A DNA stretch of 40,626 nt from a virus. Shown piece after piece: positions 1 through 40,626 of the stretch. The stretch lies in IMG/VR virus record IMGVR_UViG_2885676553_000001, positions 1 through 40,626 of that record; one strand, given 5' to 3'. Positions within the stretch are counted from its first letter, which is position 1; every line of letters starts with the position of its first letter. Position numbers and translations under genes: made by a program. Below the pieces are notes generated by a model that saw only the letters and a list, made by a program, of their open reading frames with translations, ran no database searches and was not told where the DNA came from.

Positions 1-76
1 AAAACACTGGAATGCCTTGATATCAGGCTTTCCAGTGTTCTAACGAAATCAATAAAGTTCTAAAAATGGAGGTGAG
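1..76 (+). repeat. Left copy of the 76-bp direct repeat (att core or assembly overlap of a circular genome)
   Basis: Positions 1-76 are identical to 40551-40626. The repeat contains the hairpin aacactggaa(3-12)/ttccagtgtt(30-39). The true repeat may be longer because the window ends inside it. Confidence 0.9.
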
Positions 77-119
77 GTCCACATAACCCCTGCGTCACTA
101 AAGGCGCTAGAGTAGCTTA

Positions 120-137
120 GTGTACCGGTCGTGTACG
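120..137 (+). promoter_or_regulatory. Putative integrase arm-type sites (GTGTACC N4 GTGTACG)
   Basis: Two heptamers phased 11 bp apart, 44-61 bp inside the left repeat. The same motif and phasing occur at 40498-40515. Confidence 0.5.
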
Positions 138-209
138 TACCAATTAGTCCCTATTATGGGGGCTTATTTTTTTGCAATCAAAAAGCCCACCGGATGGCAG
201 GCTGCGAGC

Positions 210-232
210 AAAAAAAATAAGCCCGAAGGCTT
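210..232 (-). terminator. Intrinsic terminator
   Basis: Minus-strand RNA reads AAGCC-UUCG-GGCUU followed by AUUUUUUUU. Confidence 0.7.
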
Positions 233-325
233 AAATGACGCTAATCTTTTTGACGTATAAATGCTGTTTATTCACAGTGACGTGCGGTTGCATCCGATTC
301 TGTCCCGAACCGTCCAGTACGTCAC

Positions 326-366
326 ATAAAAAGACCAGCGACTACCCTCATGGATAATCGCCGGTC
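326..366 (-). terminator. Intrinsic terminator downstream of the Abi gene
   Basis: Minus-strand 15-bp stem (GACCGGCGAUUAUCC/GGGUAGUCGCUGGUC, three G-U pairs) with loop AUGA, then UUUUUAU. The wobbles pair only on the minus strand. Confidence 0.8.
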
Positions 367-440
367 TCAAGCGCCCTCCGAGAAGGAACGCCGCTATTGT
401 ATCTATATGATATCATAGCAAGTCTCTGTGTCAATGAGTT

Positions 441-1409
441 CTACAAACATTCCTTCAATTTTTTGATTTTGTTAAACACGCTAGTGGACAAAACTAAATC
501 GAAGATGTCCTGTGAACCCACCGACTTCTGAAACTCAGTTACTGCTTCGGCATATTCCTTAATGAACCTAGAAATTTCCCGTTTAGGCATTCTGAGAGCT
601 CTTAAATAATAAACAAGGAGGGCTACATAGTCTGTTAGGGTTTCGAAAGTTATTTGACTGACACCCAGCTCGGATTCCAACTGGTGGGTAACTGTGTCTC
701 GGACCTTGTCCTTCTTGAACCGGCAATCAAATACAATATTATTATGCGCAATGGCATTCCTAAGGTCTTTCAGAAGAAAAACATGCCGCACAATAAAAGT
801 AGCATCCGTATCAATTGAGCCATCATAAACGCCAACGTTCTGGGACAGCTCAATACGTTTATTACCATTCATTACGTCCAAAAATGAGCCGAATTCCGCC
901 ATGCTGAAAAGCTCAAATATGGCCCAAATAGGAACACCTTCACCCTTATGCATGTAATGCTGAATCATCACTGAACTCCCATAGCGCTGAGCAATTAATT
1001 CATCAATTGTATTCTTAAGCCTGAGTCGATCGGTTATGCGCTCCTTATACTTCTTCTTGCTGGTCTCTTCCTTATACCGGTTAAGGCTGGTTTGGAAAAC
1101 CGCATCAATTGAAGGATCAATTCCATTGGACACAATAGCAATAGTACGGTTTTTGAGGGCGGTTTCTACCCGCATCATTCGAGGATAGAGAAGAGACTTA
1201 ACCGAGCTATCAAACTCATAGATTGCCTGGACTTGTCTAAACTCCGACAACTCCATCTTCTGGTTGTTGGAAGTCAATCGATAAGCTTTATATCCATGAT
1301 AATAGCCCATATCTAATAAGGCCCTCTTATCAGAGCTTCCGCCAACGTCTATGCTATGCTTATCGCGAATGTGGCGCATCAGAGCGTCAGTCGATTTTCC
1401 CTTTTTCAT
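441..1409 (-). CDS. Abi_2 family (AbiD/AbiF-like) HEPN abortive-infection protein
   Basis: 322-aa ORF with SD GGAGA before the ATG. The N-terminus (KSTDALMRHIRDKHSI...GYYHGYKAY) and the R-x4-H motif (LRNAIAHNN) match my memory of Pfam Abi_2. It has its own terminators on both sides. Confidence 0.75.
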   Translation of the reverse strand: MKKGKSTDALMRHIRDKHSIDVGGSSDKRALLDMGYYHGYKAYRLTSNNQKMELSEFRQVQAIYEFDSSVKSLLYPRMMRVETALKNRTIAIVSNGIDPSIDAVFQTSLNRYKEETSKKKYKERITDRLRLKNTIDELIAQRYGSSVMIQHYMHKGEGVPIWAIFELFSMAEFGSFLDVMNGNKRIELSQNVGVYDGSIDTDATFIVRHVFLLKDLRNAIAHNNIVFDCRFKKDKVRDTVTHQLESELGVSQITFETLTDYVALLVYYLRALRMPKREISRFIKEYAEAVTEFQKSVGSQDIFDLVLSTSVFNKIKKLKECL

Positions 1410-1479
1410 GAATTATCTCCAAGACAATGTATTTAGATTAAGTGTATTCCAAATCTCCGATTAAGTCATGATATCCGGC

Positions 1480-1518
1480 ATAAAAAATAAGCCCCACCCC
1501 GCGTTAGCAGAGTGAGGC
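1480..1518 (-). terminator. Intrinsic terminator after the endolysin
   Basis: Minus-strand stem GCCUCAC/GUGGGGC plus inner CUGC/GCGG pairs, followed by UUAUUUUUUAUG. Confidence 0.65.
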
Positions 1519-1589
1519 AATAATGAGCTTGATAGAGTTTTAATGAGCGTAGTAAAGTACGACGCTTTTTACTACGCAATTGCTACGCT

Positions 1590-2318
1590 TTACCGCTTAC
1601 GAGTCGTCCCGTAGGCGCCTTCCGACCCGTCAGTCGGGCAGTAGACGTCATGAGCGCCGTCCATGTGGTGCACCCACATGTGCCCGCCTACACGCTTTTT
1701 GGAGTCATAGGCGAAGGTCCCGTGCGGTGGCAGGTAACCAGCCGGGGTGTCCGCCGTGGACGCTGTGTTGTAGCGCATCATCACCGGGGTGTCACCATTG
1801 ATAAAGGTACCGTTCTCAGCGGTGAAGCCTTTCGGCACACGGAAGTGTATGCCAGATTGATCAGGCTTAGCAGCAGCCGCACCAGCCAGGCGATAGACGT
1901 AGAAGTAAGGTCCGCCGTTCATCTCCCAGCGCGCGTCGTGGTTCTGGATCGTCTCACCTAAGTCTTGCCATGCCGTGCATTCCAGCCAGCGCTGGCCATC
2001 GATACAGATGCCAGTGTGACCACCAGCACCAGCAGACTGACCCTTGCGACCCCAGATGACCACGTCGCCACGCTTCATCTGCCAGTCAGCGTTCTCGGCG
2101 ATCAGCTTGAACCCGTTGCTGATTAGCCAGCCGTGTAGCGTTTCAGTGCTGGCGATGTAGCCGAGGTTGCTTGCCCCGCCTTTACGCAAAGCCGTGTAGA
2201 CGGCCCCGGAGCAGTCACAGGTGCCGTCACTAAAGTTCCGGCTGCCGTACATTGAGTACTCCGTGTGCCCGATTTGGGCCTGCAAAAATGAGATGGCCTT
2301 CTCGATATTAATAGCCAT
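1590..2318 (-). CDS. Endolysin: Amidase_5/CHAP-like cysteine peptidoglycan hydrolase with a C-terminal wall-binding region
   Basis: SD AAGGAGG precedes the start. The N-terminus MAINIEKAISFLQAQIG..YSMYGSR...CDCSGAVYTALRKGG is typical of phage peptidoglycan hydrolases. The gene lies directly downstream of the holin. Confidence 0.85.
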   Translation of the reverse strand: MAINIEKAISFLQAQIGHTEYSMYGSRNFSDGTCDCSGAVYTALRKGGASNLGYIASTETLHGWLISNGFKLIAENADWQMKRGDVVIWGRKGQSAGAGGHTGICIDGQRWLECTAWQDLGETIQNHDARWEMNGGPYFYVYRLAGAAAAKPDQSGIHFRVPKGFTAENGTFINGDTPVMMRYNTASTADTPAGYLPPHGTFAYDSKKRVGGHMWVHHMDGAHDVYCPTDGSEGAYGTTRKR

Positions 2319-2678
2319 TTACTTGTCCTCCTTAGTGGTCGTTGGTTGGTCATCTGCTTTGTCATCTTTTAGTTCGTCGAGTTGTTCCTGTAAGGCCGCT
2401 AGCTTAGCCGCCTTGGTGGTAATGAGTGGTGGGTAAGCCAACGCTCGCTCACTGTCACCGATTCCTTGGGTCGTTGGGTCAACTGCTACCCCTAAGATAG
2501 TTAGTACTGCAAACACCGCGTTGATCACCCCGGTTAGCTGTTGCCCTAGGTTAGCGAAGTCCCAATTGTACCCGAAGACTGCTAATACCGCTTGACCAAC
2601 CAATAAAGCAGCTGGCACTAAGGCCAGCCAGAACTTGACACTCAATAAGCGCACTTTCCAGTTAATATTCATCATCAT
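2319..2678 (-). CDS. Holin
   Basis: 119 aa with predicted TM helices (WLALVPAALLVGQAVLAVF, VINAVFAVLTILGVAV) and a charged C-tail. It sits immediately upstream of the endolysin. The true start may be the 2nd or 3rd ATG. Confidence 0.75.
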   Translation of the reverse strand: MMMNINWKVRLLSVKFWLALVPAALLVGQAVLAVFGYNWDFANLGQQLTGVINAVFAVLTILGVAVDPTTQGIGDSERALAYPPLITTKAAKLAALQEQLDELKDDKADDQPTTTKEDK

Positions 2679-2955
2679 TATCTCCTTTGATGCCTACATG
2701 GTCTTCCAATCGAGTAAGCCTAGTTGAATGGCTCCCCAGTTCCTGACTATGAACCTTTTGCGTATTCAGAATGTCATCAATTACTTTCTCCTCATTCTGG
2801 AACCTTTGGTCAAACTTAAAGCCCAAATCTTTAATATCTTCTCGCAGCGGATCCAGTGCAATCCTTTTGAATATCCAACTACACAGGCTAACCAGTGTAG
2901 CGATTAAAGTTGCAAGCCCTACCCAATCGCCAATTCCATAACCTAAAAAATTCAC
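2662..2955 (-). CDS. Lysis-cassette membrane protein (N-terminal TM plus coiled coil)
   Basis: 97 aa with a GTG start after GGAAGGAAG. TM segment WVGLATLIATLVSLCSWIF. Its stop overlaps the holin start. Confidence 0.5.
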   Translation of the reverse strand: MNFLGYGIGDWVGLATLIATLVSLCSWIFKRIALDPLREDIKDLGFKFDQRFQNEEKVIDDILNTQKVHSQELGSHSTRLTRLEDHVGIKGDNDDEY

Positions 2956-2985
2956 ATCATTTCACTTCCTTCCACAAAAATACCG

Positions 2986-3117
2986 CTAGGCATTTGCCCC
3001 AGCGGCGTAGTCATTACCAGTAATTTGTTTATACTCATCAGACGTGATTGCTCCAGATTCTACATAGCCCTCTATCGGGCAGCCCCACGCGTACATCTGT
3101 TTTACAAAGTCCCGCAT
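2986..3117 (-). CDS. XkdX-like small protein
   Basis: 43-aa ORF below the track cutoff: MRDFVKQMYAWGCPIEGYVESGAITSDEYKQITGNDYAAGANA. ATGA overlap with the upstream gene. The ...G.IT.(E/D)EYK.ITG motif resembles the XkdX family. Confidence 0.55.
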   Translation of the reverse strand: MRDFVKQMYAWGCPIEGYVESGAITSDEYKQITGNDYAAGANA

Positions 3118-3464
3118 CAGCTCTCGCCCCCTAACTTTTCTGTGAGCGCGGTGACTTGTGCCGCCAATTGTGCGTTTTGCAAGCCCAGTGCGTTGATCAT
3201 CTGTTGCTCAGGAGTGGGAATCACCTTGTTAGCTTCGGCTTCGAGTTCTGCTTGCTTAGAGGTGTCCAACACAAGCTGACCATCTATAAGCTTAGTGGCG
3301 CTGAGTGAAATACCATTCAAGTCTGATTGAGACACCTCGATAGCATTCGTGGTATCAAATGGCGTTTGCCACGCTTTACCGTCGTAGAACTCTTGCTGAT
3401 AGCCAATGATATAGCCATCAGCGTCGATGCTGAACAGCACCTCGATTTTATCTTTGGTTTCCAT
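3117..3464 (-). CDS. Hypothetical tail-fibre-associated protein
   Basis: 115 aa with SD AGGAGGG. Positioned between the Tal/RBP and the XkdX-like ORF. Confidence 0.5.
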   Translation of the reverse strand: METKDKIEVLFSIDADGYIIGYQQEFYDGKAWQTPFDTTNAIEVSQSDLNGISLSATKLIDGQLVLDTSKQAELEAEANKVIPTPEQQMINALGLQNAQLAAQVTALTEKLGGES

Positions 3465-3473
3465 TTTGCCCTC

Positions 3474-6395
3474 CTATACTGCAAATACCCTGCTCATGAT
3501 TGCATGAGGCGCCTGAGTGCCTGCGTTATTAGCTGCTACACCAGTAATCTGAGTGTTAGTCACAATCAGTTGCTTAAAAAATGTGCCAACCCCTGGCATA
3601 GATAGCTGCATCATTAAATCCCTACCTGTGTGGTATTCCGGCCAAATATTAGGCACCAGTGTGTAGTTGTAGTGGCTATCTTGTCTACCGGAATTAAAAT
3701 ATTGCCATTCAACTAGCCATCCCGAGAAAGTCTGGTCTAGATTGATTGACATTGTGGCTACATCACCTGCTTGGGGATAAATTGTTCCCTGCCAAGCTAA
3801 GGTACCGCTTCGCATCATCGCCAAAAGCTGAGATGCTGTTAGCGTTCCGGTTACCCAAGCGGCACTATTACCAGTAGGATTATATACTGCGCCAAGTGAC
3901 ATCATGCCTTGTCCAACATTGATTTCTGCCAGCTTTTGACCATTGGAAAAACCTCTGGCAATTAAGCTAGTTTGATTTAGCTCGGTATGTGAAACCTGTA
4001 CGTTAGCGTCATTATAAGCATCGGTAATCAATGCCCCGCTTGCTAAGGTCGAAGTCCCATGCATTTTATAAGCAAAACCGTCCGGCTGAACATTGGCAAA
4101 TGTGCTATTGAACGTAGACCCATTGAAGAAAACACCTGTAAAAGTTAGCCCATTGAACGTTGCGGCATTGATTGCAGAAGCTGAAATTTGTTGCTCAACC
4201 CATGCCGTGCCATTTGACTTGTAAAATTTGATTGCCACACCCGCAGAGTTCGTCAACCAGAATTGACTATTGGCAGGTGCAACAGTGGTTGGCAATGCAG
4301 TGCCACTAGCATAACTGGTAATGTCATTACCAGCAGGCCCTTGAGGCCCTTGCAACCCTTGAGCGCCTTGAGGTCCCTGTGGCCCTTGTGGTCCTTGTGC
4401 GCCAGTATCACCTTTGATTTGTGACCAGAGATAGGATGTCGGGTCTAAACTATCGGCTTGTGTATAGTCAGTGTAGGTTCCCATGTAGATAGGATGTGCT
4501 TCTGATGGTGCTGGTGACCATGGGGTAGCTACACTGCCTTGTTCCAGCTTAAGATGACTTACCGTCCCAGTCCCAGAGCCAGGAAATTCAATATATCCCA
4601 TGCTTTCCTTGATACCCGTTATATTTTTTGGTACCACAAATGTTGCGGACATTCTTCCTGAACCCGAATCATTAGTAGGATAGTACCATGGGCCAACATA
4701 TGGTAAGGTATCGCCTAATATATGTGCTTCCCACCCTAGACGGTCAGTATACGCTGTTGTGCCTCCAGCAACGAACCCTGAGTATTCATAATCAACTGAT
4801 ACAGTTACAGTTTGACCTTCTAGTCCTTTAAATAAGTTTAGCAGGTCATCAGTAGTTTCATTTGATAAGTAGCCTTGAACCATTGCTCCTGTACCTGTAA
4901 CAGTATGACGCCCAGTACCAGTTAATAGATTAGTGCCGCCACCAACATAAAACCCACTCTTACCATCACTACTGTCGGCGTACGCAATGTGGAAGTAAGG
5001 TGTTCTGCCATCAGCACCCTTTGCACCCGGAATACCGTCAGCGCCATCGTTGCCCTTAACCAATACCCACTTGCCGGCATAATCAGCCGGATCATCACTA
5101 GGAACTGATGTCTTGTTTGACCAAACAACCGCCATATACTTTTTGCCAGCAGGCAAAGCGCTCATGTTTGTTCCTTGATCGTCATCAGCGTAGCGAACCC
5201 ATGGATAGTATTGGATCGTCTTAGAGATATCCTTTAGCCTTTGAGCCAGATCTTGATACTGCTTAGCCACCTGACTCGTTTCAAGCAAATAGTCGCCAAC
5301 AACCATTGTGCTGTTTGAAGGATTGCTATAGCACTTGTCTAATTCCAATACACGTGCGGATAAATAGAGTTGCCTATCTTCTTGCTCGATCTGAACGGTA
5401 TCGCCGCAGTGAATATTTTGCGGCATCTTTGCCAGCTCGATTGTGTAGTTGACTGCCGGATGATTATTTTTCTTCAAATCTGCTAAAGCAGACTGCAATA
5501 ATGAGGCTTGTGTTTTCGCTTCATAGTCAATGACGTGGTTAAGATAACTGCCATAAATCGTCGCAGTGCTGTTCTGGCGTAAGCGCGAGTATACTCGGTT
5601 GCTAACGGTGTCCAGCAAGAATCCTTCTTTAGTAAGCACGAATTGCCCTGTTGGGTCTGTGTAGCTATAGCCAACTAAATTGATAGGTGTGTTACTTCCG
5701 TCTGGTGTAGCACCTCTAGCATAGATGGCTGTCATCAAGTTGGTGCTATCACTGTCAACTGTGATTCGGTTGATTTCGTCGCCAACGCGAAGCGTGACGC
5801 CACGGTCAGCTCCACGTTTCTTGACTACATTCAGATAGCACTTCACCATTGTTGTTCCAACGATGCTAAAACTGAAGTAAGTTTCTACTCCAAACTGAGT
5901 AGCAACAGAGTTCATTCGGTCATAGCTGGTTTCTTCACTGTCAAAAGTGAGTGTCCGCACATCGGTGGGGATCTCATTGACGCCAATATCCCAGCCACTG
6001 TCGTCAGTAAAAAGGTTGAAATACTGCTCAAATGTCATCTGTTTGGTAGCTGTATAAGCACCCAAAATTTCATTTTTTAGATCATTACCGGCATCGGTGC
6101 CTTCAAAAGCAATGCTGTATCCAGTGCCATCAGCATGTGATGCCGTAATGGTGATCATTCTGCCATTGCCATCATCGTCCATATAAAGCATGTAGTTTAA
6201 ATCTCGGCACATCGTTTCTGCTTTGGAGAGTTGCTTTTTAGGAAAGTATAGTGTCCCAGTAAAAGCAACCATAGCAACATCAACGTTGGTACGTTCAATT
6301 TCACCGCTAATTTTGAAATCATTTGTGTTATTGCTACCAGCAGTTGCAATTCCAAGCAAATTGTATGATCTATCAACAAAGTAAAAATCTTTCAC
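3474..6395 (-). CDS. Tail-associated (Tal) / receptor-binding minor structural protein with collagen-like segments
   Basis: About 973 aa, located after Dit. Likely GTG start at 6395 (AGGAGG plus 7 nt, GTGA overlap with the Dit stop). Contains G-X-Y runs (GNDGADGIPGAKGADG; GDTGAQGPQGPQGPQGAQGLQGPQGPAG). Confidence 0.8.
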   Translation of the reverse strand: MKDFYFVDRSYNLLGIATAGSNNTNDFKISGEIERTNVDVAMVAFTGTLYFPKKQLSKAETMCRDLNYMLYMDDDGNGRMITITASHADGTGYSIAFEGTDAGNDLKNEILGAYTATKQMTFEQYFNLFTDDSGWDIGVNEIPTDVRTLTFDSEETSYDRMNSVATQFGVETYFSFSIVGTTMVKCYLNVVKKRGADRGVTLRVGDEINRITVDSDSTNLMTAIYARGATPDGSNTPINLVGYSYTDPTGQFVLTKEGFLLDTVSNRVYSRLRQNSTATIYGSYLNHVIDYEAKTQASLLQSALADLKKNNHPAVNYTIELAKMPQNIHCGDTVQIEQEDRQLYLSARVLELDKCYSNPSNSTMVVGDYLLETSQVAKQYQDLAQRLKDISKTIQYYPWVRYADDDQGTNMSALPAGKKYMAVVWSNKTSVPSDDPADYAGKWVLVKGNDGADGIPGAKGADGRTPYFHIAYADSSDGKSGFYVGGGTNLLTGTGRHTVTGTGAMVQGYLSNETTDDLLNLFKGLEGQTVTVSVDYEYSGFVAGGTTAYTDRLGWEAHILGDTLPYVGPWYYPTNDSGSGRMSATFVVPKNITGIKESMGYIEFPGSGTGTVSHLKLEQGSVATPWSPAPSEAHPIYMGTYTDYTQADSLDPTSYLWSQIKGDTGAQGPQGPQGPQGAQGLQGPQGPAGNDITSYASGTALPTTVAPANSQFWLTNSAGVAIKFYKSNGTAWVEQQISASAINAATFNGLTFTGVFFNGSTFNSTFANVQPDGFAYKMHGTSTLASGALITDAYNDANVQVSHTELNQTSLIARGFSNGQKLAEINVGQGMMSLGAVYNPTGNSAAWVTGTLTASQLLAMMRSGTLAWQGTIYPQAGDVATMSINLDQTFSGWLVEWQYFNSGRQDSHYNYTLVPNIWPEYHTGRDLMMQLSMPGVGTFFKQLIVTNTQITGVAANNAGTQAPHAIMSRVFAV
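4327..4414 (-). repeat. In-frame collagen-like triplet repeat (G-X-Y, GPQ-rich)
   Basis: The 9-bp periodic cccttg/ggccc units seen in the DNA translate to GAQGPQGPQGPQGAQGLQGPQGPAG. Confidence 0.8.
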
Positions 6396-7918
6396 AGCCA
6401 CGCCTCCTGCCAAGATACTTCAGCCGTACACTGTTTTGCCCAGCTTGAAGTAAGCAGCTTGATTGTGTTACTTCCTGGCTGAACTTTGAACTCGTCCCAG
6501 TTGTTGCCGATTGTTTGTAACGTTGGGTCTTCTGCATCATTTACAAAGACACGTCGATTAGGAACATCAACTTGTACAACATCTCCATCTTTGAAGCGAT
6601 TAGGCAAGTCTTTCCAGTAGTTGACATTAACCCATTGAAAAACACTGTCAGACCAGTTAATCGTCCACCCCGTCGTGTTGCTGAATCCAGCCATCCAAAC
6701 AGTGAATGAATCAATTGGCGTGTCTGCCATTCCGTCAATAGTGACTGGTGGAAATACGGTTTGAGCAGACGAAACAATGCCAGAAGCAGTAAGTTGTTTG
6801 ACTTTAGTTAGCCTGAACGTCGTGGTATTACCTAATTTAGATTCGACTATCTCATACATACCATTGGTAAAGAGTGCTCGATTAAGATTTTGCTTGAACA
6901 CATTATTGCCATTTACCCACCCTTCAACGATCAACGTATCGGCGGCATAGGTGTTATCACGCATCACAAAACAAATCGCGATGTTATTACCAGATTGTAA
7001 GTTGAATTCAACTCGCCCTAGTGCGCCTACATTGGTTATAACGTTGAACCGATTTGACCAGATTAAGTTGCCCGTATTCACACCAGCCGCATTAGCTTTG
7101 ATTGAGCCATGATAAGTTGGACCCGCCCAGTGCATTGCCACTGTGCGATTCAATATCGGTGTTGCAGCATCTTTTGCCTTCGCATAGTCCCAACTGCCCG
7201 CAATCGTGTTAGGACCGGGACTTGATCCATAAGGATATGTCGGGTAATTGATTGTCCCAGTATTAACAGCTACACCACTCGGCGCTGACATCAGATTGTA
7301 GTGAAACACAGTTTCCGAATCTGGAGCTTGAACCCCATCAACTTCCCCCGGATTGCCAAACTGTAGAATAGCGCCATTGTTCTCATTGATTAAAGTAAGC
7401 ACCCCGTTGTCACCACGCATCGTCGCGTCAATGACGGGGTAGACGGGATAAGTGCCATCGTTTTGAACGGCAATTTCATCGGTCAAAGTGCCATTATCGC
7501 CCATGTTGTCAGCCGTCTGCGTGGCTACCGAGTGCGCAATGCCACCATCTGGACAGATAAAGGTGATAGAGATTGTCCCTGATCGGAAGCCTTCGGTGAA
7601 GGTAGGTTGACTGTCTACGATGGCAAGGTAATATTTATCAGGCTCGTCCCCAAAAATTAGTTGCTGTGGTTCGTCCGTATCAATAGCGGCGGCTAAGGAA
7701 CGCCTTAGTGGTACCAAATCATCATTCATGACGATTCCAGTTACCACAATCGTCTTGACGTCACGTGACATGTACTGCCACATCTGACCATCGCTTACCC
7801 CAACTTTTTGCATTGTGCTGGCGTGCTTAGTCCCTATGTCACGTTGTACCATCTGCACATACATCCATTGGGTAATATATACCCCGGCGTATGCAATTTG
7901 CATACCTGCTTGTTTCAA
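6392..7918 (-). CDS. Distal tail protein (Dit), extended form
   Basis: 508 aa, directly after the tape measure. TTG start 10 nt after AAGGAGG. Its length suggests inserted carbohydrate-binding modules, as in evolved Dit proteins of Lactobacillus phages. Confidence 0.7.
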   Translation of the reverse strand: MKQAGMQIAYAGVYITQWMYVQMVQRDIGTKHASTMQKVGVSDGQMWQYMSRDVKTIVVTGIVMNDDLVPLRRSLAAAIDTDEPQQLIFGDEPDKYYLAIVDSQPTFTEGFRSGTISITFICPDGGIAHSVATQTADNMGDNGTLTDEIAVQNDGTYPVYPVIDATMRGDNGVLTLINENNGAILQFGNPGEVDGVQAPDSETVFHYNLMSAPSGVAVNTGTINYPTYPYGSSPGPNTIAGSWDYAKAKDAATPILNRTVAMHWAGPTYHGSIKANAAGVNTGNLIWSNRFNVITNVGALGRVEFNLQSGNNIAICFVMRDNTYAADTLIVEGWVNGNNVFKQNLNRALFTNGMYEIVESKLGNTTTFRLTKVKQLTASGIVSSAQTVFPPVTIDGMADTPIDSFTVWMAGFSNTTGWTINWSDSVFQWVNVNYWKDLPNRFKDGDVVQVDVPNRRVFVNDAEDPTLQTIGNNWDEFKVQPGSNTIKLLTSSWAKQCTAEVSWQEAWL

Positions 7919-10900
7919 TTAAACGGTTCCTCCTTTCCAATAAGCATTGAACCTGTCTGTCCTGTCATTGTATTGCTTAACTTTTGGCGCAACTTTTGGA
8001 TAAAACTGGTCATCACCAACTTGCAGTACAAAGCTAAGTTTCGTGAGAAGATCAGCAATATTGTCCAACTTCTTTCCTAAATCATCTGTACCGTTGTTTT
8101 TACTTTCAGCAACATCACCATTGCCCAAGTTGTGATTAATGTTGGTAACAGCCTGACCTAGTAGTTGCCAAGCACGACTCGTTTTGGTTAATGGCAAAAT
8201 TGTCTCTGGCCCATCTTCACCAACAAGCGCATGAATTGGTCGTGTGATTAAGCCACCGTTGGCGTAACCGTGCCCCTGACCCAAGAAGCTAAGACTTGAT
8301 CCATAGCGATGTTTCGCATAGTTTAGTCCTGCAAGCATGTTGTCATAGCCGTTCCAAATATTTCCATGTCCCGGAAAAGCATTAGCAAGAAACGTACTCA
8401 TTTTGGTTTGCATTAACCCAAGTGCTGGGCCACTACCATCACCATCTGGATCTGCTCCAGGTTGCCGTGCTTTTTCGTTACCACCTGATTCTGTTTGAAT
8501 TTGCCGTAACACACGGTTAACCATTGAATCACTAGTGCCTAAGCCATTAGCCTTTAAGGCATCTTTAACTTGACCAGCCCAACGCTGTACGCCAGAACCG
8601 CTAGGAGCACCTAGTGTGTCTTGCAACTTTGTCAGTTCTTTTTTAAACCAGTCAACGACACTGCCTGTCAACTTACCAATAACGCCACTAGCTAAGTTGC
8701 TAAACATTTCAATGCCACCGGAAATGCCGCTAACGCTAGATTTAATTAGCTTTCCAACATTTTGAATTGGGTGCGCTAACCAGTCAGCTACTTCTTTAGC
8801 TTTATCCCAAGCGCCGCTGAAGAACTTGCCAATGTTACCGACCACACCGCCAAGATTATAGTGTTCAATTCCAGCCATATTCATGATGGCTTTGGTTTCT
8901 TTCCCATTGAAAACACGTGTTCCTTCTGGCAATAGTCCTGTGGCATTACGCTGTTGACTCATACCAACTTGACCATTGGGAAGCTGATACAGTTCTTTCC
9001 AGTCAGGCCCATTGCCATCGTTGACCATGACCAGATGCATCTTGCGCTCAACAATACCGCCTTGTTCAAAGTGAACAGGTGATAATTTGTGCAGAGCGCT
9101 TTTGCCAGTAAACTTTTCCCAGACCCAGTTAATACCACTGATTGCGCCATTAATGACATTGATAACCGCATTCATGCCATCTGCTGCAGCATTTTTAATG
9201 CCATCCCATATGCTGCCGAAGAAAGACTTCATACCTGACCAAGCACTATTCCAAACATCACCAATTGCACCTAATACTGATTTGATAACATTATGAATAC
9301 CGCCGAATACATCGCCAACAATCTTTTTCATGCCATTCCAGATATCACCCAGAGTGTGTTTTATATCAGACCATGCTTTCCCCCAGTTACCCGAAAGCAA
9401 ATCCAGCCCGACTTTCAACACATCTGTGACAACTTTGATGCCAGAACTAATAACGTCTTTAATCAGCTTCCATGCGGCTTTCAATGCTGTTCCAACGGTG
9501 TCCCATGTGCCCTTCCACAGGCCACCAATAACTTTTGCTATTAGTTCAAAGCTGCCTTTCATTAAGCCAACAAGCAAGTCAACAATTGGCTTAATCGCTT
9601 TCCATGCCACTTGGATGACTTTAACAATCAAAGCCCACGTGGTCTTAAATAGTTTACCAATCTGGTTGAGAATTGGTTTAATACTTTTCCACATTGCTTG
9701 CATTCCAGAAATAACAGCCTTCAGAGCTTGTTTTAGAGCATTACCAATAGCTTTAGCAACGTTATTAACTGCATCGTGAAAAGGCTTAATGTGCTTGTAG
9801 GCTTCATAGAATGCTAGTCCAGCAGCCGCAATAGCTAAAACGATCCCACCGGGCCCAGTTAATAACAGCTTCAACGAGCCTAATACTTTACTTGCACCGC
9901 CCAATCCATTAGCGCTTGACAGCTTGCTAAGAGCGCCAAAGTCTTTGATACCTCTTAGAGCGGTTATCCCTTTGAAAGCTCCTGCAACCGCTGCTGTAAA
10001 TTTAACAACTTTTGTCGTTGCCCATAACCCCAACAACGTTTTGGCAAGTGCCTGAATGCCGCTCTTATTCTTGGCAATGTTACTTAGGGCTGTTGCTACC
10101 TGATGTAGTGGGTTTACAGATTTTTGTGAATTTCCGGTTAAAGAGTTAAAACCTTTAGCCAATCCAGTTATGATAGATGCGATTGTTTTCCATACAGCTA
10201 ATCCAAAAGTTTTTGCGATGTCCAACAAGTTGCTTGCGATGCCGGTTACGTCTTTCTTGTGAGCAGCGATGTAGTCTAGTCCCTTTTTCGCCATGTTCGC
10301 AATGTACGCCAGACCCTTGCCCAGACTGGTAGCCGCATTTTGTACGACTGGACTAGTAAGTATAGATGATAAGCTTTCCATACCCGTATTTTTTACGTCA
10401 AGAAGTGGCGTCGTCATCTTCTTCTTTAGTTGGTCCCAGCCGGCCGCCAGCTGTGCTTTTGCTCCCTCTGCGGTCTTGCCAAACTCTTTATATACCTCTC
10501 CTGAGTCCTTGCCTGCTTTAGAGACCAGATTCATAAAATCAGTACTTGAAACTTTACCGTCTGCAACCATTTTCGCAAAAGCATCTTGCGATACACCGGC
10601 TGCCTTAGCAAGCTGTGCACCCAGTGCGGGCGCTTGCTTTTCCATTCGTGCCAAAGCAGTAGAAGTTAGAGAACCGCTAGCGACCACTCTAGTCATTGAC
10701 TTTGAGAGAGCTGATATTTGGTCTCCAGACATTCTAGACGCAGTGCCGATCGCGGTAACCCCGGCAGTGATATTTTCCGTCATCTGAGTGTTGCCATGAG
10801 TCATTGTATCAATGGTCTTTTGCATTCCACCAATCGTACTGATGGCTAAGCCAGACTTAGTAGTAAGGTCACTAACCTGACTACCTAATGATTTAACGTC

Positions 10901-11827
10901 ACTAGCAGACTTGCCCATTGCTGACCATGCAGCAGCGGATTTTTCGCCTGCTTCAGCAAGGTCTAACCCACTGGAAATAGTTGTCTTCATCACGGATGTA
11001 AGAGAACTGAAGCCATTGCTAATTGCATTGGTGACTAGACCACCAGCGACTATCTTTTTGAACAGGCTTGGCGTCTTTTCTGCTTGTTTGTTTGTTCCTT
11101 CAATCGCTGACTTGACCCGACTGAACATAGACGGATTAGCCTTGTCCATTTCAGTTTGCAAGCCGGTCATAGAAGACTTAGCTTTTGCTAAACTGGTAGC
11201 CGTCTCATCAACACGCGTCTTCTGTGTACGCCATGCGGCTGAATCCTTACCACTAGCACTGGCAATCTTATCCAACTCAGCCGACTGCTTGGACAGTTGC
11301 TCATTCAGATTGGTAATGGATGACTTATAGCCTTCCATTTTGGCTTTGTTAGCATCTTGTTGCTTGCCTTCAGCCTCTAAGCGCGTCACATAAGCTTGGT
11401 TAGCACGTGCAGCAGCTGTGTACTCTTGCTGTAAACCAGCTAAACCGGACTTTTGATAGTCCATCGCTTGCTTAGCACGGTCTTGCTGAGCTTGCATACT
11501 GGCCAGTTGCTTAGTGGCACCATCAATTTGCTGTTGATACTTCAAAAACTGTTGAGCAGTTTCACTAGTGTTACCCTTGAGTTCACTCTGCTTAGACTTT
11601 AAAGCATCAATCTTAGCCTGTTGTGACTCAATAGATTTACTCAAGCCTTCATATTTAGCTTTAGCAGCGCCAACTGCATCACCAGCGGATTTCATCTCCG
11701 CTTCTTGAGCTTTCCAAGCATTTTGACTCGAACGAACAACCGCTGTTAATGATTTGACGGATTCGCTTGCCGACAATAGATCAAGGGCAATCTTGGTGCT
11801 CATTGTTGCGTTAATTTGTTGTGCCAC
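7919..11827 (-). CDS. Tape measure protein with a C-terminal lytic transglycosylase (SLT-like) domain
   Basis: About 1300 aa with a coiled-coil Ala/Lys/Gln-rich N-terminus and W-x-x-I/K tandem repeats. SLT signature IQTESGGN...GLMQ is present. Probable GTG start at 11827 after AAAGGGTGA; the longest ORF reaches 11860. Confidence 0.9.
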   Translation of the reverse strand: MAQQINATMSTKIALDLLSASESVKSLTAVVRSSQNAWKAQEAEMKSAGDAVGAAKAKYEGLSKSIESQQAKIDALKSKQSELKGNTSETAQQFLKYQQQIDGATKQLASMQAQQDRAKQAMDYQKSGLAGLQQEYTAAARANQAYVTRLEAEGKQQDANKAKMEGYKSSITNLNEQLSKQSAELDKIASASGKDSAAWRTQKTRVDETATSLAKAKSSMTGLQTEMDKANPSMFSRVKSAIEGTNKQAEKTPSLFKKIVAGGLVTNAISNGFSSLTSVMKTTISSGLDLAEAGEKSAAAWSAMGKSASDVKSLGSQVSDLTTKSGLAISTIGGMQKTIDTMTHGNTQMTENITAGVTAIGTASRMSGDQISALSKSMTRVVASGSLTSTALARMEKQAPALGAQLAKAAGVSQDAFAKMVADGKVSSTDFMNLVSKAGKDSGEVYKEFGKTAEGAKAQLAAGWDQLKKKMTTPLLDVKNTGMESLSSILTSPVVQNAATSLGKGLAYIANMAKKGLDYIAAHKKDVTGIASNLLDIAKTFGLAVWKTIASIITGLAKGFNSLTGNSQKSVNPLHQVATALSNIAKNKSGIQALAKTLLGLWATTKVVKFTAAVAGAFKGITALRGIKDFGALSKLSSANGLGGASKVLGSLKLLLTGPGGIVLAIAAAGLAFYEAYKHIKPFHDAVNNVAKAIGNALKQALKAVISGMQAMWKSIKPILNQIGKLFKTTWALIVKVIQVAWKAIKPIVDLLVGLMKGSFELIAKVIGGLWKGTWDTVGTALKAAWKLIKDVISSGIKVVTDVLKVGLDLLSGNWGKAWSDIKHTLGDIWNGMKKIVGDVFGGIHNVIKSVLGAIGDVWNSAWSGMKSFFGSIWDGIKNAAADGMNAVINVINGAISGINWVWEKFTGKSALHKLSPVHFEQGGIVERKMHLVMVNDGNGPDWKELYQLPNGQVGMSQQRNATGLLPEGTRVFNGKETKAIMNMAGIEHYNLGGVVGNIGKFFSGAWDKAKEVADWLAHPIQNVGKLIKSSVSGISGGIEMFSNLASGVIGKLTGSVVDWFKKELTKLQDTLGAPSGSGVQRWAGQVKDALKANGLGTSDSMVNRVLRQIQTESGGNEKARQPGADPDGDGSGPALGLMQTKMSTFLANAFPGHGNIWNGYDNMLAGLNYAKHRYGSSLSFLGQGHGYANGGLITRPIHALVGEDGPETILPLTKTSRAWQLLGQAVTNINHNLGNGDVAESKNNGTDDLGKKLDNIADLLTKLSFVLQVGDDQFYPKVAPKVKQYNDRTDRFNAYWKGGTV

Positions 11828-11832
11828 TTTAA

Positions 11833-12078
11833 TCACCCTTTCTCTTGGTATTGCTTCCACATAATTGCCGGATCAATTGGACGATCTTTCTTATCCTTGG
11901 CAGACATCATTTCCAGCATTTCAAAATAATCAGCATCATCAAAATCCTGCATTGACCAATGAAAATACATGACTGCCTGCTTTTTCATCCATCTAAAATC
12001 TTGCAGCTGATTTTCAAGCTCATAAACTTTGACAGCTGGATTAATCTTTGCTTTTGCTGGCGTCCTGCTTCTTGGCAG
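11833..12078 (-). CDS. Frameshift extension of the tail assembly chaperone (gpT-like part)
   Basis: Stop-free frame from 12078 to the TGA at 11833 fills the apparent gap between the chaperone and the tape measure. It is offset +1 relative to the chaperone frame. Confidence 0.5.
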   Translation of the reverse strand: MPRSRTPAKAKINPAVKVYELENQLQDFRWMKKQAVMYFHWSMQDFDDADYFEMLEMMSAKDKKDRPIDPAIMWKQYQEKG

Positions 12079-12391
12079 CTAAGTCAATATCCTCATCACT
12101 CATGCCCATCATGCGTTCAAAAGTGTAATTAACCACTTTAATGGTGTCAGCAAATTCTAGATCCCCAAGCTTGTCCGTTTCTTGCTTGTTCAGGTTTAAA
12201 ACGGTGGTCAAGAAGTCGATTGAATCGTGCAGCATACCACGCTGCATTTTAATAATTTCTACCGGTTCCATATCAGCAATATCGTCTGCCTTGGCCATGA
12301 GCAATTGCAGATCATACATCTTTTCCATGTTGCGATTACTGGTTTTAACTTCGTGTACACGGTTGCTAAGTTGACTAACTTTAATTTTCAT
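12041..12391 (-). CDS. Tail assembly chaperone (gpG-like)
   Basis: Acidic 116-aa product lying between the major tail protein and the tape measure. Start chosen at MKIKVSQ; the longest ORF reaches 12490. Confidence 0.65.
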   Translation of the reverse strand: MKIKVSQLSNRVHEVKTSNRNMEKMYDLQLLMAKADDIADMEPVEIIKMQRGMLHDSIDFLTTVLNLNKQETDKLGDLEFADTIKVVNYTFERMMGMSDEDIDLAAKKQDASKSKD

Positions 12392-12535
12392 CTGTAATAC
12401 CATCCTTTGTATTTGATAAGGTCGCTGTGGTGAATCGGACACCACCAAGTTCACCAGAAAGCGACTTTTGAGCATAAAAAAATAGCGCACGTTCGTGAGC
12501 CATTCATCAGTTGTTGCTATGAAATTGTGTCAGCA

Positions 12536-13156
12536 TTATTTAGCTGGAGTTGTAGTGGTACCAGCTGGCAATACGTATCCGCCGAACACTTCTTTGTACA
12601 TGTTGGCTTTATCAAACCCGCTATCAAGATCGCTATAAATCTTGTACGGCTGATTGTTAAAGGCCGTAGTAGAAAGCGCTGTGTAAGTCAAAGCGTCATC
12701 TACACGTTGTTCTGCTGCCGCATCAGTCTGAATGTTAGCTGCGGTTTCGGTCATGACGCCATCGCCAAAGCCATAGTAAACAAAGTGCAACCGATCAATG
12801 GTTTGAGTGGTAATAAGTAAGGCCACATGAGCCTTCAAATTCTCATCCGTATAGCCGCCCTTGCTATCACTGACAAATCCTTTGATTTGCTGCTTGATTG
12901 CAAAGTCCAAGTTGTTAATATCTAGAGCTACTGATGGCTCTGAAGTACCAACAGTAACGTCTTGGACGTTGTTGTTGCCATAAGTCTTAGCAATGGTACC
13001 TGCTAAGCCTGTAATGTTGGCAGTTTTAGCACCTAAATCTTTGTGATCGACAGTATAGATACCATCAGTGCCTAATCCTGCTCCAGTACCAGAAATAAGC
13101 TTTTGCGATCCATCTACCAAAGCTAACTGGATTTGATATAAACCTACTGTTGCCAT
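12536..13156 (-). CDS. Major tail protein
   Basis: 206 aa with SD AGGAGG. Its position and composition are typical of siphovirus major tail proteins. Confidence 0.8.
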   Translation of the reverse strand: MATVGLYQIQLALVDGSQKLISGTGAGLGTDGIYTVDHKDLGAKTANITGLAGTIAKTYGNNNVQDVTVGTSEPSVALDINNLDFAIKQQIKGFVSDSKGGYTDENLKAHVALLITTQTIDRLHFVYYGFGDGVMTETAANIQTDAAAEQRVDDALTYTALSTTAFNNQPYKIYSDLDSGFDKANMYKEVFGGYVLPAGTTTTPAK

Positions 13157-13167
13157 TTGAATGCCTC

Positions 13168-13539
13168 CTAAATATTCTTTGTTCTGCTGAAATAAAACGT
13201 GTTAAAAAGTTGCTGTGTGTCTGGATCTAATGTACGTTGTCTAACCGCGGCTACCTGCCAATGCTGATGAGTAAAAGTCTTCATCATGGCTATCTCAATG
13301 GTTTCAGGATCAGAATCAAGCAATTGTGAGTACCAAATCTGTACTTCTACTTCCTGATTTAATGCCCATAAATCGTTGTCACCATATGCAGCCGGATCAT
13401 TAGCAGCATCAGTAATCAGCACGACTGTTTTGTCCAAACTATCGACTAATTCTTGTGGCAAATTGTTGCCTTCAACTGCATCAATACCAGCAATACTTGA
13501 TTGGCTAAGCATTTTTACCGCATCATCTACGGCGCTCAT
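13168..13539 (-). CDS. Tail-completion / head-tail joining protein
   Basis: 123 aa, translationally coupled within the connector gene block. Confidence 0.55.
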   Translation of the reverse strand: MSAVDDAVKMLSQSSIAGIDAVEGNNLPQELVDSLDKTVVLITDAANDPAAYGDNDLWALNQEVEVQIWYSQLLDSDPETIEIAMMKTFTHQHWQVAAVRQRTLDPDTQQLFNTFYFSRTKNI

Positions 13540-13955
13540 TCATCCCCACCACCATTCGCTTTGGCAATCATTGCCTGATATTTCTCAGCTTCAGCGGCAA
13601 ATACAGCATCTTTGGCATCGTCACGGGCATCATCAACAAAATGGTCGCCATGAAGCTTCTTTGTCCCATCATTAAGGAAACGTGCAACGAATGCTTTCTT
13701 GCCAAATCCGACCGTTGAGCTGCCATTATGGTCACCGTCAATATCTCCCGCAGCACTACTGATGTCCTCGCTCAAATGTCCATACTTGCCACCGTCTCCC
13801 TTAGTGTTTGGGTGCTTTTCTTTGGTGGTCTCAGCTAGCTTTTTGGCGTAAACATCAGCACCAGCCTTGGTAATCTTCTCTTGGTCAGATACAGAAAGCT
13901 GTGCGGCCTTTGATACTTGCTTAAGCCACTGACCAAGTGCCTCATCCATATCCAC
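13536..13955 (-). CDS. HK97 gp10-like head-tail joining protein
   Basis: 139 aa with a GTG start after AAGGGGG. Position matches the gp10 family slot. Confidence 0.6.
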   Translation of the reverse strand: MDMDEALGQWLKQVSKAAQLSVSDQEKITKAGADVYAKKLAETTKEKHPNTKGDGGKYGHLSEDISSAAGDIDGDHNGSSTVGFGKKAFVARFLNDGTKKLHGDHFVDDARDDAKDAVFAAEAEKYQAMIAKANGGGDE

Positions 13956-13957
13956 GG

Positions 13958-14299
13958 TTACGCCCCCTTAGTTGTTTTGACTAGGGTCAGATAGTCATAA
14001 CGAATAGCATCGTTACTGTCGTCCGGGCTAATATCCGAAATGTCATACACAACACCATCAAGGCGTGCCTGTTTCTGATTAATGTTTCTAGCATCATGAC
14101 GGACTATGATGGTGATTGAATTATCCAAGCGTGTGCCCACAAGCGTGTACTGCTGTGTGAGTGTTCGTTTCTGCTGTTTGAAATGCAGGCTATAAGCCGG
14201 CACAAAGCTGGTTACATTAATGCCGGCACCAGTCTTGCGTGATTGTGGAGAGCCGAGATCAACCTTGCGGCTGAAATCTGCTACTTTAAATTTAGCCAT
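13958..14299 (-). CDS. Head closure protein (SPP1 gp16-like)
   Basis: 113 aa starting MAKFKVADF. Position and sequence style fit the head-closure family. Confidence 0.6.
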   Translation of the reverse strand: MAKFKVADFSRKVDLGSPQSRKTGAGINVTSFVPAYSLHFKQQKRTLTQQYTLVGTRLDNSITIIVRHDARNINQKQARLDGVVYDISDISPDDSNDAIRYDYLTLVKTTKGA

Positions 14300-14624
14300 T
14301 AGCCTCACCAGATTTCGCTGCTTGATCGCGCTGAATCTTCCAACGAATACTATTGATCATGTAAGCATAGCTGGGCGGATAGGCCTTGTTTTGATCGGAT
14401 AGGGCACCGCGTGAGTAATACATGTAGTCAACAAGTACCCGAACCGCTTGATTAAACAACGGATATGCCCTATAAACATCAATCCCAATCGTGTCATCAA
14501 TGGCCCCGGTAACTGCATCCTCTGCGGTACTGATCATATCGGCAAGAATTGAAGCATCGCCATCGGCGTCAAGGTTAAGATATTTTTGCATGTCTTCCGG
14601 GGTAACCCCTTGACCATCTGCCAT
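14292..14624 (-). CDS. Head-tail connector (gp6-like)
   Basis: 110 aa with SD AAGGGAGGG, directly after the capsid gene. Confidence 0.6.
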   Translation of the reverse strand: MADGQGVTPEDMQKYLNLDADGDASILADMISTAEDAVTGAIDDTIGIDVYRAYPLFNQAVRVLVDYMYYSRGALSDQNKAYPPSYAYMINSIRWKIQRDQAAKSGEANG

Positions 14625-14695
14625 ATTCAGCCCTCCCTTAATAGCCGCCCGTCGTATCGACGAATTGTTTATTTCTTAGGCGACTAACAATCGTA

Positions 14696-15874
14696 TTACT
14701 TACCAGCAACGGAACCAGATGCAGAATCTGTGTTGGTTACAAAATAGCCGGCATTGCTATCGGCCTTTTCGACGCCAAACCGGAAAGCAGCCCCAAGATA
14801 TTGGCCCCAAATTTTGTCGTCAATCCATGCAAGCGTTACCTGTTGACGATCCGTAAACAGGACACCGCGCTTCAGATCACCAACGAATGCCTTTTGATCA
14901 CCTGCAGCAGAGCCGAGAAGAGCATCGCCAACAACATATACGGGCACGCCAAGAACGGTGCCCTTAGCAGTTCCGTCAGTAATAGAATCGGAGGCGTCAT
15001 GAAGCAAGTAACGGCCGTTCTTGTCCTTCAAAGTATCGAGTGTGTTGAACAAGGACTGAGTAACCACAAGCGTACGGCTATATGCTGGGTCAAGATCAAC
15101 GTTCAGAATGTGCTTGAGGCTGTCTACCAAAGTGTCTGTGGTGGTAGCCTTGGCCGTGAACGACTGCAATACAGGCGCAATCATCGCATTGTAAGTGTTG
15201 ACAGACTTTTCCTTAATAGATTGACCAACAAGCGCAGTCAAATCGACTTCTGAATCGGCGATGGCTTCTTCTGAAAGTGGGATGTCCCCGCGATACGTGG
15301 TCACCGACCAATCCACTTGAGTGAAATCAGGTTCAGCAAGCGCTGGGTTTTCAGCCAGCTCTGCCACGCTAGAAAAGCGATCGGTTGCCCGTTTCAAAAT
15401 CGGGTATGTGCCCTTAAGAGTAGTAACCGGCGTCTTGGTAACCAAGGTGGACAAATCCACAACTGAATTTACTTCTGTGGTAGGGTCATAGATGATTTCT
15501 TCCGGAATCAGCACGCCTGCTTCTGTCGAAGTGACGTGACCGGCTGCAGCATCAACCACCTTGCCATGGCTATGGATGAAGTCGTTGATAGCTTTCTTCT
15601 TGGCGTCAATTGGCTTTTTCTTTAAGTCGGTACCATTCGGATTAGCCTTGTCGTTTGGCTTGCCAGAGTTAGAATCATCCTTATTTTCAGCTTCAAGTGC
15701 TTTAATCTGATCGTTGATAGCGTCCCGGCGTGCCTTCGCAGCGGTCAAGTCATCCTTGATCTTTTGAAAATCGTCAACCGAAGCGTTTTCGTCTTGTAGC
15801 TTTGCGTTAAGCTGAGCGTTCAAATCAGCGCACTTTGCGCTGACATCGTTAAAAAGCGTTTGTAATTTGTCCAT
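14696..15874 (-). CDS. Major capsid protein (HK97 fold family)
   Basis: 392 aa with SD AAAGGAGG. It has an N-terminal coiled-coil delta-like region followed by a capsid-like core, and follows the ClpP-like protease. Confidence 0.85.
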   Translation of the reverse strand: MDKLQTLFNDVSAKCADLNAQLNAKLQDENASVDDFQKIKDDLTAAKARRDAINDQIKALEAENKDDSNSGKPNDKANPNGTDLKKKPIDAKKKAINDFIHSHGKVVDAAAGHVTSTEAGVLIPEEIIYDPTTEVNSVVDLSTLVTKTPVTTLKGTYPILKRATDRFSSVAELAENPALAEPDFTQVDWSVTTYRGDIPLSEEAIADSEVDLTALVGQSIKEKSVNTYNAMIAPVLQSFTAKATTTDTLVDSLKHILNVDLDPAYSRTLVVTQSLFNTLDTLKDKNGRYLLHDASDSITDGTAKGTVLGVPVYVVGDALLGSAAGDQKAFVGDLKRGVLFTDRQQVTLAWIDDKIWGQYLGAAFRFGVEKADSNAGYFVTNTDSASGSVAGK

Positions 15875-16560
15875 TATTGGACCTCCTTTTTTTCATAAAA
15901 AATAGCCAGCTTCTTGTTTAGCAGATCGTTCTGCTTTGGAAGTTGACTACGTAGCTTTTTATTTTCATCTTTCAGATTCTTAATTCGTTGAACTGCTTGA
16001 TGCGAAATAATCGGGCCCACCGCATTTACAATTGGCGTATCGAAGTCTAGCTTTTCATCTGCCAATCCTAGTTCGACAGCTTGATCAGCGTCTAGCCAAG
16101 TTTCTTTATCCATCAATGCTAAAAAGTCATCGGCAGGTTTCCCAGTCTTTGCAGAGTACAGGCTTGCAATTGCGCTATCGGTAGTTTGCAGCATTCCAGA
16201 AGCTGCATCCATCTCGTGCGAATTACCACTAGCATCACTTGATGCTCGATGAATCATCATCTTAGCACCGGGCGCCATCTGAACTTTGTCAGCGCCCATG
16301 GCAACAATTGTTGCGGCAGAATATGCATTTGATACGATCTTTGCCGTTACATTGCCTTTATAATCACGCAGTGCGTTGCATACTTCTGTAGCTGGGTCAA
16401 CTTCCCCGCCATCTGACGCTATTTCTAATACAACATCAGACCCGTCATTTGGAAGTGATTGAACAATATCGGATGGAGATGTTACAGTCATTCCTAACCA
16501 ATCACGATAAATAGGGGCAGAATCATCGCTTGTAATGTAGCCCTTAATAGGAATAATCAC
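15874..16560 (-). CDS. ClpP-like prohead serine protease
   Basis: 228 aa with a GTG start after GGGAGGTGA. ClpP-like motifs are present (SNAYSAATIVAMGADK, MIHRAS). Confidence 0.85.
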   Translation of the reverse strand: MIIPIKGYITSDDSAPIYRDWLGMTVTSPSDIVQSLPNDGSDVVLEIASDGGEVDPATEVCNALRDYKGNVTAKIVSNAYSAATIVAMGADKVQMAPGAKMMIHRASSDASGNSHEMDAASGMLQTTDSAIASLYSAKTGKPADDFLALMDKETWLDADQAVELGLADEKLDFDTPIVNAVGPIISHQAVQRIKNLKDENKKLRSQLPKQNDLLNKKLAIFYEKKEVQ

Positions 16561-17708
16561 TTATCATCACCTCCCTTCGTTTGGTTAGTAAGTGGCTCGA
16601 ACTCAGGTAAGTTGTCTGGCAAAAATCCAGATCGGGTGAGTATAAATTGTGCCTGTTCGGCACCTAGCACCCCAGACTTAGCAAGATTTGATACCTGGTT
16701 GATCAGTGTTGAGTCGTCAACATCCAACATGTCTTTGATATCCAATTCAAGGTCAGGTGCATTCATCTTCAAACGCAGCTCATCCACGATTGGATTTACA
16801 TATGAGTTTAAGTTTGCCAGATATGTTGCCTTGATTTGGTCAATGTTGGAATGTTGGCTTTCAGTTGAAGTGCCGCCACCCAAAATATCGCTAGGTACAC
16901 CAAAGGCCTTGGAGATTTGATCAGCAGAGTATGCTGAATTGTCAGCCAAGGCCTTAAATACATCCGTCTTCATTTCAAGCTGGGTGTAATCGAACCCATC
17001 GGGTAAAACCATCAAGCGACCGGAGTTATCACCAGTGTTGGCTTTCTCAAACTCTTCGCGGGCGGCTTCTAGGTCTTTACCATCGCTTAAATAGTTGCTG
17101 ATTTTGAGCTGTCCGGCAGGATTAATCTGGTTTTCCATGGCACTCATGTTACTTTTAGAGGCTTTATCGTCCAAATTAAGAGCGTTTTGCAAGCTCTCTA
17201 AAGGCGATCGGCCAATCAAATACCGATATTGTGGGTCTGGCATGAGCCTAAAATGCAGCATTTGGTCTTGCCTAAGCACCATTTGAGGCCGATTATTGCT
17301 CTCTAAAACCGTGTAAATGATGCCTGTATTGCCTGGCAAGTAGTTAATTTGGACATCAGAGTTAGGAATATGCTCCAGATTCTGCCCAACTAACGGGATA
17401 TAGTCGTTGCCCGACAAGCACAACTGCATCAACGCACCTTGCCAAAAAGAAAACCGGCCTATCAAGCCGCTAGGGCTCTCAAGTCGGTTCAATGTTGCGG
17501 TATTTTCGGTCTTGAAGTGCGCCGAGGCAACATCACTAGCAATACGGTTGATTACACTATAAACATTAGTGTTTTGCAAAGCCGACAGCGCCGAAACATA
17601 AGAAAGTTGCATACCGCCAACCGTTGTCGTGAAAAACGCAGGATTGCTTGGATAAGCCATGTTTTTGGCTTTACGTTTGTTGAAATTTTTAGGGGTTAGA
17701 AGTCCCAT
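16557..17708 (-). CDS. Portal protein (HK97-type)
   Basis: 383 aa with SD GGGGGTGA, lying between TerL and the protease. Confidence 0.85.
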   Translation of the reverse strand: MGLLTPKNFNKRKAKNMAYPSNPAFFTTTVGGMQLSYVSALSALQNTNVYSVINRIASDVASAHFKTENTATLNRLESPSGLIGRFSFWQGALMQLCLSGNDYIPLVGQNLEHIPNSDVQINYLPGNTGIIYTVLESNNRPQMVLRQDQMLHFRLMPDPQYRYLIGRSPLESLQNALNLDDKASKSNMSAMENQINPAGQLKISNYLSDGKDLEAAREEFEKANTGDNSGRLMVLPDGFDYTQLEMKTDVFKALADNSAYSADQISKAFGVPSDILGGGTSTESQHSNIDQIKATYLANLNSYVNPIVDELRLKMNAPDLELDIKDMLDVDDSTLINQVSNLAKSGVLGAEQAQFILTRSGFLPDNLPEFEPLTNQTKGGDDK

Positions 17709-17714
17709 TTAGAT

Positions 17715-17888
17715 TCACCCCCTTTCTTTGTCCAGAATATAGGCAGCTAAGCACAACTCAAAGCCCGATGCTAGATAACCAATAACAACATTAAAGGTGA
17801 ATGCCGCCACTGCAATCAGTGCCAAGCCGGTGATGAATAGCATCACCGTGCCCCAACTGCTGAACAAATTGCTAATAATCTTTGCCAT
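17715..17888 (-). CDS. Small hydrophobic protein (57 aa)
   Basis: ORF below the track cutoff: MAKIISNLFSSWGTVMLFITGLALIAVAAFTFNVVIGYLASGF.... TAATG overlap with the TerL stop. Confidence 0.4.
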   Translation of the reverse strand: MAKIISNLFSSWGTVMLFITGLALIAVAAFTFNVVIGYLASGFELCLAAYILDKERG

Positions 17889-19777
17889 TATTTACCACCT
17901 CCAAACATTGCCTTGAAGAAGTCACGTTTTCCTTGTGTGTCTAGGTCATTCAGCGGGTTATATCCCTCATCATGATAGTTTTCGAAATAGAATTTTGCCT
18001 GCGCATGAGCATTAATAAGCGCATCAGTCGTATCAATATGATCACTCGTGCGATTTTGACGATCAATCTTGACCGAACCGCCGCGATCTTCTACCAATAC
18101 AGCATTGTTTAGCCCATCGATCAGCAGCGGATCATTTAGCATCGAAATGTTGCCATTAATAAACAGATTCTGAAAGTCCTTAGTAGGCTCATTCAGCTTG
18201 AACGAGGTAGGAGGCAAAGGAAACCATTGCCACTGTGGTTGATAATTCTCCAGTTTCTTTTCAAGCCATTCACCATGGTTTGGATCAGCAATGATGAATT
18301 TGACCTTGAGCCGATGTTGATTAACATAATCAACCAACCACTGGTAAACCTGATCGGTGTTGATTACGCCTGATGCAAGATTGGTGATGTCAACGAATCC
18401 TTCATCTTGCAATTTAAGGTAATCTAATCCGTCCTGTTTCGACTTGGCTTCAATCGTTTTTGCCTGTGCGAAGGGAATAAAGCTGTGCTGCTGAACATGA
18501 AACATGTGTTTGTCATGATCAGTGTACGGATAAATGAAGCCAAAAGACGTATTATCATTTGTCTGTGACCCGTCAAACCCGATAAACACATCACGCCCGT
18601 TCACATCGAAGTGGTCAATAATACTGCGTTGAATGTTGTCTAGGGACAAATAGCTGTTCTGGAATCTCCGGCTCCACAGATTTAGTGACTTATTTACGAA
18701 GGTTTCAAGTGTTCCCTCACGTTCATTATCGTTGCGATCCTGATTAAGAGCATTTTGAAGGTTGTCCCGTTTACTCTTTTGCAGCTCAAGCAGATTAGGA
18801 TTAGATTTTGCCCATGTTTCGGGTTCAAATACCTCATCCTCTGAGTCCTGAGCATAAATTACTTGGAATACGTTGTCAGCGTCTCGAACGGCGTCATGCT
18901 CAATGGCAGCCCTAGTTACGTCTTCATCATTCTTAAACTTAACCTTGATATCAGGGTAAGCTGTTGAAATCTTGACAAACATTCGGTTCTTAATGCCATT
19001 TTGTCCGGATGTAATCTGTTTTAAGGTCTCATTCAGTGCTGGCCTCAAGTTACCAATTTCATCATAAACAGCGATTGCATTGTGGAAACTATCAAAGCCA
19101 CCACCTTGTGATGTGCCTTTTCGGATCGTATTCTTAGTGTTTTTTGCAATAACTTGCGTGGTATGAGCTTCCACGCCTCGCTCTCTAGCATCATCTGCAA
19201 AGTCCGGCAGAGACAAAATCGTCTTTGCCTGCAAAGACACGTCATTGAACAGCTTGGTTGCATGTTCACTATCGTAACTAGCCACTAGCAAATCCTGTGA
19301 TGTCGCATTCCAGCAGACTACAAAGTAATAAAAGTTGATTAGAATTGATGCTAGCCAAGTTTTGCCTTGCTGCCGAGCAATAGAAATATTAGAGGTCGTG
19401 AATCGAGTGCCGTTGTCAACGGTTCGCCATCCAATCAAGCTATCAAGAATGAACGATTGCCATTTGAATGGTTGAATTGTTTTCGACGTATCGTCTGGAT
19501 TAGGCAGCAGTCGTGAAAAGTATTCAATTGCGTTGACCATGTCTGAGTTGTATTGGTAGGGAAAATCATCATTGCCAATCCGCAATAAATCATTCAAGTG
19601 TCTAATACATGCCAGCTGAACATCTCTACCAGTCATGTATTTATTGCTGAACATAACGTCATAAGCGTATCTTGTTCCTGGATCGTGGTACTTATCAAAC
19701 AGTTCTTGGTAATCTGATTGGTACGGCTTTACGTATCCACGAATATCAGTTACACCGGTAAAATCAAACGTCTGCAC
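17888..19777 (-). CDS. terL: Terminase large subunit
   Basis: About 629 aa. Probable GTG start at 19777, 9 nt after GAAGGAGG. Position and size match the TerL slot downstream of TerS. Confidence 0.9.
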   Translation of the reverse strand: MQTFDFTGVTDIRGYVKPYQSDYQELFDKYHDPGTRYAYDVMFSNKYMTGRDVQLACIRHLNDLLRIGNDDFPYQYNSDMVNAIEYFSRLLPNPDDTSKTIQPFKWQSFILDSLIGWRTVDNGTRFTTSNISIARQQGKTWLASILINFYYFVVCWNATSQDLLVASYDSEHATKLFNDVSLQAKTILSLPDFADDARERGVEAHTTQVIAKNTKNTIRKGTSQGGGFDSFHNAIAVYDEIGNLRPALNETLKQITSGQNGIKNRMFVKISTAYPDIKVKFKNDEDVTRAAIEHDAVRDADNVFQVIYAQDSEDEVFEPETWAKSNPNLLELQKSKRDNLQNALNQDRNDNEREGTLETFVNKSLNLWSRRFQNSYLSLDNIQRSIIDHFDVNGRDVFIGFDGSQTNDNTSFGFIYPYTDHDKHMFHVQQHSFIPFAQAKTIEAKSKQDGLDYLKLQDEGFVDITNLASGVINTDQVYQWLVDYVNQHRLKVKFIIADPNHGEWLEKKLENYQPQWQWFPLPPTSFKLNEPTKDFQNLFINGNISMLNDPLLIDGLNNAVLVEDRGGSVKIDRQNRTSDHIDTTDALINAHAQAKFYFENYHDEGYNPLNDLDTQGKRDFFKAMFGGGK

Positions 19778-20231
19778 CGAACCCAACCTCCTTCAATGGA
19801 CTGTTTTTCTTAGGCTTTTCCGGTTCTTCGACAGTTATCTGGCGTAATCCAGAGTCAAATGTAAGTCCTAAATCATGTCCTAACGACTTCATATTCTTCA
19901 CACAAGAGTCCATTTGAACAGCTCCAGGAGAACGCTTCACCGCAACGTTATCGTTGTCATAAATCCACAGTCCCTGTTGTTCAATCAACTGCTCAGACTT
20001 AATGTAAAGTGAGTAATAACGGCAATACAGTTCAAGGCTTGGCTGGTCAATCTTTTTCAGGTAACCAAGTTTCTTGACTTCTGGAATAAGTGACTTCCAC
20101 AATCGGCTTGCTTCGTCGTCAAGGTGAACAGGAGGCGTGTTCTGAATGTCCTTCATATCGTCGTTGCAATCAGAGCAACTTTTATCAGAATTTGCGGGTA
20201 AAATTGTCAATTTTGGGTGATTTTCGGGCAC
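19764..20231 (-). CDS. terS: Terminase small subunit (P27 family-like)
   Basis: 155 aa with a GTG start after AAAGGAGG. The LELYCRYYSLYIKSEQ...LGLTFDSGLR pattern fits the P27 family. Confidence 0.75.
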   Translation of the reverse strand: MPENHPKLTILPANSDKSCSDCNDDMKDIQNTPPVHLDDEASRLWKSLIPEVKKLGYLKKIDQPSLELYCRYYSLYIKSEQLIEQQGLWIYDNDNVAVKRSPGAVQMDSCVKNMKSLGHDLGLTFDSGLRQITVEEPEKPKKNSPLKEVGFGADV

Positions 20232-20349
20232 AAAAAACGCCTCCTTTCTATACTAAAATGGCTATGTTTCGGGATTTAAGGCTCAAAAAGTCTGAATTTT
20301 TTTGAAATTTGGTTTTTCGGCAAATGGACACTGGTGTGTGAGGTTCCCC

Positions 20350-20865
20350 TTAAACAACATAGGCCCCCCCTAATTTTTTGTGAGCGAGTACCCATTCGGA
20401 GATTTTGCTTTGCGTCCACTTAGTCGCGGTGTCAATATTTTCAATTCTGGACTGTGACGTGTATATCTTTTCCTCAAGCTGTGTCTTCCAATAGTGGCAT
20501 CCCTTACAGAGCACCCATAGATTTTGAGGGTCTAGGCATCTCCGCCTATCAATTTTCAGTGGGACAATGTGATCAGTGACCAAATAGCCTGGTTTGTCAT
20601 ACGTTCTGCCACAGATTGCACATGTAAAAAATGATTTGGCCTTTACGGTACGTGCCGTGTGTTCCCATATCTTAGACTTATAGAATGCAGCAGACTCTTT
20701 GTCGCGCTTGTACTTGTCGTAATATGATGTGTCACGTTTAACATGCTTTGCAGTATCAGCGTAGCTAGGTTTATACAATCCTGTATGTTCAGAACAATAT
20801 GGGTTTGCTTGAGCATAAGGGATTACATTATTGCATCCAGGCTTGCGGCATACCTTCACGCGCAT
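20350..20865 (-). CDS. HNH endonuclease (packaging-associated)
   Basis: 171 aa with multiple Cys pairs and an HNH core (DHIVPLK...NLWVLCKGCHYWKT). Lies directly upstream of terS. Confidence 0.85.
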   Translation of the reverse strand: MRVKVCRKPGCNNVIPYAQANPYCSEHTGLYKPSYADTAKHVKRDTSYYDKYKRDKESAAFYKSKIWEHTARTVKAKSFFTCAICGRTYDKPGYLVTDHIVPLKIDRRRCLDPQNLWVLCKGCHYWKTQLEEKIYTSQSRIENIDTATKWTQSKISEWVLAHKKLGGAYVV

Positions 20866-20868
20866 AGC

Positions 20869-21033
20869 CTAGTCCTCATTCAATCCAATGACGATTGCCA
20901 GCCCAATCCAGAATACGATCCAGATGATCCAAGCAATCAACGGTACGAATACCAGTAACCAACTCCATGCAATCAAGCCGAATAGCTTGGCCAGCACAAA
21001 GACTAGCGTCAGCAGCAATAAAAAGTAATACAT
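20869..21033 (-). CDS. Small membrane protein (54 aa)
   Basis: Internal ATG with SD GGAGGAAG. Product MYYFLLLLTLVFVLAKLFGLIAWSWLLVFVPLIAWIIWIVFWIGLAIVIGLNED. The longer track ORF has no SD. Confidence 0.45.
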   Translation of the reverse strand: MYYFLLLLTLVFVLAKLFGLIAWSWLLVFVPLIAWIIWIVFWIGLAIVIGLNED

Positions 21034-21236
21034 GGGTTCTTCCTCCAATATTGAGACAACGTGCTTTAAATAGACGATTTGTTTATTCTTCCTATTGCAT
21101 CTGTTCACCTGCTGAAATATAATGAACCCGTGCAACACGATTAGGTGTTGTTCACCCCTGACGTCCGGTTTATTCACACGACGTATGCCCTTGGTCCCCC
21201 AACCGAGGGCTATTTGCTTGCATTATTTAATAAGTC

Positions 21237-21247
21237 TGTGAGATAAT
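21237..21247 (+). promoter_or_regulatory. Extended -10-like element TGTGAGATAAT upstream of the csbD-like gene
   Basis: Motif lies 25 nt upstream of the ATG. TTGCAT sits 18 nt upstream of GATAAT. The same 11-mer occurs at 33721-33731. Confidence 0.4.
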
Positions 21248-21271
21248 GCCAAGTAAATGGAGGTAATATCT

Positions 21272-21481
21272 ATGAGCTTAGATGGTAAAATTGATAGCAC
21301 TAAGGACAAGATCTCCGGTAAAGCAAAAGAAGTTGAAGGTAAAGTTACTGGTGATAAGGCCCGCGAAGCACAAGGCAAGGCTGAAGGCGTACTTGGCAAA
21401 GTAAAAGAAAAGTTAGACGATGCCAAAGATGCCGTTAAAGATACTGTTGATGATGTAAAAGAAAAACTTGATAAAGATTAG
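21272..21481 (+). CDS. csbD: CsbD-family small stress-response protein
   Basis: 69 aa starting MSLDGKIDSTKDKISGKAKEVEGKVTGDKAREAQGKAEG..., a typical CsbD-like Lys/Gly-rich repeat. SD GGAGGT. Followed by a terminator. Confidence 0.8.
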   Translation: MSLDGKIDSTKDKISGKAKEVEGKVTGDKAREAQGKAEGVLGKVKEKLDDAKDAVKDTVDDVKEKLDKD

Positions 21482-21488
21482 TCTTACG

Positions 21489-21514
21489 GCCGGCATTTGC
21501 CGGCTATTTGTTTG
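21489..21514 (+). terminator. Intrinsic terminator of the csbD-like gene
   Basis: GCCGGC-ATTT-GCCGGC followed by TATTTGTTTG. Confidence 0.7.
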
Positions 21515-21515
21515 T

Positions 21516-21549
21516 ATAAAAATAGCACCTCACCGTTTGGCGGAGTGCT
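21516..21549 (-). terminator. Intrinsic terminator of the 333-aa accessory gene
   Basis: Minus-strand 11-position stem AGCACUCCGCC/GGUGAGGUGCU (one mismatch, two G-U pairs) followed by AUUUUUAU. Confidence 0.6.
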
Positions 21550-21572
21550 TAGTATTCGACTATTATCAGCAA

Positions 21573-22574
21573 CTATGCACGGATTTCCAGCAGTGCTCTC
21601 ACTTTACTAGAAACCCTATTTGCGAGTTCGCTGTTTCCTTGATACCCATTATCATAAAACTCGGTATACTCAGACGAAATGTCCGCCGGAAGATGTTCAC
21701 CATAATCTTCTTTAAAGCTTTCTCTGCTGCAAATTGTAATAACTTTTTTGCCAATTGTGTGACAAATACCGAGCTCATAAAACACATTTGGATTTTTATA
21801 GCTCAAATCAGCTATAGCAAAAGCCGATGTGCAAATATCTTGCCAAATATTTTCTACAATATCATTTCCTCTATTAGGATCGAACATATCCTCCGATTTT
21901 ATGATACTGACGTCGTCTCCTACTTTATCAACAATCGCTGTCATTGCATTAAGTGGTTCTTCTTTAAAAGGCAATATATAAAAAATCTTATTCTTATTGA
22001 CAACCATATTACGTGCCTTAAATTTCGGATCAATAATCATCATGTTGTTTTTCCTTTCGAAATACTTGATTATATTGGTAGAATTATATTCTAGGTTGGC
22101 TTTTAAATCTTTTGCATCATTTACTAGTTCTTTGAATTTTGCAAGCTTTGATTCGGTCGGTGTTACAGTAATGCTTGTCAATTGCTTAGAATATTTAGAT
22201 ATGAGGTTTACTGGTATTTGAACAAAGAATTGAGGACTGTACCCTCGGCATAGGCCCATATGAATACCTAATAATTCGTGTGCTTGAGATATGCTTTGTG
22301 CTTGCATATTCAAAAACGATATTTCTTCAAACCCATGTATGGCTTTTTGACTGGTTAATCCTAAAACCACCTGATTTGTCGCTAATAGCCCCCAAACATT
22401 ATATGGTTGAACAAGCGATACTCTAGTAAGTCCCACTTGCATCAATGACGGGTCATTTTGAGCATAGTCAAGCAGACAGTCTAAATACGTGATTAAATTT
22501 TTAGCATCCAATCCATATATAAAATCATTTATTGTCGACACGTCTTTAATCCCGGATAAATTTGTTTTCATCAT
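21573..22574 (-). CDS. AT-rich accessory protein: unknown N-terminal domain plus C-terminal NDT/TIR-like Rossmannoid-looking domain (candidate defence effector)
   Basis: 333 aa from ATGATG at 22574, with SD GAGGTGA 5 nt upstream. Visibly AT-rich compared with its neighbours. C-terminal block: IFYILPF...AFAIADLSYKNPNVFYELGICHTIGKKVITI. The GTG-extended 374-aa track ORF runs through the leader hairpin and has no SD. Confidence 0.6.
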   Translation of the reverse strand: MMKTNLSGIKDVSTINDFIYGLDAKNLITYLDCLLDYAQNDPSLMQVGLTRVSLVQPYNVWGLLATNQVVLGLTSQKAIHGFEEISFLNMQAQSISQAHELLGIHMGLCRGYSPQFFVQIPVNLISKYSKQLTSITVTPTESKLAKFKELVNDAKDLKANLEYNSTNIIKYFERKNNMMIIDPKFKARNMVVNKNKIFYILPFKEEPLNAMTAIVDKVGDDVSIIKSEDMFDPNRGNDIVENIWQDICTSAFAIADLSYKNPNVFYELGICHTIGKKVITICSRESFKEDYGEHLPADISSEYTEFYDNGYQGNSELANRVSSKVRALLEIRA

Positions 22575-22578
22575 TTCT

Positions 22579-22633
22579 ATCACCTCAAAAAAATAGTACC
22601 CCAGCACGAACTGGAATACTACATTGAGGTGAT
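22579..22633 (-). promoter_or_regulatory. SD-sequestering hairpin / terminator-like element immediately 5' of the 333-aa gene
   Basis: Perfect 10-nt inverted repeat: atcacctcaa (22579-22588) and ttgaggtgat (22624-22633). The inner stem GUAGUA..CCAG-UUCGUG-CUGG..UACUAU is followed by U7. The 3' arm contains the SD GAGGUGA. Confidence 0.6.
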
Positions 22634-22811
22634 GTCTGTGCTTCATATCTAATGGTCTTGGAGTGACAGACTCCAAAGCGAGCGGGCGGAGTTGCACCTC
22701 CCTGTTTCAACATTGAGTAACCGGTATCAATGCCTTCCCTCATCTGTTGCTCGCATAATACGGTATTGGGTAATGTCAACCGCTTTGCCCTCTAGAAAGG
22801 CTCTAACCTAA

Positions 22812-22865
22812 TGCAATCGCCGGGAATCGGACCCGGCACCATGAGGTGATCCATTTCGGTTGCAC
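22812..22865 (-). ncRNA. Anticodon-arm-less tRNA-like minihelix
   Basis: Minus RNA: GUGCAACC-GAAAUGGAUCACCUCAUGGUG-CCGGG-UCCGAUU-CCCGG-CGAUUGCA. It has a T-arm-like hairpin and the same 3' acceptor strand as the tRNA-like gene at 23061-23135. Confidence 0.35.
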
Positions 22866-23060
22866 TGACACACTCCCGGATACCGCGCCGGGCCGCTAAC
22901 GGTGGTACCACCATCCAGTGTGAGTGTGTCCGCCCACACTGGCCATTGTTGTGTTGATGGGCGAGATCTATACCAGTCCCATCATGGCCGCGTCCGGCAC
23001 TTTCCAATCAGTCAATCGACATCATGGCTGCGGAGGTTAAAACTCCTAGCATCAAACATA
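22866..23060 (-). ncRNA. GC-rich structured RNA candidate (strand inferred from the flanking tRNA-like elements)
   Basis: No credible ORF. Crossing helices gacacactc(22867-75)/gagtgtgtc(22922-30) and ccagtgtg(22915-22)/cacactgg(22935-42). Hairpins cccgg/ccggg (22875-92), ggtggtaccacc (22901-12) and gatggg/cccatc (22956-83). Direct repeat catcatggc at 22980 and 23020. Confidence 0.4.
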
Positions 23061-23135
23061 TGCAATCGGCAGGCATCGAACCTGCATCGTGTTCACATCG
23101 CGCTAACGTGCCGCTTTACTTTAAGCTACGATTGC
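23061..23135 (-). tRNA. tRNA-like gene with a canonical acceptor and T arm but an aberrant D loop and anticodon region
   Basis: Minus RNA: GCAAUCG UA GCUU AAAGUA AAGC GG CACGU UAGCGCG AUGUG AACACGAU GCAGG UUCGAUG CCUGC CGAUUGC A. Anomalies: no GG in the D loop, A at position 33, 8-nt variable region, no encoded CCA. Confidence 0.45.
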
Positions 23136-23218
23136 ACTCGGATTATCGCTACCCGAATCATTCAACACTATCAGAATAACAGTGAATTTTGTTCAAGTGG
23201 TTACTACTTAGTTGCAAT

Positions 23219-23677
23219 TTAGTCACTTAGAAGTTGCTTGCTCGTCTCATTTCTTAACACGATCAGCTCATGATTTGGGTAAGATTCGGCAAACTCGAAC
23301 AATGCGGCTGTCTTTTGGCGTTTAGCAGTGCCAACACTTCCAAACCCCATACGTTCTGCGACTTGCCACATTTCTAGCTCCTCTGGCGTGCAGTAGCAAA
23401 AGTACAATAACCATTTGCTTTGAAACTTGCACAGCGCTAACGCGTTATCAATCACTCCGATATGTGCCTCAGCATCCAGCACCTTATCCAGCCTAGCAAC
23501 AAGGGCGGCTTCAGTACCGTTTTGAAATGATTGAGCTTTCGGCATCCCGTCCATAGATGGTGACTTGAGATCAGTCAACGGGCGACCTGCCAAGCGCGCA
23601 TAGTGTCGATATTCTTTTAGCTTCTGGCGAGCCTTATCACAACTAGCCTTTTCATCAATTTCTGGAAACAATGCCAT
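23219..23677 (-). CDS. arpU: ArpU-family late transcription regulator
   Basis: 152 aa with SD GGGGTGG. It is the last gene of the early operon before the packaging module, and the sequence style fits the ArpU/sigma-like family. Confidence 0.7.
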   Translation of the reverse strand: MALFPEIDEKASCDKARQKLKEYRHYARLAGRPLTDLKSPSMDGMPKAQSFQNGTEAALVARLDKVLDAEAHIGVIDNALALCKFQSKWLLYFCYCTPEELEMWQVAERMGFGSVGTAKRQKTAALFEFAESYPNHELIVLRNETSKQLLSD

Positions 23678-23754
23678 CAGTTAGCCACCCCTTGTGCTAG
23701 AATTAACTTATCGGGATAAATTCTAGGCTGCCATTAGGTGGCCTTTTTTCGTGT

Positions 23755-23916
23755 CTATTCATACGGATGCAGTGTCTTATAGACAAGCTCATCGATAGTC
23801 ATCTTGCCGCCATACTTGGCACGCTCCTTGACTAATTCGATATGAGCTTCGTTATCGCGGCGTGCCTGCATCATACGGCGATGCTTCTTCTTGATAGCTG
23901 ACTTATTTTTACCCAT
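23755..23916 (-). CDS. Small basic hypothetical protein
   Basis: 53 aa from MGKNKSAIKKKHRR with SD GGGAGG. Confidence 0.5.
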   Translation of the reverse strand: MGKNKSAIKKKHRRMMQARRDNEAHIELVKERAKYGGKMTIDELVYKTLHPYE

Positions 23917-23973
23917 TCCGTTTCGCCTCCCTATATTTGGCAAGACTGTCGGGCTTGCCATTAGATCACCCCT

Positions 23974-24183
23974 CTACTTTTCCAGCCAATACAGCAAATT
24001 CGCACCAGCAATGAATGCCAGTATCGCTGCCGTTATCCAAAAGACTAAGCATACCCACCACATTGGATCGGCTATCAGCATCCATGTCAGAATTACAATG
24101 CCCCAGACAGTAAGAACGATTTCAGCCATGAAGATGCCAGCGCGAATTACCCGCGCAATTCCGTGTCTGATTTTGCGTCCCAT
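23974..24183 (-). CDS. Small membrane protein
   Basis: 69 aa from MGRKIRHG with SD GAGGGGTGA. Two hydrophobic helices. Confidence 0.5.
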   Translation of the reverse strand: MGRKIRHGIARVIRAGIFMAEIVLTVWGIVILTWMLIADPMWWVCLVFWITAAILAFIAGANLLYWLEK

Positions 24184-24240
24184 CAGATCACCCCTCACCG
24201 CCACGCGCGCCATGCGACTAGGCAGATGGCTAAAGAAAGA

Positions 24241-24441
24241 TTAATTACCATCATCGCCTGCCTCCTTCTCCAACGCATACCCTAGAATTTTGCTCCGTTC
24301 AAAAGCCGCGCGACGATGCTTGCTGGTGGATACACCGTCATACTCAAACTGGATGATCGTCTCAAAGCCACGGAACTCTGTCACATTTTCAAATTTCATC
24401 GTGTGGCCGTTTGGCATCCAAATAATCAAATCTTTTTTCAT
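24241..24441 (-). CDS. Hypothetical protein
   Basis: 66 aa from MKKDLIIW with SD AGAGGAAG. Confidence 0.5.
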   Translation of the reverse strand: MKKDLIIWMPNGHTMKFENVTEFRGFETIIQFEYDGVSTSKHRRAAFERSKILGYALEKEAGDDGN

Positions 24442-24606
24442 TCGACTTCCTCTTTCCTCAGCTTCTTGTCCTTGTGCATCCATATAACCGTCTTTGCGGG
24501 TTCAAACTAAACCGCGCCTATTCGTGTTGGTAGCTCGACAAAACCTGTTAGGCGCTCGCCTGTGGACGCTACGACGTGGTGCAGATACTCACGACCGACT
24601 TAACCA

Positions 24607-24897
24607 TTAGGCTTCACCGCCATCAATAAAATCAATTTGCCCACTTGCCGGCGTTACATCGCGTGGCGGCTGTTGGTCATCTGGTTCATCATCAGTGTTA
24701 AGTTCCGTTTGCCGTGGTGTGAGCTTGAGGAACACCATGTCGGCAAGACAAGCGGCCAAAGCATCACGCTTGCCATCAAGTAGCTTAGCGTCAACTTGGA
24801 ACTTGATTTCGACGAATTGACCATCTTTCGATTGTTTTTCTGCCGTGTTGACGATGTAGCCATAAACATCAATGCTGTTGTCTTTCATTTCAGTCAT
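24607..24897 (-). CDS. Hypothetical protein with an acidic C-terminus
   Basis: 96 aa from MTEMKDN with SD AGGAGGG. Confidence 0.5.
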   Translation of the reverse strand: MTEMKDNSIDVYGYIVNTAEKQSKDGQFVEIKFQVDAKLLDGKRDALAACLADMVFLKLTPRQTELNTDDEPDDQQPPRDVTPASGQIDFIDGGEA

Positions 24898-24910
24898 TAT
24901 ATTTGCCCTC

Positions 24911-25378
24911 CTAATAGGCCGTGGCATCTAGCCACGAATAATTTAAGTTGGTGCATATAAGTGGGTCGTCGTCTTTGCGCTTCTTCGTCACGCTTTGCGC
25001 AATTGACTTGAAGTCGTGCTTACGGACTACGACGGCTTCAACGGGGATGTCAAACTTGTGCAGGAACTCTGCAAACTTCTCTTTTGGCCCGCTATCAATG
25101 CCATACATGCCAAAGCTGTTTTTGACATCGTACACGTGAATCACGGCGTCCTTAGCATCAAAAATTACGAAGTCTGGCGTGTAGCGAATCTGTCGCGCTT
25201 TTACTGGCATCGAGATCACTTTCAGCGGTGCTAACTCAACCGTCGGATGCACGCGGAAATGAAAGCCTGAATTCTTAACGAATCGTGTGTAGAAGTCCGC
25301 TTCCTTTTGACTGTCGAACTTGTATCCGTCAAGACAGACTTTATTGCCACGTTTATTTAAAGCTGTTGGGCTTTTCAT
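24911..25378 (-). CDS. DUF1064-like protein
   Basis: 155 aa from MKSPTAL. The motif GNKVCLDGYKFDSQKEADFY matches my memory of DUF1064. Confidence 0.6.
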   Translation of the reverse strand: MKSPTALNKRGNKVCLDGYKFDSQKEADFYTRFVKNSGFHFRVHPTVELAPLKVISMPVKARQIRYTPDFVIFDAKDAVIHVYDVKNSFGMYGIDSGPKEKFAEFLHKFDIPVEAVVVRKHDFKSIAQSVTKKRKDDDPLICTNLNYSWLDATAY

Positions 25379-25548
25379 GAGGCATCCTTGATCCGTTCCG
25401 AGATTTCCCAAAGTGCGAATAGAATTGCCAATAGTAGCATGCAGATCATTGTATTCGCATTTGAATAGTTAGTTTTTACACCCAGTCGAGGGAACCACAT
25501 TGCAAACATAAACACGGCAAACGAAGCTGCTCTAAAAAATTTACTCAT
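25375..25548 (-). CDS. Small membrane protein (57 aa)
   Basis: ORF below the track cutoff: MSKFFRAASFAVFMFAMWFP.... SD GGGAGG. ATGA coupling to the next gene. Confidence 0.4.
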   Translation of the reverse strand: MSKFFRAASFAVFMFAMWFPRLGVKTNYSNANTMICMLLLAILFALWEISERIKDAS

Positions 25549-25561
25549 CTCGTGCCTCCCC

Positions 25562-25861
25562 CTATATGAAAAAGTGTAGTACGAACATCATTATCCAAAC
25601 GTACAGTGTCGTGAGTATGACGATTATTAGGTCTTCCCAAGTCATTCGGTTGTCGTCGGAGAAGTCTTTTTTCTTCATGATTAGGTAGTTTAAGAATACC
25701 AGAAGACCCCATGTACTGATTAACTTCATCTTTGGTACTCCGAAAGCGCTGACCATAAACGTGTTCCAGCCATACATCGAGACCACCGCATCAAGAAGAC
25801 CCACAGGCACAATGACAAACAGCGTGCCAAGAATGCTAATTTCATGCCGTTTCTCTTTCAT
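25562..25861 (-). CDS. Membrane protein
   Basis: 99 aa with SD GGAGG and three hydrophobic helices. Confidence 0.55.
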   Translation of the reverse strand: MKEKRHEISILGTLFVIVPVGLLDAVVSMYGWNTFMVSAFGVPKMKLISTWGLLVFLNYLIMKKKDFSDDNRMTWEDLIIVILTTLYVWIMMFVLHFFI

Positions 25862-26010
25862 TTATCCGCCTCCATCTTGTCGTCCTTCATCATCTCGTGC
25901 TTGATTGCGTCGGAAGCTTTAGACCACATCGCCCAGACCACAATAATCGCAATCACACCCAAAACAACAATACCGCCGAAAATGATCAACACTACCGCTT
26001 GCCAGCTCAT
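25858..26010 (-). CDS. Small membrane protein (50 aa)
   Basis: Product MSWQAVVLIIFGGIVVLGVIAIIVVWAMW.... Uses the same SD context, ggaggcggataaATG, as the next gene. Confidence 0.4.
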   Translation of the reverse strand: MSWQAVVLIIFGGIVVLGVIAIIVVWAMWSKASDAIKHEMMKDDKMEADK

Positions 26011-26393
26011 TTATCCGCCTCCAGCAGCTCCGGATTCTCAAATATATTCCCGATGACTTCATACTTTGCGCCTTCATCAGTCGCCCAGTCGCTCTGCCTG
26101 CAACGACGCTTGCCGAACCGAATTGAGTATCCATACTGAGCTGTGTATTCAACCCAACCAATCGTATCGTCCGGTGATAAAACCACTTGGTGCAGCTTCA
26201 CGATATCGCCTTCGTAGATTTCCCGCCCGTTCTTGTCGCGAAGGCCGGTGTACTGCATGAGCACAAAATTGTGGTAAACGTCGCCGTATCCTTCTGCGGT
26301 ATCAATGTGCCCACTGTCGTCAGCTTCAAGACGGACGACGTTATCCATCCACTCACTGTCTTTATCCCACACTCTGAACTTAATCTCTCTCAT
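26007..26393 (-). CDS. YopX-family protein
   Basis: 128 aa from MREIKFRVWDK, a typical YopX N-terminus. SD GGAGG. Confidence 0.7.
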   Translation of the reverse strand: MREIKFRVWDKDSEWMDNVVRLEADDSGHIDTAEGYGDVYHNFVLMQYTGLRDKNGREIYEGDIVKLHQVVLSPDDTIGWVEYTAQYGYSIRFGKRRCRQSDWATDEGAKYEVIGNIFENPELLEADK

Positions 26394-26532
26394 CTCGTGC
26401 CTCCACGTCATTTGTGTACACCTGCAGGATAGCAACGATCTCACCAATCGTGAACTCGTCAGCGTTCAGCCCAGCCAATGTTGTGTGACCGTCATTACAG
26501 TTGGCCCAAACTTTCAACTCGTTTACTGCCAT
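26380..26532 (-). CDS. Small hypothetical protein (50 aa)
   Basis: Product MAVNELKVWANCNDGHTTLAGLNADEF.... ATGA coupling with the upstream gene. Confidence 0.35.
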   Translation of the reverse strand: MAVNELKVWANCNDGHTTLAGLNADEFTIGEIVAILQVYTNDVEARDERD

Positions 26533-26894
26533 CAGTCCTCTGCCTCAAATTTCACAATTTCTCCGCTTTCCTCAACACGCCAGACACCTAGCAACCATGC
26601 AATCGCGAAAGCATCGCTGTTGCTGATAATCCAATCCTCTACTTCATCGGTGAACTTACTAAATCCTTGCCTTCGAACGAACTTGAAGCTGTACATCATG
26701 TAGAGCTGAATATCGTATGACTTACCCCACTTGATGTATTCACCAACCGCTTTCGGAATCACCGGCGGATTATCTGGCAAGGCGGCTTCATAACGTTTTC
26801 TAAGGCCATCTGCAAATTCTGGACCATCTGGGGCAGAAGTCTCAATGTTGAATGCCGCGTCATCGAACACGTCCCGATTCGTCTCATTGCTCAT
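26532..26894 (-). CDS. Hypothetical protein
   Basis: 120 aa with SD GGAGGTGA. Confidence 0.55.
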   Translation of the reverse strand: MSNETNRDVFDDAAFNIETSAPDGPEFADGLRKRYEAALPDNPPVIPKAVGEYIKWGKSYDIQLYMMYSFKFVRRQGFSKFTDEVEDWIISNSDAFAIAWLLGVWRVEESGEIVKFEAED

Positions 26895-27060
26895 CGTCAG
26901 TCACCTCCAACTGTTCCTTGTTGTCATCGATAATACGTTGATAGCCGTTGTGGGCTTGCCATGCGCAATCATACAGACCACACAGATCAAGCTTGCCGAT
27001 TGCATTGTTCGCGGCATCGATGGCCTTTTGTGCCGCGTCTATGTCAGCTTTAGTCGTCAT
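26884..27060 (-). CDS. Small hypothetical protein (58 aa)
   Basis: Product MTTKADIDAAQKAIDAANNAIGKLDL.... Fills the gap between flanking genes. Confidence 0.35.
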   Translation of the reverse strand: MTTKADIDAAQKAIDAANNAIGKLDLCGLYDCAWQAHNGYQRIIDDNKEQLEVTDDEQ

Positions 27061-27556
27061 AGTGGATTACCTCTTCCCGTTCGCAGTCCTGCAAGCCCCA
27101 TGTATTGATTTCTTCCATGGAAAACTTTTTAGCGAGATCTTGGATATAAGTAGCATCCAGCTTGTCGCTAGCATTGATTAAGAACCATAGGCCGCCTTGA
27201 GCCTGCACTAGTGGTACCTTGACGTTGTACAGGGCTTCTTTCCTAGCTTCCCAGCCGTAGCGGTAAGCGTCGGCGAGAATACCAATAAGCTGTTCACGAT
27301 CACCGAGCATCCACACTCTCGTGGCGCGCAGTTCCTTCGAGTCAATCACGTCATGTAAGTAGTCGAGTAGATCGATGTCTTCATCCTGATAATCTTCGAG
27401 TTCTTCCCCCACCTCGCGCGGTAGTTTGACTTTTGGGTGATCAACGGTGAGACCGAAAATAATGTGCTCAAAATGTTCACGTAAGTCTGACTCCGTGATG
27501 CAGTTATCTGCCGCGATCATTAGCTCTTGAACAGCTTCTTCTTTACTGATTGTCAT
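27050..27556 (-). CDS. Hypothetical protein
   Basis: 168 aa from MTISKEEAVQ; the longest ORF reaches 27601. Confidence 0.55.
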   Translation of the reverse strand: MTISKEEAVQELMIAADNCITESDLREHFEHIIFGLTVDHPKVKLPREVGEELEDYQDEDIDLLDYLHDVIDSKELRATRVWMLGDREQLIGILADAYRYGWEARKEALYNVKVPLVQAQGGLWFLINASDKLDATYIQDLAKKFSMEEINTWGLQDCEREEVIHYDD

Positions 27557-27920
27557 TTCGTTTCCCTTTTTTCGGCAATTCGCCATATTTACGGGCATCA
27601 CTCACATGCCGCTGGACGACACTATAGCTGTACCCCATTTTTTCGACGACCAAGCTGAGACTGCCTAGCTCACGATACCCATTAACGATTGCCTCGTGCT
27701 TAGCCATTTCCCTTGCGCGATGAATAGCCGTCAGCCGTGCGATACGTTGCTGTGCCTCTGCGTGTTTTATCTATGCGTCAGTCCGACCACCGTTGGCAAT
27801 CTTATGAGCTGCTAGTAAGTGTGGATCATCGTCGGGTGCATTTAAGATTGACCCATACACAGACTCAATCGCATGAATCTCGTGCATTAAAGGTGTTTCA
27901 GTGCTAATCATTCTCGCCAT
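27543..27920 (-). pseudogene. Small HTH-like gene interrupted by a single in-frame TAG
   Basis: ATG at 27920 preceded by SD GGAGG. 49 codons, then TAG at 27771-27773, then 75 more sense codons in the same frame (…GSLSLVVEKMGYSYSVVQRHV…) to the TAA at 27543. Confidence 0.45.
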
Positions 27921-27940
27921 AATGACGCCTCCTGTGATTT

Positions 27941-28255
27941 TTATCTAATCTTGGCTAGATAGCCTTGCCACTTCTTTTCTGTCTCCCTAAGCCATTTCTC
28001 GGCCTTTGACGGCAAGTAGTCGAGCACTGGCTCAATCACTTGGCCGTGCTGTTTTTCAAACTCAGCCGTTTCCAGAGCGTCTAGCTGCGCCGCGTATGCC
28101 CTGGCGTACTCGGTGCGACTATCGTCACGCTTGGCTAGCTGCATGTGATCAGCCGCTTCATCTAGCTCGGCTATGACCAGGAGCGAGTACTTAAACCCGC
28201 CCTCGCGCATGTAGCCGTCAAACTCTTGCAGACTCATCTTTGGTGTACTAGCCAT
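27941..28255 (-). CDS. Hypothetical protein
   Basis: 104 aa from MASTPKMSLQEF with SD GGGGTGG. The start overlaps the helicase stop. Confidence 0.5.
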   Translation of the reverse strand: MASTPKMSLQEFDGYMREGGFKYSLLVIAELDEAADHMQLAKRDDSRTEYARAYAAQLDALETAEFEKQHGQVIEPVLDYLPSKAEKWLRETEKKWQGYLAKIR

Positions 28256-29504
28256 AAGCCACCCCAAAGCGCATCTTGTCGGCTTCAAAGGTCATGCGAA
28301 TGTCTTGCAAGCTGCCTTCACGATTTTTCTGGACTGAGAAGATGACTGAACGAATCTTTTCATGCGTCTGGCTACGATCTTCGTTGTACAGGAAGCCCAC
28401 CGCATTGCTGTCTTGCTCAATCGAACCTGACTCCCTCAGGTCGCTGAGCATTGGCCGCGTGCTTTGCCGTTGCTCGATATTGCGTGACAACTGGCTGAGT
28501 AACAGAATCGGAATATTTAGCTCATTTGTCATCACCTTGAGCTCACGTGTGATCTGCTCAATCTGCAAGCGCCGATCAGGCTGATGTGGCACGGTGATCA
28601 AGCCCAGGTAGTCGACTACTGCCAGATACTTGTCTTTAGCAGCCGCTGACCTTTGCCGGATCACCTTTTCAATTTGCTGTAAGGTGGTGACCTTATCCCA
28701 AAGTCGCAAGTCATACCCGCTTAGGACCGTCCCTGCTGTGCGCACGTCGTCTTTTTGCTTGGCCTGCAACATATCGGGATCAAGCATCGAGCGACCAGCT
28801 ATGCCAAGATATGAGCTGATAAGACGGCTGTAATTTTGCTCGTTTGTCATCTCAAGGCTGAATAGGTCGATAGTCATTTCGGGTTGATGGCTCAGCGCCT
28901 GCAAAATCAGATTGATGGCAAACGCCGACTTGCCGACACCTGGTCGAGCACCGACTGTGATCAAGCGTCCTGGCATCAATCCACCGCCAAACACGGTGTC
29001 GATCGGAACCAGCGTCTTCACGCCGTCGTCGACGTGGTGGTCAAGTCGCTCATCCATCTCAGCGGCAAGGTCGGCCATTGTCACCTCGCGCACGTCGCCG
29101 TCATTGGCTGTGCTGTCCTGTGCGACCTGCATCAAGTCATCTAATCGCTCATCACTAGGGTCTTTGGCGTAGTCGATTGCCTTAGCCTTAGTACGCTCAC
29201 GGAAGTACTGACGCTTGAGTGCTCGTGTCCAACTATGCAAGCCACTAATGACTACATCCCCAGTGATGATCCAATCCCACACCTCACGCGGCAATAAGCT
29301 TGGGTGAGTCGCATCTAATCGGCTGCGCATCTCGATGTAATCCATATCGCCGATGGATTCTTGCCGATTGATAAAGTCCACCAGCGTGCCCAGGGACTTG
29401 CTACGCATCCATTCCGGATCTATCCATTCGGACTTGACCAGCTCTGGCTTTTTAGTGATGCAGTAGAGCACGTGCCAGCGTGGATCATCTGGATTGTGAT
29501 TCAT
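28248..29504 (-). CDS. DnaB-like replicative helicase
   Basis: 418 aa with Walker A GARPGVGKSAF, the FSLEM motif and a RecA-like C-terminal domain. Confidence 0.9.
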   Translation of the reverse strand: MNHNPDDPRWHVLYCITKKPELVKSEWIDPEWMRSKSLGTLVDFINRQESIGDMDYIEMRSRLDATHPSLLPREVWDWIITGDVVISGLHSWTRALKRQYFRERTKAKAIDYAKDPSDERLDDLMQVAQDSTANDGDVREVTMADLAAEMDERLDHHVDDGVKTLVPIDTVFGGGLMPGRLITVGARPGVGKSAFAINLILQALSHQPEMTIDLFSLEMTNEQNYSRLISSYLGIAGRSMLDPDMLQAKQKDDVRTAGTVLSGYDLRLWDKVTTLQQIEKVIRQRSAAAKDKYLAVVDYLGLITVPHQPDRRLQIEQITRELKVMTNELNIPILLLSQLSRNIEQRQSTRPMLSDLRESGSIEQDSNAVGFLYNEDRSQTHEKIRSVIFSVQKNREGSLQDIRMTFEADKMRFGVAYG

Positions 29505-30430
29505 TGTTCCCCGTCCTCCTTCGTCTGAAATTGTGTCAAAGCTGCGCGTATCTCAGCTTCTGACGCCGGCACTCCCTCGCTCTTGGCAGTTGCGACCACC
29601 TCATCAATCGAACGGCTTAGGCGATAAGCGTCAGTAGCCCACTCAGCCACAGAAAACGTGTGCGGGGTTTCAAGTACCGGTTGTTCAGGGACAAAGCCCC
29701 CACCCTCTTGATTCATCTTCGCAGTCAACTGATCGAATTTTTCTCGCAACTTTTTTGCGCTCAAGATGTTGGAACTCCAAAAGCTGTCATTCTGCGACCA
29801 TTGGATCAACATGCCAATATCCTTCCACGATCGGTTATCACGTTCGTGCATTAGCCGGAAAACATCAGCCCACTTCTGCAAGTCCTGTTGCTTCGCCTTG
29901 GGATTATTACGTTGGATCAGCTCCCACAATTTGGTTGCCGCGCGAAGCTCCTTAGACTGTTCGTCGAAAGTCCGTTTTGCGGACTTGTGACTAGAAGGTT
30001 TTACTTCTTTACTTCTTACATTCTTGTTAGGTGTCAATTGATTGTCAGTTGATTGTCGATTAACTGTCAGGTCGTTTGTCGTTTCATCAGTTGAAAGCTG
30101 GTATTTTGCCCAGTTAGCAATGGTTACAAGGCGTCCTTGCTTTGTCGATTCGTTTGTCAAAAAACCAAGTTTTTCAAACTTGTCGAGAGATGTACGAATT
30201 GCCCTTACGCTGACACCGTTCCCCGCTTTTAGCTTGATTGAATCCAATGACGTTCGGAACTGGCCTGGCTTGGCATGAAACTTTTCGCCTTTCCACACCC
30301 ACTTGCGTTCAGCGTGGTTTGCCATCAGCAGAAGGGTGATCATCACTGTTTTTTGAACCGGTGTGCAGTCCAGCCACAGCTCATCGTCAAGCAACGAACG
30401 ATAAAGCTTTATCCATCCCCCGTCTGCCAT
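29501..30430 (-). CDS. Replisome organizer / DnaD-like replication initiation protein
   Basis: 309 aa with a winged-helix-like N-terminus (WIKLYRSLLDDELW). Iterons lie inside the gene, and it is coupled to the helicase gene. Confidence 0.7.
   Translation of the reverse strand: MADGGWIKLYRSLLDDELWLDCTPVQKTVMITLLLMANHAERKWVWKGEKFHAKPGQFRTSLDSIKLKAGNGVSVRAIRTSLDKFEKLGFLTNESTKQGRLVTIANWAKYQLSTDETTNDLTVNRQSTDNQLTPNKNVRSKEVKPSSHKSAKRTFDEQSKELRAATKLWELIQRNNPKAKQQDLQKWADVFRLMHERDNRSWKDIGMLIQWSQNDSFWSSNILSAKKLREKFDQLTAKMNQEGGGFVPEQPVLETPHTFSVAEWATDAYRLSRSIDEVVATAKSEGVPASEAEIRAALTQFQTKEDGEQ
30031..30081. repeat. Putative replication origin iterons (TGTC(A/G) phased at 11 bp; consensus TTGATTGTC)
   Basis: Units ttgattgtca (30038), ttgattgtcg (30049), ttaactgtca (30060), tcgtttgtcg (30072), plus gtgtca at 30031. 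All lie inside the replisome-organizer gene. Confidence 0.55.
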
Positions 30431-30440
30431 GTGATCACCT

Positions 30441-30629
30441 CTACTTCCATTCGATTACGACCCGAAAGCCTAACACCTTGCCTAATGCGTTCAGGGTTTT
30501 CATCTTTGCGTTGCGTGTTGTTGTTTCAATTGTGCAGATAGTTGACTGGGGCACGCCGGACTTATCTGACAGTTCTGATTGCGACAATCCGAGTGCCAAA
30601 CGACGGTTACGAATTTCATATCCTGTCAT
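30441..30629 (-). CDS. XRE-family HTH protein
   Basis: 62 aa. IRNRRLALGLSQSELSDKSGVPQSTICTIE is a classic HTH_3 pattern. Confidence 0.7.
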   Translation of the reverse strand: MTGYEIRNRRLALGLSQSELSDKSGVPQSTICTIETTTRNAKMKTLNALGKVLGFRVVIEWK

Positions 30630-30654
30630 AGTTATTCACACTAACTTTTAGTAA

Positions 30655-31218
30655 TTAAAACGGCAAATCATCATCTGACACGTCAATAGGTTGCCCGTCG
30701 TTTGCGAATGGGTCACTGGTGTTGGCGCTTGATTGCTTACCACCAAAACCACCATCAGCCACGTTACTTTGTGCTGGACGCTTAATGCCATCTGGCTTGC
30801 TGCCATCTTTGTCTAACTCGTTGAATCCAAAGACGTTCAGATAAATCTTGCCTTTGTTATTCGGCTTGCCCCATTCAGTGGTGACGTTGAGCTTCTTGCC
30901 ACTGATTCCTTTGGCAAACGTTTCGATTGAATCAATCTTTGTGCCTTTCTTGACACCCATAGCTACAAGCATGGTGTTGAAGCGAGTTTCAGACTTCTTT
31001 TCAGTGTCCGTTGAAGTTTCATCCCAGACCAGATTTTGATAGCGAATTTGAGCGCCTTTGTAGGCACCATCTAAGACGGTGTAATCGATGCTGACCATCT
31101 CGTTACCGGACTGTGCCCGCTTAGGTTCTGCCTTCGATACAGTGACGTTGTAGGTGCCTGATTCTTCGACGAAACTCCCGAATGTGTTGTCGGGATCAAC
31201 AGTAAATCCAAATGCCAT
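30655..31218 (-). CDS. SSB-like protein (DUF669-like) with a C-terminal DDDLPF tail
   Basis: 187 aa. The C-terminus ...DVSDDDLPF mimics the conserved SSB acidic tip. Sits in the recombination module. Confidence 0.65.
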   Translation of the reverse strand: MAFGFTVDPDNTFGSFVEESGTYNVTVSKAEPKRAQSGNEMVSIDYTVLDGAYKGAQIRYQNLVWDETSTDTEKKSETRFNTMLVAMGVKKGTKIDSIETFAKGISGKKLNVTTEWGKPNNKGKIYLNVFGFNELDKDGSKPDGIKRPAQSNVADGGFGGKQSSANTSDPFANDGQPIDVSDDDLPF

Positions 31219-31220
31219 GA

Positions 31221-31874
31221 TTAATTACCTTCCTTTTCTTCTGTGCTTGGGTCTAACAGTTCATCGGCTGGAAACTCCAACCGGTCATCAATTCGGTTCT
31301 TGCCGTGATCACCTTGTTCAGTGTCACAGTTGATGGTGCGAACACCACCCTGTTTGTAAATGCGACCAACAAAGTCAAACGATGCAGTGAATCCAGAGAA
31401 TGCGCCGAAATTCATGGCTGGCTCGAAGCCTGTACCATCTTTCTGATCGGCTTGGTGTGCTGTCGCATACACGGTCATACCGGATTCGCGCAAATAGGTG
31501 CCAAACTTGCGAAACCACATTTGCATATCACGATAGTTGGCTCGACCATCATTAGACGCCACCGTGTTGTCTAGCACCCAATCATGCAGAGCGTTGACAC
31601 AATCGAAACAGATAGCCTGATATTTGCCACCGTCGATAGCCTTGGCCGTTGAGCGTTCCACCAGCTTGCGAATATTGGGCCCATCTGACTGCTCAAACAC
31701 TAGTGCATCGATGTTGTCATCGGGCCTGATCGGGTTGGTTGACTGGTCAAAGCTGAACAGCATCTTGTGACCTGGAAACTTGCGAAACAGTGACGTCTTA
31801 CCAGTGCCACCATCGCCATAGATGAAATACATGTGCGGCGTCACCGGTAGTTGTCCCGATGGATAATACTTCAT
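31221..31874 (-). CDS. Sak4-like RecA-fold ATPase (single-strand annealing/recombination)
   Basis: 217 aa from MKYYPSG with Walker A GDGGTGKTS. ATGA coupling to the upstream gene. Confidence 0.7.
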   Translation of the reverse strand: MKYYPSGQLPVTPHMYFIYGDGGTGKTSLFRKFPGHKMLFSFDQSTNPIRPDDNIDALVFEQSDGPNIRKLVERSTAKAIDGGKYQAICFDCVNALHDWVLDNTVASNDGRANYRDMQMWFRKFGTYLRESGMTVYATAHQADQKDGTGFEPAMNFGAFSGFTASFDFVGRIYKQGGVRTINCDTEQGDHGKNRIDDRLEFPADELLDPSTEEKEGN

Positions 31875-32758
31875 TCGCGACCACCCTCTGACCAAAAGTC
31901 ATAGCCCTTTAGCCGCATGTAGTTGGCAACGTCTTGAGCTTGGGCAAATGTGCCATTCATACCGAAGTGATAGTCGGTAACTACATCAGCCGCGCTCTTA
32001 GGCGTTTCGGTGACAACCTCACCCGTTTCAGCATCAATAGTCTTATCGCCTACCTGTTGCTGTTTTGCCTTGGCGATAGCTTCCTCAGCTTTCTTACGTT
32101 TGGCTTCTTGTTCAGCCTTGAGATCACGTTCATCAGCTGCCTGGGCGATGCCATCTTTGATGCGGTCAATCGAAACACCCTCATCGACTTGCACAAGCCA
32201 GCCACTAGGGTCAATGTTGTTGACCTTGGCGTACATTCCAACGAGTTCACGTTCAGTAGCCACGCGCTTACGTTCAGCGATCACACCATCCGCTGCGGCC
32301 GCCATCTGCTTGAGGCGTTCAATCTTTGACAATTGAGTGCCAAACCAAGCGTCTTGCATTTCGACGTCATCAGGCTTGAGGTCGCGAGCTTCCAAAATAT
32401 CGTTGAGGTCTTTATTAGCCATTACACGGCGTTCACGCTTAGCTTCTTCGGCATACTGATCGAGTGCATCCTTGATAGGTTGCTTAGCGGCTTCCAACGA
32501 CGCCTTGAGCTTGTCAGTAGACGCTTTGAACGCGTTGTAAGGCTCGTTGTACTCTTTCTTGATAGCTTTGCGAAAGTCCTCAATTTGCTTGATAGCGGCG
32601 TTTAATTCGGCCTGTGACTTGCGAGCTTCGGTAGTGGTGTCATCAGTGACGACCATGCCTTTATACTTATCAGCAAGCACGGTCACTGACTTAGCCAGGT
32701 CATCGAAATTGCTGATTTCGAGCTTGGCCGGTTTATAAATCGGTTTGATTTCTAACAT
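31871..32758 (-). CDS. DUF1351-like protein
   Basis: 295 aa, coiled-coil rich. Occupies the conserved slot upstream of the Sak4-like ATPase. Confidence 0.55.
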   Translation of the reverse strand: MLEIKPIYKPAKLEISNFDDLAKSVTVLADKYKGMVVTDDTTTEARKSQAELNAAIKQIEDFRKAIKKEYNEPYNAFKASTDKLKASLEAAKQPIKDALDQYAEEAKRERRVMANKDLNDILEARDLKPDDVEMQDAWFGTQLSKIERLKQMAAAADGVIAERKRVATERELVGMYAKVNNIDPSGWLVQVDEGVSIDRIKDGIAQAADERDLKAEQEAKRKKAEEAIAKAKQQQVGDKTIDAETGEVVTETPKSAADVVTDYHFGMNGTFAQAQDVANYMRLKGYDFWSEGGRE

Positions 32759-32997
32759 TATTTTGTCTCCTTGATATAGCCTTTACGCGCTAAATACTTA
32801 ACCAGCCATTTTTGCGCACCATTTCGAGTTCGAATGTTTCCGGGAAGCATAATGGGCGTTACTCTGTTTACGCGGTAATCTGTGAAAAACCAATCACCGT
32901 GTAAACAGTCCAAAAGTCCGAGCGCATCATCATTCAATTCGACATACGCGGAAAATTCATGATTAAGGTCAATTCCGCTGATGATCAATACATTCAT
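32758..32997 (-). CDS. Hypothetical protein
   Basis: 79 aa with SD GGAGAG. Confidence 0.5.
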   Translation of the reverse strand: MNVLIISGIDLNHEFSAYVELNDDALGLLDCLHGDWFFTDYRVNRVTPIMLPGNIRTRNGAQKWLVKYLARKGYIKETK

Positions 32998-33030
32998 GTG
33001 CTATACTCTCCTTGTTAGAGTTACCTGCCA

Positions 33031-33285
33031 CTAGTTGCCGCTAGTGGCTTTTTGTTCCCAGTGAATCCAAGTTTTACTACCACCAACTTCGTCAGTTTCG
33101 AACCCGGAGATGATCAATTCTTTCAGTTCTTCATCGGTGACGTAGGCTAAGGTAATTTCGTTGCGACCATGGTAACTTGCCATCTGGATGGCTTGCTGGA
33201 CGTTGTATGCATGCTGAAGTTTCAACGCTTCACTGGTTTTCTGCGCGGTTGCTTCAGCGGTAAAGCTTTCGTCGAATAATCTCAT
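33031..33285 (-). CDS. Hypothetical protein
   Basis: 84 aa with SD GGGGAAG. Confidence 0.5.
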   Translation of the reverse strand: MRLFDESFTAEATAQKTSEALKLQHAYNVQQAIQMASYHGRNEITLAYVTDEELKELIISGFETDEVGGSKTWIHWEQKATSGN

Positions 33286-33392
33286 TTGTCTTCTTCCCCT
33301 TCAAAATCAAAACATTCACGCCAACCACCGGGCCAGGTGATAATCATGCGGATAAACCAGACCAACCCTGCTAATGCGATTAAATCCATCAT
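33282..33392 (-). CDS. Small membrane peptide (36 aa)
   Basis: Product MMDLIALAGLVWFIRMIITWPGGW.... ATGA coupling on both sides. Confidence 0.35.
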   Translation of the reverse strand: MMDLIALAGLVWFIRMIITWPGGWRECFDFEGEEDK

Positions 33393-33703
33393 TTACTTAC
33401 CTCTCTTGCAATCTCACTAAAGTGATCTCGCATGAAGTCACTGAAAGCCTTTGGCTCAAACCGCCAGCCCATCTGGCCATGGTAGTTGAATGCGAACCCG
33501 TCAAGTTGTCGTTGGAACCGCGGCTGGTTGAGGATGTGCTCACTCAGCCAGGTTGGCGTGATGCCATAGCGTTCTTGCACTTCCTTCGCTGACCACCAGC
33601 GTCGGTAGTCAGGTTCGTGCTTGAGCTGGTCGGCAACGGCTCGATCCACGGCTGTTTTGATTGCCTCCTGAATTAATGGCATCAGGTCTAATGTGGGTGG
33701 CAT
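33389..33703 (-). CDS. DUF771-like DNA-binding (excisionase-like) protein
   Basis: 104 aa from MPPTLDL with SD AAAGGAGG. WWSAKEVQERYGITPTWL resembles an excisionase-type HTH. Confidence 0.45.
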   Translation of the reverse strand: MPPTLDLMPLIQEAIKTAVDRAVADQLKHEPDYRRWWSAKEVQERYGITPTWLSEHILNQPRFQRQLDGFAFNYHGQMGWRFEPKAFSDFMRDHFSEIAREVSK

Positions 33704-33720
33704 ATCTGATGCCTCCTTTT

Positions 33721-33731
33721 TGTGAGATAAT
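33721..33731 (+). promoter_or_regulatory. Extended -10-like element TGTGAGATAAT upstream of a plus-strand moron
   Basis: Identical 11-mer to 21237-21247, located 19 nt upstream of the ATG at 33750. Confidence 0.4.
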
Positions 33732-33749
33732 TTTGATGAGGTGATTTCA

Positions 33750-34085
33750 ATGGATCTTAGCAATGAACAAATTATGTGGTTAAAAAAAGTAAAAGCCGGA
33801 ATGACAGAAGAAGAGCTTGCTACCGCTGTGAAGGATGATGTGTTTTTAAGCCTTGACCGAGATAGCCATTTAATCAGAGTTGCGTATCATCCAGAATTTA
33901 ATAACGGCTGGAACTCAATGGTTGAAATTCCCAAAAAAGTATCATTAACAGCGGAGGGTATTTCCACTCTTGATGTCGAACTCGAAGCGAAGAAAACTGA
34001 CGTTAGGAATCACTTGTGGTATCCGATTATTGTTGGCTTTATTACATATTTGTTAGGAGTAATTACTGGAGCCATATTTTTATAA
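33750..34085 (+). CDS. C-terminally membrane-anchored moron protein (candidate superinfection exclusion/Abi)
   Basis: 111 aa from MDLSNEQ with SD GAGGTGA. AT-rich and on the opposite strand to the early operon. C-terminal TM WYPIIVGFITYLLGVITGAIFL. Confidence 0.6.
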   Translation: MDLSNEQIMWLKKVKAGMTEEELATAVKDDVFLSLDRDSHLIRVAYHPEFNNGWNSMVEIPKKVSLTAEGISTLDVELEAKKTDVRNHLWYPIIVGFITYLLGVITGAIFL

Positions 34086-34193
34086 GATCAATTCCGTCAG
34101 CAAGCCCAACAGCAGCCCCACTACCGCAGATAAAATAGCTTGTGCTCGGTTTTCATCCATCCATTTGCACAGGTCCAAACAGAATTCTTTCAT
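34080..34193 (-). CDS. Small membrane peptide (37 aa)
   Basis: Product MKEFCLDLCKWMDENRAQAILSAVVGLLLGLLTELIL with SD GGAGG. Confidence 0.35.
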   Translation of the reverse strand: MKEFCLDLCKWMDENRAQAILSAVVGLLLGLLTELIL

Positions 34194-34227
34194 CTATACG
34201 GCCTCCTTTCTTTCGGCCTCCCCTTGG

Positions 34228-34246
34228 CAGATAATCAGGTTATCTG
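34228..34246. promoter_or_regulatory. Perfect palindrome CAGATAA-N5-TTATCTG overlapping a GATAAT -10-like hexamer
   Basis: cagataa (34228-34234) and ttatctg (34240-34246), about 25 nt upstream of the ATG at 34270. Confidence 0.45.
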
Positions 34247-34269
34247 ATGATGGAAGGAGGTGAAAATTA

Positions 34270-34521
34270 ATGGCACAAATTCCTTATTACGACAATCCGA
34301 TCGGATCTTTAGCTGTTACGGTTGAACTCCAGCACGCTGCAGATGTTTACTTGGTGGATCAAGCAAATTTCAACGTTCGACAACGTGGCGGTCGTTTCCA
34401 GTATTTTGGCGGCCACTATGTCCAAACGCCTGTGACAATTCGGGTGTCTGGATCGGGGCGCTGGTATCTGATTGTCGATAACGGGTCAGGCGAACAATAC
34501 CGTTACACCTGGTCTAAATAG
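34270..34521 (+). CDS. DUF1883-like small protein (moron)
   Basis: 83 aa with a strong SD GGAAGGAGGTGA. Product MAQIPYYDNPIGSLAVTVELQHAADVYLVDQANF...RWYLIVDNG resembles DUF1883 from memory. Opposite strand to the early operon. Confidence 0.6.
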   Translation: MAQIPYYDNPIGSLAVTVELQHAADVYLVDQANFNVRQRGGRFQYFGGHYVQTPVTIRVSGSGRWYLIVDNGSGEQYRYTWSK

Positions 34522-34708
34522 TTGCATTGTCTTGAAAGTGAGACTTCACACGAGCCACAACGGATTCGAAATTGGCAAATGTGAAGCCTTTTTGCGCGAG
34601 CAGATCAATGACCATTTCAGTAACTTGGTCTTCGACTTCTTTGTCCTGTACCTTCTTTACCGAAGCAAGATGTTCAGCACTACGCTCACCCTTTGCATGT
34701 TCGTTCAT
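34514..34708 (-). CDS. Hypothetical protein
   Basis: 64 aa with SD GGAGG. Confidence 0.5.
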   Translation of the reverse strand: MNEHAKGERSAEHLASVKKVQDKEVEDQVTEMVIDLLAQKGFTFANFESVVARVKSHFQDNATI

Positions 34709-34723
34709 ATCTATACGGCCTCC

Positions 34724-35539
34724 TTAGGCTGTCTGTGGTTCGTTAGTTTGCTTTAGTGCCTTGGCGATCGCCTTGACGCCTTCATCGAAGTAAAGCCATT
34801 GCGGTACTTCTTTGTCGCTGTGCTGTGACTTGCTGTTAGCCCATCGGCCATACTTGTTCTGGCCCGGCTGTTCAGCCTTGATGCCAATTTGATTAGCAGT
34901 GCGGCCCACCTTGTTGGCTGTGGTTCCAAGCTTCTGGGCGACCGCCGTTGCGCTGTACTCCTTCTTGAGCAACACGGGAATGGTCATCTCACCGGTGATT
35001 GCCTCCGCAGCCTTGGCCAACAGTGCCTGCTTGGACGTTTCGGACTTGGTTTGCATGGCGATACGGTAAAGCAATGTTCCCTTGCGTGTCTGCGCATTCT
35101 CGCTCATGATCTCGAGCCGCTTGGCGGAATCGATACGCGGCTGTGTTGCCTTGGCCTCCGCCCGCATGGTGAAGTAACCATCAACCAACTGGTCATATAC
35201 TTCCCATGCCTTGTCGTCTTCGAGAATTTTCAGAAGCTTGGAATAGCCACGCTCGGAAAGCAGATAGATATTAGCTGAGTTCGAAGCGGACTGTTTGGTG
35301 AACCCGAAACTCAATGGCTCAAACCCATCGAGTTTTTTTAGGTCTAGAATATCGATGCCATCTTTGAAACGTTTACGGTTGTCATTGATACGTCGATTAA
35401 TCTCACCAAGTGGCTGTTCATGAATCAACGCGATGTCCTTAACCAACATCGCCTTTTTGTTCTTACCGAATCCGCCTTCGATACCGGTGAATTCGATATG
35501 GCCGATATGCTCACGACCGATTACTTTTAATTCGTTCAT
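34724..35539 (-). CDS. Antirepressor (ORF6N/KilAC-type)
   Basis: 271 aa. The N-terminus MNELKVIGREHIGHIEFTGIEGGFGKNKKAMLVKDIA is typical of ORF6N-domain antirepressors. Located directly after cro. Confidence 0.75.
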   Translation of the reverse strand: MNELKVIGREHIGHIEFTGIEGGFGKNKKAMLVKDIALIHEQPLGEINRRINDNRKRFKDGIDILDLKKLDGFEPLSFGFTKQSASNSANIYLLSERGYSKLLKILEDDKAWEVYDQLVDGYFTMRAEAKATQPRIDSAKRLEIMSENAQTRKGTLLYRIAMQTKSETSKQALLAKAAEAITGEMTIPVLLKKEYSATAVAQKLGTTANKVGRTANQIGIKAEQPGQNKYGRWANSKSQHSDKEVPQWLYFDEGVKAIAKALKQTNEPQTA

Positions 35540-35557
35540 TACTATGCCTCCTTGTGT

Positions 35558-35782
35558 TCATGCAACGTGAACCTTTTTCTTAAAAAAATAATCTGGTATG
35601 TCTCTAACGTCTGCGTGCAGCACCGACATTGCTTTTTCAATATCGCTATCGCGCCATGATGTTTTCCCATTCAGCTTTAGAGATATGCTGCGTTCTGACA
35701 GCCCCATGGCAATCGCAAAGTTATATTGTGTGCCAAACTGCTCTGTGATCTTTCCCAGAAGTTTAGAATAGTCATAGCTCAT
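35558..35782 (-). CDS. Cro-like HTH regulator
   Basis: 74 aa from MSYDYSKLLGKI with SD GGAGG. Divergent from cI. Confidence 0.75.
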   Translation of the reverse strand: MSYDYSKLLGKITEQFGTQYNFAIAMGLSERSISLKLNGKTSWRDSDIEKAMSVLHADVRDIPDYFFKKKVHVA

Positions 35783-35800
35783 TGTCCGTCCTCCTTTCCA

Positions 35801-35903
35801 GTTCATGACTCATGAACTTTATGAACTTATCATATCAGCGGCTAGTATGTCTGTCAACACAAATATTCATGTTTCGTGAACTTCTCTGTTGAACTTATGT
35901 TCA
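35801..35903. promoter_or_regulatory. Genetic-switch operator cluster (GTTCA/TGAAC half-sites)
   Basis: Perfect palindrome GTTCATGAcTCATGAAC (35801-35817). Also TTCATGTTTCGTGAAC (35866-35881) and TGAACttatGTTCA (35890-35903). Confidence 0.6.
35829..35857 (-). promoter_or_regulatory. Early lytic promoter (PR-like)
   Basis: Minus strand: TTGACA, 17-nt spacer, TATGAT. Confidence 0.65.
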
Positions 35904-35917
35904 TTCGCCGGTATACT
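35889..35917 (+). promoter_or_regulatory. Repressor maintenance promoter (PRM-like)
   Basis: TTGAAC, 17-nt spacer, TATACT, about 22 nt upstream of the cI ATG. The -35 lies in an operator half-site. Confidence 0.6.
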
Positions 35918-35939
35918 TCTAATTAAGGAGGTGCTTTAG

Positions 35940-36704
35940 ATGAAGTCAACAACAGCTCAACGGCTAAATCAGTTAATGACAGACCGCGGACTAAAACAGG
36001 TCGATATTTTGAACATGTCCAAGCCCTTCCAAAAGTCTCTTGGCATTAAAATGGGGAAAAGCACTCTTTCCCAATACGTTAATGGGGTTCAGTCACCCGA
36101 CCAAGATCGTATTTATTTACTAGCACATACTCTTAACGTTAGTGAGCCTTGGCTGATGGGGTTCGATGTCCCCCAAGAACGTCGATCGAGCAAAAAGACC
36201 CGCGAGGCTTCCACTGACATACTCCCCATATACAACAAGCTCCACCCCGCCCGCCAGCAGAACGTGTACACCTATGCGGAAGATCAGCTCAAGCAACAGC
36301 AGAACGAGAATGTTGTCCCGTTACCAGAACAGCGCGAGGTTGTTTGCGGGCGTGGTACAGCTGCCGGTGCTCCTATCGATGGCGCCACACAGGACGCTGA
36401 GGTGCGTAGGACGCGCGTCAATGTTAACGACATCCCAGCTAGTGCAGATGAAATCGTGACCGTTGAGGGGGACTCGATGGAGCCAGACTACCCGAAGTAT
36501 TCGCAGATATTTGTTCGATGGCAAGACACAATCGATGACGGCGATCTGGCTGTTGTCCGTGTGGCTGACGAAGGCGTCACATTTAAGCAGGTGTCCCGCG
36601 ACTACCAGCAAAAGAAAATTGTTCTACACTCACTGAATGACAAGTATCCTGACCGATACTTGGATCCCGAAGATGTCAGCATCATAGGCGTTGTCATCAA
36701 CTAA
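35940..36704 (+). CDS. CI-like repressor (XRE HTH plus S24 LexA-like peptidase)
   Basis: 254 aa with SD AAGGAGG. N-terminal HTH_3 and a C-terminal GDSMEP autocleavage-type motif. Confidence 0.9.
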   Translation: MKSTTAQRLNQLMTDRGLKQVDILNMSKPFQKSLGIKMGKSTLSQYVNGVQSPDQDRIYLLAHTLNVSEPWLMGFDVPQERRSSKKTREASTDILPIYNKLHPARQQNVYTYAEDQLKQQQNENVVPLPEQREVVCGRGTAAGAPIDGATQDAEVRRTRVNVNDIPASADEIVTVEGDSMEPDYPKYSQIFVRWQDTIDDGDLAVVRVADEGVTFKQVSRDYQQKKIVLHSLNDKYPDRYLDPEDVSIIGVVIN

Positions 36705-36794
36705 CCCGCAACAGTATCAGGACGCGGCGTTGGCCTACTTACCCGATACAATCTAGTCAACAACAAATAAATGGCTTAGAGGTGACAATCAACC

Positions 36795-37943
36795 GTGAAT
36801 ACAAATAAACAAATGGTACCGGAGCTTCGCTTCAAGGGGTTCACTGACGCTTGGGAAGAGCGTAAGTTAAAAGAACTTGGTGATATACAGACAGGTAATA
36901 CACCTCCAACAAGTAATTTGGATAATTATTCTACTGACGGCGTACTATGGGTTACTCCAACAGATATCAAAACGCTTGTTATATCTGATACTGCTAAAAA
37001 ACTATCTGAAGTAGGTGTGACAAAAGCAAGGATTGCTAAAGCAGGATCGATACTAGTTACTAGTATTGCAAGTATTGGGAAAAACACCTTAGTAACAATG
37101 GATGCTGGTTTTAATCAACAAATAAATTCACTCACTCCAACGCCTAAAAATGACTCCTATTTTCTGTTGACTCAATCAGAAAAGTGGTCTGAAAAGATGA
37201 AGAAAACTGCAGCATCAGCAACCATGCAGATAGTTAACAAAACAGATTTTTCAAATATCTCCACCTTTGTTCCTGTACACAAAGAGGAGCAACAAAAAAT
37301 CGGCTCATTTTTCAGGCAACTAGATGAAACTATCGCTCTTCATCAACGTAAGTTATATCTACTCAAGGAACAGAAAAAAGGCTACTTGCAGAAGTTGTTC
37401 CCCAAAAATGGAAGCAAGTTCCCGCAATTAAGATTTGCTGGATTTACTGACGCTTGGGAAAAGCGTCCTATCAAGAAAATCGCTAGCGTGAACGGTGGCA
37501 AGGACTACAAGCACCTTAACAAGGGTGACATTCCAGTCTATGGAACTGGCGGATACATGCTAAGTGTCGACCAGGCTTTATCTCAGGAAGACGGCATTGG
37601 CATTGGGCGAAAAGGTACAATTAACTCCCCCTACATTCTAAGAGCTCCATACTGGACCGTAGATACGTTGTTCTATGTGATACCTAAGGGGACACAAGAT
37701 ATAAATTTTCTGTATGCAATTTTTCAACGAGTTAACTGGAAGAAATACGACGAGTCTACCGGTGTACCATCATTGTCGAAACAAACAATCAATGCCGTGG
37801 AAGTTACAACTCCTACTCAAGCTGAACAAGAATTGATTGGAACGATGTTTAAGCAACTTGATAATCTCATCGCAGTCAACCAGCGTAAGGTTGAACTGTT
37901 AAAAAAATTGAAGCAAGCCTATCTCCAGAAAATGTTCGTGTAG
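36795..37943 (+). CDS. hsdS: Type I restriction-modification specificity subunit (orphan HsdS)
   Basis: 382 aa with two TRD halves, each opened by (E/Q)LRF(K/A)GFTDAWE(E/K)R. Two conserved helices are present (IGSFFRQLDETIALHQRKL..., IGTMFKQLDNLIAVNQRKV...). GTG start after GAGGTGA. Confidence 0.9.
   Translation: MNTNKQMVPELRFKGFTDAWEERKLKELGDIQTGNTPPTSNLDNYSTDGVLWVTPTDIKTLVISDTAKKLSEVGVTKARIAKAGSILVTSIASIGKNTLVTMDAGFNQQINSLTPTPKNDSYFLLTQSEKWSEKMKKTAASATMQIVNKTDFSNISTFVPVHKEEQQKIGSFFRQLDETIALHQRKLYLLKEQKKGYLQKLFPKNGSKFPQLRFAGFTDAWEKRPIKKIASVNGGKDYKHLNKGDIPVYGTGGYMLSVDQALSQEDGIGIGRKGTINSPYILRAPYWTVDTLFYVIPKGTQDINFLYAIFQRVNWKKYDESTGVPSLSKQTINAVEVTTPTQAEQELIGTMFKQLDNLIAVNQRKVELLKKLKQAYLQKMFV
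36839..36863 (+). repeat. hsdS intragenic direct repeat, copy 1
   Basis: Sequence gttcactgacgcttgggaagagcgt. The 15-nt core actgacgcttgggaa is identical to that at 37446-37460. Confidence 0.7.
37442..37466 (+). repeat. hsdS intragenic direct repeat, copy 2
   Basis: Sequence atttactgacgcttgggaaaagcgt, at the start of the second TRD half. Confidence 0.7.
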
Positions 37944-38075
37944 TACTCAACTGTGGTTCAACTGTTATCAAAAACCCATTAAGCAGCAGGCACGGGCAGG
38001 ACGTGCCGTGGGCTTACGTCCAAACTGGACGCAAAATAAAAAGCCCCTCAAAATGAGAGGCAGGAGGTGCTATGT

Positions 38076-38945
38076 ATGGAAATGTACCATGCATATCTGT
38101 GCTACGACTGTAAAAAAGAAGGCTATATCTCTCAACTTAAGGCATCAGTAACGGAAAAAAGTTACCTAAGCGCCACCTGCCAACGTGGGCATCATGTCGA
38201 TATTTTTACGAGCACGCCATTATTCGCACCATTATATGAACATGCCATGCAAGCTCATATTTCTCATAACTATTTTGAATCATTTTTAAGCGCATACTCT
38301 GCATTAGAAAACATTTTTAGGATTGCTAGTCAAGCTAATATCTGGATGTATTCAAATCGTGATATGACCGCGGTCGACAAAGCACTAAAGTTCGGGGCAC
38401 TACTGTCCTCAGAACGGTGTCAGGGAAATTTTTACACAGTTGCAGCGGAACGCTTTCCAAAACGCTTCGAGACAATTACTGAAGAGTTCAACCGGCTGGT
38501 TTCCGTACGTAATAGAGTGATGCATGGTAGTGTGATACCCGATGAGGGGCGTTCAATGCAGGCGCTAATGACTGTTTGGAAGGTCGGCGTGATCTGTCTT
38601 TATGGGTGGATGGAAAATGGAGGTAGCGTTATTCAATACTACCAAATGACCCGTAGCAATTATGATTTGAGTAAACGTTCAGAACATGTCTCGGCTCAGA
38701 AAGAAATTGAAGCAATGCCACATCCCGATCCAATGAAGATAGGAAATCTGTGTTACTATCTCTCACCCCTGAGCGAAGTCCGTGGACTGCTTGGATCAAT
38801 CAACTGGGATCATAAATTTGACGATGCAAACGGTCAGCCAGACTTTGAGGCAGTTATTGATAGTCAGCTGAAGGTTACGTTCGAACAATTAATACAGCAA
38901 ACTCCTCCACTCGACACCATCATAAAGCAATCAATCAAGCGTTAA
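38076..38945 (+). CDS. Zinc-ribbon-like plus HEPN-motif protein (candidate RNase effector)
   Basis: 289 aa from ATG at 38076, 8 nt after AGGAGG. N-terminal CYDC...CQRGHH. R-x4-H motif VRNRVMHG encoded at 38508-38525, within a helical region. Same strand as cI and hsdS. Confidence 0.55.
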   Translation: MEMYHAYLCYDCKKEGYISQLKASVTEKSYLSATCQRGHHVDIFTSTPLFAPLYEHAMQAHISHNYFESFLSAYSALENIFRIASQANIWMYSNRDMTAVDKALKFGALLSSERCQGNFYTVAAERFPKRFETITEEFNRLVSVRNRVMHGSVIPDEGRSMQALMTVWKVGVICLYGWMENGGSVIQYYQMTRSNYDLSKRSEHVSAQKEIEAMPHPDPMKIGNLCYYLSPLSEVRGLLGSINWDHKFDDANGQPDFEAVIDSQLKVTFEQLIQQTPPLDTIIKQSIKR

Positions 38946-39119
38946 AACATCACCCCAAAAAGTTAACAACTCCCGACTTCGATCGTAAATAAAATTTTCA
39001 TTTAGTGTTGGCGTTTTATCCGTAATGGATCCCGAGATAATGATTCTTGTGTTTCTCGGCAAAGTCTGCAAAAAGTCTGCTAGCTCGCCTGTGGTTCGTA
39101 ATTCATGATTGCAGTTCAT
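38931..39119 (-). CDS. Small hypothetical protein (62 aa), convergent with and overlapping the HEPN-motif gene
   Basis: SD AGGAGG 8 nt before the ATG. The 3' ends overlap by 15 bp. Confidence 0.5.
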   Translation of the reverse strand: MNCNHELRTTGELADFLQTLPRNTRIIISGSITDKTPTLNENFIYDRSRELLTFWGDVLTLD

Positions 39120-39236
39120 ATTGTTTACCTCCTAATATATATAAAGATAATAATCTGAGGTTTAATATCCTAAATTGCTGTGTAATATTATGAAACATCA
39201 CCTTTGAAAGCCAATAAATTAATTTTATTCATCACA

Positions 39237-39245
39237 ATTATACCA
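39237..39245 (-). promoter_or_regulatory. Extended -10 promoter element (TGGTATAAT) for the 62-aa ORF
   Basis: The minus strand reads TGGTATAAT, about 115 nt upstream of the ATG at 39119, in the AT-rich region divergent from int. Confidence 0.45.
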
Positions 39246-39359
39246 CGAAAAAGCGCCTGTCCCCATACCTTGACCGGTCAGGACAGACGCTAGGCAAGAA
39301 CTCGCTCGATGAGTGCGCTCTTTGTGTACTCTATTTTAACCTAAATGGAGGAAATTATC

Positions 39360-40496
39360 ATGGCATCTTACGAAAAACGTGGGACCGGTTGGCAGTTTCG
39401 TATCTCATGGCAGGACGAACAGGGCAAACGACATACCAAATCCAATGGTGGTTTCCGCACTAAGAAACTCGCCGAAAATGCTGCACACGATCTAGAGGTA
39501 AAACTCGCACACGGCTCGCATATTGACCGTGCGGATCTACCCCTAGTTGATTACTGGCATCAATGGTGCACCACTTATAAAATCGGTAAACGCGCTGTCG
39601 CCACAGAATACTTTTATCCAATCATTGAAACGACACTCAAAGATTACTTTGGTGATACGCCACTCGGCAAGATCACGCCCTTAAAATGGCAAGCCTTTCT
39701 AAACGACTATGGCGACACTCATGCGCGATCAACTAGCTCAAAGGTCAATGGATATATTCGTGCCATGGTACGCACCGCTATCAACGAACAAACTTTACAC
39801 ACCGACTTCACCTTTGATGCTGAAATTTCCGGTGAGCGTGGTGTTGATGAAGCCGACAAGTACCTTCAGCTTGATCAGTTTGCCGAGCTAGTTAACTTAG
39901 CACATGAAACGGCGGACTTTAATCACCTTGCAACTGTCGCCGTTTATGTCGGCGCAGAATCAGGAATGCGAGTGGCCGAAGTGCTTGGTCTTACGTGGGA
40001 TTGTGTGGATTTTGAAGCCAATACACTCACCATTAATAAATCATGGGACTATATTCATCATACGGGTTTCAAGCCAACGAAAAACGAATCCAGTAATCGA
40101 ACCGTCGAAGTTCTACCCGCAGTCACTGATTTACTCCGCCAAGTCAAAGTCCAACAAGCGGCTTGGATGCTGAAAACGGGCCAGCGTGACAAGCACAACT
40201 GCGTTTTTTATTCTAAGTATTCTCAGGTCCTTACTGGTGCGGCGTGTAATAAGGCACTTAAAAATATGGAGACCAAAATCGGCATCCCCAATGACGATCA
40301 AATCACCTTCCACGGCTTGCGTCATACCCATGTCTCTTATCTCCTATCCGAGGGTATCGATATTTACTATATCTCAAAGCGACTTGGCCACGCCGGCATC
40401 CAGATCACGATGAGCACTTACAGCCACTTATTGGACGCACAGAAATCTAAACAGGCATCAAAAGCAATGGTGGCGCTGGATAAGCTTGCCCGATAA
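39360..40496 (+). CDS. int: Tyrosine integrase
   Basis: 378 aa from MASYEKRGTGWQFRISW with SD GGAGGA. Catalytic signature present: MRVAEVLGL (R), HGLRHTH (HxxR), LGHAGIQITMSTYSH (H...Y). Confidence 0.9.
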   Translation: MASYEKRGTGWQFRISWQDEQGKRHTKSNGGFRTKKLAENAAHDLEVKLAHGSHIDRADLPLVDYWHQWCTTYKIGKRAVATEYFYPIIETTLKDYFGDTPLGKITPLKWQAFLNDYGDTHARSTSSKVNGYIRAMVRTAINEQTLHTDFTFDAEISGERGVDEADKYLQLDQFAELVNLAHETADFNHLATVAVYVGAESGMRVAEVLGLTWDCVDFEANTLTINKSWDYIHHTGFKPTKNESSNRTVEVLPAVTDLLRQVKVQQAAWMLKTGQRDKHNCVFYSKYSQVLTGAACNKALKNMETKIGIPNDDQITFHGLRHTHVSYLLSEGIDIYYISKRLGHAGIQITMSTYSHLLDAQKSKQASKAMVALDKLAR

Positions 40497-40497
40497 C

Positions 40498-40515
40498 GTG
40501 TACCAAACGTGTACC
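40498..40515 (+). promoter_or_regulatory. Putative integrase arm-type sites (GTGTACC N4 GTGTACC)
   Basis: Two identical heptamers 11 bp apart, between the int stop and the right repeat. Same orientation as the pair at 120-137. Confidence 0.5.
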
Positions 40516-40550
40516 GAGTGCGTAAAATCAACCAAAAACAAACTAAAACA

Positions 40551-40626
40551 AAAACACTGGAATGCCTTGATATCAGGCTTTCCAGTGTTCTAACGAAATC
40601 AATAAAGTTCTAAAAATGGAGGTGAG
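40551..40626 (+). repeat. Right copy of the 76-bp direct repeat
   Basis: Identical to 1-76 and starts 55 bp after the integrase stop. On the minus strand the hairpin is followed by a T-rich run (revcomp of 40530-40552), which looks like an intrinsic terminator. Confidence 0.9.

Follow-up and report, generated by a model that had tools for sequence, protein, structure and literature searches.

An AT-rich prophage gene between arpU and the packaging genes as a candidate single-gene phage-defence system with an NDT/TIR-like C-terminal domain

The window analysed here, a stretch of 40,626 nucleotides from the viral record IMGVR_UViG_2885676553_000001, a Lacticaseibacillus prophage, carries between arpU and the packaging genes a gene of 333 codons, and the question that this locus raises is what this gene does there. 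An earlier note, made from the letters alone, had taken it for a single-protein abortive-infection or nucleotide-depletion effector, and each part of that reading open to computational checking came out as proposed. We consider, with a probability of about 60%, that it encodes a prophage-borne, single-polypeptide anti-phage effector of the abortive-infection type and was acquired, as a cassette, into the defence hot spot that separates arpU from the packaging genes. As a candidate for phage defence by one gene, of a kind not described before, it is a good one. The features of the locus are the following:

19764-20231, TerS (Terminase_4)
20350-20865, HNH gene
21257-21481, CsbD gene, convergent to the 333-aa gene
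21516..21549, minus strand, intrinsic terminator of the 333-aa gene (hairpin and U run)
21573..22574, minus strand, coding sequence of 333 aa, stop codon at 21573-21575, identical to WP_225419495.1
22579..22633, minus strand, conserved leader hairpin with anti-SD AUCACCUC, a 13-bp terminator-like stem, a U7 run and SD GAGGUGAU
22678..22760, minus strand, 'element A', a conserved block of ~80 nt at the upstream boundary of the slot for cargo genes in Lacticaseibacillus phages
23219-23677, ArpU (TIGR01637, 66 bits)

The maximal open reading frame (22697..21573) would yield 374 aa from a GTG start. The 333-aa reading starts with ATGATG at 22574 and is the one that has GAGGTG-ATAGAA, with a Shine-Dalgarno (SD) sequence, before its ATG. 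The identical NCBI protein, a hypothetical protein of Lacticaseibacillus baoqingensis, is also called at 333 aa. The AT-richness remarked on in the earlier note was evident: the gene has a GC content of 0.350 and a GC3 of 0.312, against a mean GC of 0.455 for the window (sd 0.033 in 1002-nt windows). Just 0.3% of the 1002-nt windows are as GC-poor, the minimum falls inside the ORF, and in AT content the gene ranks first among the kilobases of the whole stretch. This low GC was counted as foreign composition, in favour of the defence reading.

At the protein level, phrog_26406 matches the product over its full length (E 1.5e-193). Pfam and NCBIfam scans of the whole protein passed no threshold and gave nothing meaningful, and a full-length profile obtained zero matches among the PDB sequences, where a profile of the C-terminal domain alone was successful. 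It could be supposed that the ORF is merely what is left of a gene, in decay or without function, as hypothetical protein is the sole annotation of the family everywhere, apart from one cluster label (CMP/hydroxymethyl CMP hydrolase). This is hardly credible, given a dN/dS of 0.17 with respect to the orthologue of phage BH1, a 90%-identity cluster of 75 members, about 44 full-length representatives at 50% identity, a confident structure prediction and an invariant catalytic motif. The protein is composed of the following parts:

21576..22019, minus strand, C-terminal NDT (DrHyd)/TIR-clade Rossmannoid domain, residues ~186-333 (about 190-333), from profile, Foldseek, BFVD and PADLOC matches
21747..21809, minus strand, signature D256-L-S-x-x-N-P-N-V-F-Y-E267-L-G-I-C-H-T-I-G-K276, invariant in the family
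22047..22157, minus strand, helical hairpin or stalk joining both domains, residues ~140-176, from DSSP on models
22167..22574, minus strand, N-terminal alpha/beta domain, residues ~1-136, proposed sensor, from an AF2 model

The C-terminal sequence quoted in the earlier note was found verbatim in the translation, and its reading as an NDT/TIR-like Rossmannoid block is supported by several searches. The profile of this domain retrieved DNPH1/Rcl (E 1.7e-4) and the NDT 2a0k (E 0.025) from the PDB, and Foldseek with the domain model (pLDDT 84.8) gave DNPH1 (E 1.8e-4, target TM 0.6-0.7), TIR-STING 7un8 (E 3.6e-4) and the NDT 8pqt (E 1.4e-3). In BFVD it matched a CMP/hmCMP hydrolase (E 8e-7) as well as Pycsar/CAP12 TIR proteins and NDTs, and in PADLOC the protein showed a weak, domain-level match to TIR effector PDLC00733 (E 4.8e-4). 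The three-layer Rossmannoid fold of the predicted model is superposable on NDT/DNPH1, although these similarities are remote (11-18% identity to the DNPH1/NDT top structural matches, E about 1e-4). PF05014 was matched by 32 of 38 relatives of the domain; the query itself scores 12.6 bits, below the gathering cutoff of 28.8, whereas several distant relatives pass it (30.7-35.6 bits), so the link to this Pfam family is transitive and holds at superfamily level. As for TIR profiles, CAP12-PCTIR_TIR was found in six and TIR_2 in three of the same 38 relatives; the query has no Pfam TIR match, and NDT models fit it better than TIR models.

The best matches belong to the NDT superfamily (PF05014, clan Nribosyltransf; 'DrHyd' of Burroughs/Aravind), including DNPH1/Rcl and MilB-type (hm)CMP hydrolases, with which the query shares the Rossmannoid fold and the core formed by a strand-borne Asp, [FY]-E-L-G and G-K followed by a hydrophobic strand. 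The [FY]-E-[LI]-G motif is located after the fourth strand and precedes the G-K-P/x hydrophobic strand. E267 (codon GAG, 21774-21776) is aligned to the catalytic Glu in the GYELG of Rcl, and N261 presumably sits at the position of the phosphate-binding Ser87, as judged from the profile alignment and from the Rcl numbering that we assume. The signature is invariant across the family, and in an unbiased homologue set its positions were conserved as D 93%, N/P/N 87–92%, V 98%, Y 95%, E 92%, G 97% and K 93%. What sets the query apart from the NDT superfamily is a distinct signature (D-x-[ST]-x-x-N-P-N-V-F-Y-E-L-G-I-[AC]-H plus P-F-D ... Y), the fusion to a novel N-terminal domain and the location in a prophage defence slot. 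In the P-F-D motif the query has Ala where Phe is nearly invariant, which counts as a point against the defence reading, as do the failure to reach any Pfam or NCBIfam threshold and the weakness of the PADLOC match.

On profile and model grounds, residues ~186-333 are thus a divergent nucleotide N-glycosidase-type (NDT/TIR-like) domain with this putative activity. The searches put the C-terminus in the NDT/TIR clade, not in an unrelated fold, and matches to DNPH1 and NDT as remote as these do not make it a member of a housekeeping family. Among solved structures, however, the nearest are nucleotide hydrolases and transferases of housekeeping type, a further point against defence. At E<=1e-3 the domain matches 20,531 cluster representatives, and elsewhere it is fused to STAND NTPases, REC+EAD1/7/8, SLATT, PP2C, GAF, TPR/HEAT, a sigma54-type AAA+ domain, Hsp70 SBD and DUF4062. 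Such a very large family with immune-type fusions suggests that the domain behaves as a conflict-system module. Confirmation of the defence reading would assign a function to this very large branch of the NDT superfamily, so far unannotated (>20,000 cluster representatives, with STAND, EAD and SLATT partners).

The same matches bear on a different explanation, namely that the protein is a lytic-cycle enzyme favouring phage replication, either of nucleotide metabolism or of counter-defence. In the metabolic version it would hydrolyse a nucleotide (dNMP, or CMP/hmCMP as MilB/DNPH1 do); in the other version the target of the NDT-like domain would be an immune signal of the host, such as ADPR-derived or cyclic nucleotides. 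In either version the N-terminal domain would set the substrate or partner specificity. The top solved-structure and viral matches (DNPH1, NDT, 'CMP/hydroxymethyl CMP hydrolase') and the cluster label mentioned above agree with this explanation, but the similarity to metabolic enzymes is remote and the PF05014 score remains under the cutoff. In addition, fusions to STAND, EAD and SLATT are typical of cellular immune effectors. Altogether we regard a lytic-cycle role as rather unlikely, also in view of the N-terminal domain and of the slot contents described below.

The earlier note had stated that the N-terminal ~200 aa resemble nothing recognised, and all searches agreed with it for the first ~190 aa. 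The AF2 model of the N-terminal domain is confident (pLDDT 83, pTM 0.80), yet Foldseek against the PDB found no fold match (best E 0.3, TM below 0.2) and a sequence profile found no PDB match either. When a profile was compared with 5.8 billion proteins, neither relatives beyond this Lactobacillaceae family nor fusions to any other effector were obtained. Among family members, identity to the query is 13–19% in this domain and 40–62% in the C-terminal one, a hypervariability not expected of a small-molecule enzyme. The dN/dS values of the two domains against BH1, 0.27 and 0.11 respectively, differ in the same sense. These data point to a novel fold, exclusive to this Lactobacillaceae family and sensor-like, followed by the stalk helices predicted at 140-153 and 155-176/177.

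The analyses show the fold class, the conserved catalytic signature, the architecture, purifying selection and the hot-spot setting, and for the defence reading we infer a mechanism with the following steps. The gene would have been acquired as a cassette into the hot spot; its fast-evolving N-terminal domain would recognise a component of the infecting phage, and the helical hairpin stalk would transmit the signal or oligomerise. Once freed from autoinhibition, the C-terminal domain would act through E267 to break the N-glycosidic bond in some essential nucleotide, NAD+ being the leading candidate substrate and (d)NMP or (d)NTP possible ones, and the resulting nucleotide depletion would abort the infection. 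If true, this would add a new sensor-effector pairing to the NAD- or nucleotide-depleting immune repertoire. A narrower proposal, which we put forward tentatively and do not expect to hold in full, is that of a new Lactobacillaceae prophage Abi family combining the new-fold sensor with an NDT-clade N-glycosidase that would act on a (deoxy)nucleotide and not on NAD+, so that base excision would lead to dNMP, dNTP or ATP depletion, and with a terminator/anti-SD leader, common to all arpU-terS cargo, that would keep the gene silent and open only on infection or induction.

Among known systems, one with the same proposed logic is Swarozyc (DUF4062/'NIR'), a TIR-like single-protein NADase with a stalk and a sensor, triggered by the phage portal, located in defence islands and dependent on an essential catalytic Glu (bioRxiv 10.64898/2026.05.01.722283). 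Both unite a TIR/NDT-clade N-glycosidase-type domain, a helical stalk and a putative sensor in one polypeptide, but the domain order of the query is reversed, with the sensor N-terminal and the enzyme C-terminal, and its sensor domain is unrelated or of no known family. Membership of the C-terminal domain in DUF4062 (PF13271) was discarded (hhalign probability 1.6%, no PF13271 Pfam match), and some distant relatives carry DUF4062 together with this domain. The TIR NADase effectors (TIR-STING, CAP12/Pycsar TIR, ThsB, PADLOC PDLC00733) belong to the same structural clade and give weak direct matches. Unlike them, the query lacks an adjacent signalling partner (cyclase, ThsA, STING or SAVED). No Thoeris, CBASS or Pycsar partner gene was found in the same operon, the neighbours being a tRNA, CsbD, a small TM protein and HNH; the gene has a leader on one side and a terminator on the other, both its own. 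PADLOC-DB v2.0.0 gave no significant system-model match for the protein; other cargo of the slot does match AbiN, KwaB and further entries there.

Type II retrons (such as Retron-Eco1/Ec86) use an NDT-like N-glycosidase as abortive-infection toxin, and the query shares with them this type of domain. A retron was discarded because neither RT nor msr/msd RNA was found in or near the locus: the large ORFs of the window that were scanned with Pfam contain no RT domain (the structural region, TerL and a 309-aa early ORF being unscanned or matchless), and the Rfam scan gave no retron RNA. The 333-aa gene is alone among ORFs >175 aa within 2.5 kb, and retron effectors were absent both from the PDB sequence matches of the C-terminal domain and from the top 50 Foldseek matches.

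The location of the gene was as claimed before, with ArpU on one side and CsbD, HNH and TerS on the other, and it forms an accessory cassette complete in itself. Between the same conserved flanks, related phages carry AbiN (9e-45), KwaB (1e-36), a type IIG RM enzyme, the PADLOC candidates PDC-M67A and PDC-M11A, unknown genes or nothing. Homologues also occupy the pre-terS position in unrelated prophages of L. fermentum, L. oris and Lactobacillus sp. The homologue of L. sakei adjoins AbiLi (1e-43) and that of L. fermentum has a PD-T7-4-like neighbour. Thus homologues stand beside, or are interchangeable with, known defence genes; the alternative cargo gives independent support to the defence inference, and the AbiLi and PD-T7-4-like neighbours support it further. 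From these comparisons the arpU-terS interval appears to be a defence hot spot with variable cargo. It resembles the P2/P4 hot spots and the lactococcal prophage-borne AbiN in its conserved upstream block, leader and downstream terminator and, as in other prophage and satellite hot spots, AbiN, KwaB, an RM enzyme and an empty allele replace one another; unlike P2/P4, it lies between arpU and terS in Lactobacillaceae siphophages. Within the literature searched, neither this hot spot nor the shared SD-sequestering leader has apparently been described before.

The position is also compatible with a lytic-cycle enzyme, as the gene comes directly behind the late regulator ArpU, points in the direction of the lytic genes and has no evident promoter of its own. 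Moreover, the L. sakei homologue is directly followed by a Tad2-like (PF11195) gene, of a family known as anti-defence sponge, and this neighbour weighs against the defence reading. Against the lytic role, the alternative cargo of the slot consists of defence and not anti-defence genes, and among 50,697 phage records the only full-length homologue was that of temperate BH1, none being found in virulent phages. The defence reading, if true, makes of this recombination hot spot, with its conserved leader and terminator, a source for mining further defence genes of lactic acid bacteria of industrial importance. For Lacticaseibacillus strains used as starters or probiotics, prophage-borne Abi genes bear directly on robustness against phages. 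On the side of defence we also count that S. aureus phage P630 encodes a relative of the C-terminal domain antisense within its replication module.

Element A had no Rfam match even at E<=10 and no tRNA call by ARAGORN, and RNAalifold revealed essentially no covariation. Several identities were considered for it and discarded: a cobalamin-like riboswitch (GGGAA...GGUGCAACUCC), a hammerhead (CAGAUGAG...CUGAAAC), whose putative core is not conserved among copies, a T-box, a tRNA-like gene and a type III antitoxin RNA. Two GC-rich viral loci (L010 and L040) sharing a 21-nt search motif with it appear unrelated.

Regarding expression, the SD called strong in the earlier note is indeed so by its GAGGTG sequence (GAGGUGAU, 22579-22586). 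What had passed unnoticed is that this SD is predicted to pair with the upstream anti-SD inside a conserved leader of terminator-like form, and that a sigma-70 promoter is not apparent. The leader hairpin is two-tier (-30.7 kcal/mol, z -6.9), resembles an intrinsic terminator and appears in the terminator scan list; ten distinct versions of it precede different cargo genes and all fold alike. The interval from arpU to the gene yielded no sigma-70-like promoter, and a candidate (TTGACA at 22774-22779 plus TATTAT) was discarded for a spacer of just 13 nt. With no promoter recognised, and with its SD predicted to be locked in this hairpin, the gene could be expressed solely in lytic growth, expression in the lysogen being uncertain; the leader probably keeps its basal expression very low. 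The missing promoter and the sequestered SD are points against the defence reading.

A terminator directly before the SD also resembles read-through-limited toxin expression, and the L. oris homologue has a HicA/HicB-like pair adjacent, which would suit an addiction or competition module, that is, a latent toxin restrained by the leader that stabilises the prophage or kills on prophage loss or on interference by a rival element. No cognate antitoxin gene or cargo-specific RNA accompanies the gene, though, and the leader is common to unrelated cargo. A related idea is a non-catalytic nucleotide-binding regulator, since the TIR/DrHyd/SLOG clade includes non-catalytic sensors (PMC9503650), but the conserved catalytic Glu and signature argue for an enzyme. 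Either form of this explanation seems to us distinctly improbable.

Finally, the gene does have its own terminator at 21516-21549, as previously claimed: a hairpin (AGCACUCCGCC-AAAC-GGUGAGGUGCU) followed by the U run AUUUUUAU, with -14.9 kcal/mol and z -2.2 (six of 200 shuffles were equally good). It was absent from the list of the consensus scanner, which missed it because of one mismatch. This terminator abuts that of the convergent CsbD gene (21488-21505, plus strand), and the same sequence closes the slot in related phages, including those in which the slot is empty.

The window covers nearly the whole of a temperate Lacticaseibacillus siphophage or prophage (BH1/phiAT3/Lc-Nu type). Its minus-strand genes, from 35.5 kb to 0.4 kb, are ordered from early functions to lysis. 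The features relevant to the gene studied here are:

39345-40496, integrase gene, at one end together with S24 repressor and HsdS genes
23219-23677, ArpU-family late regulator (TIGR01637, 66 bits), upstream of the gene
23060-23136, minus strand, tRNA-Arg-like gene, upstream of the gene
22574-21573, minus strand, the gene under study
21257-21481, plus strand, CsbD-family stress-protein gene (PF05532), convergent with the gene and with its own terminator at 21488-21505
downstream of the gene, small membrane protein, HNH, TerS (Terminase_4) and TerL

The maximal frame of the gene is 22697..21573 on the minus strand, and its sensible start is the ATGATG at 22574, preceded by GAGGTG-ATAGAA, which gives a protein of 333 aa. 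The earlier note had described an AT-rich frame with a Shine-Dalgarno (SD) sequence and its own terminator, placed between ArpU and the packaging genes, and each of these points was borne out. The gene is the lowest-GC kilobase of the window (GC 0.350 and GC3 0.312, versus a window mean of 0.455, sd 0.033), and the hairpin-plus-U terminator at 21516-21549 (-14.9 kcal/mol, z -2.2) abuts that of the convergent CsbD-family gene. The homologues of L. fermentum are also trailed by a comparable small convergent gene. The identical 333-aa NCBI entry is a hypothetical protein of Lacticaseibacillus baoqingensis (WP_225419495.1). Members of the 90%-identity cluster (n=75) are unnamed, save two labels among those listed: 'CMP/hydroxymethyl CMP hydrolase' in a viral MAG record and 'tRNA-dihydrouridine synthase' in a 123-aa JGI fragment. 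The orthologue of phage BH1 (L001, 4050-5123; 94% DNA identity) is deposited as a 357-aa hypothetical protein whose CDS starts 24 codons 5' of the SD-preceded ATG and spans a conserved leader hairpin; this start was probably mis-called and over-extended into the leader. The dN/dS against this orthologue (0.17 for the whole gene) indicates purifying selection, and the idea of a dead gene can practically be dismissed.

Pfam and NCBIfam scans of the whole protein gave no match, and PHROGs assigned it to phrog_26406, of unknown function (E 1.5e-193). The PADLOC run proposed in the earlier note produced no strong match and a single weak one, to a TIR effector model (residues 216-301, E 4.8e-4). A first search, of 5.8 billion proteins, recovered the whole architecture in about 58 Lactobacillaceae proteins (320-370 aa); more distant proteins matched the C-terminal ~148 aa only. 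A profile search of 1.84 billion cluster representatives yielded 20,531 matches at E<=1e-3 (6,988 at E<=1e-10), only about 44 of them full-length. An AlphaFold2 model built from the family alignment (pLDDT 84.8) consists of an alpha/beta N-domain (about residues 20-136), a helical hairpin (140-176) and a Rossmannoid C-domain (193-328).

The NDT/TIR-like block proposed in the earlier note was recovered by both profile and fold comparison. The C-domain profile matched DNPH1/Rcl (E 1.7e-4) and the nucleoside 2-deoxyribosyltransferase 2a0k (E 0.025) among PDB sequences, and Foldseek against the PDB retrieved DNPH1 (E 1.8e-4, TM 0.6-0.7 on the target), the SfSTING TIR (3.6e-4) and NDT. Viral models gave 'CMP/hmCMP hydrolase' (8e-7), Pycsar-type TIR and NDTs. 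PF05014 was matched by 32 of 38 domain relatives (best E 5e-7), the CAP12/Pycsar TIR model by six and TIR_2 by three, and several distant relatives exceeded the PF05014 gathering score. When '...IADxTgrNPNVFYELGIAHTLGK...' is aligned with '...VAEVTQPSLGVGYELGRAVALGK...' of Rcl, E267 falls on the Glu of GYELG, which we take to be the catalytic nucleophile. Residues D256, S258, N261, N263, V264, Y266, E267, L268, G269, G275, K276, P296, D298 and Y307 are invariant across the family, and conservation in the homologues found by a word-index-free search is 87-98% for each of D, NPNV, Y, E, G, K, P..D and Y. Together, these profile, PF05014/TIR and fold matches and the conserved signature place the C-domain on a divergent branch of its own within the NDT (DrHyd) superfamily, which belongs to the TIR-DrHyd-SLOG clade of Burroughs, Aravind and colleagues (PMC9503650). 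DUF4062 was rejected as its identity (hhalign probability 1.6%).

The N-terminal part, which the earlier note could not recognise, was also modelled separately with confidence (pLDDT 83, pTM 0.80). Foldseek found no neighbour among PDB folds (best E 0.3, TM below 0.2), PDB sequences gave no match and the profile search retrieved nothing beyond members of its own family. Identity to the query within the family is 13-19% in this domain and 40-62% in the C-domain, with dN/dS of 0.27 and 0.11, respectively. A conserved enzyme joined to a fast-diverging, family-specific domain is what would be expected if the protein were an immune sensor-effector.

The C-domain is encoded at a minimum of 555 species-representative genome loci from many phyla, Asgard archaea included. 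Its partners comprise SLATT 2TM effector domains, the STAND NTPases nSTAND1, NPHP3_N and AAA_22, REC plus the effector-associated domains EAD1/7/8, PP2C, three GAF domains, TPR/HEAT, sigma54-type AAA+, an Hsp70 substrate-binding domain and DUF4062, the last a TIR-like NADase according to 2026 preprints (bioRxiv 10.64898/2026.05.01.722283). This set is typical of conflict systems. Five proteins of alignment A6 (P0060, P0061, P0063, P0068 and P0084) carry an N-terminal DUF4062, a coiled coil and the same NPNVFYELG NDT-like domain, giving two TIR/DrHyd-clade domains per polypeptide. In S. aureus phage P630, the 216-aa gp47 (L046, 3357-4007) has a related C-domain, with 36% identity over residues 237-311. 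It is encoded antisense within the replication module in many temperate phages of S. aureus and may correspond to the 'distinct TIR version of small Firmicutes phages' of PMC9503650.

The ~180 nt upstream of the start (22579-22760) show 85% identity in phages A2, R9.1, C3.1, C4.1, R3.1 and R29.1 and 70% in iLp84 and PLE3, where a different gene follows; the terminator behind the gene is likewise common to these phages. A 21-nt motif taken from the block and used to scan viral contigs revealed 29 related loci, whose cargo includes AbiN (E 9e-45), KwaB of Kiwa (1e-36), a type IIG restriction-modification (RM) enzyme, the PADLOC candidates PDC-M67A and PDC-M11A, several unknown genes and tRNAs. 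In six loci the slot is empty and the block directly joins the terminator that ends our gene. Homologues also lie just upstream of terS in L. fermentum, L. oris and Lactobacillus sp. ESL0731 prophages, whose replication and packaging modules are unrelated to those of the window; in L. fermentum the neighbour gene is PD-T7-4-like. In Latilactobacillus sakei the homologue follows directly after AbiLi (1e-43) and its partner on a chromosomal island. Evidence of this kind, in which a gene both adjoins known defence genes and is exchanged with them, is what defence systems are usually nominated on. The L. sakei locus (L005, 5915-9421) is an odd mixture: the AbiLi/AbiLii-like pair lies on one side of the homologue and a Tad2-like (PF11195) gene on the other, which brings a family known for anti-defence sponges next to defence genes.

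No sigma-70-type promoter was found by the scanner on the minus strand from arpU to the gene; the TTGACA at 22774-22779 is separated from TATTAT by only 13 nt. The RM enzyme, KwaB and PDC-M67A cargo carry a canonical TTGACT-17-TATAAT promoter instead. Directly 5' of the start codon lies a two-tier hairpin (22579-22633; -30.7 kcal/mol, z -6.9), in which an outer stem pairs AUCACCUC with the SD GAGGUGAU and an inner stem of 13 bp is followed by U7 and was also picked by the terminator scan. Ten distinct versions before different cargo genes, AbiN included, all fold alike. We infer that the gene is made only through limited read-through or regulated opening of the leader, which would suit a toxic effector. 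The defence reading is weakest on expression timing, in lysogeny versus late in the lytic cycle.

A counter-defence or nucleotide-metabolism enzyme of the lytic cycle, which we regard as unlikely, would agree with the co-orientation with lytic genes, the lack of an own promoter, the Tad2-like neighbour in L. sakei and best matches that are DNPH1/MilB-like. However, the fusions of the C-domain are of conflict type, the slot carries defence genes as cargo, the N-domain is hypervariable and the gene is absent from virulent phages, the only full-length copy among 50,697 deposited phage genomes being that of temperate BH1. That the protein serves as an addiction toxin, or regulates without catalysis, seems improbable. 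We favour, with a probability of about 0.6, a single-protein abortive-infection effector, in which the N-domain would sense a phage component, the helical stalk would link sensing to release or oligomerisation of the C-domain, and the C-domain would then cut the N-glycosidic bond of NAD+ or another nucleotide via E267. Swarozyc, which combines a TIR-like NADase with a helical stalk and an auxiliary domain that binds portal, is the closest working precedent; compared with it, our protein has the reverse domain order, and its domains show no family-level homology. Retrons had been raised in the earlier note as an analogy only; membership was rejected because no other ORF above 175 aa lies within 2.5 kb, no RT domain was found in those large ORFs of the window that were scanned against Pfam, and Rfam gave no msr/msd RNA.

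Abi genes on prophages are commonplace, and retron NDT effectors are relatives with an experimentally established immune role. Experimental support also exists for DUF4062 (bioRxiv 10.64898/2026.05.01.722283), and NDT/DrHyd and TIR-like domains are computationally established as immune effectors (PMC7159879, PMC9503650). What is new is this NDT branch, without annotation in Pfam, NCBIfam or PADLOC, its combination with an N-domain whose fold is not recognised, and the arpU-terS hot spot with its common leader that sequesters the SD; no description of the family or of the hot spot was found in the searchable literature. The gene is a solid, testable candidate.

Some further elements were observed. 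The leader (22579-22760, minus strand), common to many Lacticaseibacillus phages before different cargo genes, comprises the terminator-like hairpin and element A, a conserved block of ~80 nt (GCGAGC...GGTGCAACTCCGCCCGCTCGC). Element A gave no Rfam match and no covariation despite its conserved sequence, and is a candidate promoter or regulator site, RNA or recombination anchor. The tRNA-Arg(GCG) at 23060-23136 (minus strand), called by ARAGORN and Rfam (42.5 bits), has an anticodon arm that by eye is abnormal (short stem, loop enlarged to 9-11 nt) and may be a non-canonical or decaying phage tRNA. The GC-rich stretch 22790-23010 (minus strand) terminates in a tRNA-like T-arm and acceptor 3' half (GGTGCCGGGTCCGATTCCCGGCGATTGCA), shares its acceptor strand with the neighbouring tRNA and lacks a 5' half. 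Segments of it match intergenic DNA of Lc-Nu, of Lrm1 and of two virulent myophages, Lb338-1 and Lbab1, at 75-96% identity, and it is probably a tRNA-array remnant; the whole 486 nt of 22575-23060 fold with z -4.65. An orphan HsdS (36795-37943, plus strand; PF01420, PADLOC Specificity_I 2e-88), a specificity subunit of type I restriction-modification, is encoded in the lysogeny module, with the S24 repressor on one side and the integrase on the other; it could retarget a host type I system. Finally, the lysis-side end of the element has a 322-aa Abi-like ORF (441-1409, minus strand; PF07751 Abi_2, 99 bits), another candidate for an abortive-infection gene of this prophage or its flank.

Follow-up and report, generated by a model that had tools for sequence, protein, structure and literature searches.

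Organization of the noncoding locus

The window, by which we mean the whole 40,626-nt stretch of DNA that was analysed (IMG/VR record IMGVR_UViG_2885676553_000001), comes from a Lacticaseibacillus temperate siphophage. At the head of its late operon lies a noncoding locus of ~630 nt, and it is well supported that two tRNA-like modules in this locus are RNA gene cassettes. The parts of the locus and its upstream neighbour are as follows.

23219..23677, minus strand: gene for an ArpU-family late transcriptional activator (phrog_248), directly upstream of the locus
about 23218-22590, minus strand: the noncoding locus, bounded by the ArpU gene and an intrinsic terminator
23136..23218, minus strand: leader from the arpU stop to module 1, presumed site of an ArpU-dependent late promoter (from synteny and PMC3753634)
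23061..23135, minus strand: module 1, a 75-nt cloverleaf tRNA-like element (ARAGORN, Rfam, MFE fold, family variants)
22948..23060, minus strand: spacer separating module 1 from the core 3' domain, its structure less supported than that of the 3' domain
22866..22947, minus strand: 3' domain of the core RNA, a conserved structured RNA (covariation; model R1)
22812..22865, minus strand: module 2, a mini tRNA-like element of 52 nt (22863-22812) (homologues, cassette indel, MFE fold)
22758..22810, minus strand: two-hairpin module of 53 nt, 96% identical to unannotated DNA of Lb338-1 and Lbab1
22677..22754, minus strand: probable third tRNA-like element, read from the sequence and weaker than modules 1 and 2
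22593..22622, minus strand: intrinsic terminator-like hairpin (13 bp and a U7 tract) that closes the locus

The ArpU annotation is present on the orthologues of J-1, T25 and LJ, and activators of this type fire a late promoter just downstream of their own gene (PMC3753634). A promoter scan detected no sigma-70 consensus promoter on the minus strand, and a direct-repeat search found no ArpU-type direct repeats. At the other end, the terminator is followed immediately by the RBS and start codon (ATG, 22574) of the first late ORF. Relatives have homologous terminators and keep the locus at the same position right behind arpU. We also considered a coding reading of two ORFs, 22902-23222 on the plus strand and 22792-23007 on the minus strand, and rejected it because neither has a Pfam or PHROG match and relatives break them with 53-nt and 16-nt indels.

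Module 1 is a cloverleaf with an aberrant anticodon arm

An initial annotation of this DNA had proposed a cloverleaf for module 1, and ARAGORN, Rfam and the MFE fold all arrive at that same fold. Its acceptor stem pairs GCAAUCG with CGAUUGC, to which the ARAGORN version adds one U-A pair, and its discriminator is A. The D stem GCUU/AAGC holds a 6-nt loop, AAAGUA, without GG; the anticodon stem CACGU/AUGUG holds the loop U-A-GCG-C-G, which puts A at position 33 and C at position 37; the variable region, AACACGAU, is 8 nt long; and the T arm GCAGG-UUCGAUG-CCUGC has a canonical T loop. ARAGORN names tRNA-Arg(gcg) at 23060-23136. Module 1 is also the sole Rfam match in the window, to RF00005 (tRNA), with 42.5 bits and an E value of 7.4e-06; this is above the gathering score of 29, and together with the ARAGORN drawing it places module 1 within the cloverleaf family. 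The match is significantly beyond chance, at a score about 20–30 bits lower than the 62–72 bits of genuine tRNAs in neighbouring loci.

Thus tRNA-finding programs label module 1 a tRNA, yet its anomalies persist. It lacks the U33 and purine-37 of a canonical tRNA as well as the G18G19 of the D loop, and the anticodon loop is aberrant in every fold tried (ARAGORN, Rfam and MFE): the Rfam alignment requires a 2-nt insertion there and the MFE fold gives a 5-nt loop. Other anticodon registers were rejected, as U33 is obtained only at the cost of 2–3 stem mismatches and none of the registers is canonical. The initial annotation had allowed that a tRNA finder might call an ordinary tRNA under a fold that it had missed. 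The ARAGORN call of tRNA-Arg(GCG) does support the tRNA-like character of the element, and it reproduces the same aberrant fold with no standard anticodon loop. The anomalies of the D loop, anticodon loop and variable region listed in that annotation all stand, whereas the missing CCA is no anomaly, as tRNA genes lack it at least in the related lactic acid bacteria Streptococcus and Lactococcus (PMC8549757); none of the 16 tRNA-like elements that we tabulated from these loci encodes one either.

The A33/C37 anticodon loop is identical in all seven distinct module 1 variants known. Six of the seven were recovered again with a search anchored solely on the 5' end, which removes ascertainment bias. 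Within the family, variation is lowest in the anticodon arm and variable region, and the T stem covaries (GCAGG/CCUGC versus GCGGG/CCCGC). Elsewhere the variants differ: those of L099 and L103 have GG in the D loop, L103 carries a 16-nt D-loop insertion, and the L098-100 variants contain an A.A mismatch in the acceptor.

Module 2 belongs to a family of mini tRNA-like elements

Module 2 has neither a D arm nor an anticodon arm, and folds as follows.

22863-22857 with 22819-22813, minus strand: acceptor GCAACCG/CGAUUGC, with a C.A mismatch
22848-22837, minus strand: hairpin CACC-UCAU-GGUG
22836-22820, minus strand: T arm CCGGG-UCCGAUU-CCCGG, with A22812 as discriminator

Six of the seven acceptor pairs form, pair 5 being the C.A mismatch, and in the T loop UCCGAUU the U at position 55 is changed to C. 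That module 2 repeats the 3' half of module 1, with compensatory differences in the T stem, had been noted before, and both observations hold: 20 of 28 nt are identical in the plus-strand alignment of the two modules, and each T stem is self-complementary. The earlier description of an acceptor-plus-T-arm minihelix without an anticodon arm was also right, although it passed over the mismatch in the acceptor.

By itself, module 2 is not beyond chance. The window contains 4 copies of a relaxed T-arm plus acceptor motif, against 3.2 ± 1.7 in shuffles, and the 9-mer ATGCAATCG shared by the two modules occurs five times on the two strands of the window, the other three inside coding regions. Rfam searches with E values up to 10 gave no match of module 2 to the tRNA model or to RF01684 (mascRNA). 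The element is credible because it has homologues with compensatory changes and because a clean ~53-nt cassette indel separates the window from L084.

The homologues that we compared (the window, L011/L022, R24.2, R3.3 and Lbab1/Lb338-1) form a family of 52–58-nt acceptor/T-arm mini-helices without an anticodon arm, hereafter minis, in which the acceptor and T stems are kept. In the Lbab1/Lb338-1 mini, acceptor pairs 3 and 6 and T pair 3 are each changed on both sides in a compensatory way, T pair 1 is changed on one side, and no pair is broken; compared with R24.2, it differs at 7 stem positions and all pairs are intact. The discriminator can be A, G or C, and the acceptor sequence is variable as well. 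The window copy is the most degenerate of the family. With the mascRNA model, the L109 and L011 minis score 26.0 and 26.1 bits, short of the gathering score of 42.5; the minis therefore resemble the mascRNA-type fold without being members of that family. A relaxed ARAGORN call of an 85-nt tRNA-Cys(gca) at 22896-22812 was set aside in favour of the mini-helix, as its acceptor is mismatched and the changes in L011 do not support its fold. Module 2 also contains GGAUCACCUC, which we take to match the 3' end of 16S rRNA and which is not kept in L011.

A covarying core RNA lies between the modules

The initial annotation overlooked the context of the two modules: they belong to a noncoding locus that is conserved and modular, and a structured RNA supported by covariation lies between them. 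The 3' domain of this core RNA is modelled as follows.

22942-22915, minus strand: H3, with loop CGGACACA
22914-22899, minus strand: H4
22898-22893, minus strand: linker UAGCGG
22892-22875, minus strand: P5, with loop CGCGGUAU
22871-22867, minus strand: tail GUGUC, which may pair with the H3 loop

Model R1, which describes the core, scores 100.5 bits at 22866..22947. The core is 96.6% paired and 7 of its pairs have changes on both sides, values that were matched in none of 500 shuffles; in the model-fitted alignment, changes on both sides are seen in 14 of 21 pairs. This pattern of covariation indicates that the sequence between modules 1 and 2 is a real structured RNA. It is ~75% identical among phages whose ArpU proteins share only 33% identity, and neither the Rfam scan of the window nor a search of 22400-23400 with E values up to 10 matched it to a family. 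The linker shares CGUUAGCG with the module 1 anticodon arm, where ~0.2 matches would be expected by chance.

In the spacer, a hairpin GAUGGG...CCCAUC (22983-22956) is also present in L084. The putative third tRNA-like element would combine an acceptor GCGAGC/GCUCGC with a stacked, imperfect T-like arm, GGGAGG-UGCAACU-CCGCCC, and one long central arm; it is conserved in L084 and L103, and ARAGORN flags it at ps60 only. The tRNA-like elements directly adjoin the non-tRNA modules. In the window the order is GUGUC-A-module 2; the distance from the core to the next tRNA-like element is 5 nt in Lrm1 and 1–2 nt in L012 and L014.

The cassettes recur in relatives and beside ROOL

Conservation in related phages, on which the initial annotation had made its reading depend, is extensive: homologous loci occur in 47 casei-group phage records. 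A scan of a genome collection with a 16-base pattern returned mostly chance matches and five real loci, all Lacticaseibacillus, while a metagenome scan gave two matches that we presume to be chance. Rfam found no match in the divergent relative L086, and a literature search turned up no account of this locus. In phage CL2, a related element is annotated as 'tRNA-OTHER'.

Across these loci the cassettes are of two kinds, tRNA-like elements with sound acceptor and T arms and a defective or missing anticodon arm, and structured RNAs that are not tRNA-like. Each is individually dispensable among the phages, and they are interchangeable units shuffled between phages. Modules 1 and 2 are independent cassettes, L084 having module 1 without module 2 and L011 having module 2 without module 1. 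This independence, and the lack of a group I intron match, led us to reject a split or intron-containing tRNA made of the 5' half of module 1 and the 3' half of module 2. At the same locus, L103 and L038 hold a canonical tRNA-Ile(UAU) of 69.6–71.8 bits.

The same cassettes are found beside ROOL RNA in the virulent myophages Lbab1 and Lb338-1. In Lbab1, where a tRNA and a tRNA-like element bracket ROOL, the core RNA, a mini and the 53-nt module follow it immediately downstream; this phage also has a canonical tRNA-Arg(CCU). Both ROOL and GOLLD sit near or in phage tRNA islands, and GOLLD increases during lysis (PMC12286853, PMC5737381).

The conserved part of the tRNA-like elements is the acceptor/T mini-helix with its UUCRANY T loop. 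The acceptor GCAAYCG/CGRUUGC is a family trait that occurs in several cassette types, and not, as first thought, a design in which two modules share a strand; in the window, the shared strand costs module 2 its C.A mismatch. Beside the absence of encoded CCA, 15 of the 16 tabulated elements have U at +1 past the discriminator. In at least Streptococcus and Lactococcus, tRNA genes are CCA-less and their transcripts are cut by RNase Z, and the combination of no encoded CCA and U at +1 makes the elements a match to such lactic acid bacterial RNase Z substrates (PMC8549757).

Possible functions of the tRNA-like elements

Neither module looks like a decoding tRNA, judging from the A33/C37 loop in all seven module 1 variants and from the absence of an anticodon arm in the minis; on this the initial annotation was correct. 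It had offered decoys, processing signals and enzyme handles as roles for such mimics. The latter two fit the anatomy best, while decoys are better treated as a rival. Our preferred reading, which we put forward tentatively as quite possibly correct, is that the tRNA-like elements punctuate a late precursor of several RNAs, serving as handles for RNase P, RNase Z and the CCA-adding enzyme. The locus would be transcribed as a single precursor when late transcription starts, and each element would show its acceptor/T-arm mini-helix to the three enzymes. RNase Z would cut past the module 1 discriminator, near 23061, and RNase P would cut at the 5' end of module 2, near 22864. The two cuts would free a ~195-nt core RNA whose ends are defined and leave stable tRNA-like by-products of ~75 nt and ~52 nt; the elements would decode no codons. 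In L084 no tRNA-like element lies directly 3' of the core, so flanking on two sides is not obligatory, and module 2 of the window, with its C.A mismatch and U55-to-C change, may be a poor processing substrate. A pure processing role also leaves the invariance of the module 1 anticodon arm and variable region unexplained. The negative promoter and direct-repeat scans and the dispensability of single cassettes likewise count against this reading.

This invariance, seen in seven variants, would fit a recognised surface, as expected if the elements were decoys or sponges that build up late and titrate a tRNA-directed factor of the host or of a competitor. Such a factor might be an anticodon nuclease, an acceptor-end nuclease, a modification enzyme or a toxin, and its capture would shield tRNAs or blunt abortive infection. 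Precedents exist in phage tRNAs that counter tRNA-targeting defences (PMC10264068, PMC11555353) and in immune nucleases that target tRNA tails (PMC12851939). Unrelated phage families on the same host genus share the cassettes, which fits a host-directed function, and the prophage encodes AbiD and an orphan type I specificity subunit. However, the minis have no anticodon arm and so cannot mimic the substrates of anticodon nucleases, their variable acceptor sequence and discriminator (A, G or C) imply no single sequence-specific partner, and a partner protein is linked to the cassettes in no examined locus. The module 1 anticodon arm is also, we believe, unlike that of bacterial tRNA-Arg(ACG), a further point against decoys, which we consider unlikely. 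The suggested link to HEPN nucleases is still speculation: the AbiD/Abi_2 gene lies at 441-1409 and nothing ties it to the RNAs. The canonical tRNAs in L103 and L038 mean that the tRNA-like elements could instead be relics of working genes. Modules 1 and 2 would then be functionless, drifting pseudogenes of a former phage tRNA island, persisting through recent common ancestry and recombination between phages. The canonical tRNA of Lbab1, the mismatch and damaged T loop of module 2, the fact that module 2 by itself is not beyond chance, the A.A mismatch of L098-100, the D-loop insertion of L103 and the gain and loss of cassettes would all agree with decay. It is difficult to reconcile with the 7 stem differences between the Lbab1/Lb338-1 and R24.2 minis that keep every pair, with the covarying T stem of module 1, with an aberrant anticodon arm that is invariant rather than drifting, with U at +1 in 15 of 16 elements, or with noncoding modules that are far more conserved than the neighbouring ArpU gene. 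We therefore think decay improbable.

The position of the locus raises the quite improbable alternative of a cis-acting late leader, in which the structured region, including the tRNA-like folds, would control read-through of the terminator at 22622-22593 by antitermination or attenuation of the late operon. The terminator does divide the locus from the first late ORF and leaves no space for a separate promoter, relatives share this arrangement, and the place right after arpU is conserved. Against this, virulent myophages carry the same cassettes in a tRNA/ROOL island that has no ArpU/terS context, and the modules from core to terminator are free in number and length. To our knowledge, the antitermination RNAs known so far do not need tRNA-like folds, which we also count against a leader. 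Module 1 could alternatively be a working tRNA-Arg that reads CGC and CGU and whose odd loop evades anticodon nucleases. The tRNA calls from ARAGORN and Rfam favour this, C35, G36 and the A discriminator are, as we understand it, compatible with Arg identity, and CGU and CGC make up 54% of the Arg codons in the phage ORFs. A precedent exists in phage tRNAs whose anticodon loops are altered (PMC10264068). We nevertheless find a working tRNA very unlikely: module 1 has A33 for the near-universal U33, C37 for a purine, no G18G19 and an 8-nt variable region; it scores 42.5 bits where genuine tRNAs of neighbouring loci reach 62–72; a 16-nt D-loop insertion and a mismatched acceptor are tolerated in relatives; and, CGU and CGC being common codons, the argument that a phage tRNA compensates for codon usage falls away. 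Finally, duplication of a tRNA 3' half is a classic mark of integration into tRNA genes, and the repeat could be an integrase att-site relic left by site-specific recombination into a tRNA gene, which would be expected to duplicate the 3' half in this way. Casei-group phages do integrate in the 3' ends of tRNA genes (PMC6950654). In contrast to this expectation, the integrase gene (39345-40496) is 16 kb from the modules, the copies are 250 nt apart and identical at only 20 of 28 positions, module 2 has its own 5' acceptor strand and hairpin beyond the 3' half, and virulent, non-integrating myophages carry the cassettes too, which makes an att-site relic exceedingly unlikely.

Combining the processing reading with the core RNA, the locus might be an undescribed phage noncoding operon, whose late precursor would be cut by host tRNA enzymes at degenerate tRNA-like cassettes into a new pseudoknotted RNA and stable armless tRNA mimics; we regard this broader proposal as possible and rather doubtful. 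If it is true, the small and genetically tractable casei-group phages (A2, J-1 and the BL23 prophages) would open the function of ROOL/GOLLD islands to study, since myophages of the same host carry these cassettes beside ROOL. Nearly all sequenced casei-group phages have the locus, well-studied ones among them, and it is unannotated there or mis-annotated as small ORFs. Should the processing model fail, the elements would still caution that tRNA finders tag non-decoding mimics as 'tRNA-Arg', 'tRNA-Met' or 'tRNA-Leu'.

Comparison with known systems

Several known RNAs share parts of this anatomy. Module 1 resembles phage tRNAs and pseudo-tRNAs in passing tRNA detectors and in sitting where relatives hold real tRNAs, and differs from phage tRNAs in its A33, C37, missing G18G19, 8-nt variable region and lower score. 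The tRNA-like domains of tmRNA and YrlA are likewise acceptor and T-arm mimics without a decoding anticodon arm, and the initial annotation had named tmRNA and Y-RNA-like RNAs as examples of such mimicry and proposed a check against their families. The Rfam and ARAGORN comparisons, which do yield a tRNA match for module 1, give no support to kinship of the modules with either. The tmRNA models (RF00023/RF04321) reach 15–18 bits, 15.1 at best in 22400-23400, against a gathering score of 47; ARAGORN finds tmRNA only at nonsense thresholds; and Rfam gives no Y_RNA/YrlA match in 22400-23400 with E values up to 10, nor was a Ro/Rsr gene noticed. Unlike tmRNA, the window elements have no G3.U70, no tag reading frame and no pseudoknot ring, pair 3-70 of the minis being A-U, or G-C in Lbab1. 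For a cis-acting leader, the closest analogies would be the lambda PR'-tR' 6S leader and the HK022 put RNA.

The layout of the locus is closest to that of ROOL (RF03087) and GOLLD islands, of which it is a compact form, a covariation-supported RNA bracketed by tRNA mimics. In both cases structured RNAs are interleaved with tRNA or tRNA-like genes in a phage or prophage setting, and Lbab1 carries the cassettes of the window directly behind ROOL. Rfam finds neither ROOL nor GOLLD in the window, whereas Lbab1 and Lb338-1 do have ROOL at their cassettes. The structured RNA of the window is also far smaller, about 130–195 nt, and outside all Rfam families, and most of its flanking elements are non-canonical tRNA mimics, not working tRNAs. 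We know of no function for phage tRNA islands or for their resident giant RNAs ROOL and GOLLD.

With respect to processing, the nearest parallels are mascRNA, at the 3' end of MALAT1/MEN-beta, and the TMERs of murine gammaherpesvirus 68 (MHV68), in which intact acceptor and T arms and a reduced or non-decoding anticodon arm are fused to a noncoding RNA. The tRNA-like parts of the TMERs recruit RNase P and/or RNase Z, which sets RNA ends. The MALAT1 module recruits RNase P and/or RNase Z to the same effect (PMC8457004). These systems are eukaryotic or belong to eukaryotic viruses, and the likeness of the window elements to them is one of fold: of a tRNA, the mimics have kept just the portion that RNase P, RNase Z and the CCA enzyme recognise. 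If the processing model is true, the locus would be a bacterial-virus counterpart of the MALAT1 and TMER tRNA-like modules, and would provide an experimental path to the biology of ROOL and GOLLD.

A noncoding locus behind the late activator gene

In sequence terms the window is a Lacticaseibacillus prophage, and its closest phage records all come from casei, paracasei or rhamnosus phages. Its principal features are as follows.

441-1409, minus: AbiD/Abi_2 abortive-infection gene, adjoining the lysin
17888-20231: TerL and TerS
22622-22593, minus: intrinsic terminator, 13-bp stem, U7
22677-22754, minus: probable third tRNA-like element, acceptor GCGAGC/GCUCGC stacked on an imperfect T-like arm, loop UGCAACU
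22810-22758, minus: 53-nt two-hairpin module, 96% identity to unannotated DNA of the myophages Lb338-1 and Lbab1
22863-22812, minus: module 2, a mini tRNA-like element, GCAACCG-AAAUGGAU-CACC-UCAU-GGUG-CCGGG-UCCGAUU-CCCGG-CGAUUGC-A
22866-22990, minus: conserved structured RNA (the core), three hairpins with compensatory changes; 3' domain 22947-22866
23135-23061, minus: module 1, a full-size tRNA-like cloverleaf, GCAAUCG-UA-GCUU-AAAGUA-AAGC-G-G-CACGU-UAGCGCG-AUGUG-AACACGAU-GCAGG-UUCGAUG-CCUGC-CGAUUGC-A
23677-23219, minus: arpU-family late activator, phrog_248; orthologues annotated ArpU
35940-36704: cI-like repressor
39345-40496: integrase

An orphan type I restriction specificity subunit (36795-37943, plus) adjoins the repressor. 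On the minus strand, arpU is followed by module 1, a 195-nt interval, module 2, more noncoding sequence, the terminator and a late ORF, and the noncoding stretch amounts to about 630 nt. The first late ORF encodes 333 aa (22574-21573, minus), with an RBS and ATG at 22574. With the GTG at 22697 listed as its start, the ORF extends into the noncoding locus; its PHROG match begins at residue 32, and ATG 22574 is the likely start. This ORF belongs to phrog_26406. Its C-terminal part weakly matches a PADLOC model of TIR-type defence effectors (E 4.8e-4), and it is a possible moron for defence or counter-defence. ArpU-type activators drive a late promoter that closely follows the activator gene itself (PMC3753634). 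Because neither the expected ArpU-type promoter nor its repeats were detected at the window locus, we only infer that late-operon transcription begins with it.

Between module 2 and the terminator, the first hairpin of the 53-nt module changes compatibly across copies (GCCUU/AGGGC, GUCUU/AAGGC and GCCUU/AAGGC). The element at 22677-22754 has one long central arm and is conserved in two related loci, L084 and L103.

Module 1 and its relatives

ARAGORN called 23060-23136 a tRNA-Arg(gcg), and the Rfam tRNA model, the sole Rfam family above threshold across the entire window, scored module 1 at 42.5 bits (E 7.4e-06; gathering score 29). The ARAGORN drawing is the fold of the initial annotation, with an anticodon loop of U, A, GCG, C, G that places A at 33 and C at 37. 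The Rfam alignment of this arm requires a 2-nt insertion, and in the MFE fold the loop is reduced to 5 nt. In addition, GG is missing from the D loop, and the variable region measures 8 nt. The tRNA name thus rests on an aberrant loop, and the proposal that module 1 is not a normal tRNA under a missed fold holds. A shifted anticodon register giving U33 was considered and rejected, its price being 2-3 stem mismatches. The absence of an encoded CCA, initially counted as an anomaly, is not one, as tRNA genes in lactic acid bacteria (at least Streptococcus and Lactococcus) are generally CCA-less and matured by RNase Z (PMC8549757).

A search anchored solely on the 5' acceptor/D-arm sequence, and so free of bias toward the anticodon arm, recovered six relatives of module 1, making seven distinct sequences with the window. 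All seven keep the segment GGCACGUUAGCGCGAYGUGAACACGAU. The differences fall outside it, in the D loop, T stem, T loop and 3' acceptor strand; the T stem covaries (GCAGG/CCUGC to GCGGG/CCCGC), and a 3' acceptor strand change produces an A.A mismatch in the relatives at L098-100. The relative at L103 (355-445) carries a 16-nt D-loop insertion (GGAGGCCAUGAUAAGCC-like) with the remainder intact, and that locus also has a canonical tRNA-Ile(UAU) of 71.8 bits.

Module 2 and the family of mini-helices

As initially annotated, module 2 aligns with the 3' half of module 1 on the plus strand; we found identity at 20 of 28 positions. Its acceptor contains one C.A mismatch and its T loop has C at the U55 position. 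Module 2 by itself is statistically unremarkable: a relaxed motif of a T arm plus a 6/7 acceptor occurs four times in the window vs 3.2 +/- 1.7 in shuffles, and the 9-mer common to both modules has five copies, the other three within coding sequence. We take module 2 as real because it has homologues in relatives, namely L011/L022 (an L. suibinensis prophage), R24.2, R3.3 and Lbab1/Lb338-1, with a longer form in T25 and JNU_P10. The L011 mini has a perfect acceptor (CGGUUGC). Between R24.2 and Lbab1/Lb338-1, seven stem positions are changed with pairing preserved at all of them, namely in acceptor pairs 3 (A-U to G-C) and 6 (C-G to U-A) and T-stem pairs 3 (G-C to A-U) and 1 (U.G to U-A). The central hairpin also covaries (GAGG/CCUC in R24.2 vs AAGG/CCUU in R3.3), and the discriminator is variable (A, G or C). 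The window copy is the most degenerate member of this family.

Module 2 carries GGAUCACCUC (22843-22852, minus), which matches the 16S rRNA 3' terminus of Firmicutes and is thereby complementary to the extended Shine-Dalgarno GAGGUGAU (22579-22586, minus) belonging to the late ORF, 260 nt further downstream. The 16S match is probably a coincidence, because it is absent from the minis of L011 (GGACCACCCC) and other relatives (GGAUCAAC).

The acceptor strand common to the two modules had been noted as a feature of this pair. The sharing is confirmed, but it is a family trait, since GCAAYCG/CGRUUGC occurs in the module 1 family, the minis, one phage A2 element and one L014 element. The modules are independent cassettes: L084 carries module 1 with the core, and the absence of module 2 there is a clean ~53-nt indel, whereas L011 carries only module 2 of the two.

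A conserved structured RNA between the modules

The 3' domain of the core consists of H3 (10 bp, with GACAC in its loop), H4 (6 bp), P5 (5 bp) and a GUGUC tail; the linker (G/U)UUAGCGG (CGUUAGCGG) and the P5 loop CGCGGUAU are invariant. When eight distinct sequences are aligned without gaps, pairing holds in 96.6% of cells and seven pairs have changes on both sides, values reached by 0/500 shuffles; in slid controls the paired share is 30-37%. The covariance model derived from this alignment located the domain in 17 loci, Lbab1 among them, with scores of 31-111 bits. On the model-fitted alignment, which leans toward structure, 14 of 21 pairs show double changes. The data are compatible with a possible GACAC:GUGUC pseudoknot, which shows one one-sided change and no double changes. 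The core had no Rfam match in the window or in relatives' loci. Over the 3' domain the window and Lrm1 share about 75% identity, against only 33% for their ArpU proteins.

The 8-mer CGUUAGCG occurs twice on the minus strand, in the invariant anticodon arm of module 1 (23100-23107) and in the invariant core linker (22895-22902), with about 0.2 such matches expected by chance. A similar UUUAGCG lies in the 5' part of Lrm1-type cores.

Conservation across phages

The equivalent intergenic region of Lrm1 matched 47 phage records, including A2, J-1, PL-1, phiAT3, Lc-Nu, CL1/CL2, BH1 and T25. A noncoding locus follows arpU in 19/19 loci examined. The records leave it unannotated, fill it with small hypothetical ORFs or, in one case, list a 'tRNA-OTHER'; a literature search found no earlier account of it. 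Alignments show cassettes present or absent between phages, with one to several tRNA-like elements per locus. These elements score 25-51 bits with Rfam, and ARAGORN names those of relatives tRNA-Met, tRNA-Leu or 'tRNA-???' with 2-nt anticodons. Higher scores, 58-72 bits, mark the genuine tRNAs located within or next to some of the loci: tRNA-Ile(UAU) lies inside the L103 noncoding locus and adjoins a tRNA-like element in L038, tRNA-Arg(CCU) is upstream of ROOL in Lbab1, and tRNA-Trp is elsewhere in L085.

The virulent 140-kb myophages Lbab1 and Lb338-1 share several cassettes with window-type loci (core RNA, mini, 53-nt module and the 150-nt insert of Lrm1), directly downstream of a ROOL RNA (RF03087, 201-213 bits by Rfam) that is unannotated in both (584-1156 of L002, Lbab1; 3224-3796 of L001, Lb338-1). 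A tRNA flanks this ROOL on one side and a tRNA-like element on the other. The annotated 112-nt 'tRNA-Ser' of Lbab1 scores just 32.9 bits.

Processing and competing explanations

The tRNA-like elements keep a coaxial acceptor/T-arm helix with a UUCRANY loop, and their decoding end is lost or scrambled. Such a helix is the minimal substrate for RNase P, RNase Z and the CCA-adding enzyme. CCA is encoded in 0/16 elements, and a U directly follows the discriminator in 15/16, as expected of RNase Z substrates. Module 2 starts 1 or 2 nt after the GUGUC tail of the core; another tRNA-like element follows this tail at 1-2 nt in L012 and L014 and at 5 nt in Lrm1. Because the acceptor/T helix is kept, CCA is absent, U stands at +1 and the elements abut non-tRNA modules, we favour a reading in which they would act as processing punctuation of a late noncoding precursor, the tRNA-like pieces being stable by-products. 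Against this reading, L084 has no tRNA-like element directly after the core, the window copy of module 2 is damaged and no promoter was detected for the locus.

Processing also leaves the invariance of the module 1 anticodon arm unaccounted for. The leading rivals make the elements decoys for tRNA-directed nucleases (PMC10264068, PMC11555353, PMC12851939) or decaying tRNA genes; a cis-acting antitermination leader is less likely, a true tRNA-Arg unlikely and att relics the least likely. For module 1 as a true tRNA-Arg, the name ARAGORN gives it, codon usage offers no case for compensation, since CGU and CGC are common, at 54% of Arg codons. The leader reading draws on the terminator: this strong hairpin comes immediately before the first late ORF's RBS, with no space for a promoter, and therefore the late genes would need read-through.

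Comparison with known systems

The main interest lies in a conserved, tractable noncoding RNA locus more than in modules 1 and 2 themselves. Apart from the nominal pass of module 1 with the tRNA model, the locus falls outside every tested family; the mascRNA tRNA-like model gave sub-threshold scores of 26 bits (E about 0.4) with the L109 and L011 minis. In arrangement, the window locus resembles both the ROOL/GOLLD tRNA islands and the tRNA-like processing modules of the mascRNA/TMER type.

Follow-up and report, generated by a model that had tools for sequence, protein, structure and literature searches.

Among the described prophage defences, Tha/Ith, a tail-activated HEPN anti-phage system with its inhibitor, is known from the Staphylococcus aureus prophages 80alpha, phi11 and phiNM2 (Rostol et al., Nat Microbiol 2024, PMC11087260). 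Its logic was shown experimentally in phage 80alpha: the system is activated by phage tail proteins, and the small protein inhibits it on induction (PMC11087260). The gene order in 80alpha is int, ith (66 aa, convergent and overlapping), tha (301 aa, HEPN, RNSIMH), cargo, cI, a DUF739 cro-like gene and an antirepressor gene. PrrC and RloC carry an N-terminal ABC/NTPase domain ahead of the HEPN domain in one polypeptide, and their genes lie inside an hsd locus. HepS of the Salmonella prophage Gifsy-1 evades self-targeting by a tail-tip variant and not by an inhibitor gene (PMC13043305). Orphan HsdS subunits are common on lactococcal mobile elements, and many of them are active (PMC12418389).

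The window analysed here, i.e., the whole stretch of 40,626 nucleotides (40.6 kb), is a prophage of Lacticaseibacillus baoqingensis. The Pfam scan of its ORFs of at least 146 aa, with obvious antisense shadows excluded, found phage structural, replication and lysis proteins, HNH and Abi_2. The cI-like repressor of 254 aa (35940..36704, plus strand; HTH_3 and Peptidase_S24 in Pfam) is 76% identical to the repressor of a sister prophage of L. nasuensis, and a DUF739 gene and an antirepressor gene lie on its far side. Upstream of cI, the consensus scan alone indicated a promoter-like site, TTGAAC-17-TATACT (35889..35917, plus strand), as the candidate promoter of a lysogeny operon cI-hsdS-HEPN-(int). 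The lysogeny module ends with a tyrosine integrase of 383 aa (39345..40496, plus strand; Pfam), and host genes are present downstream of it in the source contig. As the scan found no plus-strand terminator from cI to int, expression of the cargo in the lysogen via the cI operon, which had been proposed in the initial annotation, is plausible. The 90-bp gap between cI and hsdS (36705-36794) contains no promoter-like or terminator-like site on the plus strand in the consensus scan, which agrees with the earlier statement that it has no canonical promoter. The cI 3' end, this gap and the first 72 nt of hsdS form a conserved junction (36540..36866, plus strand) that phage BH1 and L. rhamnosus prophages share at 93% DNA identity, with cI reduced there to a 72-aa S24 remnant. 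The cargo slot of this repressor operon probably holds two independent lysogenic-conversion cassettes, namely an orphan HsdS and a HEPN RNase accompanied by a convergent small gene with the logic of Tha/Ith.

The first of these genes encodes a type I specificity subunit HsdS of 382 aa with a GTG start (36795..37943, plus strand). It matches PADLOC Specificity_I at 2e-88 over residues 5-382 and Pfam Methylase_S (PF01420) in two stretches (E 2.8e-35), corresponding to two TRDs; the earlier description of a full-length, two-TRD HsdS placed 90 bp after cI was borne out, and the protein is of one family with lactococcal plasmid and chromosomal HsdS proteins. The mosaic alignment divides the gene, approximately, into an N-terminal conserved region (36795-36869), TRD-A (36870-37274), a central conserved region (37275-37466), TRD-B (37467-37811) and a distal conserved region (37812-37940), all on the plus strand. 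The N-terminal, central and distal regions are invariant blocks in the alignment with HsdS of complete systems; these conserved helical regions of HsdS contact HsdM. The distal region is near-identical to that of Lacticaseibacillus mingshuiensis HsdS, the gene of which adjoins hsdM, with hsdR ~4 kb further on. At the DNA level, TRD-A together with the central region shares 94.6% identity with the hsdS gene of a Levilactobacillus brevis plasmid and ~88% with the genes carried by small lactococcal plasmids, while TRD-A is 87-94% identical to one TRD of chromosomal Lactococcus lactis and Leuconostoc HsdS proteins, and the L. lactis HsdS sharing it belongs to a complete hsdR-hsdM-hsdS operon. The GC content of TRD-A is 36-38% versus 51-57% for cI, and TRDs are common to Lactococcus, Leuconostoc, Levilactobacillus and L. 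rhamnosus alleles. Judged by these comparisons, the HsdS is a mosaic whose parts come from the hsdS genes circulating among plasmids, chromosomes and prophages of lactic acid bacteria, and TRD shuffling within this mobile pool would have assembled it.

The HsdM HMM matched none of the window ORFs of at least 40 aa, in agreement with the Pfam ORF scan and with the initial annotation, which had seen no methylase or restriction subunit in the 40.6 kb, and the 10 kb flanking hsdS on each side in the source contig contain no hsdM or hsdR. The HsdS is therefore an orphan, which presumably needs HsdM and HsdR of the host. If the host has compatible subunits of both kinds, the lysogen would gain one extra methylation/restriction specificity. 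It is possible, though doubtful, that the gene is silent cargo here, either because there is no compatible HsdM/HsdR or because it is mere TRD raw material for recombination. The prophage brings no M or R subunit of its own, the best 120 HsdM homologues contain L. mingshuiensis and no L. baoqingensis entry, and a large fraction of the lactococcal orphan S genes (~43%) is reported to be silent (PMC12418389); however, the reading frame is intact and keeps all three conserved regions, the distal one is nearly that of a Lacticaseibacillus HsdS with hsdM adjoining and hsdR nearby, and this type of gene is maintained in very many L. rhamnosus genomes.

The second coding sequence starts 132 bp after hsdS with a strong SD (GGAGG, 8 nt upstream of the ATG), as described before, and encodes a protein of 289 aa (38076..38945, plus strand). 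According to the ORF, the alignment and the domain model, the protein consists of a Zn ribbon at ~residues 1-43 (38076-38204; C9, C12, C35 and H39), a HEPN bundle at ~residues 44-210 (38205-38705) with the RNRVMH motif (38508-38525), all on the plus strand, and 80 variable C-terminal residues. In the 47-member family alignment, C35, H39, E78, R145 and H150 are invariant, and C9, C12, E68, S112, G117, N146 and P155 are conserved in at least 90%; on the sequence evidence, the zinc-ribbon and HEPN motifs are not due to chance. Among the 47 relatives, no curated HEPN profile matched above the gathering threshold, and sub-threshold Pfam matches were obtained for HEPN_RiboL-PSP (PF18735; 10 of 47), HEPN_Apea (one) and DUF4145 (one), whereas the window protein itself had no match in Pfam (none at E 0.1), NCBIfam or PADLOC. 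Its UniRef label is 'Apea-like HEPN domain-containing protein'. The model of the HEPN domain, an all-alpha bundle (pLDDT 92.5), had 2q00_B as its best PDB match in Foldseek, with a probability of 1.00, a TM-score (target) of 0.73 and a weak E of 0.26; 2q00 is given as a HEPN (PaREP1) structure in PMC3710099. The invariant RNxxxH, the sub-threshold matches of the relatives and the similarity of the model to 2q00 support the membership of the protein in the HEPN superfamily, and with it the earlier reading as a zinc-ribbon and HEPN protein, here a predicted RNase. The tblastn search with this protein against phages found only Lacticaseibacillus phages. A HEPN-MNT toxin-antitoxin was also considered and rejected, the neighbours being hsdS, a 62-aa ORF and int, with no NTase.

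The 62-aa ORF (38931..39119, minus strand; AGGAGG SD at 39128-39133) is convergent with the HEPN gene and overlaps its 3' end by 15 nt; it had been overlooked in the initial annotation. A small convergent ORF was found at the 3' end of the HEPN homologue in all 38 of the 38 loci examined, the small proteins are homologous across lineages, and the two members of the pair diverge in parallel (96/100, 85/94, 73/81 and ~30/21% identity). By analogy, the 62-aa ORF, as the invariant partner of the HEPN gene, is predicted to encode an Ith-like inhibitor. A small gene on the opposite strand between lysogeny cargo and int also sits where a prophage excisionase typically does, and the staphylococcal counterpart long carried the annotation xis; the HEPN protein would then be a single-gene Abi like HepS, which is an example of such a HEPN prophage defence (PMC13043305). 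This is very unlikely, as the small ORF is 80-100% identical where the neighbouring integrases are only 21-41% identical, one HEPN/small-ORF pair adjoins a lysin gene, with no integrase called within the 5 kb downstream and the contig ending 284 nt upstream, and the 62-aa protein matches no Pfam family (Xis, HTH, DUF7938 or other).

The candidate promoter of the small ORF has an extended -10 element, TGGTATAAT (39237..39245, minus strand), which is kept in four contexts of the alignment, and the scan indicated a second promoter-like site at 39214..39187 on the same strand. Directly upstream of the candidate promoter, a strong hairpin followed by a U-run (39248..39291, minus strand; -24.8 kcal/mol) may insulate against read-in from the int side. 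At the opposite end, the scan, the fold and the alignment point to a minus-strand intrinsic terminator (38033..38061), consisting of the stem-loop 38061..38043 and then UUUUUAUUUU, immediately upstream of the HEPN gene SD. Two hairpins had been noted in the spacer before, and both are present, but the accompanying claim that neither is followed by a U-run does not stand: the second one (38043-38061) has a U-run on the minus strand (GCCUCUCAUUUUGAGGGGC and UUUUUAUUUU) and folds with -12.2 kcal/mol on this strand versus -8.6 kcal/mol on the plus strand. All five distinct contexts have an A-run and then a hairpin at this position, which is also where their mutual homology begins; in L006/L007, the hairpin at this position is larger and has a different stem. 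Because the predicted terminator lies just upstream of the HEPN RBS, it implies that the small-ORF transcript would end at this site and would be antisense to the whole HEPN gene.

We infer that the HEPN gene and the small ORF form a switch with the logic of 80alpha. During lysogeny, the HEPN gene would be read from the cI operon, this transcription would suppress the antisense small gene, and the HEPN protein, once triggered, would act as an abortive-infection RNase against superinfecting phage. On induction, cI transcription would end, the small gene would be expressed with a transcript running antisense across the HEPN gene, and the small protein would silence the HEPN protein, so that the prophage would spare its own lytic cycle. 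Type II toxin-antitoxin pairs are normally co-directional and co-translated, whereas the two genes are convergent here, and the terminator implies a full-length antisense transcript. In most of the examined contexts, the pair is also located in prophage moron slots beside defence cargo (Abi_2, SLATT+TIR, R-M parts). An ordinary addiction pair of this type, which would stabilise the prophage with no phage sensing and no life-cycle switch, is an unlikely explanation, even though HEPN domains are common as TA toxins (PMC3710099; PMC7641770) and the genes show strict linkage and joint divergence.

The initial annotation had treated hsdS and the HEPN gene as a pair. The 132-bp spacer between them (37944..38075) contains cassette joints, as revealed by blastn of the window against related loci, the alignment and the hairpin fold: homology with the BH1-like hsdS prophages stops at 37978, a 53-bp piece (37973-38025, including the hairpin 37989-38008) is found directly after cI in the L. 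nasuensis prophage, and the DNA homology of the HEPN module begins at 38025-38033. Homologues of the HEPN gene occur in ~9 lineages, mostly without hsdS nearby (L006-L008, L035-L043, L002/L003 and L015-L029), and are preceded by SLATT+TIR, unknown genes, TerB_N/SHOCT, a zinc-ribbon ORF or an M+S pair. In the other direction, a close relative of the window hsdS, without the HEPN gene, is widespread in the same post-cI slot of phage BH1 and BH1-like L. rhamnosus prophages, and one HEPN-less L. rhamnosus/BH1-type HsdS was recorded in 461 blocks of the collection. The two genes, dissociating both ways with breakpoints inside the spacer, are not co-conserved in homologous prophages, an outcome that the initial annotation had itself named as speaking against the pairing, and do not form an obligate system.

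Within the closest clade, a type I hsdS is nevertheless located directly upstream of the HEPN gene in three of the six contexts (the window, L010 and L048/L049, with cI-S24, Abi_2 and HTH+M78 as the left neighbours), which is commoner than a random cargo slot suggests, and an unrelated M+S pair occupies this place in a fourth (L. nasuensis), its S subunit showing no homology to the window HsdS by tblastn (1e-4) or the HsdS HMM. Given this recurring adjacency, the two genes may have a facultative functional link. A coupled function had been proposed, with the RNase as a PrrC-like guard or backup of a re-programmed type I enzyme, or with both genes as a reader-plus-effector system. Consistent with coupling are the direct adjacency of the genes on the same strand, unseparated by any plus-strand terminator, the three different left neighbours, the M+S pair filling the same slot in L. 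nasuensis, the block of 1816 bp from the hsdS 3' half through the small ORF that runs unbroken, with 89% identity, in the window and in L048, and the general linkage of HEPN genes to R-M loci (PMC3710099). We consider it quite improbable, however, since the genes dissociate as described, the L. nasuensis S subunit is of another kind, the HEPN gene has a dedicated partner of its own, and the contexts with hsdS belong to Lacticaseibacillus prophages that are close relatives of one another and frequently have an hsdS behind cI in any case. A PrrC-like design is also contradicted by the lack of a PrrC/RloC-kind NTPase domain in the HEPN protein and by the position of its gene, which is not embedded among hsdM and hsdR; an anticodon nuclease of that type was rejected on the same two points. 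The three genes could also act together: HsdS would re-programme the host type I enzyme, the HEPN RNase would guard it and fire once restriction is disabled by an incoming phage, and on induction the guard would be turned off by the small antisense gene. The position of hsdS or M+S immediately upstream in four of the six closest-clade contexts would be accounted for by such a triad, to which we give very little credence.

The preferred reading, two independent cassettes, introduces no new principle; the locus is an ordinary orphan hsdS plus a variant of an already known prophage defence design, and what makes it valuable is its breadth and testability. Should the HEPN/small-ORF pair work in this way, the Tha/Ith design, i.e., a prophage defence RNase in the repressor operon that is turned off by a small overlapping antisense gene, would be no staphylococcal peculiarity, and an unrelated HEPN family would have arrived at the same solution in the prophages of Lacticaseibacillus and at least one other host. 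Self-silenced prophage defences could then be searched for by a simple genomic signature, namely a short ORF converging on a HEPN gene whose 5' end is marked by a reverse terminator, and such small ORFs should not be annotated as excisionases. Likewise, the mobile orphan-S strategy documented on lactococcal plasmids would be shared by temperate phages, with the gene as a part of the repressor operon, and this would bear on the phage resistance and transformability of industrial and probiotic Lacticaseibacillus strains.

Compared with known systems, the HsdS resembles the orphans already documented on mobile elements of lactic acid bacteria (Schouler 1998; O'Sullivan 2000; both cited in the survey PMC12418389) and the prophage copy gp26 of phage BH1, which are likewise full-length two-TRD subunits without adjacent M or R genes. 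It has the same conserved regions as lactococcal HsdS and the same post-cI slot as in the BH1-like prophages, but it is carried by a prophage within the repressor operon and not by a small plasmid. PrrC and RloC are likewise HEPN nucleases beside a type I R-M component; the window protein differs from them by a 43-residue zinc-ribbon N-terminus in place of the NTPase domain, by a gene lying outside an hsdM/hsdS/hsdR cluster with only facultative linkage to hsdS, and by its own small partner gene. HepS, the lactococcal AbiV and AbiD/F are prophage- or plasmid-borne HEPN abortive-infection effectors, as is proposed here; none of them shows a significant sequence or fold match to the window protein, AbiV (9bj7) being among its weak fold matches.

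The closest counterpart is Tha/Ith, which the HEPN gene and the small ORF resemble in layout without detectable sequence homology. The HEPN protein showed no homology to Tha-1/Tha-2 (BLASTP E 0.40), with an hhalign probability of 3.6% against Tha-1 in the motif region only, and the 62-aa protein reached 0.1% against Ith-1, which, unlike it, matches Pfam DUF7938 (2.8e-48). The overlap is 15 nt in the window versus 64 nt in Tha/Ith, the HEPN domain occupies the middle of the window protein, behind an N-terminal CxxC...CxxxH zinc ribbon, whereas it is C-terminal in Tha-1, and the window has in addition the predicted minus-strand terminator at the 5' end of the HEPN gene. The gene order is the same as in 80alpha, including DUF739 and the antirepressor beyond cI. 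Both loci belong to temperate siphoviruses of Firmicutes and encode, in the cI operon, a protein of ~300 aa with the RNxxxH HEPN motif; its gene is located between int and cI with its variable cargo, and in both a convergent gene of 60-70 aa, which does not co-vary with the integrase, overlaps the HEPN 3' end and apparently has its own promoter, as in a noncontiguous operon.

This window represents a Lacticaseibacillus baoqingensis prophage (assembly GCA_042680485.1, contig JBHTON010000014.1), and both its exact HsdS and its exact 289-aa protein are recorded from this species only. The lysogeny module forms the right-hand end of the window, with cI, hsdS, the 289-aa ORF and the integrase gene all on the plus strand. 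The cI-like repressor gene (35940-36704, +; HTH_3 and Peptidase_S24 domains) is separated by 90 bp from hsdS (36795-37943, +; Methylase_S, PADLOC Specificity_I), which is followed by a 132-bp spacer and the 289-aa ORF (38076-38945, +), with GGAGG 8 nt 5' of its ATG. A small ORF of 62 aa with an AGGAGG ribosome-binding site lies on the minus strand (38931-39119), followed by the tyrosine integrase gene (39345-40496, +) and then host genes; a DUF739 cro-like gene and an ORF6N antirepressor gene are divergent from cI. The consensus scan showed neither a promoter-like nor a terminator-like site on the plus strand of the 90-bp gap, and no plus-strand terminator from cI to the small ORF, while the Rfam scan of 35500-40626 matched no known RNA family. 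The genes described in the initial annotation, i.e., a full-length HsdS beyond a promoterless gap, the spacer and an ORF with a Shine-Dalgarno sequence, were borne out. Its claim that the 40.6 kb encode no methylase or restriction subunit agrees with the Pfam scan of every substantial ORF, in which no such subunit was present, and with the HsdM profile, which gave zero matches to all window ORFs of at least 40 aa.

The Pfam-scanned substantial ORFs encode phage structural, replication or lysis proteins, one HNH and one Abi_2 protein. The latter (AbiD/AbiF-like, 322 aa, 441-1409, -; Pfam E 5e-28) is encoded just past the lysin gene (1590-2318), at the opposite end of the prophage from the lysogeny module, and is a third candidate defence cargo of this prophage. 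Two ORFs, of 374 aa (21573-22697, -) and 309 aa (29501-30430, -), matched no Pfam family at E 1e-3; the second adjoins a DnaB-like helicase gene.

The profile search of 1.84 billion representatives (E up to 1e-3) showed that the family of the 289-aa protein is small, with only 46 proteins found. In the 47-sequence alignment, C35, H39, E78, R145 and H150 are invariant, and C9, C12, E68, S112, G117, N146 and P155 are at least 90% conserved; the conserved Cys, His and Arg positions make up a CxxC...CxxxH metal site followed by the canonical RNxxxH HEPN motif. No Pfam, NCBIfam or PADLOC model matched the window protein. The sole sub-threshold Pfam match, DUF7630 (E 0.094), was judged meaningless, and the only PHROGs match was phrog_19381, whose function is unknown. 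Sub-threshold matches to HEPN_RiboL-PSP were found in 10 of the 47 relatives, HEPN_Cthe2314, DUF4145 and HEPN_Apea were each matched by single relatives, and the UniRef label of the protein is 'Apea-like HEPN domain-containing'.

The full-length AlphaFold2 model (pLDDT 81.5, pTM 0.80) has four N-terminal strands, a helical core, disorder at 207-240 and, at the C-terminus, a small helical part; residues 44-210 modelled alone reached a pLDDT of 92.5. The top Foldseek match of this domain model in the PDB was 2q00_B (probability 1.00, target-normalised TM-score 0.73, E 0.26). As 2q00 is listed as a HEPN (PaREP1) structure by Anantharaman et al. (PMC3710099), the match supports the HEPN assignment. 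With the full-length model, nothing in the PDB fell below E 0.1, the meaningful matches being 2q00 and AbiV only, and the BFVD viral structures gave no match; the PDB sequence search with the family profile returned noise only. The zinc ribbon and HEPN domain proposed in the initial annotation are thus supported by the conserved motifs and the top fold match, and the protein is presumably a nuclease (RNase). The HEPN gene is real and interesting. The HEPN-MNT and PrrC/RloC readings of it were both rejected in the membership test.

The gene contexts of the closest relatives of the HEPN protein (73-96% identity) are diverse. In L. nasuensis the HEPN gene is preceded by cI, a 648-aa N6_Mtase, a 340-aa S subunit and a 66-aa ORF, in a metagenome contig by SLATT, ThsB-TIR and PGDYG, and in another contig by four unknown genes; Abi_2 and hsdS precede it in locus L010, and HTH, M78 and hsdS in L. 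suibinensis and locus L048. The Abi_2 gene of L010 is distant from that of the window. Among the distant relatives (20-30% identity), the gene sits in the lysogeny module of phages JNU_P10, R24.2 and R26.26 and of 15 IMG/VR contigs, in none of which an S or M gene was found within 8 kb. Of three other prophages with a distant relative, one has SHOCT and TerB_N upstream of the HEPN homologue, one has a zinc-ribbon ORF and a cI-S24 repressor there, and in one the homologue lies beside a lysin gene. The profile search of genome contigs with a 9-member HEPN alignment returned L. nasuensis only.

The L. nasuensis JCM 17158 locus (L004/L013) is a sister prophage in which cI is 76%, the HEPN gene 96% and the small ORF 100% identical to the window. 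Its slot holds different cargo (L004 2661-5607): the N6_Mtase gene, with weak MmeI_Mtase and Eco57I matches, overlaps the S gene, and there is no R gene. The S subunit has no homology to the window HsdS at tblastn 1e-4, and the N6_Mtase and this S subunit may form a self-sufficient M+S methyltransferase. In another prophage (L006 4579-5859 and L008), the slot upstream of the HEPN module is occupied by SLATT_1/DUF4231, a ThsB-type TIR and a PGDYG ORF, which makes this position a defence-cargo hot spot.

Among the HsdS relatives whose context was looked up, P0141 and P0064 gave the best full-length coverage (64-66% identity), the former being recorded in 461 blocks of the collection. Their L. 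rhamnosus prophages carry cI, a 72-aa S24 remnant, hsdS, ORFs of 73 and 87 aa and int, an arrangement identical to gp26-gp28 of phage BH1, and contain neither the HEPN gene nor a homologue of the small ORF. The DNA comparison with BH1-like prophages showed 93% identity over 36540-36866 (cI 3' end, gap and hsdS 5' end) and 96% over 37332-37978 (second half of hsdS plus 35 bp), and the homology ends at 37978. Homology of the HEPN module with the L. nasuensis, L010, L006 and L007 contexts starts at 38025-38062, at an A-run and hairpin, and the 53-bp piece at 37973-38025 is found in L. nasuensis directly after cI, before the M gene. Judged by these joints in the sequence, hsdS is a cassette separate from the HEPN module. 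The S24-peptidase remnant of the BH1-like prophages (L001 4947-5165; L030-L034 7692-7910) lies between their own repressor gene and hsdS and, together with the 90-bp gap and hsdS start, is 93% identical to the window cI 3' end and hsdS start, which suggests import of the hsdS cassette with a foreign cI tail attached.

The functional coupling of hsdS and the HEPN gene, put forward in the initial annotation, could draw on the closest clade: of its six contexts, three have a type I hsdS beside the HEPN gene and one more has an unrelated M+S pair. The coupling is not supported and is improbable, as HEPN homologues often occur without hsdS and the L. rhamnosus hsdS prophages lack the HEPN gene. The two cassettes sometimes travel together, as indicated by a contiguous 1816-bp block from the hsdS central region through the small ORF that is 89% identical in L048. 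Nothing specific was found in the literature on a prophage hsdS-HEPN pair or on RiboL-PSP HEPN defence.

The window HsdS is of full length, with two Methylase_S stretches and a PADLOC Specificity_I match (2e-88) over residues 5-382, and on sequence grounds it is a mosaic of target-recognition domains (TRDs). The second TRD of chromosomal HsdS of L. lactis and Leuconostoc mesenteroides shares 87-94% identity with TRD-A, the first TRD of the window protein, plus the central conserved region, and this L. lactis HsdS lies in a complete hsdR-hsdM-hsdS operon. At the DNA level, TRD-A plus the central region shows 94.6% identity with a gene on a Levilactobacillus brevis plasmid and some 88% with genes on 4.7-5.8-kb lactococcal plasmids; 136 plasmid records were matched, most through the central region alone. 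The G + C content of this part is 36-38%, compared with 51-57% in cI. The L. rhamnosus prophage alleles have the same TRD-B and distal conserved region, and the distal region barely differs from that of an HsdS of Lacticaseibacillus mingshuiensis, whose gene adjoins hsdM, with hsdR about 4 kb further on. The L. lactis and L. mingshuiensis matches show that the type I family of the window HsdS includes complete systems in both Lactococcus and Lacticaseibacillus. With the L. lactis HsdM as query, the best 120 homologues included no L. baoqingensis entry, and activity of the window HsdS is a prediction. Lactococcal plasmids commonly carry orphan HsdS genes, which are often active, although about 43% appear silent (PMC12418389), and L. 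lactis 3107 has been noted to contain one prophage-remnant HsdS (PMC7693887). The orphan hsdS of the window represents a known type and is ordinary as such, in a location that is less well documented.

In P0058, an HsdS encoded on the Leuconostoc mesenteroides chromosome, the TRD types are swapped, with a TRD-B-like domain (62%) first and TRD-A (87%) second, and the site that it recognises may be a related bipartite one on the other strand. The L. mingshuiensis type I system (L046, 4663-17590) adjoins an integrase gene, and other genes are scattered through it: a Fic gene, an ORF with a faint GIY-YIG match, fragments of HsdS and an AbiH-like fragment. The locus resembles an integrative defence island that retains remnants of an hsdS shufflon.

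The conserved partner of the HEPN gene is the small antisense ORF, in place of hsdS. This ORF had gone unnoticed in the initial annotation. It is convergent with the 289-aa ORF, with a 15-nt overlap, and a short convergent ORF (52-85 aa) abuts or overlaps the stop codon of the HEPN homologue in all 38 loci. The small proteins are mutually homologous (transitive BLASTP) and share the motif D/E-h-h-x-x-L-x-x-h-P-x-D/N-T. Their divergence keeps pace with that of the HEPN protein (HEPN/small protein identities of 96/100, 85/94 and 73/81%) and does not track the integrase: small ORFs that are 80-100% identical adjoin integrases of only 21-41% identity. An excisionase reading was rejected in the membership test.

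The initial annotation had described the spacer as containing two hairpins without a U-run, which fails for the hairpin at 38043-38061, followed by UUUUUAUUUU on the minus strand. This hairpin folds at -12.2 kcal/mol on the minus strand but at only -8.6 kcal/mol on the plus strand, owing to a C-A mismatch there in place of a G-U pair. Its higher minus-strand stability and the sequence that follows it point to a minus-strand intrinsic terminator. The predicted terminator lies 2 nt before the Shine-Dalgarno sequence of the 289-aa ORF, and a hairpin of this kind is present at the same position in five contexts. The small ORF is preceded by a conserved extended -10 (TGGTATAAT) at 39245-39237 on the minus strand. 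Between int and this candidate promoter, the minus strand forms another, very stable hairpin (39248-39291; -24.8 kcal/mol) with a U-run after it. Four contexts conserve this hairpin, L004 and L006 showing compensating sequence differences.

The arrangement matches that of Tha/Ith in Staphylococcus aureus phage 80alpha. Minor tail proteins activate Tha, a HEPN RNase without specificity, and the Ith protein inhibits it; tha/ith is a noncontiguous operon, in which transcription of the cI operon suppresses ith during lysogeny, and ith takes over upon induction, so that autoimmunity is prevented (PMC11087260). The 80alpha order is int, ith, tha, two small genes and cI, then the divergent DUF739 and antirepressor genes; ith (66 aa) was long annotated as xis, and tha (301 aa, R265NSIMH270) is convergent with and overlaps ith. 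The window has the same gene order and strand logic, its small ORF is preceded by the conserved extended -10, and, with the predicted terminator, the transcript of the small ORF would run antisense over the full HEPN gene. On these features we propose that the HEPN gene and the small ORF form a functional analogue of Tha/Ith, and we infer the trigger, inhibitor role and transcription pattern of the pair. Homology was rejected for both proteins, with hhalign probabilities of 3.6% to Tha-1 (motif region only) and 0.1% to Ith-1. Moreover, the domain order of the HEPN protein differs from that of Tha, and the 62-aa protein falls outside Pfam DUF7938, to which Ith-1 belongs. The published work on Tha/Ith concerns S. 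aureus only, and no report of a lactobacillus counterpart was found in the literature. The HEPN/small-ORF pair is best modelled as a new variant of the Tha/Ith design that lacks homology to Tha and Ith.
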